A stretch of DNA of 61,295 nucleotides, the filler included, from Dugesia japonica (taxonomy: Eukaryota), in NCBI GenBank assembly GCA_001938525.1. It is 5 parts of 5 records of this genome, joined end to end, with 100 filler letters (N's around TTAATTAATTAA, not from the genome) between each part and the next. Parts side by side here need not be neighbours in the genome. Positions count along the whole stretch, not along the records: positions 1 to 9,326 come from MQRL01616012.1; 4 more parts are not named here. One strand, written 5' to 3'. The notes beneath the pieces were generated by a model that saw nothing but the letters and a program-made list of their open reading frames with translations, made no database searches and was not told the origin of the DNA. Below, piece after piece: positions 1-61,295 of this stretch; positions within the stretch are counted from its first letter, which is position 1; every line of letters begins with the position of its first letter. The position numbers and the translations under genes are program-made.

Positions 1-818
1 TTGGTCACATCAAGTTGGAAGTTGTATGTAAGAATTTCCGCCAATAATGCTTCTTCCCTTTAATCATTGGGTCCATACGTTGCCATAGTTCTCATCTCTA
101 TATACATTGCTTTGACCGTATTGTGCCTTTCTTAAAGTCGCTTACTAAACTTTAAAAAAAACTTAATAAACTCGAAATAAAAATGTGTTTATAAAATTGT
201 TTGAGTGTGTTTGTTTATTTTTTCAATCCTTAAATTATTCTCTATGCTATAATCACTTAAATTTTATAAGCACTTAGTAAGTTTTAAATGACTACCAATG
301 TTTTCATTTATATTATGGTATCCAATCAAATTGCAAGAATCTATTACCGGGGTAGTAATTATTTTATATAAAACTATAAAGTATGACATTTAGTAAATTA
401 TCTTGATGTAATACTTACTTATCTTTAATTATTTATTGTATTATATATTAATAAAACAGATGAGAATCAATATGAATTGTAACAACGTTCTTTTAATACG
501 TTATGTTTATGTTTTTCATCATAGATTGAGTTTAGTATCTAAATATTATATAAGACGGTTATTGCTATTATCAACGGATCAACATATTAATTTACAGAGA
601 CAGTTGTTATTGCTTTAAGAAAGAACAATAAACTTATCTTTGTTAACAATTTTATATTATTAAATTATATTTTTCATATTTTCTTTACTATTTTTTCACT
701 AATTAGCTTTCAATTTATTTTTTCCAAATTTTAAAAATTATAATTATAATAATGGCAAAATTAACTGTAGATCATATAAATTAATTCATAGCATTAAAAT
801 ATGTATTGAATTTTCCAG

Positions 819-3085
819 TTGAATACCGAACGAGAAAGCAGAGATAAATTGAATTTGGAAAATCAGTTACGTGAAAAATCGAGAGAACTTTCTGACTACC
901 AAACGCGATTTGANTGTGAATTGACTGAATTACAACATAGATTGAAAGAATTAACTATTGTAAATGACAAATTGAAAATGCAAAACCTAGAAAAAGATCG
1001 GGCTCTCACTGCTCTACAGAGAATTAAAAATGGTGATACTGCTGGAGGTAAAATTTCTTACAATATTTTTGGAGAATTAGTTATAACAATGCTAATAAAA
1101 TTGGAATTGAATTTCGTATTTTCTGGGTTATAAATCGCTCCTGAATGTAGTTAGCGGAATCTAAATAATCAGAAAACATACTAAATAATTCGCTCCTGAA
1201 TATACATAGCAATACAAAATAATTATAATTTAATAATGTCATGAAAATCATCATTCAAAATTTCATTTAAAAATCAACAGATAAGTCGCTCATGTGTATG
1301 ACGCAGTAGTAAATTTTGCGAAAAAAACAGCGACTTATAATCCGGAAAAAGCCGTAATTCATTTAGAAATCAATTAAAAATTCGCATTTTAAACTCATTA
1401 TCATTATGTTTTATGAACAAATTTTACAGATATTCATACGCTTTATATATTTAATTTATATTTTAAGGTTCATTAACTCAATGAAACTGAGTTTTTCATT
1501 TTATAGCATATTTTATCTATAGATAGATGGTGGCGCATTGGATCGCCCAATCAAATTCTGGGTTACATGACCTTGAAAATTTTCGACCAATAAAATCGCT
1601 TAAAAATCAACACACATAATTTTCGACCAATTAAACTCTGGGCCAGTCGACTTGAAAAAATTCCTGGGAGTGACCCAGTTCACCACTATCTATCTACTTT
1701 TATCATTTTGTCAAAAGAAGAATTTATTTAATTTTGTAAATCAAAGTAGTTCCTTGAACATCCATCGTTTTCATGAGTACCTTAAATATATGTAAATTAA
1801 AATGAATTAATCTTTTTTAATAATTTACCATTTTTGGTTTATGGATGAAACTTAGTACTAATGAGTTTGGTTTAAATTCATTACCAACATTTAATTTTTA
1901 CAAAACTTTTCAACTATTTAGTCAAGTTTTACTCATTTTTGACAAAAATATCAGAAAATCATAAAATGTGTTGACAAACAAATTGCGATATAATTAGAAC
2001 ACTTAATCGATAGGTACAATGGTTCTTAATCCATGGTCCGCAAACCCAGGGATTCCGTTGCTTCTTAAGTGATCCGTGGATATTTAAAATTCCTAAATAA
2101 TTTAAGACTAATTAATAGTAGTTGTTGTACTAATTATTTATTAAAATTGTAAACTCAAGTAACTATATTAAAAACATTGTTCGGTTNNNNNNNNNNNNNN
2201 NNNNNNNNNNNNNNNNNNNNNNNNNNNNNNNNNNNNNNNNNNNNNNNNNNNNNNNNNNNNNNNATCGATAATATATGGTAAATAATTACAATGCATAGTT
2301 GATACTCTTGTTAGGCTCATCACTATAACAAAAATACGAAAGGTATCCGTAGTAAATAAGCTGGGTAAATATATATTTCTATTTTTTCATTCGATTTTCA
2401 GTTGATTTGTCATAATTAAATTAAATTATTATTATTATTATTATTATAAAATATTTGTTAGGATTAATATCAACAATAGAATTACTGATTTCTTATTTCA
2501 AAACTGTCCAACAAAATTCGAAATATTTAAACAACCATTTTGTATTAAACTTTTATAACAAATTACTAAAAAATCTAACTATAAAATAACAATATCAAAA
2601 GAGAATTTTAAAAATTAAAAATATTCTTAAATACAAATCCTCACAGTAACAATGCAGTAATTTTTTTCAAATAAGTTTCATTCATTTTTTAGTATGTCTC
2701 TAATATTATCATGAAGATTAGTGTGAGCATTTATTTAGAGATTGTCAAATTAACGTCGAACTCAATATTAAGTAATTCAATTTCAAAGTATGATACAATT
2801 GAAAAAACTCTATAAAATGTTTGAAGCACATGAAAACATTAATAAATAATTATTACCATACTTAGATTGCTATTAAAAATAATAAATATTTTTTATAAAA
2901 TGTTTATTGTGGGAAAATATTAATTTCCACGTTTCCTTGGTTACCTTGTAATTATAAGTATCAAAAATNNNNNNNNNNNNNNNNNNNNNNNNNNNNNNNN
3001 NNNNNNNNNNNNNNNNNNNNNNNNNNNNNNNNNNNNNNNNNNNNNNNNNNNNNNNNNNNNNNNNNNNNNNNNNNNNNNNNNNNNN

Positions 3086-3124
<39 letters not shown>

Positions 3125-6100
3125 TAATAATAATAATAATAATAATATTGATAATAATATAAATTTTATATTTGCATTAATTATTTGTAGAAATCAATAT
3201 GGAAGATAAAGCTACTCGGGTTCTTATTGAGGACACTGAAAGTATGCATCAAGCTTTGAGAAATATTTCCCAGGTTGTTTTGAATGATTCTGATTATTTG
3301 AGTGCAGAGGATTCTGGATTTGATACATTTAGAAGAAGTAATCGTTCACCAAGTCCGAGACGAAATCGCAGTGTCAGTCCCAATTCAAAATCCGCTAAAA
3401 CTCCTCCATTAGCTGATGCCACATTTGCTGCTGTACAATCTGCTTTGAATAAAAAATCTCTTCAGGTATTTCACTAATATATAAGTAATTCTTTGATAAA
3501 TATATATCCTTATTGTGTATTGTGGAGGTCATAATCATTTCTCTAAGATACGATGTATCTTCATTGTTAAAAGAATCCATAAAATTTTTGCGGACAGATT
3601 ATGAGGAGTCAAAACATTATATCGGTAAACATATCCCAGTTTGACCAAATTATCGCTTGTCCTTAGAGTCGTAGAACCTCGTTTTGATATTCTCTAGATT
3701 ATTGAACGAGCGTCCTCGCAGAAAATGTACCGGAAATGGTGTTAGTCAGATGACGCGAGATCAGAGCTGTAAGCTGAATGNGGTAAGAGTTTTATTCCAT
3801 TAAGTTCTCTAATTTCTTCAATCGTCTATCTGGGCGTATGCTGTTTGGCATTGTCTTACAATAAATATATTCGTTTTCGGTTGACCACTGCCGGATATTT
3901 CTTGCATAAAGCCTCATACATTCTATAGAGCTTAACACTATAGAGGTTATATATAAGAATTTTTAAAAAAAGTCGAAATTTGACTTTTATATGGACATTT
4001 GAAATAAGCCATATTATTTATTAATATAGTTTTGTTATTGCTATTTGATTGTTGAATCATTCATTTAAAAATAGTACGAAACCGTATAAATTTGATGAAT
4101 ATTAAATTTAAATAAATTCGGTAGTTAATCGAGAAAAATTTAATTATATTTCATTGTTTTCTGATTGGAAACAACAGTTTTAATAAACATTTAATTAATG
4201 CTAAATGAGAAACTGATTAGCATTTACCACTCCATGTTAGCATGATTTATTTGTTGTCTATTATAATTATGCAAATTTATACACCTCTAAAATTATTCTA
4301 TAATTTAACATTTTTTATTAATTTATATTTTTTAATTTGTTTTTACCACTTGACAATTTCTTTGATACAAATTATCTTCAAATATATATTTATCAAATAA
4401 TACTTTTAAATAAATTCTTTTAGATTATTTACTGGATTTTACTTTATTTCCTTTTGATCTATTTATTTTACTCTATTTAATTAATAATCATGTAAGCTTA
4501 ATATAATATTAATATAACATTATAAATAAGAATTTATTTGTCAAATTTACAATCAAACCATATATAATTTATACTCTACAAGACGTCCATGTTTCTGAAA
4601 AATTTGAATATATTGTCTGATCTAATTTTTCAGAATTCATTTAAAATAAAAGCTTCGATCAAAATTTATTTTTTTGATAATAATTCTATATTTCAACTTT
4701 GTCTTCGTCAGGAATTGACTTTTGAGAAGAAGTCAATTCCTGACGAAGACAAAGTTGAAATATAGAATTATTATCAAAAAATAAAAAAAAAACAAAATTC
4801 GATCGAAGTTTTTATTTTAAATAAATTCTAAAAATCGATCAATGATTATGTCCAACAATTATTCTCGCAATAATTGCAATTGTAAAATAATTTTTTAATA
4901 GTAGAATTCTCAATACAGTAAAACCTCCATATAAAGTACACCATATTTGCAAATAAAATTGTGTACTTTATAGCGATGTACCTTGGATCAAGAGTCAATA
5001 CCCTTTAAAAATAAAATAAACTCGGCTCATTCTCATTTTTTTGTACCTTTAAGAGAGGTGTACTTTTTAGTGGGTGTACTTTATATGGAGGTTTTACTGT
5101 ATAATATAACAAATATCATCATTTCGACTCGTTTAATTATTTCTATTTAAAAAATTTAAATGAATAAAAAATAAGTTTCAACTCCGATCTTTTTAAGTGT
5201 AAAAATGGTTTTTAGAACGAGTTTTATATTTACTTTTAACACAAATTTATTTATAATATTATGGAAGAAAAAATAGATTTGTAGCGCTCATCGTTGAATT
5301 CAATAGATCAGTTGATTTCATTAACTTTATTAATAAAACTCTAACAACAAAAATTTGTTTCTTTAAATAAAGTAAAAATAATTTTCAGTTCAGTTGAAGT
5401 TCTCCATAAAATTATTTATTGAAATATTATAAAACTTTTTTAAAATTAGAATTTATTTCCTAAATATTTTAACTCAACTCGTCTATAAAATTTTAAAATA
5501 TAATAATTCAAAAATATTACATCTTAAATTTTTTAAGAAGCGAAGATTAAAATTGCAGTTCTTTGTTTTTCAATATTTTGACATAGCCTTCTTCAGGAAT
5601 TGTTGTTCAGTAACTACTTTATACAAACTTTGACATGAAGACAGATTTTAAATAAATCTGAGTAAAATCGATTTTCATTGGATTTTAATTGTAATATAAA
5701 ATTAAAATAAATTTGTATTTATTTCTCATTTGTATTTAGCTTCACATTTAGTATTAATTAAAATACTTTTTGCAAAAATTCTAATTTGAAAATACTATTA
5801 ATTTTTAGATTAATTCTTTATTAACAATTTTAAATTAGATAAATCGATTTCAAATTTCCATTAAAAATTTTANNNNNNNNNNNATATATTTTTTTAGAAA
5901 CGTAATAACTTATTTTCAATTTAATTTACATTACAAAAATTATTTTAAGAGAAACCTCAACTGAAACGACAAAAAATTCAACCCGATTTTTTTTTCAAAA
6001 GATCTCACAAATAAAATATAGATTTATCAATGTTGCATAACTCATTGAAGTCACCAAATTTATCTCACTAAGAAATTTGAACTCGTTATTAATTTGATCA

Positions 6101-8264
6101 ATTATCAAATTCATCAACCGTAAAGTTGAAGTTCTCATTTTCGTTTTGATAATTTTTTTTTAATCGACTACCACAATTATTATTTTAAAAATTTTCAAAA
6201 TTAAGTTGAATTTGGTCAACTATTATAAAGTATGAGTAACAATAATAACGTTATATATCTGAAAAAATTTTAAAATAGGCTCCCCTATTAATGAATACAC
6301 TTCTTAAAGAATACACTCCCCTATTAATGAATACACTTCTTAAAGAATACACTCCCCTATTAATGAACTTTAATACACCTAATTCTGGTTTTACGCGAAT
6401 TTGATTTAACGTAATGATTTTTTTGAATCAAATTCTCTTAAAATAAGATCATGTAAAAGCAGAATTGGGTATAGGTTTTTCCAAATTTTTACTTCTGTAC
6501 TTGTGAAGAAATTACTTGAGTTCATTTTAAATATTTAATAATCCTATTTATTAATCCTATTTAATAAATCAGTAGCTTTTAATAACTGTGGTATTTATTT
6601 TTACAATAATGAATAAAGTACAGAGAAATTCTGAAAATATGAATGCCGGAAAATATTACATTTGACTGAAATTTTGAGTTTAATGAAGAATGGTAATTTT
6701 TTAATTTACACGATGTGCACACATGTCAATCCCATCCTAATTAAGATTTTGATTGGCGTGTTTACACGTTGAAAGCAGTTAACTGGTTAAATAAAATAAT
6801 CTCTGTTTACTTTTTAGACCATTATTAATCGTTTCATCATCTGTAATATCAGTAAATTAAATGAATAAACATATAAAAATGTTGTTTATAAAATATAATT
6901 TCATCTTTTATTAATTAGATTCAGGAATTGAAATCTAAATTAAACAGCTCAAAGGATAGTTGTTCTAATTTAAAAAAGCAAATTGAAGATAATGAAAATG
7001 AACGACGAAGACTAGAAAGTCAGGTGTTAGCAATGAGAGATGAAATTGAAAGTTTACGAAGAGATAGAGAAGATAGTCTGAGAGATGCAGATAGATTTAA
7101 GAATTCCTTAAATATTACATCTAACGAGCGTGCTCAATTGGAAAAGGTCAGAACCTCTTTAAATGACCAAATAGAACAACAACTTTCAGAAATGGAAAGA
7201 CTTAAATCCGCTAATCATGAATTACAGAGATTGAGAGAAGTTTTAGAAGACGAACAAGAAGATACCAGAAAAGATTTGGAAAGACAATTGAAAGAAAACG
7301 AAAGATGTCAGCGATGTATTGAAGCATTAGAAGAAAAAGTAAGCCGATTTAAAGAGGATGTTATTAATTACAAAGAAGCTGTCAATAAATATCAATTAGA
7401 AAAGGAAGTTTTGACACAAGAGAAAGATGAAATCGGTGATGCTTTAAGTCGCTGTGAAATTTCCAAGGCTGAATTAGAAATTGAAGTAAATAAACGTCAG
7501 ACAGTTGAAGTGAATTTAGAAGAAAATATTTCCAAATTATCAGCGGATATAGAAGAATTAAATGATAAACGATCTGAAATGCATAGATCAATTAAACAGT
7601 TGGAACATGAACGAAATTCTCTTCTTAATGAAAAGCGTTGCTTAGAACAAGAAAAATGCGGTTTGAAAGATGAATTAGTTCGATCAGAACAAGAAGCTCT
7701 TGGATTATCAAATGAAAAGGCTATTCAGCGTCAAAGAATTGAACAAATGGAAGTCAATACCGAAAGATTGGAAGAAGAATTATCTGACCTAAATAGAGAA
7801 AAACTAGATCTCACGGAACAAGTAAATATAAAGAAAGTTTTAATTATAATAAATATTACTTTTAGATTGGTTGTTTACAAAGACAGAAATCTGCTCTTGC
7901 TGAAGAACTTTTACAGTGTCGTAGAGAATTAGAACGAGCGAATAATAATATCAATAATCTTTCAAAGGAAAAGGAATACCTAACAAAGGAGAAAGGAGAA
8001 CTAGTTGTTCAAGTTACTGCTTGTGAAAGGGAAAATCGTCAACAATCTGAAGTCATTGCTTCATTGAATTCTGATCGAGAACAGCTTGAGGCTACTCTTT
8101 ATGAAGCTCAACAATTAATTATCCAATTAGAAACTAGAAAAGAACAATTAGAAGGAGAAAATCAGGAATTGTTAATTAAAAAAGAGAATTTAACTGGTTA
8201 TTATTATTATTATTNNNNNNNNNNNNNNNNNNNNNNNNNNNNNNNNNNNNNNNNNNNNNNNNNN

Positions 8265-8335
<71 letters not shown>

Positions 8336-8883
8336 GGAGAATTAACAAGATTACGGCAAGAATTTCAAATGGAGTACGAAAAAGTTATTAATTCCAGAGA
8401 ACAGTTGAACGGAAAATATCAACAAATGGAAAAAGAATATAAATTGGCAATTCAACAAGAACGCGATACACATATGGAAGATGTTGATAGATTATCAAAA
8501 TTGAATGAAAACAATCGACTAGGATTCGAAAACGAAAGAGAGGAAATGATTCACAGATTCAGTATGGAGCGAGATGATATTATACAGAATTATGAACAAG
8601 AAAAACAAGAAATGGCCCAAGAAATAATGACAATCCAGAGAGAAAGAGATGATTCATTACTAATGGCGGAGAACGATAAACAACATTCGCTAAGTATATT
8701 AGAACAAGAAAAATGTGCAATCAATGAAAAGCTTATTAAAAATCAATTCGAATTGCAATCAATCGAATCAGAATTGGATAGAGTTAGAAAGGAATCCGCT
8801 AATCGGCAAGAACAAGACAAGCAGAATATTGCAAGCTTATCAAATGAATTGAAATCATTCAGATCACAATTTGAAGAGAAATG
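819..8883 (+). CDS. CROCC: Rootletin (ciliary rootlet coiled-coil protein)-like, partial, 5 internal exons
   Basis: Exons 819-1047, 3191-3465, 6919-7821, 7866-8196 and 8337-8883 have AG/GT boundaries and consistent phases (1,0,0,1). The product is a long heptad coiled coil with rootletin-like segments (ALRNISQVVLND, RSPSPRR..LADATFAAVQSALNKKSLQ, EKGELVVQVTACEREN..LEATLYEAQQ, IQRERDDSLLMAENDKQ). Both ends are missing. Confidence 0.85.
1520..1696. mobile_element. Small MITE-like element
   Basis: Imperfect terminal inverted repeats TAGATAGATGGTG / CACCACTATCTATCTA and internal short direct repeats (AATTTTCGACCAAT). Confidence 0.5.
3600..3935 (-). mobile_element. Decayed mariner transposase, C-terminal fragment
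   Basis: The minus strand reads ..IYLL*DNAKQHTPR..HSAYSSDLASSD*HHF.., matching the mariner motifs DNAxPH and HPPYSPDLAPSDY, with stops. Confidence 0.75.
4682..4716 (-). ncRNA. Minimal type I hammerhead ribozyme motif (inverted twin)
   Basis: Exact reverse complement of 4735-4769. Confidence 0.6.
4735..4769 (+). ncRNA. Minimal type I hammerhead ribozyme motif
   Basis: AATTC-CTGACGA-A-GAC(AAA)GTT-GAAA-TA-TA|GAATT: 5-bp stem I, intact CUGANGA and GAAA core, short stem II, palindromic ATAT stem III region. Confidence 0.6.
4916..5099. mobile_element. pogo/Tigger-type MITE (184 bp)
   Basis: Perfect TIRs CAGTAAAACCTCCATATAAAGTACACC / GGTGTACTTTATATGGAGGTTTTACTG with TA on both sides. Confidence 0.85.
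6279..6367. repeat. Tandem repeat, 36-bp unit, ~2.5 copies
   Basis: CTCCCCTATTAATGAATACACTTCTTAAAGAATACA is repeated. Confidence 0.85.
8198..8334. repeat. (ATT)n microsatellite filling a rootletin intron
   Basis: Pure TTA repeats with an internal N run lie between donor GT 8197 and acceptor AG 8335-8336. Another (AAT)n tract is at 3086-3160. Confidence 0.9.
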
Positions 8884-9326
8884 GTAATGATTTTTATTAT
8901 GTTTTATTTACTTAAAAAATAAAAACTATTTATTTTNNNNNNNNNNNNNNNNNNNNNNNNNNNNNNNNNNNNNNNNNNNNNTTATTCACTTTTTTAAAAA
9001 TTTTAACTATTGATCTCTGAGTGATAAAATTAAATATTTTCAAAATTACGAAAATAAACTAAGGCTTAGATCAAAACAATTTTCAAAAATAATGTTTTTT
9101 TGAAAACATTTTTGTAACTTTAATAAAAATTTTATTAAGAGTCATTTCAAACCTCACGGTAAATTGGTAAGAAACTACATGTTCACTAAACAACAGCTTG
9201 GTGTCATCTTAATGAAATTTGTGAAGTACGAAAAAATGTTCAGATGACTACATTCTAATCTAACGATATAAAATATTATGAACCGTATAGAATCATATTT
9301 AGTACAATTTAAACCTATTTCTTGAT

Positions 9327-9426
9327 NNNNNNNNNNNNNNNNNNNNNNNNNNNNNNNNNNNNNNNNNNNNTTAATTAATTAANNNNNNNNNNNNNNNNNN
9401 NNNNNNNNNNNNNNNNNNNNNNNNNN
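9327..9426. other. Artificial contig linker
   Basis: 44 N + TTAATTAATTAA (stops in all six frames) + 44 N. Confidence 0.95.
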
Positions 9427-10290
9427 GAAAACAACAGAGAGAAGAAACCTTTCGAGTATTCATGGCAATAATAAGATTAGAAATATTTCTATAGGCGATA
9501 AACTAGACAAAATTATGTTATTAAGAGTATTCATAAATGTTTTGAGAAACCAAAAGGTTAACAGATTTGTCACATTAACAAGACCGACAACAGTTAATGA
9601 AGTATTTAATACAGTTAACTTCACCTAAACAATGTGTAATAAAACTGAAAGAGTGTACCAGATAGAAAAACAAACCAGTGAATTGACTAACTATAAAAGA
9701 AAATGCAAAAAAATAAGATTAGAAATTAAAGACTCATTATTAGTTAATCTTTATTTAAGATTTAATGCATTTTTTATACATATAAAATAAAATTTTATTG
9801 ATTATAAGGTGTCGCAAAACAAATTCTTTTAGGGTGTTACTAATGTTACGGTTCCATTTAGGCAGCTCAATTTTAAGTTACATCTAAGATGACATAGGGA
9901 AATCCTGCGAAGAACTAAATCTAGTGTACACTTTCTAGATCTTTAGTTTTGAGCCGGTGACTTGTAACCAGTAATTCGAGTACATGGTCGAACCTTGTAA
10001 AAATGCATATAATAGTAGATTATTAATTAAATTAAAAGTTTTATGATTTGAAATATTTTAATTTAAATATATGCTGATGTTAGCCTTTTATCTTATTATA
10101 AAATTATTACAAATAATTATAGTATAATTATTAAAGTACATTTGTTATAATAAGACGTTTTTTTAAAATTTTGATATTATTTAATTATATAAACTATTAT
10201 AAAGTATTCATTAATTTTTTAAGCAAAAACTATATTTAAAATATTTTACTCATTGTTACCTAATATATTCTTATAATTTTAGAANTATTT

Positions 10291-10720
10291 TTGTTAATTA
10301 TGGCTNGGATATTAATAGATATTAGGAAATTAGTCATTCAAAAATTGAAAGAGGGTTTGGCTCAGAGGAAAGTTGCAATTCAACTTAATATTTTAAGACA
10401 TGATGCACAAGATATTATACTCAAGACGAAAAAACATAAAACATGGAGAAATTTATTTAAAATTTGTCGTAAGCCGAAATATACACAAAGATCTGAAAGA
10501 TCACTTATTTGTATAATAATGGAATATCCGCAGAAAACAACACGTCAGCCTTTGATTGATTGGAAAACAAGCCAAAATTCTTCAGTTAGTACTGTCAAGT
10601 GCGGCTTGTTTGGACGGGTTGCAGTGAAGAAACCCTTATTAAATGGGCGACATATCAAGAATCCCTTAAAGTTGTGCAAAGACTTTGGAAAACTATTAAG
10701 CAAAGAGCATTTAATTAATG
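10291..10720 (+). mobile_element. Tc1-like transposase N-terminal remnant
   Basis: HTH region (GLAQRKVAIQLNI..), CRKPKYT (GRP-type linker) and GLFGRVAVKKPLL, typical of Tc1. It is truncated before the DDE domain. Confidence 0.75.
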
Positions 10721-13700
10721 AAAATTATATATTCAATCGTTACACCACTCACTAAAATTTATTGATTACAACATAATTTATAACTTACGTAAACCAATTA
10801 AAATTAACGTGAGTGATGTATCGATCTGGAGCAAGCACAGAGCGCGATTAGAAATAACTTTGGTAACCCGATTGAATAAATCGACCTATCTCTGATTTCA
10901 CACTAGCGTAGTGTCGATTTCTCTCCGATTCATGTACACACCTACATAATATGTCTCTATCTATTGCATTCACCTAAATTTATTTCATATGTTTATAACT
11001 TCAGAGATCCTTCAAATCCTGTCTATCTTCTCATGAATTAAAATTCCAAATCGGAAACCGTCACAATAATCCTTCAAAAAATCACCTTTTTCTATTTGTT
11101 ATAGTTCAAGTTCAAAAGTGAATTTATTTGGTTGATGTTTTTTGTGAAAATTACAGCGATATTAATTCCAGTTTTCTGGTACGCTCCCATTCTTTTTATT
11201 GGTTAATTAGCATCGTTCCAGCTTTTATAATGTTCTTATTCGCTAAATAATTCACGCCCTGTCACATGATTTCTTCTCATTGGTTAATGTTTTGGAAGTC
11301 CAAAACTAATGGAATCTAATTGGCTACTTTTAAAACTCCGGTAATTTCAGTCTTGGCTAAGCTATGATTTTCTAGCATACGTTTTCCAAATCTATGAAGT
11401 TTTCTTGATCATAATTTTCTTATTCACTGCTTTCTTTATCCATGAGAAGTCTTCGTTTTCTTTAATTTTCGCTTTATTGTGAAATTAATTTCTTTTTATA
11501 AGAAATCATTTTAATTNNNNNNNNNNNNNNNNNNNNNNNNNNNNNNNNNNNNNNNNNNNNNNNTTCACAATTAATTTATTAATTAGATTTTCATTTTCCG
11601 TTTCCAAGCTAAAATTTAATTTAATTTGGGCTTTTCTTTCCATAAATAATTCATTTAATTTATTTCCTCACTCTTTAATTATTAATTTAATTCAATTTTC
11701 TTTATTCTTCTTAATAAATTATTTGCTCAAGTTTTTAGTTGCAGATTTCTTTGTTTTCTAAGTATGCTTGTGTCTTCTGTCATTTTCTTTCTTCTTTGGT
11801 TTCCTCCTTTCCATGTTGTTTAATTTTTTTTCAAGATTATACTGACTATTGCCTTTTTTTTTAATTCCCTATTCTTGATTTTCCCTAAATTACTTCTTTC
11901 TTTAACTGATCTTTGACCTCTTATTTTTTGGATTCTTATATTCACTTTCCGATAACTTCTTCTTTGATTTCGTCTCTACCTATCTTTATTATTATCATTT
12001 TATATCAGGTGTTCTACCTTAACACAATTTAAATATAAATACAATTACAGATACTAATTACAAAAACATGAAATACACTTAATACAAATCCTCACAATAA
12101 TGTAAACCAAATCTGATATTATTTAATATGTTTAAAACATTTTTGAAATTTACCAATATAAAATTTTCAAAACTTTTTACATTTTTTAAATTACAATTTC
12201 TGGTTGTTCTTTTTCTTAAAAGTACTTTCATAAATTGTAAAANNNNNNNNNNNNNNNNNNNNNNNNNNNNNNNNNNNNNNNNNNNNNNNNNNNNNNNNNN
12301 NNNNNNNNNNNNNNNNNNNNNNNNNNNNNNNNNNNNNNGAAATTCACAATCACTCTGAATGATTCCTCATATCTGTCTTGAAATTTATCAAGTGCTTTTC
12401 TAAATCTATTTCTAGATATTTTTCCCATATAGCTCTCTGTCATATAATCGGCTATATTCTCATCTCTGTCATGACACGATAATTCGTATATTTCCCGTAC
12501 CTTCTCTTGTATCTTATTCTCTAGTATCATCATAAGGCTTGTAGATCTCAAATGATTTTTTTCTGAACTAAGTAAATGAGATTTTTCTTATTTTTGTGCC
12601 AAATTCACCCATAAAGCACAATCAATCTTGATCTTTCATTTTGTTTTCTTTCTACTCACTTACTTTTATAATAATACACCAAGACCTCGAGATGCATTAT
12701 TTATTGGGATCGAGAAATGACAATGCAATTTAAAACAACTCAAATCAGAATAATATTTTCTTTATATTTGCATACCTATTTTTGTTAATTGGTTAACGCA
12801 AAGTGAATTAACAACGCAACTTCGAAACGACGCAAATTTAGGTTTTAGTGTATTTGTGTTTAATAATGANNNNNNNNNNNNNNNNNNNNNNNNNNNNNNN
12901 NNNNNNNNNNNNNNNNNNNNNNNNNNNNNNNNNNNNNNNNNNNNNNNNNNNNNNNNNNNNNNNNNNNNNNNNNNNNNNNNNNNNNNNNNNNNNNNNNNNN
13001 NNNNNNNNNNNNNNNNNNNNNAAATTCCGTTATTTCGTAATATTATGTGACCATTATTTGATGTAATAGTACCGTAGATTACCTTAAGTATGCCCGGTAT
13101 TTGTTTTTATATTTTTGGAGAATACATTTCTCTGTCCCAGGTTTTATCAGGATTTTATTGAAAGCAAGCTTTTCGAAATTTTTTGCGTTTTCCTAAGTTG
13201 AAAATTTTTTTAAAAAAACTAATTATTTTATAATTTTAAATTTATTTTGATATACCTTAATGGAAAACCATTTAAAAGAGGCACTGAAACTCATTGAAGA
13301 TTGATTATAGAATTATGAAATTTAATTAACACATTTCTAAACTTAGAAATAAAGTAATACTTCAAAAACAAAAACTAATTTGATTGCCGAAATTTATTTG
13401 CTAGTATTTACGGAGAGCTGATCAAAATTTTAATTAAAATACGATATAACATAAATCTTGGATTATTAATAAATTAGTTGGTAAAAATAAATTATTAAAA
13501 AAAAATTCATTGTACTATTTAAAAATTATCCTTATTAATTCTACATTCTGAAGCTTAATTATAAATATAATTCATAGAGAATAATTCTGAATTATTTATA
13601 TAAATATTATAGTTACTGCTAAACTGATAAATAAGTGAATTTAATAAAGGAAATGATTCCTGTTTTAATTTATTAATATCTAACTATAAACTGAAATACG

Positions 13701-16449
13701 ATTAAATGATAAACAATTTTATTTTATTGTATTAAGAACAGGCAAAATACTGAAGGACACATAAACAAATTTAATAATATTTTTGTTTTTTTCGGTAAAT
13801 TATACTCAACTGAAAAAATAGTTTAAAAAAATGAATAAATAGTTTTTATATTATTACTGTTGTTTTAAAGTATCACTATTTTTATATTGAGACATTGATT
13901 AGAATCAAAAATTTCCTATACATTACGTATAGGATTAATATCAAAAAATTCTTCTTTACGAGAAGTCTCTATTCAAAAGAATCCCCTCCCCTCTAGGCTA
14001 TGGATAACAACATGTTCTGACAACAAATCTAGTATCGATGAATACGCAATGAGATGTCGGATATTACTGTTGAGTCAAACATTCAATTAAACGTATCGGC
14101 GGAAAACTATGAAAGATTTTAAATTTAAAACCACATTCAGCCATCAATTTTTAACATACCATTTTGAAACTTTTACCTTTTTATTGAGAATTAAAGATTG
14201 CCTATAAATCGCCTAAAGTAATGATGGGCAAACTTAATAGTTAAAAGACCTACATATTAATAGTACAACAGTTGAAATTTCTTTTGAGAGCCAAATTTCT
14301 TAAAGTTAAACTATCCANNNNNNNNNNNNNNNNNNNNNNNNNNNNNNNNNNNNNNNNNNNNNNNNNNNNNNNNNNNNNNNNNNNNNNNNNNNNNNNNNNN
14401 NNNNNNNNNNNNNNNNTTATTGACAAAAATTGAATTGTAAATAATGCATTCATAAAATCGAAATATTATAATGAGTGATAAACACTTAATATGAATAATC
14501 AAGTTGTACATCCTTGGACAGTGTGAGTAAGGTAGGCTTGTATGCTGTTATTTTAATTTTATGCAAGATTCCATGTTCTCATCACTAGGACGTGATAAAG
14601 TTGGAAAAGATTNNNNNNNNNNNNNNNNNNNNNNNNNNNNNNNNNNNNNNNNNNNNNNNNNNNNNNNNNATTAATTTGGTATATATTATTTAGTATTACA
14701 CTAAAATTAATTCTTGAAATATTTTTAAAAATTTTATAGATTATTTTATATTAAAAAAGTAAGAGATTTTAAAATAAAAAGCATTTTTTGTCGAAATATT
14801 TTTTAAAAATTTAATTTGGTTAATTAATTTTTAGATATTGTATTGTATAAAAATTATTTGGAATAAAGTTCTTTTAAATTATAGTAGTTATATTTTTTAG
14901 AGTATTTATATTACTGATTTTTTAATAGTAAAAAATTATGAAAGGAACAGTGTAAAAAGCTAGTTTTTTCAAGTGATCATACGAGGAATACTATTTCAAG
15001 TGTTAAAAATCATTAGTTTTCCTTTACCAGGTCTTTTAAAGCAGACTACTTGTGATGTGAATTAAGTTCACATTGCTTTATTAACCAAGCGTCCACATCG
15101 AACTAATCAAAATCGACTATTTAGACTGGCGAAGCGGAGATCTTAAATAGCCTATTGAAGTATTACTTTTTATAGACAGCAAAATAATATTGTTTTATTA
15201 AAATAAGTTGAAATACAACGAAGCTATAAATTAAGTCTTCTATTGGATTTGCGGAATTTTTAATGATTCAAAAATGACGGTTAAATAATTTATTTTATAA
15301 CTTTAATGTAGATATTTTAATATAAATTGTAATTCCTTTATAGTTACTTGCGATTACATCAGAAATATTAAAGATTTGTTAAAGTGAATTTAATTAATAA
15401 TTATTTTACAAAAAATAGTTAATACACCCTATCGTGATCAACAAAACCCATGACAATTTTATTATATTTATTTATCATAAAAAAGAACATTTAAACAAAT
15501 ACTAAAATATTTAATTTCATGTTTATTTTATAAATATATACTAATACATACTAATAGAAATTACGAAATAAAACCAAAACTTTACTGAACTACAAATAGA
15601 ACTGCCTATGGTTGATCAGGTTATTTACTTTCTCTCAAAAATATCTGTATTATCGATCAAAATTTGACGAATATTTGAAATTACATGTTTTCTTTTAACA
15701 TATTTTTCGTGATAGCTCAAAGACATATACTATTAAGACGTGCCTTAATAACACTGAAAGCATTTTCAAAAGGGTTCAGATTATGTGGGGATGGTGGTAT
15801 ATATATGACTGGCCTTAGCGGCACTTCAGAGCCTGAGTCGCAGGCAAGCGTCACTTCATCAATCTGATTGTGTCATGATCTACACAAGTCATAAAATTAA
15901 ACTTTTAAAGCGTAAGCAGAAAACCTCTTTGAAACAAATTTTGAAGTTGTAAACAATAAATAATGTATTAATGTTAAAACTAACCGCTAATATTATACAT
16001 ATTGAAAACCTTTGATTATAGTAATAGTAATTATAATTATTATGAAATAGTGATGTGAGCAGCTTTGTTGATAAGAGCTATATATCCTAAAATTAATGTT
16101 CAGTTGACGGATTCAACATCGCTCTTAAAATTATTTTATTGAATTTTTATTGAGATTGCATAAATGAAATAGTATAATAATTTTAAAGTTTTAAATAATT
16201 TGTTTTAATAATCGTTAATTGCAGGATGATGACGGTTATTCAAACGAAATTAATTGCAGTGAATAAATATTTTGTTAAATGGCGTTTTTCATTTATTATT
16301 ATGAAAAAGTTGCCAATGTTTTCGGGATTTTTTTATAAAATAATCATTTATGAAATCGAAATAATTTTAACGAAATTCCCTGTAAATATATTTAAATTGT
16401 TTACAAAAGTATAAAAATTTATTTAAATAAACAAAAATATTTTCAGTGA

Positions 16450-17976
16450 TCAATGGCTAGTAAACAAAATTATTTTCCCAAATATTAATAATGAATGTAA
16501 GCGTTGAAGAATTGATAAAGTCTCCCCAAAAGCTTGGAATCCGGTTCCAAAAATCTTTATAAATAATTCTTTGTTTTGAAAATTATTATGATTGGAATTT
16601 TTATTAAAAATATCAAAAATACTTAGGCTCAGTAATGCTACGTTCACACTCAATATTCCAATCGGCGGACAGAAATATTCTTGCCATGTTTTAATTTTCG
16701 GAGGAATCCATTGACGATCAAGAGCCAATGTAATAACAATATATTGAATTAGATTTTGCAAAATCAATAATACAAAAGCTAGCAATAAGAATATCGAAAC
16801 CCAATCTTCATAAAAATATATATTTAATTTGATTTGCGCAACAGCTATTACCAGTTGACCACAAACACCAAACCATATTAAAATTTTGTCAACAAAATTT
16901 GAATTATTTTCCAATTTATTCCATCTTTGCATTTCATTGATTTGCATTATCATCCAAACTATCGATATAACATAAATTAATGTTGTGAAAATCGAATAAA
17001 TTATTTCACCAGTTTTATAAAGCTGTTTTTTATTGAGAAATGAATTAGCTATAATTATAATCAATATTGAAAATGTAATCAATAATATCCCAAATACAAG
17101 AGATATCGGAGGTAAACGTAAATGCTTGACAGAATAGACATTGAAATTACTATTATTACTATTAATTACTACTGGAGATAAATCTTGAGAAGATTCAGTT
17201 AAACGAATATAATTTCCTTTGATATTTTCAATTGAATCATTTTCATTAATGTTGTTACTCAAAATCAATAGATAAATAACACAAATACAACAAAACAGAA
17301 TTACTAGTGGTTGCATGTAAACTTTGACGAATTGAATAGAATTTTCAGTTTTATTTCCAAACGAATTACCAAAGAAATTTGAATAGATTGTATAATTAGA
17401 AGCAACGTCAACAAAATTGTTCACTTGTTGTGAAATTATATGGTAAAAAAAATAATTCAACATTTCTATTATTGTTATTAATTTAACGAATTCAAAAAAT
17501 TGTTTCATTGATTGATTTTGAAATATTATCCTACGGATATTAATGAAAATAATGAAACTCATTGTCGCTATCATTAAAACAAGTTCTCCGAATAACTGAA
17601 ATATTGAAAAACCGCCAATTTGTTCATTAGAATAAAAATCTCGAACAATAGAAATTATTAAAAAAACAATTGTTATAAAAAATAAGGGAATTGAGAGGAA
17701 ATAAAATAAAATATTAATTTCTGAATAATCATGAATTTGAATTGTTCTTTTATTAATGAAAATGAAATAACCAATAAGAATCGTATGAAGAATATCTAGA
17801 ATCCCATTTACACCAGCAATAGGCTCCCAAAATAAAAGAATTTGAATCTTTTCTGATTTATGATCCAACGCTTTAGATGCCCAAGCATAATTTGTGAAAC
17901 ATCCTTTCACGAAATAGAGCAAACTTAAAAATTGTAAAAACTTTTGCAATATATCCAATTTATAAGAATTTTTCAT
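16450..17976 (-). CDS. Otopetrin-family (OTOP) proton channel-like protein, divergent and intronless, 508 aa
   Basis: Multi-pass membrane ORF with otopetrin C-domain signatures in order: LVFGILL, VDKILIWFGVCG (LDxxLLxxxxxG), LQNLIQYIVI (QxxxQTxFI), ILSVNVAL (FLxxxNxA), and terminal LSILQRLHS (PLxIFYRFHS). Confidence 0.75.
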   Translation of the reverse strand: MKNSYKLDILQKFLQFLSLLYFVKGCFTNYAWASKALDHKSEKIQILLFWEPIAGVNGILDILHTILIGYFIFINKRTIQIHDYSEINILFYFLSIPLFFITIVFLIISIVRDFYSNEQIGGFSIFQLFGELVLMIATMSFIIFINIRRIIFQNQSMKQFFEFVKLITIIEMLNYFFYHIISQQVNNFVDVASNYTIYSNFFGNSFGNKTENSIQFVKVYMQPLVILFCCICVIYLLILSNNINENDSIENIKGNYIRLTESSQDLSPVVINSNNSNFNVYSVKHLRLPPISLVFGILLITFSILIIIIANSFLNKKQLYKTGEIIYSIFTTLIYVISIVWMIMQINEMQRWNKLENNSNFVDKILIWFGVCGQLVIAVAQIKLNIYFYEDWVSIFLLLAFVLLILQNLIQYIVITLALDRQWIPPKIKTWQEYFCPPIGILSVNVALLSLSIFDIFNKNSNHNNFQNKELFIKIFGTGFQAFGETLSILQRLHSLLIFGKIILFTSH

Positions 17977-18955
17977 TGTTTTATTAATTCGATTGAATGA
18001 AAAACAATGCGATTGTGTTTTGAACCTATGTCAAATTTTGTTTATATCAGAATGTTATTGTTTCTAATTTGCGTCACGAAGATTTCACCATTCATCCGTT
18101 TTCGTTAGTAAATAATAATCAATAAATATGTAATAGACAAACAGACAGACACACGCACGCAAACATACATACCAAATTTAAAATAAAAAGTTTTATATAG
18201 TTTTAGATGAGATTTTTTTCACTGATTACGAAAATAATAATTATTTTCTTGTATCTTTTCCAAAAGTGCCAACTTTTTAATTTAAAGCTTTTAAAATTTT
18301 AATTTATTGACTTAATTTCAGAGAAAAACTAAAATTATTACGATATAAAGATAAATTTTTCAAATATAGAATATAATACCTTANNNNNNNNNNNNNNNNN
18401 NNNNNNNNNNNNNNNNNNNNNNNNNNNNNNNNNNNNNNNNNNNNNNNNNNNNNNNNNNNNNNNNNNNNNNNNNNNNNNNNNNNNNNNNNNNNNNNNNNNN
18501 NNNNNNNNNNNNNNNNNNNNNGGATACTGCGATATTTAGCAAATAAACCTGTATTTATGTTCGATATTTTAAATAATTTTAAAAATTTTATATTCATATT
18601 TATATATTATATTATATATTAAATTATATTATATTATGTACTATAAATTTAAACTATGATACTTTTTAGTTTAAATACATAATATTTTATTTCTTAATTT
18701 AAAGATATATAATCTTAAAGAGAATAGCAGAATTTGTACACAATATGAAATATTAGTGAATACGAAAACCTTGCCAACAAATAAGGATATAATAAACAGG
18801 AGAATATTCTTACAAAATGTCTATATTGGTAAAGGAAAAAGCAAATTTTTTTGTCTCAGCACAAGAAATATAAGAATGTTGGAATAAGCAGAACATACCT
18901 GTTCGAAAAACTTCAATAATATATACCAAGTTTAAAAAATTGAATTGTTCTTCTA

Positions 18956-21840
18956 TTAATGAAAAGTAAATAACCTATAATGTAATTTGTCTGTCAGATA
19001 ATTACACAATCTTAAATTCATTCTCTTCTTTAAATTCTCAACTGTTTTACCATAAAGGATATTATTTAAAAGCTTATAATAATTCTTCTCCAACTCTGAA
19101 TTACACTTTGATCTTAATTTAGAGTTTACATCTATATATTGTTTGAAAATAGATGTCTGGCTGAACTTAACTCCTCTATGCACCTTTGTTATTTGTACAC
19201 TCAATTGCAATAACATTTGCAGTAATCTTCAATGTATGACATAATTTCTTTTCAGGTAATAAGTCAGCATTAATTTTATTACCTTACTACCTGGAGCACT
19301 TTGATGTTCTGCTGCAACAGGTAAATCATTCAGGTCATCTTGGATTTCTGCTGGTAAAACCATATCTACTTCTAATGTGTATCCATATGATAACGATTCA
19401 AGATCTCCTATTCTACATTCTTCCAACACTGAATCCAATCCTGTATATGCCCACTCGAAATCGGAATAGGCCAATTTTTGACTTAATGCCCATCCATATA
19501 GATTATTAATATCTATATATCATAATACTGTGTTTTCGTTACTAACAACATGGTGTTTATTTACAAATGTTAGTCCACCTCTTATACTCCCTTCAAAAAA
19601 GGTATACATATTATTATCTGTCAACAAATCTATTGGTTCATTTAATGACATTAATGCATTAACTCATATCCGGGATGCCAAAGAATGTTAATGGCTCCGA
19701 ATTATTGTAGGCCAATGATTTATTTCTTAACTGTTGAAAGAAATTGGCTAACAAAAACACATAATTTCAAATATACTAGCATATTTGTACACTCAATTGC
19801 AAATACATTTGCAGTAATCTTTAATGTATGACAATAGATTGTTGCACCTTGTTAAAGTCTACATTTTCACTGCTTTTTGATAATCTTGCTCGCTAACTTC
19901 CTCCCATCTTGGTGGTATTGTTGTTTCAACCAGAACTTGCAAACTGGTTGCATAATTATAAGGAAATATNNNNNNNNNNNNNNNNNNNNNNNNNNNNNNN
20001 NNNNNNNNNNNNNNNNNNNNNNNNNNNNNNNNNNNNNNNNNNNNNNNNNNNNNNNNNNNNNNNNTAAATTGGTACGAGTCAATAAATCTGATTGTAATTT
20101 CTTTCAGATGTTCAATGAGGCAAAGGAATTTTTCTGATGTTGTTGGTATACACGATATGGTCTAATGCGGAAATTTATTTAATCCATACTTNNNNNNNNN
20201 NNNNNNNNNNNNNNNNNNNNNNNNNNNNNNNNNNNNNNNNNGTGAAGGTCATATCCTCTCAAATTATGGAAGACTACTAGTAATTAATAGTTGATTCTTC
20301 TGCTCAAATTGCATTTATTACATGCAGCTCCTATATACTTGCCTGTAAAAAGGTCATGATCCCGAACTTGATTACTTAAAGGTTTTTTACACAAATGACA
20401 TATTGTACTATGTTTAAACTCCACTTCTTGCTCTGGGTTCATAATTCGTTTATTTTTTCCTTCTTTGATATAATATGGATATACTATATTATTACCGATT
20501 TTTTCCACTGCCTTTAGTAATTCGTATACGCATTGATTTCCAATAAACTGGCTGTATTTAACTTCATTGCTAAAGTTATTTACCAACAACAGTCCAGCTG
20601 AAACAGGTATATGTTTCTGGAAATGTTTTTCATCTATTGGTAATACTGATTTGAAATCAGCATATATAGCAAAGGGTGGAGTTAATGTTTTGTATTAATC
20701 TTGAAACTCTAGATTCTTTTCTGTCAGCATCCTTTATAATGTGGTGCTCGTCTCAATTTTCTCGCAAATTCGCTCATGATTATTAATAGCCGTATTATCC
20801 TTAAATTTTTTGAGACAATTTTCGCACCAGATTGATTGAATTCAAACATTACCCTTTTTAATATCCCTTTTCATCAATCTATTCAAATTCATTACGGCAG
20901 TGTAATGAAATTTGTTGGCATCTTCCAATAACAATAAATTGATCTTTTTTCCATCGCATTTAGACCGATGTATAATGTCTAAATTCGGGTGCTTCATGAT
21001 AACATATTCATCGTCCTCAATTGATTGTGGATTCCATGAGAATACATCAATTGATAAACCGAGTTTTGCTTTTCAAATTTTGGTATATCTGCAAGCTTCA
21101 TTGGCATGTCCTTTTCATCAAATACAAGTTCGGACATGTATTTTTGATAATTGGACACCTTACATTTATTATCTCTAACTTTATCTTGTTTAAGAATAGC
21201 CAAGATACTATATATAAAACACTTACTGTCAGTGTTTTGAATATTTAAATTTGCTTTTTTCTTATAAAAGTTGAATGGGGTAGGTATATAACTATAGCCA
21301 GATAGTCTTCTGATGTCTGATACCTTTGCGATTTATAAATTTATTTCCTGTATGCGGCTCAGTATCCAACTAGACCCGAATTCGCTTCGTATAGCTCTTT
21401 TCATTTAACTGTTTTATTCCATCTTCGAAAAAAGAATCGCTTAATGCAACAGCTCGATTGGATAATCTACAAGTTTTTGTTTCGTCCTCTTTTTTGAATT
21501 CAACATTTATACCAAACTGGATCTTGACATTTTATAATTCTTCAATAATTTTGAATAACTGCTCAATCAATGAGTTTGGTAAAACGATTTNTCTCGTATT
21601 CCACCTTGAAACATCCATTTTTAATATCTGGTGACATTTATATAAGTCACTTTCAATTATCACATTTTCATTGAGGGAGCCACCAACTTATGCTTCTTCT
21701 TCATCCATAAAACTTTGCATGACAATATCTTCTTCATCCATTTCATCAAAGATTTGAAAATTGGTCCAATCATCTTCAATTATCTGAGATTCCATCTTCA
21801 TTTCTTCATCTAAAATAACATCTACTTTTCGTATTTTCAT
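18956..21840 (-). mobile_element. Polinton/Maverick protein-primed DNA polymerase B, pseudogenised
   Basis: Minus-strand fragments in the expected order: GSSWILSRI, YSYIPTP..NIQNTDSKCFIYSILA, CHLC..VRDHDLFTGKYIGAACNKCN (EndoVII-like), SIRGGL, YIDINNLYGWALSQ (motif A), YYKLLNNILYGKTVEN (motif B). Many frameshifts and stops, plus a ~50-bp internal duplication (19191-19241 / 19783-19833). Confidence 0.9.
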
Positions 21841-22558
21841 TGATGGACCATCTATCTCTTTATCTTATATCATCCTTAATAATTGTTTCTTATTTATTAT
21901 AAAATGCGCTAAGTGGTCTGCATGCAACCTATAAAAGTCTAAATATTAACCTATTCCTATAATGGACATATATAATACTTTTCCCCATAAAAGGATTGTG
22001 CATAGTATCTCTCCATAATATTATGGCAGTCGTCTTTATGAGTCCAATTTGCACAATAATTTTTGTACATTGTACAACATTCTGGAAAAAAATAAGTTGA
22101 TTACATTTTATAAAATTATTAAAATTTCATTTAAAAATGATCATAAATTAAATTATAAAATAAATAAAAACTAACTTTTATTATAAAAAGGAGCAGCAAC
22201 AACAGAAGCATCATTATTCTAAAATAAATAATTTTAACAACTATCAACCGTTGATAATAAATTTATTTTAATTAAACTCTTTCTCTTGATACCTCTTCCA
22301 CCTTGATTTAAATTATAATTCTAAATTAAATTAATAATCATTAAAATATACAAGTAAATTTACATTATCCATCATTAAACTTGTCGAATTCATATTTCGT
22401 TTATCGTTTTTATTGTTCATAACCTGAAAGCGTATAATTAATAATAATATTGAAATTAGTTTACCTTTTCTTCGCTCAACAATGTTCTCAATATGCTTTT
22501 ATTATTATTGTTCATAATCTAAAATGTATATATATACCTTCAATTTTGTAATTATAAA

Positions 22559-23788
22559 CCCTTAATCGCCTATTAGTTTCTCAGAGACACTGTTTAAATT
22601 TCAGTTTCATATTAGATCTAAAGTTTTGAATGTATACAAAGTAAACTTCATCTAATTTATCACTATAGTCTTGTCAACCAAAATTACTAATTGAAGTCAT
22701 TCAAATGAAATTATTACTTTAGCAATTATTAAAAGGTTATAAATGTGACACAAAGACCCATGTGTGTCTGATAGACACAAAATATAGTGTTATAAGGTTA
22801 ACAGTAATGAAATAACATTGGTGATGTAATTTACTTACACAAATAACTATAAATATAATTTATATTAAATATAAATTATATAAATATAATTTATATAATT
22901 TATATAATTTATAGTGACAACTATAAATATAATTTCAATAAATATTCTAAAATATGTAAGTTAAATCTTATTACTTAATATCATATAATTTAGACATTTA
23001 GAAATTATTAATAATATGGTTGTAACTGAGAAGGAGCTGCTAATTGTATTTCAGGGCATAAATCATGGTGATAATTCTGACAGTGACAACCAAGATTTTA
23101 TCCCAGAAGTAGAAAGTGAAATGGAAGACAATTTTACAGAGGTTGGATCAGAGAAAAGTGATGAACAGACATGCAGTGACAATGAATATTTCCCAACAGA
23201 AGTAAAACATGTTTCAAAATCAATTGTCCAATATTTAGGTAAGGACGGAACTATTTTGAATGCGGAACCAACAGTACATAAAAGAACTTTTATTCTTAAT
23301 ATAATGAAGGGTGGTATTAATAAGGTTATCATTCCACCAGGAAAAATAGTTTGTAACCCAATCGATATGTTTAATCTTTTCATTGACCAAAGCTTTCTGG
23401 AAATAATAGTGAAGCATACTAATGAAGAAGCCAAGAAAGTATTGGAAAATAAATGGAAACAAATAGATACCATTGAGCTGCAAGCATTTTCATTCTACGA
23501 GAAATAGCAGCCGAATTGGTCAGTCCTCACAATCATAGACGAGGGAAAAAATGATTAACTGAGTTCTACTTGAAAGCCATGTCAGATATTGCAAGTACAA
23601 GTCAACAGCATGTAATCAAAATGTTTGTCTTGAACATTCTAGAAAAGAAATTCAATGCAAACAGTGTTCTTCTCTGTAATAAAAATGAATTTTATTATTT
23701 TTTGTTATAATTTAAAAGATTTTCTATGTAGTGTCTATCAGACACTACTGAGTGGTTTTGGTACAAAAGCTTTCTGGGTGGTTAAGGG
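22559..23788 (+). mobile_element. Internally deleted piggyBac element inserted in the Polinton capsid gene
   Basis: Ends CCCTTAATCGCC / GGTGGTTAAGGG, flanked by TAAA / TTAA. Perfect subterminal inverted repeat GTGTCTGATAGACAC (~22764 / ~23731). Transposase N-terminus at 23016-23490 (PIDMFNLF..IVKHTN..ELQAF) is followed by a Cys-rich C-terminal remnant (CNQNVCLEH..CKQC). Confidence 0.85.
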
Positions 23789-24090
23789 TTAAATGAAAGA
23801 ATTACATCCTTAAAAAGTGTATGCAACATATAATTATTAGGAATCGCATCATGTTTGTCAGTCAAATCTTTGCCTTTTTTATGAACTACCTTCAGTTTAA
23901 TAAACAATAAAGTATCATTCAAATCCAAATATTTAGTTTGAGATCCATTTATAAAGAATTCTACTTCGCTTTTTGGTTGAGAAATTGAATTCATTAGAAA
24001 CACGTCTTCAAATGCAGCATTTGCAATAACTGCTTTAGGTGATGGATGATCAAAAATACATAACTCAGTTTTACAGCAAATCATTTTCAA
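23789..24090 (-). mobile_element. Polinton major capsid protein (PY / double jelly-roll), N-terminal fragment
   Basis: CKTELCIF..P..EFFINGSQTKYLDLNDTLLFIKLKV..NNYMLHTLFKDV matches the recalled Polinton MCP pattern (CxKSELxLF..EFxIxG..YxDLxxTxLxxKxK..NNxxHxLFxxV). It is on the same contig and strand as pPolB. Confidence 0.8.
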
Positions 24091-24097
24091 AAATTGT

Positions 24098-24197
24098 NNN
24101 NNNNNNNNNNNNNNNNNNNNNNNNNNNNNNNNNNNNNNNNNTTAATTAATTAANNNNNNNNNNNNNNNNNNNNNNNNNNNNNNNNNNNNNNNNNNNN
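24098..24197. other. Artificial contig linker
   Basis: 44 N + TTAATTAATTAA + 44 N. Confidence 0.95.
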
Positions 24198-24402
24198 TTC
24201 AGAACAATTGTGATGACATTGATGATTGATTTGTTGCATTATTTCATTGCATTTTGCTATGTTTTCCATTGGATATTTTTATTAATAAAAATTGTTATGA
24301 TAATTTTGTTTCAAACTCAATATTTTAAAATTTTTTACCCATGAAACATTTTAAAATTAATTAGTTATTTTATTATTTAAACGATTTAATAATGAATTTA
24401 AC

Positions 24403-27400
24403 CCTTTGAAGGAATAATTTGTTCCAGAAAATCCGCCTCAGTTTTACGCCACAACTTTTTGATTATTATTCTCAACTCTTCATTATAATCATCGATTGGT
24501 TTTGGATCTTTTCCTAAATTAGAAAAGTTACAGACATTCTAAATTATTGATAATTTATAATTACAATTTTGAAAATTTATGTTTAAAAATGTAAAATAAA
24601 AGAACAAAATATTTTTAAAAAATTGAAGAATATATAGCTGCAAAACGTTATGTCATTTATATTGTTTAAATTGACTTAATAAGACTCGATAGTATACAGC
24701 GTCACATTTCCCCGCTATTTGCGTTCAATTTTTACAATCCCGTTTTATTTTAGTACACATTATTTTAACCCCAAATCTAAATTTTCCCTCTAATTAAAGT
24801 TGATATATCAGTCCATTTAAAAACGTAAATAACAATAACAACAATTCTTGTACTCAAAAGAAACCCTATTTGTATTCAAATGGACATGATTAAAATATTA
24901 GACGAGAAAGAATTTATTGTTTGACTTCGTCTTCGTTGTCATCTTTGAAATATTTACATCTAATTACTCTTTGTTTTCTTTATCAAATCAATATTCCTTA
25001 GATATTTTTATCATAAAAAAATTATTTTGTTAATTTCTATTCCTAAAGATTTCCCTGAATTATTGAAAATAGTAAAAAATTTGAATATCTATAAAACAAC
25101 AATTTAATTTGATCGAAACTATTACTTTATTTTAATGAAATCTTGTTAATTTGTATTCACTTTTCTTTTTCAAAGTACTGAATTTCTTATAAAAATTTCT
25201 TTATAACATCTATAGCATTTCTTTATCAGAAGTTTTAATTTTTCGATTCTACATTTCAGTATGAAAATCCAAAGAAAATATGAAGTATGTTTATATATAC
25301 ATATAGATTAAATATGTATATGTATGTTGCATTTTAAAAAGAATTTCGTTTTGTAAATGGAAATTTTTGGTTTAATTACACAAAAATGTTATAGCGAAAT
25401 TTCGTTAAACAAAAGATGAGAGTATTCNNNNNNNNNNNNATTTGTGGAGTTAAAGACAAATTATTTAAAAAATAAAATTCAAATTTACCACTTGTAGGTA
25501 TTTTTATTTTCAAATTCTGTCTGACTAATGCAAACAAAGTAGAATGAAAATATATTGTACCATCTTTCTCTAAAGGCATATTCATATGCATCAATTTCTA
25601 AATAAATTATTTAATTATCTTATGTGTAGAATTTTTTAATAAAATATTTGTTATTACCCATTAAATTGAACAAAGAATACATATTTAAAAATTTGATTAT
25701 TATATTAAAAAACATAATTATTAGGTCGTTCAAAAAGTAATTTCCGTTTTTGTTAAATATATCAAAATCTAAAATTTAAGTACAATAATTTATTTAATCA
25801 TCACCTTCATAACCTTCACCACTTTTGTAAAAACACATTATAGTTTAAAGCAAAAATCGCATGTTTCTATTAGATATTTTGTGACTAACAGCGATAAATA
25901 AAGATAAAATTTTCAAATTTTACAATACATAATAACCAACAGAATTTAAACCAATTCAAATAAATAATGTAAAGAATAAAAGTCCATCACATGAACATTG
26001 CTCGCAAGGCTACTTCTCACACGAATACCACCAACAAGGAAATGAATAATTATAAATTTTTTAAGTATGGAAATTTGAATTCTTTTCATTTAAATGTTGT
26101 AAATTTGTATTTGCTATTTCTAATATACTAGGTTATAACATAATTAAGTGCAATTTTTTAACAGTGATTGGAGAGATATTTTTTTGGAAGCTGGAATTGG
26201 CATTAAACGTGATAATCCATAAATCTACACAGAAAAGTTCCACAGAGATGGTTTTAGTAGACAATTGAGTAGAGAACGTTGGTATTCATTAGAAGGACAA
26301 AGAACCGAGGAAACACAAAGCTGCCAACATTTACAACAAGAGCTGACAAAGAGGTAATTCAAAGTTGAAGAACAAGTGTTGGTGAAAGTGGAGATTCGAG
26401 ATAAATATCAAGATAGATTCAAAAGATCTTATAAAGTTATTGGAAAAGTTCATGATATACGGTATATTTTGGTAGGGAAAACGGAAAATATTTAAAAGAA
26501 ATGTGGAAAAGTTTAAAAATTCTTAAGAGGGAATGTAAGGAATATGTGATTTATGAGAATCTTTAGTTGCATTTTTATGCTATCGGTTTATTGATTTATT
26601 ATTGTGTTTTTGTTTGAATATTATATTTTTTAATTGTTAACTGTTGTTTTTTTTAAAATAAGATTTGTTTCTTTAGAATTTGTAATAAAAATTCTCTAAA
26701 TTGTATTGTAACTTTTTATAACTTTCTAATAGGTATTATTCCGTTAAGTTAAAATTCATAGAAAATAAATCTTTTAAGCCATGCTTTCAAAGTTATTCAA
26801 ATATAGTGATCATTGTGATTCAAAACAGTAATAATTATTTTAGAAAAAAAATTCAAAAACATTACTGCCATAGCTTTATCATGGGAACACATTTTTCCAA
26901 AACCTAACGGTGGATTAATTTTTGTAAGTAAACTAACAACATCCAATGGTCGCATTCGACCTCTGAAAATTTTAGTTTATAAAATAGATGAAATGCACAG
27001 AAATCATACTTAGCATTAATATCGTATTCGGACCATTGTTCAATGAATTCTTCTAAATGATGGGGTCCTAAGATAGAATGATCTTTTGTGAGATAATCAA
27101 AATTATCAATAATCACGGCTAGAAAAAGATTCATTACCTAAAATAAATAATAATAGTAATCTGTAAAATATAATAAAAAAATAACGAGATAATTAGTAAG
27201 AATGTAGAACGATGTGAAATAGAAATAAGCCAATACTGTCCCACAATTTTTTGTTGATGACTGGCATTGAGATTTAACTGAAATTTAACAAGCATATGAA
27301 ATCAAGCAAATATGAATAAAGAAATTACCATTGTCGACACAACTTATCATAATCATGTGCCAATTTTCTCCAGTAACACATCTAAATTTATAATATTGAA

Positions 27401-30400
27401 TTAATAAAATTAATATCACACAGTACTTCAACAAATTTTAGTATTCATAAAAATCACAAAATTAAGACAAAACGATAATCAGGAATTTATAAACATTAAG
27501 ATGCAAATTTTAAAACAACATTATAGACTAAAATCATCAATATTGTATAAATGGATTGTTATTTGATACAGCGAAATGACTTTTAAAACTTAAAAAACTT
27601 GTGAAAAGGAGCTTGGAGAACTGAATTGGAAAGACATAGCTGTATTTGTAGATAATGTTCTTATATTCTCAAACATTAAATTGACATTATAAGACATTAT
27701 AAGGAAAATTATATAAGAAAGTCGAATGGGTATATTTGAAAATCAGTCGGTCTAAATGTCACTTTAAAATAGATCATGGATCATATTATTAATGAAAATT
27801 TAATATAATTAAATTTAGAGAAATTAAAAAGTATATGAATTCGGATGACCAATTGTTATCCATGATTACACAGTGTGGAAGTTAATGTGAAAGTAATAAA
27901 AAAACATTACTGTGTAGATATAAAGATATATGGTAGAAGTGGAAAATTTGGTTTTTAACAGAATTCATTTTTGACTTTGGATTTAATTTTACACCACACA
28001 AAGATTTTTACTTCGAATAAATATACGGAATCCGTTGGTAGCAACACACTTGCTGCTCNGATGACTGAATTCTGTAATTCATATTTTATATCTAACCAAA
28101 AATTTAACAATGGGATATCTTTACATTTCCATTCTTCTTGATATCAATTAGTGATACTTTTTAACTGATCAGCAAATACATATTTTTACTATATCGATAT
28201 ATGATGTCAGAATTCCTTGAAAATTATAATTTTTTTAAATTTTCAAAATATCTTGAAATGTATATTCCAAATTTTATTGCTTAATTAAACTTGTCTTTAC
28301 TTCAGATATAGTATTCAGATATATTTAGAGCTTCTTACTATAATCAGGGTAATGATCTGACAGAACGTGTATTTAAACCAGCTGAAGACAAATTATATAC
28401 ATCAAGTAAATAGCATGACCAATCATGAGTTAAAGTAATTTCTTTAGTTGAACTAAATATGAGATCATCAAATAGCAGGAAACTTGAAGTTTCATTTTTT
28501 CAGATGTTGTTTGGGAAAAAAATAAATTTGGAACTATAAGTTTTGACTGCAAGTATAAATTGATTTTAGAAAGACCTTAATAAACAAAGGGGGAAATTAC
28601 AAAAAATAGAAGATAGCTTCCAGAAGGAAAGAAGACAGAAAATAAGAGCACTACCTTAAATATTGGAGATTTTGTAATAGTATAAACAGAAAAAGATGGT
28701 TACTTAAAAATTTATATACAGGACTTCGGAGGGTGAGCAAGTTTCTCACTAATAATAATTTAGAATTAAATAACGGGACAAAAATAATTTACCGGAATGT
28801 TCATCAAGTCAAACGATTCAATGTGAAATTTAAAAACCCTAAGAAATAGTTAAAGCATCAATAATGTGTACAACCAATTGGACAGTTAACACCAGTGATA
28901 AAAAAACTTGATGTTATAGACATCACAGAATAATATAAAAGACGATATTCAACGAGAGAGAGAAAGCCACACCCTAATAGACAACCAATTATCTTGGTTT
29001 GAATATTATAATATATTAAGTGTAATTAAAATAATATTTAGTAAACGGATTTCTTTCTAATAACAGTCTTATTCTAGAGAGGATGTTACTTAATAATGGA
29101 AACAATTAAAAGAAACATAATTAAGTTTTTTACAACGTTAGTTGTTTCCAAAAGGAGTAAATTTTATCACACATTTTTGAGACATTTTCTTTACTTGAGA
29201 ACTACAGACAGGACCGGCCCTAGAGCCGAGCCAGTAAAGCCGTGGCTCGGGGTGCACGGTAAGTTGGGGCACCAAATATATACAAAAAAAATTAAATCAA
29301 TCCTTTACAAGATATTATGCGCCATGAGACTTAAATTTTTTTATAATAAATTAAAATTATGGTATGTACATAAAAAAATTACTCAATATGGTACGATGTT
29401 TTCTCAATATGGTAACTATACGTATATATGCATGCATGTACATTCAAGAAAGAAAATTACGCGTATTAATCGTAGATAGCCTTGGTAGTCATAGCAACCA
29501 TAAATATTATTGTAATATTGTATCCAAACAGCCTACACAAGTATTAAAATTTTAACATAAAGAGTTGAAGTTTTAATAATAAAATAAAAATATTTATTAA
29601 TAATTCATATTTTTGATTTTTATTTTGGTCGCTAAAATGGATGGAGCACGATTTAGAACCTTGGCCTATGACGCCTCAAATGCTCAGGCCGGACCTGATT
29701 ACAGATTTAGTGTACTGTCCTTAACAAACATGTATCTGATTTAACAAATTAAGGTACGTCATTTCTCATTACAAAGGAAATTCGCCCTTTTAGATATTTT
29801 CTTCATTTTCCCAAATACGAAATAAAGGAAGTAATAAAATAGTTTCTAAAAAATTAATTTTTACAATTACAATTATTTTTTAGATTATTTCTTAGATATA
29901 TCTATTGATATTATCAGTTTTCAATAAAAGTAAAATGCATCGATCAAAATGTTTGATTTACTTCTGTTATTTATGAATTTAATTATTAATATTATCAAAT
30001 ACTATCAAATAAACAATCTAATTACTAAATAGATCATTTTAATAAATAAAATTACCTAAATAACACAAAGAATGAATTCATTAATGTTTGGAAATTATTA
30101 TTATCAGTGATTTCACTGCTTTCATTTGTCAAACCAATCTGACCAAAAAACTGTATGCCAATAATTGAATAAATATAGAAAATTAATATGACCAATAGCA
30201 TCACCCAAGGTAAAGTCTGGAACATAAAATATCTACGGACCATTGAAAAAGTAAAATAACCTTAAAGGAGTTGATGAATGTCCAAAGTATTTTTCGAATT
30301 GATTTATTTTTCATTAATAATTTTACAAGCCGTAAAACTCTGAATAAACGAAATATATTGACCTTTATTCCACGATAGTCATCACCTTTCTAGAAATTTT

Positions 30401-33400
30401 ATAATCTTTTGAAAATTATCATAAGATAGACTATTTTAGGACCACTTAATATTACTGATACTGTANNNNNNNNNNNNNNNNNNNNNNNNNNNNNNNNNNN
30501 NNNNNNNNNNNNNNNNNNNNNATTATATTAATGATACAATCAGAACTCTACCTGGTTCAGACGAAATTTAAAACGATTTACTATTGAAATTGGTGTGTGA
30601 TATTAAGATAAATGTGTAAAACATGATAGCAAATGTTTAATAAAAAATAAATAGTGCTATTTAAAATAAAACTTTATTGTTATATGCATATTTCGACGGA
30701 TCAACCGTCATCATCAGTCAAACAAGATACAATTTCGCAATTTTTCTTAATTCCAATTATAAGTAAGTGATTTCATAAAAATAAGAAAAAGCTTTGATCA
30801 AAATAAAATTTTATTTTGATTTTGATCGAAGCTTTTTCTTATTTTAATGAAATCTCAAATGCGATCAATAGTTAAGTCCAACAATTATTCTCACAATAAT
30901 TTTAATTATATAAGTAAGTGTTTTATTTAATTAATAATATATTTTAATTTTAATTTAGATTAATCGATAAGAATACTTTTAATACAAAGAAATAATTATG
31001 AAAAGAAATATATTATGCCTAGTTTAAATGGGTTTTTATTGAAATAATCATTCAAATTTAAATAGTTTTAATGGAAATGATGTGCAAAAAAAATTATTAT
31101 AAAAACAGGTAAATTTATTATCAATCTAAAGGTTAATTTAGTGATTTCTTTTGATTTAATATGCACCAATAATGATTATTTTATAAGTTAAATTTCTTGG
31201 AATTAGTTTAATAATGAGTTAATAATTCTATTTTGATAATTTTATATGTATTTAATTTAATTTACTATTTATCTACTGTTTATATTTCAGAATTTTGTAT
31301 AAGGTTTTCATTATTGTTATTAATTAAGACACTATACAAATGTAACAATATTTACTGACAGCAGACAGTGTCAAATTAAGAATACTGACTATCTGTTCAT
31401 ATGACCATTCGGTATGTTTGCGTAATGCATAAATCTGTCCTTTGTCAAAAGGTGTTAAATCGATACTGCGCATAATTTGACGAATATACTGGAAATTAAA
31501 CTAAACTAATATTCGAGCTGAATTATAAAGCATAAAACACTTATATGGTTTTACAAAATGAAATACAAAAATTTAATTAAGAATTGACAACTATAAATAA
31601 TCTGATATATATAAACAACTTTATTTAATTGAAAAAGTATTGAATTTTTTTACTGGACAATTTAATGTAACAGACTGTATATCAATACATGAATATCATT
31701 ATTGTGATAATATTGAAATAATATTAGGTTTTTCAATATGAAACTGCAAATTTTTTTAATAACAATTTAAAAATCATTTTATTATATAATGATAGATTGA
31801 AGGTAGCTATTGAAACCGCACTCGCAAAAAGTTGGAGAAGCTGCTGAAGATATTGATGTCTGTAAATCAACCGTTTTCTTCCACGATAAAGAGCTTGGTA
31901 AGGTTAAGATACGCGAATTCCACGCGAATTGTGAGGGAAACCTGAAAAAACAAAATTGCAAGTCTTTTCTACTTGACTTATTCGGAATTAATATGATTCC
32001 TTTTAGCTCGAATTGTAATTCACTATGAAAAATTGATTACATATGACAAATGCAAATGATAAACACAGTGATTGGATGCAGATGAATAACCAAAACAGAT
32101 ACCTAAATCAAGTCTTTATCCAAAGAAGACGATGATTATTTTCAGGTGGTCCATAGCTTGATTAATTTATTATAATTTCTTAAAACTTGATGAGACTATT
32201 ACTACACGATCCTATTGTAAAAAATGATATTATCCTTGAAAGGTTGCTTCAATGGCATCTACTGCTTTTTAAAAACATACAAAAAAATTTTAAAATTAAT
32301 AAATTTGAATATTATTATTTTATGACTGTTAACATTTTATAATGAAGTCAATTGTGAAATTCACTAAATAATACAGAAATAATTGTAATAGTAAAGATTT
32401 TTGTTAAACATAAATTACTATAAAATGTAAATTTTTATAAAATATAAATAATCGAAGTAAAATGGCATTTTTTTAATAAAAACTCTGAAACGCCATTTCA
32501 AGATATATTTCTAAAAAAGCCAATTCCTGACGAAGATCAAGCAGAAAATTCCAAATACTATCAAAAAAAAAACAAAATTTGATTGAAGCTTTTATTTTAA
32601 TGAAATCTCAAAAACAATCAATGGTTAAATCCAACAATTATTCTCACAATAATTGTAATTGTGAAATCTTTTATTAAAACAATATTTATTCCTTTTTAAA
32701 ATATGCTTATATATTAAAAGTTATGATTATGTAATCAATTATGAAATCTATTNNNNNNNNNNNNNNNNNNNNNNNNNNNNNNNNNNNNNNNNNNNNNNNN
32801 NNTATATATATATATATCTTTAATTTTCAGATACAATAATTTAATATTTTTTTAAAATTCATTTATGTCAGGAATTGACTTTCTAAAAAACCCAATTCCT
32901 GACGAAGATCAAGTAGAAAATTCCAAATACTTTCAAAAAAAAACAAAATTTGATTGAAGCTTTTATTTTAATGAAATCTCAAAAACAATCAATGATTAAA
33001 TCCAACAATTATTCTCACAATAATTGTAATTGTAAAATCTTTCATTAATACAATATTTATTCCTTTTTAAAATATGCTTATATATTAAAAGTTATGATTA
33101 TGTAATCAATTATGAAATCTATTCATTTCATTTATTGAAGAGATTGCACAATTTATTACATAATCAGAATTTTTCATTTATAAGCATTTTTAAAGAAAGG
33201 ATTAAACTATTAAAGTATCTGAAGATATTCTGTCGAAACATGTAATACAATAATACATCTTGAAATGATATGTCAGATTTCTAATAAAATATAAATATAA
33301 ATTTTCAAGAGTAAATCATTATATGAATTGGTTTTTCCTATAATTCGTGTTTTCAAATTTCTTTGTAAACTTTAGGTTTAATTAAATGGAATAATATATT

Positions 33401-35400
33401 TAAAAATTATTTTTAAAATTTATTTAGGTGTGAGAAAATATTGTTTAAACATTTGTTAAATTATAGAATGCAATTTAAAATATAAAGTAGATAAATAGTT
33501 TGGAAGCTTTTATCAATGATCATAATGTTGTAATGAGTGAAATTTTGATGAAAAATTGTGTTGAAAATGTTGCANCTCAAATAAAATCAGATTTATAATT
33601 TAACCAATTATTTTTTAAATACTCAAAAAATATTGGCAACTTTTTATAAAAATAAATGAACGCCATGTCATAAAATATTTATTTACTGTAATTAATTTCG
33701 ACGGAATAACCATCATCAACATGCAATAAAATAATATTAAGTAAGTAAGGTGAATCATGTTTCAGTTGATTTTTTCAAATCTTTAACAGTCTGAGTATGA
33801 ACATCCGTAGCTTTTTCAATAAAATTGTATTTATGTGTTACTGTGCCATGTTGATAGCCATATGTAACTATTGATTGATACCAGCAACGTGCATCAGTAT
33901 AAATTATTGAGTTTGGCAATAATAGGTAATAAAACCTTATTTTAATTTTCAAAAACCTTTGAAAACACTCGTGTAATACATAATAATCGGTGAATTCTAC
34001 AATAGTTATTACATCTGACTTATTGTTAGGGCTACTTACTCGATGAGACTTACACTTAATGTTAAGCATAGTCTCATCAACTTGGATAATTTTCTCTGTG
34101 TAACCCATTTTATTATCAGAAAAATCAATTATTCTTATTACATATAATGTTTTAAATTATTTTTTGCATGATTAATTCGTTAATTTTAATACAATTTTCA
34201 TTGAATGTTAAGGTTGATCAGTATTCCAATGTAAAAGAACCTTTAATATTTTTTAACAGATCATTGTTAGTTCTTTCAAAGAAATTCGCACTGCTTATTG
34301 AATTTTTTTCTATGATTTAAACAAAGAATATTAAGACATGTTTTGTTTAAATATTTAAAAATATTTATTTTTTTATAAGATTTACAATTTAACACTATGG
34401 ATTAACTAATAAATCTTAATTTTAATTTTAAATCTAACTCTAAATCAAACTCATTATCATTATAATTTCATATTGAATCTCTATGATTTTTTTTTTCAAA
34501 AATAAGTAACGCCATTTAAAATAAAACTTTATTGTTATATATTTCGACGGATTAACCGTCATCATCAGACAAAANNGAAATAAATGAGTTTATTCAGTCT
34601 GTATTATTCAAACAAAGATTAATGCGATTATACTGAATATAATACGGCTATAATTCTTAATTTTTAAAAAAAATTCTTAATTTTTAAATTTTTTAACAAC
34701 TTTTCAATAAAAAATTAATTTATATAATATATTTTATTACTGTTACCTATAAAATCAAAGATGTTTCTCCAAAATATTTAAATTTTTTAATTTTAGATTT
34801 TATTAAAATTTGTTAAAACCTATGAAAATTGAAATTTATTTTAAAAAATAAAATAGAAAACCTATGAAGTAATAAAATTTTTTTTATTTATTAATAACTT
34901 TTATAGAAATCTATTTTTAAAGTATCACAAATTAGTACATAAAGTTATAATTAAAATAAATTTTAAATTACAGTCAGTTGCATAAAGATGATATCCACAT
35001 AACTTCCCAATACAACAATGAAATCGAATACGTTCATTTTATCATCAAAATAATTCTGTAAAGAATTTTCAAAAAAAAGTGAAATTATTGAAATTACTCT
35101 AAAATTGAAAGCAATAATTTTCAGTATAGCTTCGCCAGTAAATAAAATGATGAAAATATAATTCGTAATTTCTAGAAGCTTACTAAATTCATCAGACTGT
35201 TCATTGAACTATAATTAAAATTTAACTATAAATCATATCTACTGATTAGTAAACAAACGGTCATTGACATGGTAATAGTATTAAGAATTATTATTGCAAA
35301 TATTCCATAATTAAATTTTTCTGAAGTAACTATCTGCCATATTCGAAATCGATATGGAATAAATGGAATGTATTTCTGTATAGGTTTGGATTTTAATATG
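24403..35400 (-). CDS. Voltage-gated calcium channel alpha1 subunit, L-type (Cav1)-like, partial: III-IV linker, domain IV, proximal C-tail
   Basis: Phase-consistent GT-AG exons 35400-35259 (5' end in gap), 35208-35098, 35055-34972, 30389-30261, 30216-30056, 27381-27329, 27277-27186, 27137-27010, 26962-26866, 25597-25489 and 24513-24403. Motifs: S4 [13 protein letters not shown], pore [45 protein letters not shown], and Cav1-type [15 protein letters not shown]. Confidence 0.93.
26150..26540 (+). mobile_element. Gypsy integrase C-terminal remnant with polypurine tract
   Basis: Degenerate [22 protein letters not shown] (GPY/F-like), followed by AAGAGGGAA-TGTAAG (PPT then LTR start). Similar to 36120-36477. 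Confidence 0.65.
27540..29090 (+). mobile_element. Highly decayed gypsy pol remnant
   Basis: [11 protein letters not shown] (YxDD-like), SDQGN..TER and FQMLFGK integrase traces, ending in AGAGAGGA-TGTTAC (PPT/LTR start). Confidence 0.55.
29209..29697. mobile_element. hAT-type MITE
   Basis: Ends CAGGACCGGCC / GGCCGGACCTG with an 8-bp target duplication ACTACAGA / ATTACAGA. Confidence 0.8.
30677..30722 (-). ncRNA. Type I hammerhead ribozyme motif, family B
   Basis: The minus strand reads TTGA-CTGATGA-T-GACGG(TTGAT)CCGTC-GAAA-TATGCATA-TA|ACAA: intact core, perfect 5-bp stem II, palindromic stem III (ATATGCATAT). The first stem I pair is mismatched. Confidence 0.7.
30769..30900. mobile_element. 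Family A fold-back repeat, short copy without ribozyme
   Basis: Inverted arms around AAGCTTTGATCAAAAT / TTTTGATCGAAGCTT, plus the shared 3' tail CCAACAATTATTCTCACAATAAT. Confidence 0.65.
31800..32260 (+). mobile_element. Decayed mariner transposase
   Basis: STV..H..LGKVK and [16 protein letters not shown] (LHPKKxMxxVWW-like) traces with stops and frameshifts. Confidence 0.6.
32510..33122 (+). repeat. Local duplication (~370-bp period) carrying two family A copies with decayed hammerhead motifs
   Basis: 32510-32752 and 32882-33122 are near-identical. Both contain CAATTCCTGACGAAGATCAAG.AGAAA and the family A tail. Confidence 0.8.
33215..33248 (+). ncRNA. Hammerhead-like motif with defective stem II
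   Basis: GTAT-CTGAAGA-TATTCTGTC-GAAA-CATG-TA|ATAC: perfect 4-bp stem I and palindromic ACATGT, but stem II pairs poorly. Confidence 0.45.
33755..34108 (-). mobile_element. Merlin/ISXO2 (IS1595-like) transposase remnant
   Basis: IIQVDET, IIYTD..WY and [14 protein letters not shown] match the ISXO2-like DDE motifs. Confidence 0.8.
34532..34572 (-). ncRNA. Minimal type I hammerhead ribozyme motif, family B
   Basis: The minus strand reads TTGT-CTGATGA-T-GACGG(TTAAT)CCGTC-GAAA-TATA-TA|ACAA: perfect stem I, perfect stem II, intact core and palindromic ATATAT stem III. Confidence 0.78.
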
Positions 35401-35779
35401 NNNNNNNNNNNNNNNNNNNNNNNNNNNNNNNNNNNNNNNNNNNNNNNNNNNNNNNNNNNNNNNNNNNNNNNNNNNNNNNNNNNNNNNNNNNNNNNNNNNN
35501 NNNNNNNNNNNNNNNNNNNNNNNNNNNNNNNNNNNNNNNNNNNNNNNNNNNNNNNNNNNNNNNNNNNNNNNNNNNNNNNNNNNNNNNNNNNNNNNNNNNN
35601 NNNNNNNNNNNNNNNNNNNNNNNNNNNNNNNNNNNNNNNNNNNNNNNNNNATTATTATTATTATTAGTTAAATTCAAAACTTCACAACTCTCCATAAATT
35701 GTATCTATTATTACAAGTGTTTTTGATTAAAATAAAAATAATGTCAAGAATAATTCATTGTATTCAAACAAATAATCTA

Positions 35780-36040
35780 AGAAAATTTTCAATAAAATAA
35801 TTTAAAAATATCGATTTTTAATTTTATGAAATATTAAACTTTACATAATAATCTCATAAAATAAATCAAAAATATCGATTTTTAATTTTATGAAATATTT
35901 CATTTTACATAAAAATTTCATAAAATATTTTACAAATATTGATTTTTTTAATCTTATGAAATATTTTACCTTACATAATAATTTCATAAAATAAATTAAA
36001 AATATCGATTTAATTTTATGAAATATTTTATTTTACATGT
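35780..36040. repeat. AT-rich minisatellite, ~62-bp unit, ~4 copies
   Basis: Recurrent AAATATCGATTTTTAATTTTATGAAATATT..TTACATAA..TCATAAAAT. Confidence 0.8.
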
Positions 36041-36109
36041 TTTAAAAATAAATTTTAATATTATTTATATAAAAATTAAAGAAAGATTATCTCAGATATT
36101 TAAATCTAT

Positions 36110-36477
36110 GAATGATTCTTACATCCCCCCTTCTTTAAATTTTTTTTAATCTTTTCGACATCTCCTTCAATCATCTTGCCTTCTGAACTCTTCAGCAGGT
36201 ATCTTATTTCATGAATCTGTTTTATCACCACTTATGGACCTGTATATCTTTCTTTGTCTTTTAATCTGTTTTCTACCTTGATTAGCACCTCGTTTCCAAC
36301 TTGAAAATGTCTCTTTGTTGGTATCAACTAACCGGATTCTTCATTCTTTTATCCATTATTGAACCATCTTTCCTTGTGTATTTTCTTACCGAATATCATT
36401 TCTGCTAGATTTATCCCCAAAGTCTTCTGGCTTGTTGCATTTAATGTATATTCAATTTCTGGTATTAACTCTGTCCA
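36110..36477 (-). mobile_element. Gypsy integrase 3' end with PPT and LTR start
   Basis: WTELIPEIEYTLNAT..MIFGK..FQVGNEVLIK..RYTGP, then AAAGAAGGGGGGA-TGTAAG. Confidence 0.85.
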
Positions 36478-36577
36478 NNNNNNNNNNNNNNNNNNNNNNN
36501 NNNNNNNNNNNNNNNNNNNNNTTAATTAATTAANNNNNNNNNNNNNNNNNNNNNNNNNNNNNNNNNNNNNNNNNNNN
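36478..36577. other. Artificial contig linker
   Basis: 44 N + TTAATTAATTAA + 44 N. Confidence 0.95.
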
Positions 36578-37429
36578 CTAATGTAGATCTTTCAAATTTC
36601 TTGTCTACCTACGCCATTATATTTGTCTTGATCTGGTGTTTCACCCCAACACTTGTATAAACCCAGTTTATTTAATAGAAACATTTTTCCAAGCTATTTT
36701 AATGGGGAAATTTGCTTAAGCTAATTTAATGGACTAATTGGAAAGATAAATTTGAAAGAATTTTTCAGAAGATGGGAGGAGTATTTGGAAGGAATTTGTT
36801 TTGAAGAAATTTTTTGGAAATAATTTTATGATAGCTGGGGGTATTTGGAAGGAACTTTTTAAAGGGGATAGGTAAAATCTCTGAGGGCTTACATCTACCT
36901 ACTATCGACGGAATATCCATTTCAACAATCACTTTAAAACACTTCCATTCGTGAGGCTATTGCTAATAAAGGCTAGAAAACGTCAACAAGTAAAGGACAG
37001 GTTATGGAACTTGTTCTCAAAGACTGTTAAAGTAAGCTGGAAATTATAAAGGATTTAATTATCAGAAGAAGATTAAGGGAATCAAATACAGCATCAGTAT
37101 CAATGAATGATCTAGTCTCCGACGTCGTCGATACTTCAATATTATATTACACAAAGGAGGAGATAGTAAAGAAAATTTATCAAAAATCATTTCTGCATGT
37201 TGCCGACTCGTTAACACACTCAGCCACTCAGTTTCGTCTTCCATCGAGAATCTCTTTTTTTAAAAACTACACTTTTTCAAAAACTTTCTCTCCATTCTCC
37301 CTCTTCTTCACACCTTGTGGACTCTCTACAAAAAATTCCTTTATAAAAATCTGGCTCCTGCTAGCTCCACTCTCATTGGAACCTCCCATTTCGGTATTTC
37401 GATTCTACTCAACTCTCACCCACCTCTTC

Positions 37430-37790
37430 ATCCAACCGATTATTCTTATCCATTTCAATCGTATTAAAATAATTATATCGGTTTCTCTGATCTTTTCCAC
37501 TAATTACTCAAAAGTTTTGATTTAAATTCCTTTCCATTTTCTGACATTCTCTTCTTTTATGTCATTGTCCAGTGCATCTAAAACATCTCATCCTCAAACA
37601 TTTCCTTTTTATATGTCTCAAATCTTCACATCTAAAGCATTTTACTTGTTCATCTCTTCTGCAATCCTTCTTTACATGTCCTTTTGTATTACATGTCCAA
37701 CATACGCTGTTTTCTCTATTAAAACCATGGCAATTTTGAATATTTCAAAATTCTTTCTGCAGAACCCTTTGGTTTTGCGGATCACACTTT
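37430..37790 (-). mobile_element. Gag-like remnant with three CCHC zinc knuckles
   Basis: The minus strand reads CWTCNTKGHVKKDC, CFRCEDLRHIKRKC and CFRCTGQ*HKRREC in tandem. This is absent from the ORF track. Confidence 0.75.
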
Positions 37791-38569
37791 AGTCAACACT
37801 AGTTTAAAGAATCATCACAGTAACTATATCCTACTTTTGTTTTGGAAGAAAATGATAATAAATAATTTCATCAGATTTAATACACAAAGTTACAGTTATT
37901 TCAATATTTTTATCAAAATCTATAAATATTTTATTAGTAAACTATTTAAATACATATTTGAACCTTTTCTACGATCTGGAATTGTTTTTTTCAAACACAA
38001 ATAAAATATCTTGTTTTGTAAGCTTGTTGGGGCGAAACACCCAGTTAATGAATTAAAACCACAGAAGCTCCAATTCGTAAAGAAAAATATTAATGGCATC
38101 ACAAGGGCCCGTTATAAAAGAAAATAGTTCCGATCATAAACCAGACACTACATATAAACCTTTAAAGGAGTGTAAAAATTCAGAAGATGGCCATAGAAAG
38201 CTTGGGTGAATAAAGATGATGTACGTCAATCACATTAATTAGAAAAATTACCAAAATCAATAATAAAACCAAGAAAATCATTAATCAAAATAACTATTTT
38301 AAAAAGAAAAAATATAAATTAATTCGGAAATAAGTTAAGTCAAAATTAACAAAAAATTCGTTTTATACGAATCACTTTACAACCAAAAGGCACAGGAGCC
38401 GGGCAGAAGAAAATTTGGAAAGGATTTGGATCGGGTCATCAAAATTTTGGCACGAGAAAATTGTACCACCATCTGGATGACCTCCACGAAGACTTTAAGA
38501 TCGGTTCAATAGCAATCGGAAATTAAAAAATAAAACAAAGCAATAAACCTCACCTGATGATTTAAAAAT

Positions 38570-38700
38570 AACCGCCAATTGGAACTCTAAAACTCTGGAC
38601 GAACCAATAGGAAGCAGAAAATTCAAGTTTAAAATAACCAACTAATATGAAAGAAGTTCGGGGGCGTAGGAAAATTGTATAAAAGGACTCATGGAATTAG
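38570..38700 (+). promoter_or_regulatory. Pol II promoter-like cluster, possibly an LTR U3
   Basis: CCAAT (~38575), CCAAT (~38604), GGGGCG (~38661) and TATAAAAG (~38678) occur in canonical order. A similar arrangement lies on the minus strand at ~11170-11330. Confidence 0.4.
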
Positions 38701-39356
38701 CAGAAAAAACAACAACTTCAACTAAAAACAAAATCCGCAAATTTTACCTGTGACAATTGTCTTAGAAAATTTATTAACAAAATTTTATCACAATAACAAT
38801 AGTCGAAACAAAGCGCGATTAGTTATCGTGCATCGATCAATATACTTCCAAACTACACAGTAACTCTATTATTTGGATTGTGAATTAATTACAATTTTTC
38901 AAGACAACAGAAGTTACGAGACGCATTGCCTATTTTCCGAACATCGTTAATTTTATTCGCAAGTGAATTGTAGCAACCGTTGCAGAAATCCTTCTGAAAT
39001 TGTTTTATTAGTAAGTTATATGTTTATGTTGTTATTATCAAATAATCTAATTGATAAGATAGCTTAATGTATTACTTTTATTTATATATTTTTAATGTTA
39101 GTATAATTATAAATAAAAATATTTATTTTGTGTCCATCGATGTTAGATAAAGTTCACTTATTAGCCATGATTAACGTGATCCACAGAATGAACAGATCTA
39201 GTAAATTTATCCTCATAAGAATATTGGCATGTATAGTTGCTCAATTCCCATGCATGCATATCCATCAAACCTTGCCAGTAATTAACGTCGACATAGTTGG
39301 TTTGTGGCTGGCAGTTGATCAATTAAAATAGATTATCGCCATGGTGAGAGTAATGA

Positions 39357-39575
39357 ATTAATTTCTTATCTGATAATGTTAGAATTGGTGGGAAAGGTTC
39401 GGCTAGACGTAAGAAGAAGGTAGTTACGAAAAATAATGTTAGTGATGAAAAAAAGCTACAAACTACATTGAAAAGGCTAGGTGTTAATCCTATTCCAACA
39501 ATCGACGAAGTGAACATGTTTAAAGATGATGGCACTTTGATTCATTTTAAATATCCTAAAGTTCAAGCTTCGATA
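39357..39575 (+). pseudogene. BTF3: BTF3 / NAC-beta gene fragment
   Basis: A frame missing from the ORF track reads [60 protein letters not shown]. There is no in-frame ATG (ATG AAT TAA at 39353 is out of frame), and similarity stops after VQASI. Confidence 0.88.
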
Positions 39576-41008
39576 GTAAATCATCATGCACACACACAAT
39601 TATCCACAATGGTGTGTTGAAACTGATACCACCAACACATATATGGTCTTCATGGTGCTAAGCAACAAGTAGCGCCCAAATTTGATTAAATTAAAATCCA
39701 ACTCTATTTTCGAAAATTCGTATTTTTTATTATTAATTAATATGATAGAAATAAGAATAGATATAAATAAATAAAAATATATAATCTGTAACAATATATA
39801 ATAACATTATAATAGTATTATAATGATGATATATAATCATATATAGATAATATAAACATAAATATACATATTAATATAATATTAAATTAATATGTTATTA
39901 ACATATTAGTTTATTGTTAATATATTTAATAGCAGTAATATTAGAACTATTACTACCCCTTTCTCTGGCTTCATTGCAGTTACTATTGACACGTATTATT
40001 AGCTGGATCCTGTGAAAGCAAACTTTATTAAAATTATGGTGAAAAGAGAATAGTGCCATTGCGACCATCCCTGCTACCCACCTTAACTAGTATATCCAGG
40101 TTCTTGAGAATTCCATAGAGATGAATTTATTCTTGTCATTTTCGATTATAGTGAGGTCGCGAGTAATACTCCTACCAATAATCGACGAAAATTTGTGGGA
40201 ATACTAACTTCTTGTTGATGGTATAATAATGAGAATCTGTTTTAGATATCCCATGTCTGATATATTTCTAATGACTCTTCAATTAATTCGTCGAGAGCGC
40301 GAACGATCACGCAAACGGCAATTAATCGGGCATCTCCTAGCCCCCAGCCTGATTATGCATCCCGACGAAACGGATTTGATTTGCTTCACTGAGATGTTTC
40401 CGTTGTCAGCAAAAATAGACATAGGTGAGGAAGGATTATCTTGGCGATAGTACAATTAATTTAATTTAAATAAAAAATTCAGGCCTGATTAAATGTTTAA
40501 TTTAATTTTTTATGTTTATTGATGATTATACTAGCATGTTACAATAAATAAAATTTTATGTTCCAGAATGGAATCAATATGGGAAAGAGTAATTGACCGC
40601 AGGACTCGTCGCAAAATTTTTCGACGACATAGGAACCCGCATAATCGAGACGCGGGCATTCTATCCGACCGGTACAACCTCCCCCAGTAGAAGCCATGGT
40701 AGCCAGAATCCAAGACTTTGGTGAGCGACAAAGTTATCAGAGCTTGACGGGACCTGACCGAACCCTCACCACTTCGTTCCAGTACCAACCTTCAGCCCCA
40801 CCCCCAGCGGTGCATGCATTTATTAACAATTTACTATGGGGTGTAAGAGAACCCTCGGGTGTTGAGAATTCAGAGAATACCGCACCCGTGACTGATTCAG
40901 CACCCACTCATTAGTGATTCTTTTTTTTGCAATAAAATACATAGTTGTTCCCGGACTTATAACAAAATCTTTTTTCCTGTAAAATTATTTTTCTTATTAA
41001 AAATAACA

Positions 41009-41457
41009 ATGATTGATAAAGGTCCACTGGGTAACAATAGGTGTGAGTGGTTAGTGCTATTCGCCAAATCTTTATATAGTGTTTTATTAATTTCTTCTAG
41101 TGCACTCATCATTGAATCGCGTTACGGCCCCGACCAAGAAAGTGAGAGCTTCTAGTGATGAAACCGAGATCACTTGGGATCTCTATAAGTTGGCCAAGCG
41201 ACGCTGGGAAGCTGATGTCGCAAACGCTCATGCCAAGGTTCGGCGTTATAAAAAAGTGCCTGGCCTTCAAAGCGGAAGCCGAGGCATCTCATCAGCAAGA
41301 AAGAATTTGGAAGGCCCAATTAAAATCCCTTACCGATATTATCCGGTCCAAACAAGACCGAGAGAATAACCTAGTTGGTAACATTATGAATTTGAGAAAA
41401 ATCATGCCACTAACACCTCTGATAGTGGACAAAGGAGTCCAGACCTCTCGTCCATAG
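41009..41457 (+). CDS. Orphan coiled-coil protein, probably spliced, with one frameshift
   Basis: ATG 41009, donor GTGAGT 41043, acceptor TTCTAG 41100 (phase 1). ORFs 41100 and 41155 join if one A is removed from the A6 run at 41250-41255. It shares a motif with 46373-46667. Confidence 0.4.
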
Positions 41458-41555
41458 TCCTTGTTTAAATGCAAATAATACATTTTTCTTTGTGTTAAGC
41501 TTCGGCCAAATTGTTTTTATTCATACACATAATTACCATCATAAACATAACATGA

Positions 41556-41972
41556 ATGTCATTAATGTTCTTTTATTTAGTGCCTCGAATTATATTTCCC
41601 AATAACCTGCGGCGGTGCCACAGAATAATGCGCCATCTCTTAGTAGAAAGGCACCTTAAACGAAAAGCAAACCGGGCACTCCTTAAACATCTTGCCCAAC
41701 GAGATAAACTGATAAAGAAGCTTGATCTTATAGTTAAAAAGCAAAGTGAGCTGGCTGCCCAAACAAAGGTCCTCAAGGAGAAAATAAAACAATCATTACA
41801 AAGGAAAATTGACTTCCTAAAACAATATATTTCCGACCTCTCCCGCCAACTTGGCAACCCCACTTGTGTGCAATGGGACGACAACGATGACACAGCTTCA
41901 TTCAATTTTTTGATAACTGACCCACCCCAGTGGCTAGGCCCTGGTGCTTTTGATGAAATATATATGTTTTAA
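41556..41972 (+). CDS. Orphan basic coiled-coil ORF (138 aa)
   Basis: Open frame in a locally GC-richer island, with a heptad pattern and an acidic C-terminus. Acceptor-like TTTTATTTAG at 41580. Confidence 0.4.
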   Translation: MSLMFFYLVPRIIFPNNLRRCHRIMRHLLVERHLKRKANRALLKHLAQRDKLIKKLDLIVKKQSELAAQTKVLKEKIKQSLQRKIDFLKQYISDLSRQLGNPTCVQWDDNDDTASFNFLITDPPQWLGPGAFDEIYMF

Positions 41973-44900
41973 TAATAGATGTTTTAACGCGATGTCCTGT
42001 TTGAGTTATTTAGAGAAAAATACTGAACCCGAATTAAAGTTGTACGAGTGTGCACCTCCCATAAAGCAGGAGGTCAACCACTCTGCGCTGAATACCTAAA
42101 CTAGGGGCATTAGGTTAAATTCTTGAAATGGTCCACCGAGGGCTGTTTTTCCAAAGCCCACCGTTTTTTGATACTCGACTCAGGTGGAACCCCAACAAGT
42201 TTATTAGCAAATCCCTGTTTTATTAAGTGTAATTCAAATTTATTAAGTATTGTTGAATAAATAATTAAATTATCATAATTTATATTTAGGTTTCAAAATC
42301 ATTTTTATCAATAAAACATTTTATCTCAACCTCTTCATCCGATTAATAAGGAAGATTATTATTTTGGAAGAAAGCACAGAGATAAAAGGCAACAATTATA
42401 TGACAGCAACAAAATAAACTACAAGACAACAAAAAACAACACAGTATTGGTTAAATCAGGATTCACAAAACTTGTATCAATAATAAGTCTTATAAGGGAG
42501 TAACCTTCTATCATCATTAGAGAACAGACAGTCAACTCAACCACACCAGCAACCAACACAAAAGGGGTAAATGAATTTCAACATTTATCTTAAAAGTTTT
42601 GAAAGAATCGTTTGTTGTCTAAGCCTCCAAAATTTACAGTACTTAACGAAGTTACAATAACAATTAATAAGGCGTATGAGTATGTGCAAATGTGATTATT
42701 ATACATGAAGCGTGAAGTGTTGTTATAAACAGTTTTTATGACTGCAAGTATGTTTTGGGTTGGAAATCTTTCTCTTAAAATAGTTTTTTTTATTTAAAAA
42801 TTTGTAATTAAAATGTTGAAATGCTAATAAGGAGCATTAAAATTTTAGGCAAAAATTAAGAATAAGTTTAAATATTTATATACATAATTTATTGTAGACT
42901 TTTTTTAAATGACTGATAAATTGAAGTATTTGGATAATAAAATGAGTTTTTTATTTTAAATTTTAAATAATTAAAAAGATTAAGATTTTCTACTAAGCAC
43001 AGAGTTTTTAATTATTTTTGAATAAACAAATAATGATGGTCATTGCTTTGTATTGAGAAAAAATCTTCGAAGAAATCAATTTTTGAATTTAATTCTTCGA
43101 TGAGTACTTCAAACTCTTATAACAACGACCTTTCACCAGTATTTACTTTAATGGACCTGTAAAGTAAGTATAGAACATCCACATAAAACCTCCGAAAAGA
43201 AAATAAGAAGGAGATTGAGTCAGAGGGGTCACAAAATTACGGAACGGAATTTTTTCGAAAATGAATGTTTTTTTAGTGTGGAACATTGAGATATATGAAA
43301 ACAGTCTAAAAATTGACGAGTTGGGCAGAAATCAAAAATGAAAATATTAGTGAAGAAAGAAAACTCAAGACCATATGACGACCAAATGTCTTAGTATCGG
43401 GAAACTGCTAATGATAAGATCAGAGTAAAATATCATAATCAATAACAAAGGTAAACTGTAAAAACAGGAAATTACTAAAGCAATAAAAGAAATATGTGAA
43501 AGCACAAGGAGACACAAAGCGGGAAGAAAGAGGAACATAAAAAATTCTTACTAACTTCTAACAACAATTTCTAATTATAACTTACGTATAAAATGAGTTT
43601 TAATTCTTGATGATTAATTATAATAAGTATTCCTTTTTAAAAAAGATTGTTGATTTAATTACAATTCTTATAAATTTAAAATTTTTTAATGACATATTGA
43701 GGTTATGAATAGTAGAGTTAAATAAAAGATAACTAGCAAGAACATGATGTTCGAATGTGATGACGAAGACAAGAGCAATAACGGCGAGGATTAAATTGGA
43801 TCAATAACTTTATAATAAAGAGATAAGTGACTATCACAAACAAGAGTCAAACCAAAAGGATTACAAGCAAGCACTAAAACTACAGATTACCAGCTCTATT
43901 CCAAAAAATCTAGATTGGAGACTAGATATAATTCTTCATGGAGTTCTACTACCTCATATTACACAACGACTTAAATAAAATTGAGCTGACTAGATGGAAT
44001 CCAAAAATTGGAATAAATTGTCAGAAGTTATGATACGTCAACAGAATAAATATGAACTTGTGATATTCTCTTGACAAAAACGAATGGATCAATGTTTTCA
44101 AATATATGCGAGATAATATAGATAAATAATGTTCTTAAAACAGTATTTTCCAATTTTATCCGTTTGCGACACCAAACATTTTTTAATAAAACATATTCAT
44201 ATAATTCTTTATTTTCAAAGTATTCAGAAATATATAGATCAATGATTTTATGTAAGAATTTAGGATTGATATATTTATATTTGCATATAATTGTGGAGTT
44301 TATGCTATTTTTAAAACACTGAAGAAAATTATTATTTTTAAGAAAAATATTATTTTTTTAAGCCTATCCACTTGAGGAAAGAAATATAGAACATCTGTGA
44401 GCACCAAATCCGCTACAGAATTAACAAAAAATAAAAAATATCTCGCCCATATTTGGACATGTATGTGGAAGCTACGGGAGAGCAGCGTACGATTTCTTGC
44501 ATTAGCAGAAATCAGAAGTGGACGCCAACTGTATCTGTCAAAATTTGACAATACAGTGAGGTATAAAAGGAAATCAAAATCAGTAGAAAATCAGTCTTGA
44601 AAATTCGATTTTCTGTAGCTCTTATTAGTCGATTAAACCAAACTTTTAAGAAGCATTTATTATTACCAACGGGGGCTCAAAAGTAGAAACGGAAAGCCAA
44701 GAAGTAAATATTTTAATTTATTTATAAAATTATGATAAAAAAATTAATAAATAAATAATAATTTTTATAAAACGGAAAACTGAGGCGATGGTCGTCATCA
44801 CTAGCCATCTTGATGGTGACGATCATCACAACTTAGATATCCAATTATCCACCAGATCATCCCTTATGAATTTATGCACTGCGTAAGTAGAATATTGATA

Positions 44901-45594
44901 AGATGATTATGATAAAAGAGATGCGATGATAAACGTTTACGGTAAAAGATGCTGATGTTTAAGATAATGAAGAGATGAATATGGGTTCAAGTTTTGTGTA
45001 ATGAGGCAATGAACGAAATAAAGTAATATATGGTAAAGAGATGAGGATTAATGATACCTTAAGCATTGATGTGTGATGGTTGAACTTTCTATTACTGAAA
45101 TACAAGTGATAATATTGTGCTTGGTGTATTAATTGAGTATCAGGAACTTTGAGGTTAACATGAATTTACTTGAAAATATTAATTTCCGTTTATAAAATTA
45201 TGCTGTGACGTTTTGATTTCACAGATCTATATAATATTGTTTTTGTTTATGAGAAGGAATTTTTTTATTTATTGAATTAAACTAGAATAATAATTTTAAA
45301 GTAGTTATATATTTCCTGAAATATAATTTAAAACTTTAACTATTATATTGATATCGTTAAAGTAATAATTAATAACACAAAATGGTATAAAATTATTGAC
45401 GCGACTTAAAATCTTTAAATCATTAATACGTAGCAAGTCGGGATGTGTCAGTTCCTGAGAGCAATAAGAGACGAAGCTCTTACGGAGGACTCTCGCCTCC
45501 TTACTTGCATATAAAGATCACAAAGGTCACAGAGTGAAATATTCGAAATTATGGTCATTTGTAACATAAATAGTTAAATGAATTATAAAATTGT

Positions 45595-46077
45595 TTGGAA
45601 ATGTCCAGAAAGTTTACAAATATGGAAGCATGGAAGTCGTTGGAAGAATGGTCATTCCCCTCCGGTCCTTGTAACAATATGCCCATACTTTATGATTCGT
45701 GGACGGACGATAGTGCTGACAGGGAACCGTGGTGGATGGCCACTGATAAATTCCGACTCAATGAAATAGAGATCCGCGATCAAAAGAAGGAGATCATCCG
45801 TTTACGAGCTCATTTAGATCAACTAACTAATCGAATTAACCAGCAGGAGCAAGATCGAGGTCAACAAAACAATGCTTTGGCCGATCTCTTGAACAAGGTC
45901 TCGGAGCACCTCCAGAAGCCACCAACAATAACCGCGAGAAATACAGTGTTCGAGTTTAACATGCTAGAATACAATCAAACAGGCAAAAGATTGAACCAAC
46001 ACATCAAGCGAGCAATTCCAATACTCATGGCGCATCTGGAACCACTAGCAGAAGTTGTTGAGGAGACGCTAGTATAA
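45595..46077 (+). CDS. Orphan ORF with central coiled coil (ATG at 45622)
   Basis: 160-codon open frame, GC-richer than its flanks, with a Trp-rich N-terminus. TATA-like CATATAAAG at ~45508. Confidence 0.5.
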   Translation: MEMSRKFTNMEAWKSLEEWSFPSGPCNNMPILYDSWTDDSADREPWWMATDKFRLNEIEIRDQKKEIIRLRAHLDQLTNRINQQEQDRGQQNNALADLLNKVSEHLQKPPTITARNTVFEFNMLEYNQTGKRLNQHIKRAIPILMAHLEPLAEVVEETLV

Positions 46078-46372
46078 CAATCATCAGTGTAACTATGACC
46101 ATGAAAAGTTATAATATATTTTGCTTCGTTGTTGATTTTCTTCACAAATGTTTTAGCAGATGATTAACGATTGAATATATAGGTCATTTATAATTAATTT
46201 TAATAACATCTCAGATCACATTTAAAATGAAGCTCCCGAAATAGTTGAAAAGATGCGATGGTGAAAACTTGAAGTGATTATGATAATTCTTAATTAAATC
46301 TATATTTATTCGTTTAAATACATCAACGCTTTATAGATTAAACTGCATCCTAAATTTGTTTAATTCCCAGAA

Positions 46373-46667
46373 ATGTCGATGCAGATAATTAAACCGACGA
46401 GAGAGGAGATACTATCCGAACAACAGGCTACACGCGCAAAATTTTAAAAGTTGCGAAAAGAAAACAAGGAGCTTTGAGATACGGCCAGCCTCACTAAACG
46501 GAAAATGTCCACCTTAAGAGAGAGACTGAGTGAGTCGGTGGAGTGAACTCATGCTCATCGCGAACAACAGGATGATGTCAGAGATTATCAGATTATACGC
46601 GGATCGAGAGGCCTCCGTGGTCGCAAACGTGAGAACTTTATGGAAAGAATATGCGGTAAAAAAATAA
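46373..46667 (+). pseudogene. Disrupted paralog of the 41009-41457 orphan ORF
   Basis: ATG follows TTCCCAG. Three in-frame stops and a frameshift. Its C-terminal MSEIIRLYADREASVVANVRTLWK aligns with LTDIIRSKQDRENNLVGNIMNLRK. Confidence 0.5.
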
Positions 46668-47430
46668 ACCCAATGACGAATGTGTGGTAACAGAGGAAAC
46701 AATATTTGGTTCTCCATAACTTTCAAATAAATTTTTTTCTTTTTCAATTCATTAAGTGTCGCAAATATGGAAAACGTAGAATAACCTCTGAGCAACAATT
46801 AGGGACAACTGAGTAAATCATGTGCGCATATAGCGAAACTCAAAAACCATACACCAAACAATTATAGCTATAGTTTAATACTTCTGAAAATTATTTTTTA
46901 TATAATCTTTTAGTCAAGTTTAACAAGGTTTTTGTAATAAAATATTTAAATCTTAATTTATAACTAGCAATTTTGTCGTATATAGTTACATTTTTTTATT
47001 CATATTTTCTTCTCATCTAGAACTGTAGTTCAACTTAGTTGAACTTGTTTAGTAAATATGTCTGGTTTAGATGTAACACGGATTTTAAGATCTATAACTC
47101 TTGGAAAGAAATATATAGTACAGTTACTGACCTTAAAATTAACTAATTGTAATGTAAACTTGGGTTTTGAATGTTAGAAACTTAAATAAAAGCAAAGACA
47201 AAAAAGAAAACTTTGCCTTTTAGCCTTCAATTACATAATATAAAAGTTTAGAATAGAATTGTTACATTCATACAGATTTATAATATTTAGTATATTCATT
47301 GGCTATTCTACTCCATCATTACAATATGTGCCAAAACATCAATAAATATACTATTTATTAAAATAATTACAACAATTTCCGTTACAAATTAATAGTTTAA
47401 CTAAGACATACAACAAACAGGAGATTTCAT

Positions 47431-50400
47431 TTACCATCTGTTAGCAATAATTCCCATTGAATTGAAATCCTCATTATAATTAGGTGCTTTGTTAGAATTG
47501 AAGTTATTAGTATTATTATTACTACCATTAAATGCTGGTTGAGGTTGATTGTAATTATTATAGGATCCATTATTTCTCCAGTTCCCAGCTTCTCGATATG
47601 AATTACTACTGTGAGTAAAAGACTCTGTTTCAGTTTGACGTCCATTGTATTCGTAATAATCTGACTTCCTATAGTCACTTTCTACAGGTTGATAATAAGA
47701 ATCACGATTCGAAATCGTTCCATTATATTTACTTGGAACGCGTTTATTAGCTTCTCCCCAGTTATTAGTTGCAGAATTACTGACTAATCCTTTAGGTACA
47801 TCTATACAAAACAATATTATCCAAGAACATTAAAAAAATTACTAGAAGTCGGTTTCTTTCGACTTGAAAATGGTACTTCTGCTAAATCGTATAATTTCTC
47901 TGAAATATTCTGATTAGCTTCTTCTAGAATAGCAACAAGTTTCTGTGCCTACGTTTAAAGAGTTTTAAAAATAAGGATAAACAATATATTTAAATCAAGA
48001 TTTCATTTTAATCAGGAAAAGTAATATCAGTTGCTATACCATAATTAGCACCTCATCTTTAACGTGGAAATATCTGTTTGTATCTGCTATATAAATTCTT
48101 AATACTTTTCTACATTACTGGACTATCTTTTTCTGTATTTTCTTACTGAATATCACTTCCCCAATGTCTTCTGATTACATATGCAGCATATATTGGTACA
48201 GGGTGTCGCACATTTAGTGTTATGCATTTAATTTATTGATTATATTCTTTAATTTTATAAGCAATAATATTTCTAGATATCACCAGTGACAAGACAATGA
48301 CAGATTTGATTGTGAAAAAATATCACGATGGAAACCATATCAGCCATCGCAAAAACCCTCTGAATAATACGATCATCAGTTTTAAAAATAGTGAATCGAT
48401 AGAAAACTTGGAACGACTGAAAAGAAAGCTTCTCCACGATGCCTATACACTATTCGTGCAAAACCGAGCGAATCGAAATCCTCATCTGAAGTGTCGGAAA
48501 ATGGATAGAGAGCTTCAAAATTCACTAGTCATCGAGTGCTGAAAAATGATCTCGAATTTAAGACATACAAGCAATGAATTCGACAAGAGCTTATCGACGC
48601 TAACAAAAAATTCGACTTGTTAAATGCAGGACACACCTTTCAATATCAAACAGACACGCGGAAGACCGATTCTCTTCTCGAACGAGAAAATCTTTTCAAT
48701 AACTAAAAAAATGAATAAGCAAAATGATAGAGTCTGTCATTTCCATGAAGGATGCATCCAATAAAAATAGGTTTGTTGTAAAATCACAATCGGATAAATC
48801 AATCTTCCTTTTCTCAGCGTTTTTTCATACAAGCTGCGAGGCCTTCGAAACCAGATTGAACCAAGCATCAAATCTAAGGGCGACTACAAAGAATGTTTTG
48901 TTTTTCACATTCTTAAGTATATTGTTAAATAAATTGAAATATATATTATATCCAAATTATTATCTGTCAGGATTTTTTTTCAAAAGTATACCGTAACACT
49001 AAATATGAGATACCAAGTATTTTTAATGTCTGGTAATAATTGTCTAATCCTTTTCCTTATATCTTTTAATGTAGCTTTGATAAAATCACTGATTTATCTG
49101 AATTGATGATCCACTATTCTATTTGTATTATGGATATTGACTTCAAAACAAATGATTATATTAATTGAATCTGCCATCTCCTTAAAAACGTTTAATTTCG
49201 AATTTAACCAGAGTTTCGCGATACGCACGTTCTTGTTCTTTATTATAATAGTTTTTTGTCTTTTACAGGAAGATCTCTTACCTTTTCTACAATGGTATTA
49301 GCACACTTTTTCTACATCCACAATATATCCTATGTATTAATTTAAAAACAATTAATATATTTACAAGCTTCAAATATATGATTAAATTAATAAATATTGA
49401 GTTTGTTTGAAATATTTTTGGTAGTAATATACAAGTTTTAACAGTATTTATTATATTTCAATTCAAATAAATTACATTAATTACTCTAGAAAATCATTTC
49501 AAAGACAAAGTAAATGCGACATGTCTATAATTTAATGAGTAGTTTAAATTCGTTGGTCATACGATAGTACCAATCATTTAATGAAGACAATTGTTCAAAT
49601 AAATTATTTTGAAATAATAAATTTATAGAACAGCAACAATTTCTAATTTCGAAAATTGATGATGCAACTTTTATAATATACAATTTTACAGTATCTTGAA
49701 ATATCTATATAGATGACAGAAGTTTTATTTTCAAAATTCTAATAGGGTGGCAGTAGCTGATGATGCAGTACAATATATTTTTAACACAAGTCGTCACATT
49801 TATAATATAAATCAATCTTGCAAGTATAAACTAAATAGTCTTTAACCATCTTCAAGCTATATCTTGGATTCCATTCATGGACCGCTCTTTAGATCTGAAT
49901 GCAAAAAACTATGTTATGTCGACCACGAACTCTTGGAACGCACTAATAATTTCCATCAAACATTTGCTCTTTAAGTTTTCGAAAAAAGATTTGTATTGAT
50001 GCAACATACAAACTCACTTGGATTGATTTCCAATTATTTTATTAGATACGATTCAGAATAATACGATGTGAATCAGAATTTAAAATGAAAAGTCAATTTA
50101 AATTTATTTTTGATAAAAATTGCTCAAACATTAAATGATAACTTTCAAGCTAAAACAACTACTTCCATTAAAGCAACATTTAAAGATAATTTCATTAACA
50201 AAATTATACTATTCATTTTAAATAAAAGCTTCGATCAAAATTTTTGTTTGTTTATTGATATAATAATTGTTACATCAATAAAAAACAAAAACTTTGATCG
50301 AAGCTTTTATTTTAAATGAATTCTGTAAAACGATCAATGGTTATGCCCAACAATTATTCTCACAATAATTGCAATTGTAAAAAAATTATACTACTTTAAT

Positions 50401-51139
50401 AAAGAAACCTATATTGATTTATGATTTCATAAATATTAAAACTGTTATTATTTTGATTTATTGAAGTTATTTGACAAATTCAATCCTTATCCAATGCGAT
50501 GAGTATAAAATAATTTATACGAAAAAAATATTTAACCCAAAATGAAGTTTGAATATAAAATCTCAAAACAAAATGCTTGATATGAATATTTAAATTTGTA
50601 CTAAAACATGTAATGGAAATTAGTAAATTGATCAAATATAAATAAATGTATAATATATTTACATGTTTCTTTTCATTGTTTGTGAAAAAAGTGTAAGAAG
50701 TTCCTTTCTTTTCTTGTCTTGCAGTTCTTCCAATTCTGTGTACATAATCTTCTATTTGGGTAGGAAAATCGTAATTAATCACCAACATTATATCATCAAT
50801 ATCTATAAAATTTATAAGAAAATAAATAAAAGTTTCAATTATAGCTCTCTTAAATAACACTGTTCATTGAAAATTCAAACTAAAAAATAAAAAATGATTT
50901 GGGCAAATCTATTAATAAATATTAAACTTAATCAAATAATATCCACAATTATTCATGGTTAATGTTCCAATAAAATTGCGAATTTATTTGTAAAAACTTT
51001 CTTTAAAACTCTTAAGAACAGCATCATATTAAGAGAGCAAAGACGAATTAAAAACATTTTCAAGATAGATATTAAATACCTAATCCTCTTGAAGCGACAT
51101 CAGTTGCAACCATAATATTTGATCTACCATTTCTGAAAT
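47431..51139 (-). CDS. DDX5: DEAD-box RNA helicase DDX5/DDX17 (p68/Dbp2)-like, last 4 exons
   Basis: Phase-consistent exons 51139-51080 ([19 protein letters not shown]), 50802-50663 ([27 protein letters not shown]), 47948-47843 ([10 protein letters not shown]) and 47801-47431 (N/Y/S-rich tail to stop). DDX5 versus DDX17 cannot be resolved. Confidence 0.88.
48199..49017 (+). mobile_element. Internally deleted Tc1/mariner-superfamily element (maT/DD37D-like)
   Basis: Imperfect TIRs CAGGGTGTCGCACATTTAGTGTTA / TAACACTAAATATGAGATACCAAG with TA flanks, and transposase traces (RNP...RKM.REL; [15 protein letters not shown]). Confidence 0.75.
50211..50380. mobile_element. Family A fold-back repeat, truncated before the ribozyme
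   Basis: Arms TTCATTTTAAATAAAAGCTTCGATCAAA / TTTGATCGAAGCTTTTATTTTAAATGAA, plus the shared 3' tail. Confidence 0.7.
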
Positions 51140-51460
51140 CTACATAAAGTCAAGTAACCTTTATAATAATTTTATCTTCACTTTTGCTAGCTTCTCTTAA
51201 AAATTACTGGAATCTTTCTAATTAAAAAATAACGAAACAAAATTCTAATGCTTAATCTAGTGACACCATAGGATTTCAGAAGAAATGTTTAAAGTTTTTT
51301 CAAAGATTTAATACATTTAAATTGTCACTTCTACAATAGCCGTACTTTTGTAACTAAATTGTTAAATTTATAAAAAATGTATTCAAAATATTTGTGTTTT
51401 GAAAGTTTAACCACGGTCGTTAAAGTGAAAGCAATTTAAATTTTCTGTTTTGATTTGAAA

Positions 51461-51560
51461 NNNNNNNNNNNNNNNNNNNNNNNNNNNNNNNNNNNNNNNN
51501 NNNNTTAATTAATTAANNNNNNNNNNNNNNNNNNNNNNNNNNNNNNNNNNNNNNNNNNNN
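51461..51560. other. Artificial contig linker
   Basis: 44 N + TTAATTAATTAA + 44 N. Confidence 0.95.
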
Positions 51561-51800
51561 AGTCGAAAGATAAAACGGCCTTTTCAACAAAGTCAGGTCA
51601 ATACTGCTTTAATAGAATGCCGTTTGGTATAGCTGCAGCGCCTGGGACATTCCAGGAACTCATGACAAAGGTTTTAGGTACAGCAAATGGAACAACGGTG
51701 TATTTAGATGATATTCTAATATATTCAGAAAACTTGGAAGAGCATTACAAAACACTGGATGAAGTATTTAGTAAAATACATCAAGCAGGACTACGTTTGA
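51561..51800 (+). mobile_element. Ty3/gypsy reverse transcriptase fragment
   Basis: KTAFST..YCFNRMPFGIAAAPGTFQ..VYLDDILIYS..H...L..AGLRL. Confidence 0.92.
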
Positions 51801-54234
51801 GTGAGAATGATATTTGAATTGTTTAATTTCAAATTTATATGCGCAATTAAAATATTTAAGTTTTTGAAATTTAAAATATTTCAAGAAAATTATTAAAATA
51901 ATTATTGTACATTTGTTTGCATATTAAAACTATTCTAATTCAGTTTTTCAATTCATAGAAACTTTGTCATAAATAAATGTAGGATGAAGATAGTGTTTTT
52001 CTTGCTAATAAGCGCCGTGTTTTTAAATTATGTCTTGTTCAATATGACCTTTTAATGTTCGGTACCAAGTACAGACGAGCACTTTGGATGTGAAGGAAGG
52101 GATGTTGGGTTTTTAGTGCAGTACAATACGAATTTTGTGCATGACGAGCACGAAATTTCAAAATGTATTGGAATAAAAGAGTTGTGGATATCCAATAAAA
52201 ATTGAAAATAGAATGCTTAGCACAATTAGAATGAAATATGTAGAATAATATTTTATTAATTTTTAATATTAGTGAACATTCATGTATTATATATCATATT
52301 TTCATACCTCTACTGTTGAACTCCTTGTATTTTGGACCCTCTATGTGCACATACAAATTAGCTTCTCTAATCCAATCATGCTTGAGAATATAATTTTTAG
52401 CCGATATCACAAGGCATTGGTTTTACTATTTTTAGTTTTTTAATATAGNGCTTGCACACGTTGAATCTATTTTCAATTTTATCTGAAAATCCTTTTTTAC
52501 GGGCCCTTTTTATAATTATATTGTTTTGTGGGCTATTTATAAATTAATGCATACATACGCATTTAGTCAAGACATCTCCCTTCTCTACGAAAAATCTATA
52601 GATCTCTTATCATGCCCCCTCATTGCTTACGTAATATATAGATAGCCCCTTATTTTAACTTAACATTTCGTGGGAGAAGCTTGAAACATATCTCACTTTA
52701 CGGCTTTTCGCTATAATATCCTACTTTAATTATGCATTTTTTTGATTTACGGCCCAAAATGTTTCATTACATATTTTACTGCGTTTTATCTAGGTCATAT
52801 AGTAAGGTATGGGTGTAATCCTATTAACAATGAAATTATTAATCTTATTAAATCTTAAATAATTTTACAGAGTTTTGTATATAATTTAATATGTAAATAT
52901 AATAATTTAATCATTTTAACAAATATTTTGTGCTTCTGAGGTAAACTGTACATGTTTGAATGAAAAGTTAAAGTCGAAGATTGACCTGTTGATTGTCTCA
53001 TTATAAAAGCATCGTAATTTTGATTTGTTGAAGCATTTCTTGTAATCTTTTGAGTGCTAAAGACACTATCGTTAATCTTGTCTTTTAATAGTTATCTAAC
53101 ATTCACACCAATTTGTTTGCTTTTGGAAATTATACTTCAATGCTGTAGTTTATATCTAGGGCAACCCAAATACTATAAATGATAGAAAATGCTAGTTTTA
53201 ATTTTTTTTCTAAAAAATGCTAGAATTTTTTGCTATTTTTGGGTTTCTTTACTACTTTAATATAAATTATATCTAACTCAGAAATCATTTTTATACTTCG
53301 CGAACGATATTTGACTACTATTCTTTGAAAATCTTTTATTCTTTTTCAAAGCAGGCTTAAATAATTTTAATGACTAATTTATTAATTAATTGTAATTTTT
53401 TATAATTATTGTATTTTTAAGTTAAGAAAAAAAATAATATTATGTATTAAAATAATGAAAATTTCATGGTTAATTTTTTACAACTGAAAGTATTAAGAAA
53501 TTTTTCAAAACTGCAAAATCCAAGGTAAAAAATGTTTATTTAGAAAAAGAAATTTTAATAACTTATCTTCAAAAATACTACATAGAATATCCTCAAAAAA
53601 AATTTTTCAAAAAATCTTATTAATTATAATTGCCAGTTAATCTGAAACTTAAGTTAATTACAATTTTTAATAAGTGGTATTTGAATTGTCATTTGATTTT
53701 TGAAAATTTTGTTATTAATTTTCAATTGTAGTATAAAATAATTTAAATTAAAATCAGAAAAATCTGTAATTATTATTAAAAATATTGAAAAAGAAGTTTA
53801 CCAATACACTAAAGAAACATTTACGGAATATTAAGAGTTTTTCAATTTATAATTTTTGCCAATTCCTCAGAATCAGCAAATTACCGAATTATTTTAGTTT
53901 ATCAAATCAATTGTTTGAGCTAAAATCCTATTATTTAGGTATGCTTCAATGTTGAAAAATATTTTACTTCAGGGCCACCCTCTTTTTTTTCTTTTAATTA
54001 ACTCAAAATAAAGTTAAAAAATAATATTGCATTGATTTTCATTTATTTTTGGTGTTTAATTATGTCTGTCAATCTTGAATCACCTGTGAACCATGGAGCC
54101 TGGAACAAATCTACTGTGAATCATACGTGATTCACACAGCACTCAGCGTGTTTACCCTTAAATACATAGTGTAGCATATATCCTAAATGGCTTTTAAAAA
54201 TTAATTCAGCGCATTTAATGGGAGTTACCTAAAC

Positions 54235-55162
54235 CAATGTTTTTCAAACTTTAGAAGCCGTGGACCTCACGGCATGTGATGGTTTTATGACGGACCCCCT
54301 ACCCATAAACCAAGCCATAAAAATTCATGTGTGAAATTGGATGATGTGTACTAAAATGACTAAAAACAGTCAATTCCCGACAAAGACAAAGTTGAAATAT
54401 TGAATTAATCTCAAAAAAACAAATTTTGATCGAAGCTTTTATTTTACAATGACTAATGTCAATAAATTATTCTTAAATTATTCTGCTCATAAATATGAAA
54501 TTTGTTTTAGATAAGATAGAAAATATATTAACATCAGTAATTAAAACTTATTAAAACCGAAATAAATCATTGATAAGTGTGAAGCATGTCCCTGCTTAGT
54601 GCTGCAAAGTTTGTCCAAACATGGTAATGTTTGACAGACATACGCGAATATCGGCTTTTATATTCAGTCTTGGTCTATATTTTGTTTTTATGACAGTAAC
54701 AATAGAAAAAGCTTATTTGCACAAGTAAGTTGTGACAAATGGTAACAGGACATTGACGGTTTTTTCTGACAATAGTGAATATTCCTGAGAACATTCAATC
54801 CAGAATGACAACAGCGATTTTCTGTTGAACTGCGTGCAAATTGTTCTATCAAATGATAGATAAACCATTTCTTCGTGTTCCCAATTAAATAAGTTTAATT
54901 AAATAATCCGAATCCAATCAAACTTATTTATGTCATCGTCTTCGAAATATTTATGTTAACATTAAATATTGTATTATAACTATCACTATTATTACTAATT
55001 CTAAAAAACAAACAAAAAATTGTTCCTATATTTATTTTATTTTGTGATGTTACCTATTATTTCAATGCAGTGCTTTTTGTAATTTCTCTTTAAAAAATCG
55101 AAAAATAATTTTTTTTTTCGCAGACCCCCAGAGGTCCGTGCACCACAGCTTGAAAAACACTG
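54235..55162 (-). mobile_element. Non-autonomous hAT (Charlie-like) element
   Basis: TIRs CAATGTTTTTCAA / TTGAAAAACACTG and target duplication ACCTAAAC / ACCTAAAA. Minus-strand transposase trace PFVTTYLCK*AFS. Contains a decayed family A fragment at 54368-54446. Confidence 0.85.
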
Positions 55163-58097
55163 ACCTAAAATTGACGTTATAGGAAATTTACAACATATAT
55201 ACAATGTGTATTTCTAGTATTCCACGAATAGATGACAATTATATGAACTTTTGGTAAAATTAGATGATGCCAGTAAAGGAAATCCGCAATTTATTTTTTT
55301 AAAGTAAAGGAAAAAATCATGCATTTAAGGGTTAATTTGAAATACTAGGACATATAAATACTATAATTACATGGTATCTGCTTATCTATCCTGGCTTTTA
55401 GGGGTATTTTTTCCTTACCAGATATCCGCAAGAATTTTATCGAGTCTCATATTTCTCGATTTTACGGAAAGGACTGGTGACTCTAGATTTAAAGTGCATG
55501 TCCGTTCTCTTTGGTTTGGGTTCTCTAGTTAATACTTTACGAAAATAAGTAACTTGCTATTTTCAGTACCAAGCATTGACTCTTCTATTCCCTCACTAAA
55601 GTGGTATTCTTAATATCACCTGTTAATAGTGGTTACTGGAAGAGACGACATTAATACTTATGGATTTTAGGCAATTAACGTACAATGACGACCGTTTAAA
55701 GTCCATAATCATAGTAATTATTTTACTAACAGTAGTGTTAAAATGAAGATGCATTTAAATTATTGCTATTATATTAGAAAAATCAATTGTACATGGATTT
55801 GAGCATAATAAAAATATAATAATCTCCTTCATATGAAACCTCCAAATAATATTAGAAAACATTTTTAATTTATTCTGTAGTTCAATGTATTATTTAAATA
55901 AGAAACTTTATATCTAGTTATTTAATTTCGCTTTTCATTATTTTTGTATTATTCTGTTATTTGTAAATCGTAAATAAATATGAATTAGAATTGCTCTCCA
56001 AAGCATAATTGAAATGTCATTTAATAATTGATATACATTTAGATCAAATGTTTTGGATGCAAACTGGCCATTGATTCGGACGACAAGTATTTACAAGTTG
56101 GAACAAATAACTATCATGTTGAATGTTTTAAGAGATAATATTTTTATTTTGACATGTGAAATTTTGGTATTTCAACATTTGATTAATGTGTGATCATACT
56201 TATTTCATATAATTATGTAGCGTCTTTCTCGTATTAATATCAAAGTTCACGAAATTTTTTTACTTATCAATTTCATTATATACTGAAGTGGTTTGTGTTA
56301 ACTGATTCATTCATGATATTATATGATTAAGCAGTTATGTAATATAACATCAAACTGGATTCTGATTGGATTACCAATAACTTTTTAAAATTCGTTTGCA
56401 TCGTAAAATCAAACTGGAGGATTATAAAAATTAGAACCAACTCATATTTTTATTGGAATAAATTCTTTAATTTAATTCTTTCTATAGTTTATTTTTGAAG
56501 AAAAATTGTATAAAATCTGACTTGATTTTGTTTTTGAAAAAATATATGTCTCATAATAAGTGCAAATAAGAATTTTTCTTGATTATTAATTGTTCGCTTA
56601 TTCATATTTCATTTGTACATAACTTTAAATAACAGTCACGAGATGAATTCGGTTGATAAATATTTATCAAATTTAACTTAAAAATAATTTTGAATTCATT
56701 ACAAAGGCTGTAAATAGAATGATGTTTATTTTCATTGGTATAGTTCGATAGTTAATTTAATGCAATTTAAAAATTTAGTCATTTAATGTATCGAATTCAA
56801 TAAAACAAATAATGCTTCTACGTGTCAGATATAAAAGTTATCTTAGAGTTGAGCTCTAGGAATATATTCTACTTATAGTGATTAATTGATACGAGAATTT
56901 ACATAGAATTACGTTTATCGTCTTTGAAAATATGTCCTTATTAATAGCAAATTTGTCACTTGAGTTCTTTTCTAAATAGTGAAGCCATTAATTTCATAAT
57001 TGAATCATAAATCCATAATGGGTGAACTCTGTATATTCTTTCATATAATGATCATAAAAATGTTGGGTTTGGTGGCTTGGATGAACATAAGGATATTCAT
57101 AGAAGTTCAACACAAATTTAACCAGAAGCATACAAAAAAATTCTTTCCTGCTGAAAATGTTAGAAGATGGACTTGTTTTAATGATTTTGAGATGAGCTCG
57201 ATGCTTTTCAAATTTGTTTAAGTATTTTTTTTTACAAAAAAACAAAATATAAAGAATAAAAATGAAAATGTTATTTAAATAATATCAATAAACATTGCAT
57301 TTGGTTTTATTATTATTGTGTATTTGAATAAATTTTAATATTGATTTATTTAGTTGTTCTTATTTAAATATTCTATCGTCCACGAATGTTTCACATAACA
57401 CTTATTGTATTTACAAATCACATCTGTTTATTGGTATTACTTCTCGGTTCAAATTATTTATGAACTTAAATCTTTCAAGAAACAGTCAAATATTTTTCTG
57501 CTAGTGTCAAATGAGGTTATCGAGGTCGTGTATGTAGATATTAATCGATTCTACAATGTTTCTTCATCATTTTTTAGGGAATACATGATGGTTATTATTA
57601 TTATCATTATTAGATAAATTTTGAAATGATAATTTATTTTCAAAATCAGAACGATTACTTGTAGACATTGTTCTATATAAGAACATTTCCGCTCAAAAAA
57701 AATATTTGCCGCGCTCAGAATACAGTCATTTTACTATATGATTTAAGTTTTTTTTCTAAAAATACATTTCCCAATTAAAATCAGTCTTATAAATTATAAT
57801 TATCAAAAATAGTAAGTTACTAGCCATAAAACCTGTATAATTCACTATTACAATAATCAAAGGCATAATAATGACATTGTATGCTTTATATTAAAGTTCT
57901 TTGGTTTGAATAAAGTTATTTTATTGTCTGGTCTATATATAATGTCAATAAATAGAAAGTTATAAGCGCCCAAAGTTTCCCAAACTTTAAAAAAGTTGCC
58001 CAAGTAACATTTATTCTGCGCGTTGCCATAAAAAAGTAGAGGGAACATTGCTTGTAGACATATTTTATTGCACTATTAACACATATAGGCTCTAGAA

Positions 58098-59005
58098 CAG
58101 TGTTTCTCAACATGGGGCCCACGCCCTACTGAGGGACAATATGAATTTTTAGGAGGGCAATTTGAAAAAATAAAATATCTTAGAGACCACACCTTCACGC
58201 TAAATGATTTGCTTAAAAAAAGAAATAGGTTATATTTTACAAAACGAAGCGATTTGAGAATTAAATTAACTAAAATTGAACCTGACATAAAATCTTTATG
58301 TAATAATCACCAATCGCAAGGTTCGCATTAAATTTTCAATTCTAAACTTGTTTTTTTTTAAATTTTAATTTTAAAATTTTATTTAATACAACAATGATAA
58401 TTTTCTAGTGATTAGTAAATCTTTAAAATTCTATTTGTTAAAATAAATACCTATATATTTAACTAATTTCTTATTGCACATGGTGTATATTAGTTAAATT
58501 TAAAGTCTCACAAGTCTCCATAAATTGTTTATTGATTATTACAAGTCTTTTCTTAAAAANNNNNNNNNNNNNNNNNNNNNNNNNNNNNNNNNNNNNNNNN
58601 NNNNNNNNNNNNNNNNNNNNNNNNNNNNNNNNNNNNNNNNNNNNNNNNNNNNNNNNNNNNNNNNNNNNNNNNNNNNNNNNNNNNNNNNNNNNNNNNNNNN
58701 NNNNNNNNNNNNNNNNNNNNNNNNNNNNNNNNNNNNNNNNNNNNNNNNNNNNNTATTTATTTATTTTTCAACCTTATAATTTTTAAAATTTTATATTTTA
58801 AAAATTTCAAAAAAACAATCTTAATATAAAATATAAAAATTAAAAAATCTCAGACATCCGAAATTCATGAATCGATACTCACAGTGTACATTTTATTTAA
58901 TTACCAAAAACATCATATTTATTTTTTTTCAAATAATTATAGGGGGCATGAAGGTTTTAAAAGGATTTTTTTGGGACATAACGACGAAAAGGTGGAGAAA
59001 CAGTG
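58098..59005 (+). mobile_element. Non-autonomous hAT (Charlie-like) element
   Basis: TIRs CAGTGTTTCTCAAC / GTGGAGAAACAGTG, a perfect 8-bp TSD CTCTAGAA, and the transposase C-terminus LRIKLTKIEPDIKSLC..QSQGSH*. Confidence 0.88.
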
Positions 59006-59533
59006 CTCTAGAAGAAGTTGGGCCATTGACCCCGAAATTTGAGGGCTTCAAAATTTCATTTGAATATCATTTTGAAAAAAAATATTAAATTTTTTAAAAT
59101 TTATGCTGAATGTTTTTTCCAATTGTATTTTAAGCTAACGTATTTTTTTCTTATACTAAAATGATATAAGATTAAAAATTCCTCATGTATGACCGCTAAA
59201 CCGTCACGAAAATCTATGAAAATGGGGAAATTGTTAATTTCTATAAAAATGTTCGTTTTCACAGGAATTTTAAGATATGAATTAAAAATTTTCGACGTGA
59301 ACAAAGTTGGATAACCCTTAATCCATTTTTGGAACACTTTTTCAAAATTTTTCCTTTCAATAACTGCAACTTCTAAATAAAATACAGTTGTTAAAATAAT
59401 AAGATCATATCATTGTAAACTTCAGGTTGAAGCTAATAAACTCAGTTGGTCTTGGGCATGTGTTTATTTCCTAAATCACAGAGTGTTCACGATATTTATC
59501 AAAACAAATTTGATTAAAACTTGTTCTTTGATC

Positions 59534-61295
59534 TTTGTGAGTGTGTTTAGAAAAGCGAATTAAAATTTTTGTGTGATTGGTGATCATATTTTTAAAATCT
59601 TTTGTTTAAAAGAAAGATTTAAAGTATTGATGAAAAATTTAAATAAATAAATAAATTGTTTTGAAATAAAGTAAATTAAATTAATTTTAAATAAATTAAG
59701 TTTCAGTGTTCAAAATTCAAAAATGATGATTGTGCTGAGGTACAGTTGTACACAGCATGCACAACACGCAAACATAAAACACAGCATTCAAATATTAATC
59801 CTCGATCAGTTCAAGTCAATTAATCCTCACAATCAGTTCAAGTCAATTAGTCCTCACAAATACAATTAGATCATTCAAATATTAATCTTCAATCAGTTCA
59901 AGTCAATCATCCAATCTCAGCAGATCCCTAGGATGTCAATCCAGCATTCATATTGCAATTTGTTTTATTTAATTATCTGACTTCAATCCTTTTGTGACAT
60001 TGTTTATTTTAATTATTTGACTTGATTATTTTATATTTATTTTGTACAAATTTTAATAAAATTTAAAAAAATTAAAAATTACAGTTTTCGATTTTGAAAA
60101 TTGATCACCAATAAAACACATGATTTTAATTTGTTTGATTAAACAAATAGTGTTAAGCATAGTTTTTATTTTAAAAAATTTATGGAGTTGAATTTTGATG
60201 TTGTTAATGCTATGAGTTCTCAAAACTCATCTAACAATCTTTATTTTACATATCCATAGTGAAATATTATTTCAGATATATCCTGGGTAAGTATTCTTCA
60301 CTTCTAAATGCAGTGTTAATTTAATTTTTGTATTTTTGAATTGCGGCGGATATTGTGTTAATATAAATGTTGACCTGAAACAAAGCAAGGAAAATATATC
60401 TAAACTGAACAAAATGAGTAAAGGAGAAATATAAAACAAAGAATTAAATGAGTAAATAATCGACTAAATAAACAATAAACAAGGAAATGCATAAACAGAT
60501 CAATAATTTATAAAATTAAAAAATAAATACAATTACAGAGTTAAAAGTGTGATAATAAAAAGAATGAGAAGGAAAGATAAAAGAAAATAATGTCGGATTA
60601 AAACAAAACGAGAATTTAATAAAATAATAAATTAGGAATAAGAAACAAAGAAAACAAGAGCGTGAATTCGGTTAATTACAGTGAATAATAAATTAAAAAG
60701 AATGGGCTGAATAATAAACAGAAAAAATGAACTGAATAAATCACGAATAATAAAATTGACAAGAAATAGCAAATAAAAGTTTGAAAAAAAGACGCTGAAG
60801 TGAAAACTGTAGACTGAATATTTAACGGAAAAAATTACTATGTATAATTTTTTTTATAATATATGAATGTTATAAAAGTAGTAATATATTAAAATGATAA
60901 ATTTAAGAAAAGGATATTAAAATTATGAAAATATATATTAAAATCATTTGGAAATATTATAGAAAAAATAATGATGTTGAAAGAAATTTAAATAATTAAT
61001 ATTAGTTTGAGATAATCTAAAATTACAAGAAAAAATGTGGTTGCATAAATTAAATTAAAATCAGAATATTGGTAAAATAGAAATATATTATTATTACGAA
61101 AACATAAAATTATTATTAATGGAAAATTGAAATATTGTAGTTATTATTATTGTTAACACTTTTAATCTTAGGTATTATTAAATAAAAATCGGTATTATTA
61201 TTAATTTTAAATTATCTTCAATATCATTTGTGAGTGTGTTTAGAAAAGCGAGTTAAATTTTTGTGTGATTGGTGATCATATTTTTAAAAATCTTT
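59534..61295 (+). repeat. Direct repeat pair of at least 69 bp (59534-59602 and 61227-61295)
   Basis: TTTGTGAGTGTGTTTAGAAAAGCGA.TTAAA.TTTTGTGTGATTGGTGATCATATTTTTAAAA is present twice. The second copy runs off the window end. Confidence 0.8.
59785..59910. repeat. Short imperfect tandem repeat
   Basis: Three copies of ATCAGTTCAAGTCAAT interleaved with CATTCAAATATTAATC / TAATCCTCAC. Confidence 0.7.

What the first reader, a model, noticed from the sequence alone, without database searches (positions are those of the whole stretch)
4626..4887. Back-to-back hammerhead ribozyme pair in a fold-back element inside a rootletin intron
Seen: a ~95-bp-arm palindrome in which each arm carries the same ultra-minimal hammerhead (AATTC CTGACGA A GAC-AAA-GTT GAAA TA TA|GAATT), one per strand. 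Known: Penelope-like elements carry minimal type I hammerheads with palindromic stem III loops that cleave as dimers, and they often insert with inverted 5' segments. Inference: a transcript from either strand contains a ribozyme plus its exact antisense. It could therefore toggle between a long dsRNA hairpin (ribozyme off, potential Dicer/ADAR substrate) and a cleaving fold. The ATAT stem III region and the G10.1-U11.1 pair are more reduced than the usual PLE hammerhead.
Basis: partly seen in the sequence, partly recalled or inferred. Interest (0 to 1): 0.75.

Follow-up and report, generated by a model that had tools for sequence, protein, structure and literature searches.

The report
Penelope retroelement stub with hammerhead motifs
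The palindrome is one of thousands of dead copies of the tail end of a Penelope-like jumping gene, inserted as two head-to-head copies that each carry that element's usual tiny hammerhead-ribozyme motif; this is an ordinary kind of repeat, although junctions in sister copies hint that the ribozyme really cuts in the cell.

Summary
Window 4627-4721 and 4730-4834 form a near-perfect palindrome, and each arm carries the same hammerhead-like string, one per strand.

It is not a device of the host gene. It is one 257-bp insertion (4631-4887, 8-bp target duplication) of a repeat with thousands of copies in this 854-Mb genome.

The repeat is the about 163-nt 3' end of an abundant Penelope-like retroelement (PLE). 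In longer copies it follows directly after a GIY-YIG endonuclease ORF. Copies show a constant 3' end, 5' truncation, 8-16-bp target duplications, and an inverted 5' copy that lacks a 57-nt tail. This is the published PLE insertion architecture, so the "pair" is a by-product of integration.

The motif fits the published PLE "min-hammerhead" in most respects:
- an extra nucleotide after A9;
- G10.1-C11.1 in most copies;
- palindromic 15.2-16.2;
- a 5-6-bp helix I.

Helix II is unusually short at 3 bp.

Variation between subfamilies falls on N7, loop 2 and H17. In sister copies, arm ends pile up on the predicted cleavage nucleotide, which suggests cleavage in vivo.

The window copy is decayed (G-U at 10.1-11.1) and would fold as a -110 kcal/mol hairpin. 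The proposed toggle between hairpin and ribozyme is unsupported.

The parts
4623..4630 (.). left copy of the 8-bp target-site duplication (TAATTTTT)
   Evidence: Read. The same 8-mer follows the element's 3' end. The TSD script reports it for WIN.
4631..4721 (-). inverted arm: reverse complement of about the first 105 nt of the unit, lacking the 57-nt tail
   Evidence: Inverted repeats I1 and I2. Family alignment and minus-strand matches start at 4626/4627.
4682..4716 (-). hammerhead-like motif of the inverted arm; predicted cut between 4687 and 4686 on the - strand
   Evidence: Descriptor hit on the - strand. Arm P0_L in the alignment.
4722..4729 (.). junction between the two arms (hairpin loop); this is the most variable part among copies
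   Evidence: The family alignment shows indels and unrelated fillers here.
4726..4887 (+). direct copy of the about 163-nt unit, the 3'-terminal module of the Penelope-like element, ending in the constant ...GCAATTGTAAAA
   Evidence: Matches of 76-87% identity to many genome copies. The same unit follows the GIY-YIG ORF in L102, L103, L104 and L107.
4735..4769 (+). hammerhead-like motif of the direct arm: helix I AAUUC/GAAUU, CUGACGA, extra A, helix II GAC/GUU with AAA loop, GAAA, UA, U16.1 A17; predicted cut after 4764
4831..4887 (+). 'tail': the 3' 57 nt, present only in the direct arm
   Evidence: In most copies the inverted arm stops at about unit position 100-110. L005 is an exception with tails on both sides.
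4888..4895 (.). right copy of the 8-bp target-site duplication

Best explanation
Window 4631-4887 is a dead insertion of the about 163-nt 3'-terminal module of an abundant GIY-YIG Penelope-like retroelement (PLE). The module corresponds to a solo pseudo-LTR or 3'-UTR unit.

The element integrates by target-primed reverse transcription. Integration leaves a direct copy that ends at the RNA's 3' end and, head to head with it, an inverted copy. The inverted copy starts about 57 nt inside the 3' end and runs to the RNA's 5' end. That gives a palindrome flanked by a short target duplication.

The unit begins with the element's own minimal type I hammerhead motif, so the palindrome automatically carries one motif per strand. 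The pair is a by-product, not a device.

At family level the motif behaves like a real PLE min-hammerhead that cuts some source transcripts after H17. This step is inferred from the pattern of conservation and from insertion junctions. It has not been shown biochemically.

The window copy itself is old (about 15% diverged), has G-U at 10.1-11.1 in both arms, and as part of the host intron would fold into a long hairpin. I expect it to be catalytically inert.
For: Repeat family:
- 3539 first-look candidates for the element; the scored ones are 76-87% identical.
- The exact 35-nt intact motif occurs 2154 times in the genome, and the reversed control occurs 0 times.

Retroposon signature:
- Constant 3' end and variable 5' extent.
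- Monomer units without an inverted arm (L037, L045, L053, L057, L059, L069, L078, L084, L087, L091).
- Exact target duplications of 8-16 bp in 38 of 87 copies, 26 of them 10 bp or longer.

PLE link:
- The unit lies 120-230 nt downstream of, and in the same orientation as, GIY-YIG ORFs in L102, L103, L104 and L107.
- That endonuclease has 13705 candidates in the genome, and all 150 scored have E < 1e-41.
- An RVT_1 fragment lies in L110.
- The architecture matches the published PLE description: 5' truncation, an adjacent inverted 5'-truncated copy, and a tail on one side (PMC8557442; PMC11167929).

Hammerhead:
- All four hallmarks listed by Cervera and de la Pena 2014 (PMC4209133) are present: a nucleotide between A9 and G10.1; G10.1-C11.1 (71 of 102 arms, plus 19 G-U); palindromic 15.2-16.2; and grouping into consensus families.
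- A second PLE family in the same genome has a textbook min-HHR at the same place after its endonuclease (L106, position 768).
- A 70%-identical relative (L110) keeps the whole core and changes helix I on both sides, from A-U to U-A at 2.5/1.5.
- Among 102 arms, the three most variable of the 36 motif columns are H17 (A49/C48/T3/G2), the third loop-2 base and N7. These are exactly the unconstrained positions; my arithmetic gives p about 0.003.
- 15.2/16.2 changes UA to AU together in 5 arms.

Junction evidence:
- With anchors at unit positions 50-59, about 12-15 of the 50 listed short-junction loci have both arms ending at unit position 40 or 41. Position 40 is G1.1, the first base after the predicted cut. 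These junctions carry short fillers, and other ends are scattered.
- With anchors at 41-50, about 26 of about 42 family loci do so, in both the C17 and the A17 subfamily.
Against: - No Rfam hammerhead model matches the window or any copy, even at E <= 10. This is weak evidence, because Rfam also misses the textbook min-HHR in L106.
- Helix II is only 3 bp with a 3-nt loop, against 6-8 bp in published PLE min-HHRs.
- Helices I+II are worth only -1.0 kcal/mol (window) to -2.8 kcal/mol (L087). The hammerhead fold lies 5 kcal/mol above the unit's MFE and has about zero ensemble probability.
- Head-to-tail tandems that could supply a dimer partner in cis are rare, at 3 distinct loci.
- Most copies, including both window arms, contain the uncut motif, so uncut RNA is the main template.
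- The position-40 hot spot could be a transcription start or a reverse-transcriptase stop instead of a cleavage end.
- Junction tallies were made by eye from listed strings, and some loci are assembly duplicates.
- RT and EN were not seen in one intact ORF.
Confidence: 0.65

Rival explanations
1. This is the same PLE-derived insertion, but the CUGANGA...GAAA string is not a working ribozyme. The first 44 nt of the unit would be conserved for another reason, such as a promoter-proximal element or a reverse-transcriptase or RNP binding site. The pile-up of arm ends at unit position 40 would then be a transcription start or a polymerase stop.
For: - The hammerhead fold is thermodynamically negligible.
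- Helix II is 3 bp.
- No Rfam hit.
- The 3' block of the unit (positions 76-163) is just as conserved without any ribozyme motif.
- Published PLE min-HHRs cut poorly in vitro.
- For the Anolis element, cleavage is not needed for insertion and no cleaved ends were seen in RNA-seq.
- The strict descriptor would hit about 30 times by chance in a genome of this size; this is scaled by me.
Against: - Variation falls on exactly N7, loop 2 and H17, and G17 is nearly absent.
- All four published hallmarks are present.
- A clear min-HHR sits at the same position in a second PLE family.
- The core is retained, with a compensatory helix I change, in L110.
- The hot spot coincides to the nucleotide with the cut predicted beforehand, in both the C17 and A17 subfamilies.
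Confidence: 0.27
2. One reading: the back-to-back pair is a functional unit. Its transcript would toggle between a long dsRNA hairpin (a Dicer or ADAR substrate) and a self-cleaving fold, possibly acting on the host intron.
For: - Any transcript through the element does contain a motif plus its exact antisense.
- The hairpin is long and nearly perfect.
- Rfam miRNA-precursor models give sub-threshold hits, as for any clean hairpin.
Against: - The palindrome arises at integration and is not maintained. There are monomers, shifted junctions and one-sided tails, and arms differ by 13.8% on average.
- The antisense arm always precedes the sense arm.
- The hairpin outweighs the hammerhead helices by about 100 kcal/mol.
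- This copy is one of thousands of neutral-looking insertions and carries a weakened 10.1-11.1 pair.
Confidence: 0.03
3. A fold-back DNA transposon or MITE that moves by cut and paste, with the arms serving as terminal inverted repeats.
For: - Palindromic structure.
- High copy number.
- AT-rich targets.
- One copy (L005) has a full palindrome with both tails.
Against: - Target duplications vary from 8 to 16 bp.
- The 3' end is constant while the 5' end is variable.
- 5'-truncated monomers carry their own duplications, e.g. L070, which starts at unit position 64 with a 10-bp TSD.
- The unit is physically continuous with a GIY-YIG ORF and its 3' UTR.
Confidence: 0.02
4. A hairpin-RNA or miRNA-like gene that happens to be repeat-derived.
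For: Sub-threshold Rfam hits: mir-4798 at 50 bits against a gathering score of 75, and MIR6445 at 40 against 100.
Against: - All hits are below the gathering scores, and both strands hit unrelated miRNA families, which is typical of any perfect hairpin.
- There is no conservation of a mature arm beyond that of the repeat family.
Confidence: 0.03

Closest known systems
Minimal hammerhead ribozymes (min-HHR) of Penelope-like elements (Cervera and de la Pena 2014, PMC4209133)
   Same: - Type I topology with no loop 3.
- Palindromic 15.2-16.2.
- An unpaired nucleotide between A9 and G10.1.
- G10.1-C11.1.
- Helix I of 5-6 bp.
- Location in the PLE terminal repeat, with thousands of dispersed copies grouped in consensus families.
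- Dual motifs on opposite strands 100-700 bp apart were already noted in Schistosoma.
   Different: - Helix II is 3 bp with a 3-nt loop instead of 6-8 bp, so the fold is far less stable.
- Here the two motifs are only about 20-30 nt apart across a palindrome centre.
- Activity is untested.
Penelope-like element insertion architecture (Craig et al. 2021, PMC8557442; Anolis Poseidon in vitro work 2024, PMC11167929)
   Same: - High 5' truncation.
- An inverted 5'-truncated copy abutting the direct copy.
- A terminal 'tail' present on one side only.
- GIY-YIG endonuclease.
- A bias for AT-rich and microsatellite targets.
- Two reverse-transcription start sites would explain the tail.
   Different: - The tail is about 57 nt rather than 30-40 nt.
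- The overwhelming majority of copies are just the last about 163 nt, which behaves like a solo-pLTR, SINE-like parasite with a discrete 5' end.
Animal non-LTR retrozymes (Cervera and de la Pena 2020, PMC7229834; 2026 preprint 10.64898/2026.07.22.740005)
   Same: - Short, non-autonomous and PLE-related.
- Carry a type I hammerhead.
   Different: - Retrozymes are head-to-tail tandem arrays that give circular RNAs.
- Here tandems are almost absent, at 3 distinct loci. Copies are dispersed monomers or inverted dimers.
Rfam Hammerhead_1 (RF00163)
   Same: - Same catalytic boxes and type I topology.
- The genome has one bona fide member, at G000 C412330:806-848, 37 bits.
   Different: - The candidate scores below E = 10.
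- The model expects a 4-bp helix II, no extra nucleotide after A9, and a helix III hairpin.

Membership tests
PLE-type minimal hammerhead (min-HHR) | Catalytic boxes CUGANGA and GAAA, plus a U16.1-H17 cleavage site | tested here: met
   Present in both window arms. The core is intact in 57 of 102 family arms. H17 is A49/C48/T3/G2.
PLE-type minimal hammerhead (min-HHR) | One unpaired nucleotide between A9 and G10.1 | tested here: met
   An A in 99 of 102 arms. The second PLE family (L106) has a U there.
PLE-type minimal hammerhead (min-HHR) | G10.1-C11.1 base pair | tested here: met
   G-C in 71 and G-U in 19 of 102 arms. The window copy has G-U in both arms.
PLE-type minimal hammerhead (min-HHR) | Palindromic 15.2-16.2, giving a dimeric helix III | tested here: met
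   U-A in 90 arms and A-U in 5 arms (a change on both sides). Only 7 arms are unpaired.
PLE-type minimal hammerhead (min-HHR) | Long helix II (6-8 bp), which gives the motif its stability | tested here: not met
   Only 3 bp (GAC/GUC) with an AAA or AAG loop in all subfamilies. Fold energy is -1.0 to -2.8 kcal/mol.
PLE-type minimal hammerhead (min-HHR) | Compensatory changes in helices I and II across families | tested here: inconclusive
   Within the family the helices hardly vary. The U1.5-to-C subfamily is not compensated. The single divergent relative L110 has A-U to U-A at 2.5/1.5 and a sixth pair. In one subfamily 1.6 changes from A to G and adds a C-G pair.
PLE-type minimal hammerhead (min-HHR) | Self-cleavage after H17 | not testable with these tools
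   Indirect evidence only: arm ends in sister copies cluster on G1.1.
Rfam Hammerhead_1 / hammerhead clan covariance models | Score at or near the family threshold | tested here: not met
   No hit at E <= 10 on the window, on 4722-4790 alone, or on intact copies. The control, the clear min-HHR in L106, is missed too.
Penelope-like element (EN+) | GIY-YIG endonuclease encoded just upstream of the terminal repeat | tested here: met
   PF01541 matches in L102, L103, L104 and L107, with the unit 120-230 nt downstream on the same strand.
Penelope-like element (EN+) | Reverse transcriptase in the same ORF as the endonuclease | tested here: inconclusive
   Only an RVT_1 fragment was found, in L110, on the strand opposite the nearby GIY-YIG in a rearranged locus. 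Longer copies could not be fetched.
Penelope-like element (EN+) | 5' truncation, an adjacent inverted 5'-truncated copy, a one-sided tail and variable target duplications | tested here: met
Non-LTR retrozyme | Head-to-tail tandem repeats of the hammerhead unit | tested here: not met
   The pattern 'unit end, 0-40 nt, unit start' has 6 matches, about 3 distinct loci, against 2154 intact motifs.
MITE / fold-back DNA transposon | Fixed-length target duplication and symmetric terminal inverted repeats | tested here: not met
   TSDs of 8-16 bp. Ends are asymmetric, and there are monomers and truncated copies.
miRNA precursor families (mir-4798, MIR6445 and others) | Score above Rfam's gathering threshold | tested here: not met
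   50.2 against 75 bits, 40.5 against 100, 37 against 66, and 29 against 70.

The most novel reading that the evidence does not exclude
The insertion junctions are fossils of ribozyme action. A PLE hammerhead with only a 3-bp helix II would cut its transcripts after H17 in vivo. The resulting RNAs, which begin at G1.1, would then be reverse-transcribed from both ends of the target cut. By my rough scaling, that would account for about one in ten of the inverted-dimer insertions that carry the exact anchors of the GTTATCC subfamily. If so, this would be in vivo evidence for PLE min-hammerhead cleavage, which published in vitro and RNA-seq work has not provided. It would also show that far less helix II is needed in the cell than in the test tube.
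Probability: 0.5. Interest if true: 0.55.

Novelty: new member of a known kind. Interest (0 to 1): 0.4.

Why it matters
For the window itself this matters little. It is an ordinary dead retroelement stub in an intron, and the 'ribozyme pair' needs no special explanation.

For the field, two points may be useful.

1. A PLE family with thousands of copies carries a min-hammerhead whose helix II is cut down to 3 bp, yet it keeps every catalytic position. That bears on how much structure such ribozymes need and on whether proteins help them fold.

2. The ends of the inverted arms in sister copies cluster on the exact nucleotide predicted to follow the cut. Junction surveys of this kind can be run on any assembly. 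They offer a cheap in vivo read-out for a ribozyme class whose cellular activity is still undemonstrated.

Tried and rejected
- Rfam scans of the window, of the motif alone and of intact copies gave no hammerhead hit. I do not take this as evidence against the motif, because the clear min-HHR of L106 is missed too.

- The miRNA-family hits are generic hairpin matches below threshold.

- My first junction test, on 70 fetched loci, was inconclusive. BLAST ends were fuzzy, and several junctions sat on short palindromes (GATATC at unit 34-39, AATT at 41-44, AAAATTTT at 66-73), which microhomology could explain. Only the genome-wide pattern lists showed the sharp peak that retains the C/G of position 40 and carries fillers.

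- I planned a test comparing variants shared by both arms with variants private to one arm. I dropped it because arms are not always copied from one template: three pairs (L006, L009, L022) mix subfamilies.

- Inheritance from a palindromic master RNA was considered. It is disfavoured by the monomers, the shifted junctions and the one-sided tails, but it is not excluded for some copies.

- Attempts to name the host gene or the organism failed.

- The Lunse et al. paper on dimeric PLE hammerheads is not in the held library.

- After no more genome DNA could be fetched. As a result, no full-length PLE, no scripted junction histogram and no family of the divergent L110 unit could be obtained.
Full report
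**1. What is in the window**

Positions 4627-4721 and 4730-4834 are a near-perfect inverted repeat: 57 nt at 96% and 49 nt at 88% complementarity. As RNA, the region folds into a single hairpin of -110.4 kcal/mol, z = -21.7.

- On the + strand: AAUUC (4735-4739), CUGACGA (4740-4746), an extra A (4747), GAC-AAA-GUU (4748-4756), GAAA (4757-4760), U-A-U (4761-4763), A17 (4764), then GAAUU (4765-4769).
- On the - strand: the mirror image, from 4716 down to 4682.

A descriptor as strict as this motif hit once in 3000 dinucleotide shuffles of the window, and a looser one hit 0.01 times per window. On its own, though, one such hit is not rare across a large scan.

**2. It is a repeat, and a retroposon**

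A search of the window's own 854-Mb assembly gave 3539 first-look candidates. All scored ones were 76-87% identical, and most matched on both strands. The exact 35-nt intact motif occurs 1119 + 1035 times, and its reversed control occurs 0 times.

Alignment of copies with their flanks shows three things:
- a constant 3' end (...GCAATTGTAAAA, window 4887);
- a variable left end;
- unrelated flanks.

The window copy is 4631-4887, bounded by the 8-bp duplication TAATTTTT at 4623-4630 and 4888-4895.

Of 87 copies with a readable 3' flank, 38 have an exact duplication of 8-16 bp, and 26 of those are 10 bp or longer. A sample drawn with the 3' tail alone, which is unbiased for 5' extent, contains several classes:
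- plain monomers of about 163 nt with no inverted arm;
- inverted dimers like the window's;
- 5'-truncated monomers with their own duplications;
- dimers with shifted junctions.

Variable-length duplications together with 5' truncation are the mark of target-primed reverse transcription. They are not the mark of a cut-and-paste fold-back element.

**3. It is the tail end of a Penelope-like element**

Pfam GIY-YIG matches in the genome belong to repeated loci.
- In L102, L103, L104 and L107 the unit lies 120-230 nt downstream of the GIY-YIG ORF, on the same strand.
- The AT-rich stretch between ORF and unit is also found upstream of some 'monomer' copies (L073, L093, L090).
- That endonuclease has 13705 candidates in the genome, and all 150 scored have E < 1e-41.
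- An RVT_1 fragment sits in L110.

RT and EN in one ORF are therefore not shown.

The insertion anatomy matches the published description of PLEs: strong 5' truncation, an inverted 5'-truncated copy directly adjacent, and a terminal tail on one side only (PMC8557442). The Anolis element cleaves and extends both DNA strands and starts reverse transcription at two sites, which defines the tail (PMC11167929).

In this family:
- The inverted arm usually starts at unit position about 100-110, so the last 57 nt (window 4831-4887) are present in the direct arm only.
- The two arms of a copy are usually of the same subfamily. They differ on average at 2.0 of 12 diagnostic columns, against 5.25 for random pairs.
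- Three pairs (L006, L009, L022) mix subfamilies.
- Arms differ by 13.8% overall.

The palindrome is therefore made at integration. Whether this happens by a template jump or by priming from the second DNA end, I cannot tell. It is not maintained afterwards.

**4. Is the motif a hammerhead?**

*Evidence for*

The motif shows every feature that Cervera and de la Pena list as emerging from PLE min-hammerheads (PMC4209133):
- a nucleotide between A9 and G10.1 (an A in 99 of 102 arms);
- G10.1-C11.1 (71 arms G-C, 19 G-U);
- palindromic 15.2-16.2 (90 arms U-A; 5 arms changed on both sides to A-U);
- a helix I of 5 bp, or 6 bp in the subfamily where 1.6 is G;
- grouping into consensus families.

That paper also noted pairs of min-hammerheads on opposite strands in Schistosoma.

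A second PLE family in this genome (L106) has a textbook min-hammerhead about 120 nt after the end of its GIY-YIG match. It has helix II GACGG/CCGUC, an extra U after A9, and palindromic UUAA.

A 70%-identical relative of the unit (L110) keeps the entire core. Its helix I becomes AUAUUC/GAAUAU, with an A-U to U-A exchange at 2.5/1.5.

Among the 36 motif columns in 102 arms, the three most variable are H17 (A49, C48, T3, G2), the third loop-2 base (A76, G24) and N7 (C80, A15). These are the positions a hammerhead leaves free. The chance that the top three all fall among the six free columns is about 0.003 by my arithmetic. Just downstream, at unit positions 45-75, almost every column differs between subfamilies.

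*Evidence against*

- Helix II is only 3 bp with a 3-nt loop, against 6-8 bp in published PLE min-hammerheads.
- Helices I+II are worth -1.0 kcal/mol in the window copy and -2.8 kcal/mol in an intact copy.
- The hammerhead fold lies 5 kcal/mol above the unit's MFE and has no weight in the ensemble.
- Rfam finds nothing. It also misses the L106 motif, so this says little.
- Tandem units that could give a dimer in cis are nearly absent.

**5. Junctions as a record of RNA ends**

If some template RNAs had been cut after H17, their cDNAs should stop at G1.1, which is unit position 40 (window 4765).

In the fetched loci the picture was unclear. Junctions also sat on short palindromes.

Genome-wide pattern lists gave a sharper picture.
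- With anchors at unit 41-50 on both arms and 0-40 nt between them, there are 306 loci, against 7 for the reversed control. Among about 42 family loci in the first 50 listed, about 26 have both arms ending at position 40 or 41. Typically they retain the C and/or the G of position 40 and carry a 1-15-nt filler. Fillers are often a short re-copy of the adjacent bases. This holds in both the C17 and the A17 subfamily.
- With anchors further out, at unit 50-59, and 0-60 nt between them, there are 147 loci. About 12-15 of the 50 listed (some may be assembly duplicates) have both arms at 40/41. About 21 arms end exactly at 40, and the other ends scatter over positions 22-49.
- With the same anchors, 107 loci have spacings of 61-90 nt and 136 have 91-120 nt. 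The last class is the full-length palindrome.

From these counts, roughly one inverted dimer in ten of that subfamily ends at the predicted cut on both arms.

These tallies were made by eye from the listed strings. The peak is nevertheless unmistakable, and it coincides to the nucleotide with a site predicted beforehand.

A transcription start or a polymerase stop at that base is the alternative. AATT microhomology alone does not explain retention of the flanking C and G, or the fillers.

**6. Verdict on mechanism**

Shown:
- the repeat family;
- the retroposon signature;
- continuity with a GIY-YIG element;
- the fit of the motif to the published min-hammerhead pattern;
- the peak of arm ends at G1.1.

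Inferred:
- the motif self-cleaves in source transcripts (I put this at about 0.6-0.65);
- the inverted arm comes from a second priming event or a template jump;
- unit position 1 is the transcription start of a solo terminal repeat.

The window copy is about 15% diverged and has G-U at 10.1-11.1 in both arms. It lies in an intron of a coiled-coil protein gene on the + strand. The rootletin assignment is unverified.

On either strand the antisense arm is transcribed first, and the hairpin outweighs the ribozyme helices by about 100 kcal/mol. The proposed toggle has no support.

The genome is AT-rich, at 20-32% GC in this window. It is not human.

**7. Novelty**

Minimal hammerheads in PLE terminal repeats, inverted 5' copies and one-sided tails are all published.

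New here:
- a family with an exceptionally short helix II;
- the junction signature that may record cleavage in vivo.

I file the finding as a new member of a known kind, of modest interest.

Noticed in passing
window 4913-5102: Directly downstream of the PLE stub lies a second small element. It has perfect 30-bp terminal inverted repeats (4913-4942 and 5073-5102), CAGT...ACTG termini and a flanking TA on each side. It looks like a Tc1/mariner-type MITE of about 186 bp.
   Followed up: partly
window 6374-6473: Another roughly 100-nt hairpin-forming stretch gives sub-threshold Rfam MIR5512 hits on both strands (31 and 28 bits against a gathering score of 139). It is probably another palindromic repeat.
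   Followed up: no
G000 C412330:806-848 (L030): This is the one hit to Rfam Hammerhead_1 above threshold found in this genome (37.1 bits; only 73 of about 62,000 candidates were scored). It has helix II GAUC/GGUC and a palindromic CUAG loop 3, on a 909-bp contig. Its element context was not examined.
   Followed up: partly
L106:760-800; L109:1263-1420: A second PLE family has a canonical min-hammerhead after its GIY-YIG domain. In L109 its 3' UTR carries a nested, inverted fragment of the first family's tail, and its own hammerhead is partly deleted.
   Followed up: partly
flanks of L020, L023, L026, L044, L050, L052, L053, L096: Many copies sit in (ATT)n/(TAA)n microsatellites, and the first bases after the 3' end are often YAAT. 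This suggests a target preference of the endonuclease, as reported for other PLE clades.
   Followed up: no
L054 vs L077; L010 vs L008; L051 vs L072; C297937 vs C297938: The same insertion, with the same flanks, appears on two contigs. The assembly therefore holds many duplicated (probably allelic) contigs, which inflates copy counts.
   Followed up: no
window 6928-7839, 8369-8884, 3199-3474, 819-1010 (+ strand): The host exons encode a long coiled-coil protein. Pfam gives PUMA_CC just above cut-off (35.1 against 30.1 bits) and no Rootletin match. The word search of 5.8 billion proteins gave no hit at E <= 0.001.
   Followed up: partly
C165108 and similar strings: Some copies lack unit positions about 39-49 in both arms. 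The deletion lies between two ATATC repeats, so it was already present in the template RNA. This points to a source-level deletion variant that removes the cleavage site and the 3' strand of helix I, yet was still copied.
   Followed up: no
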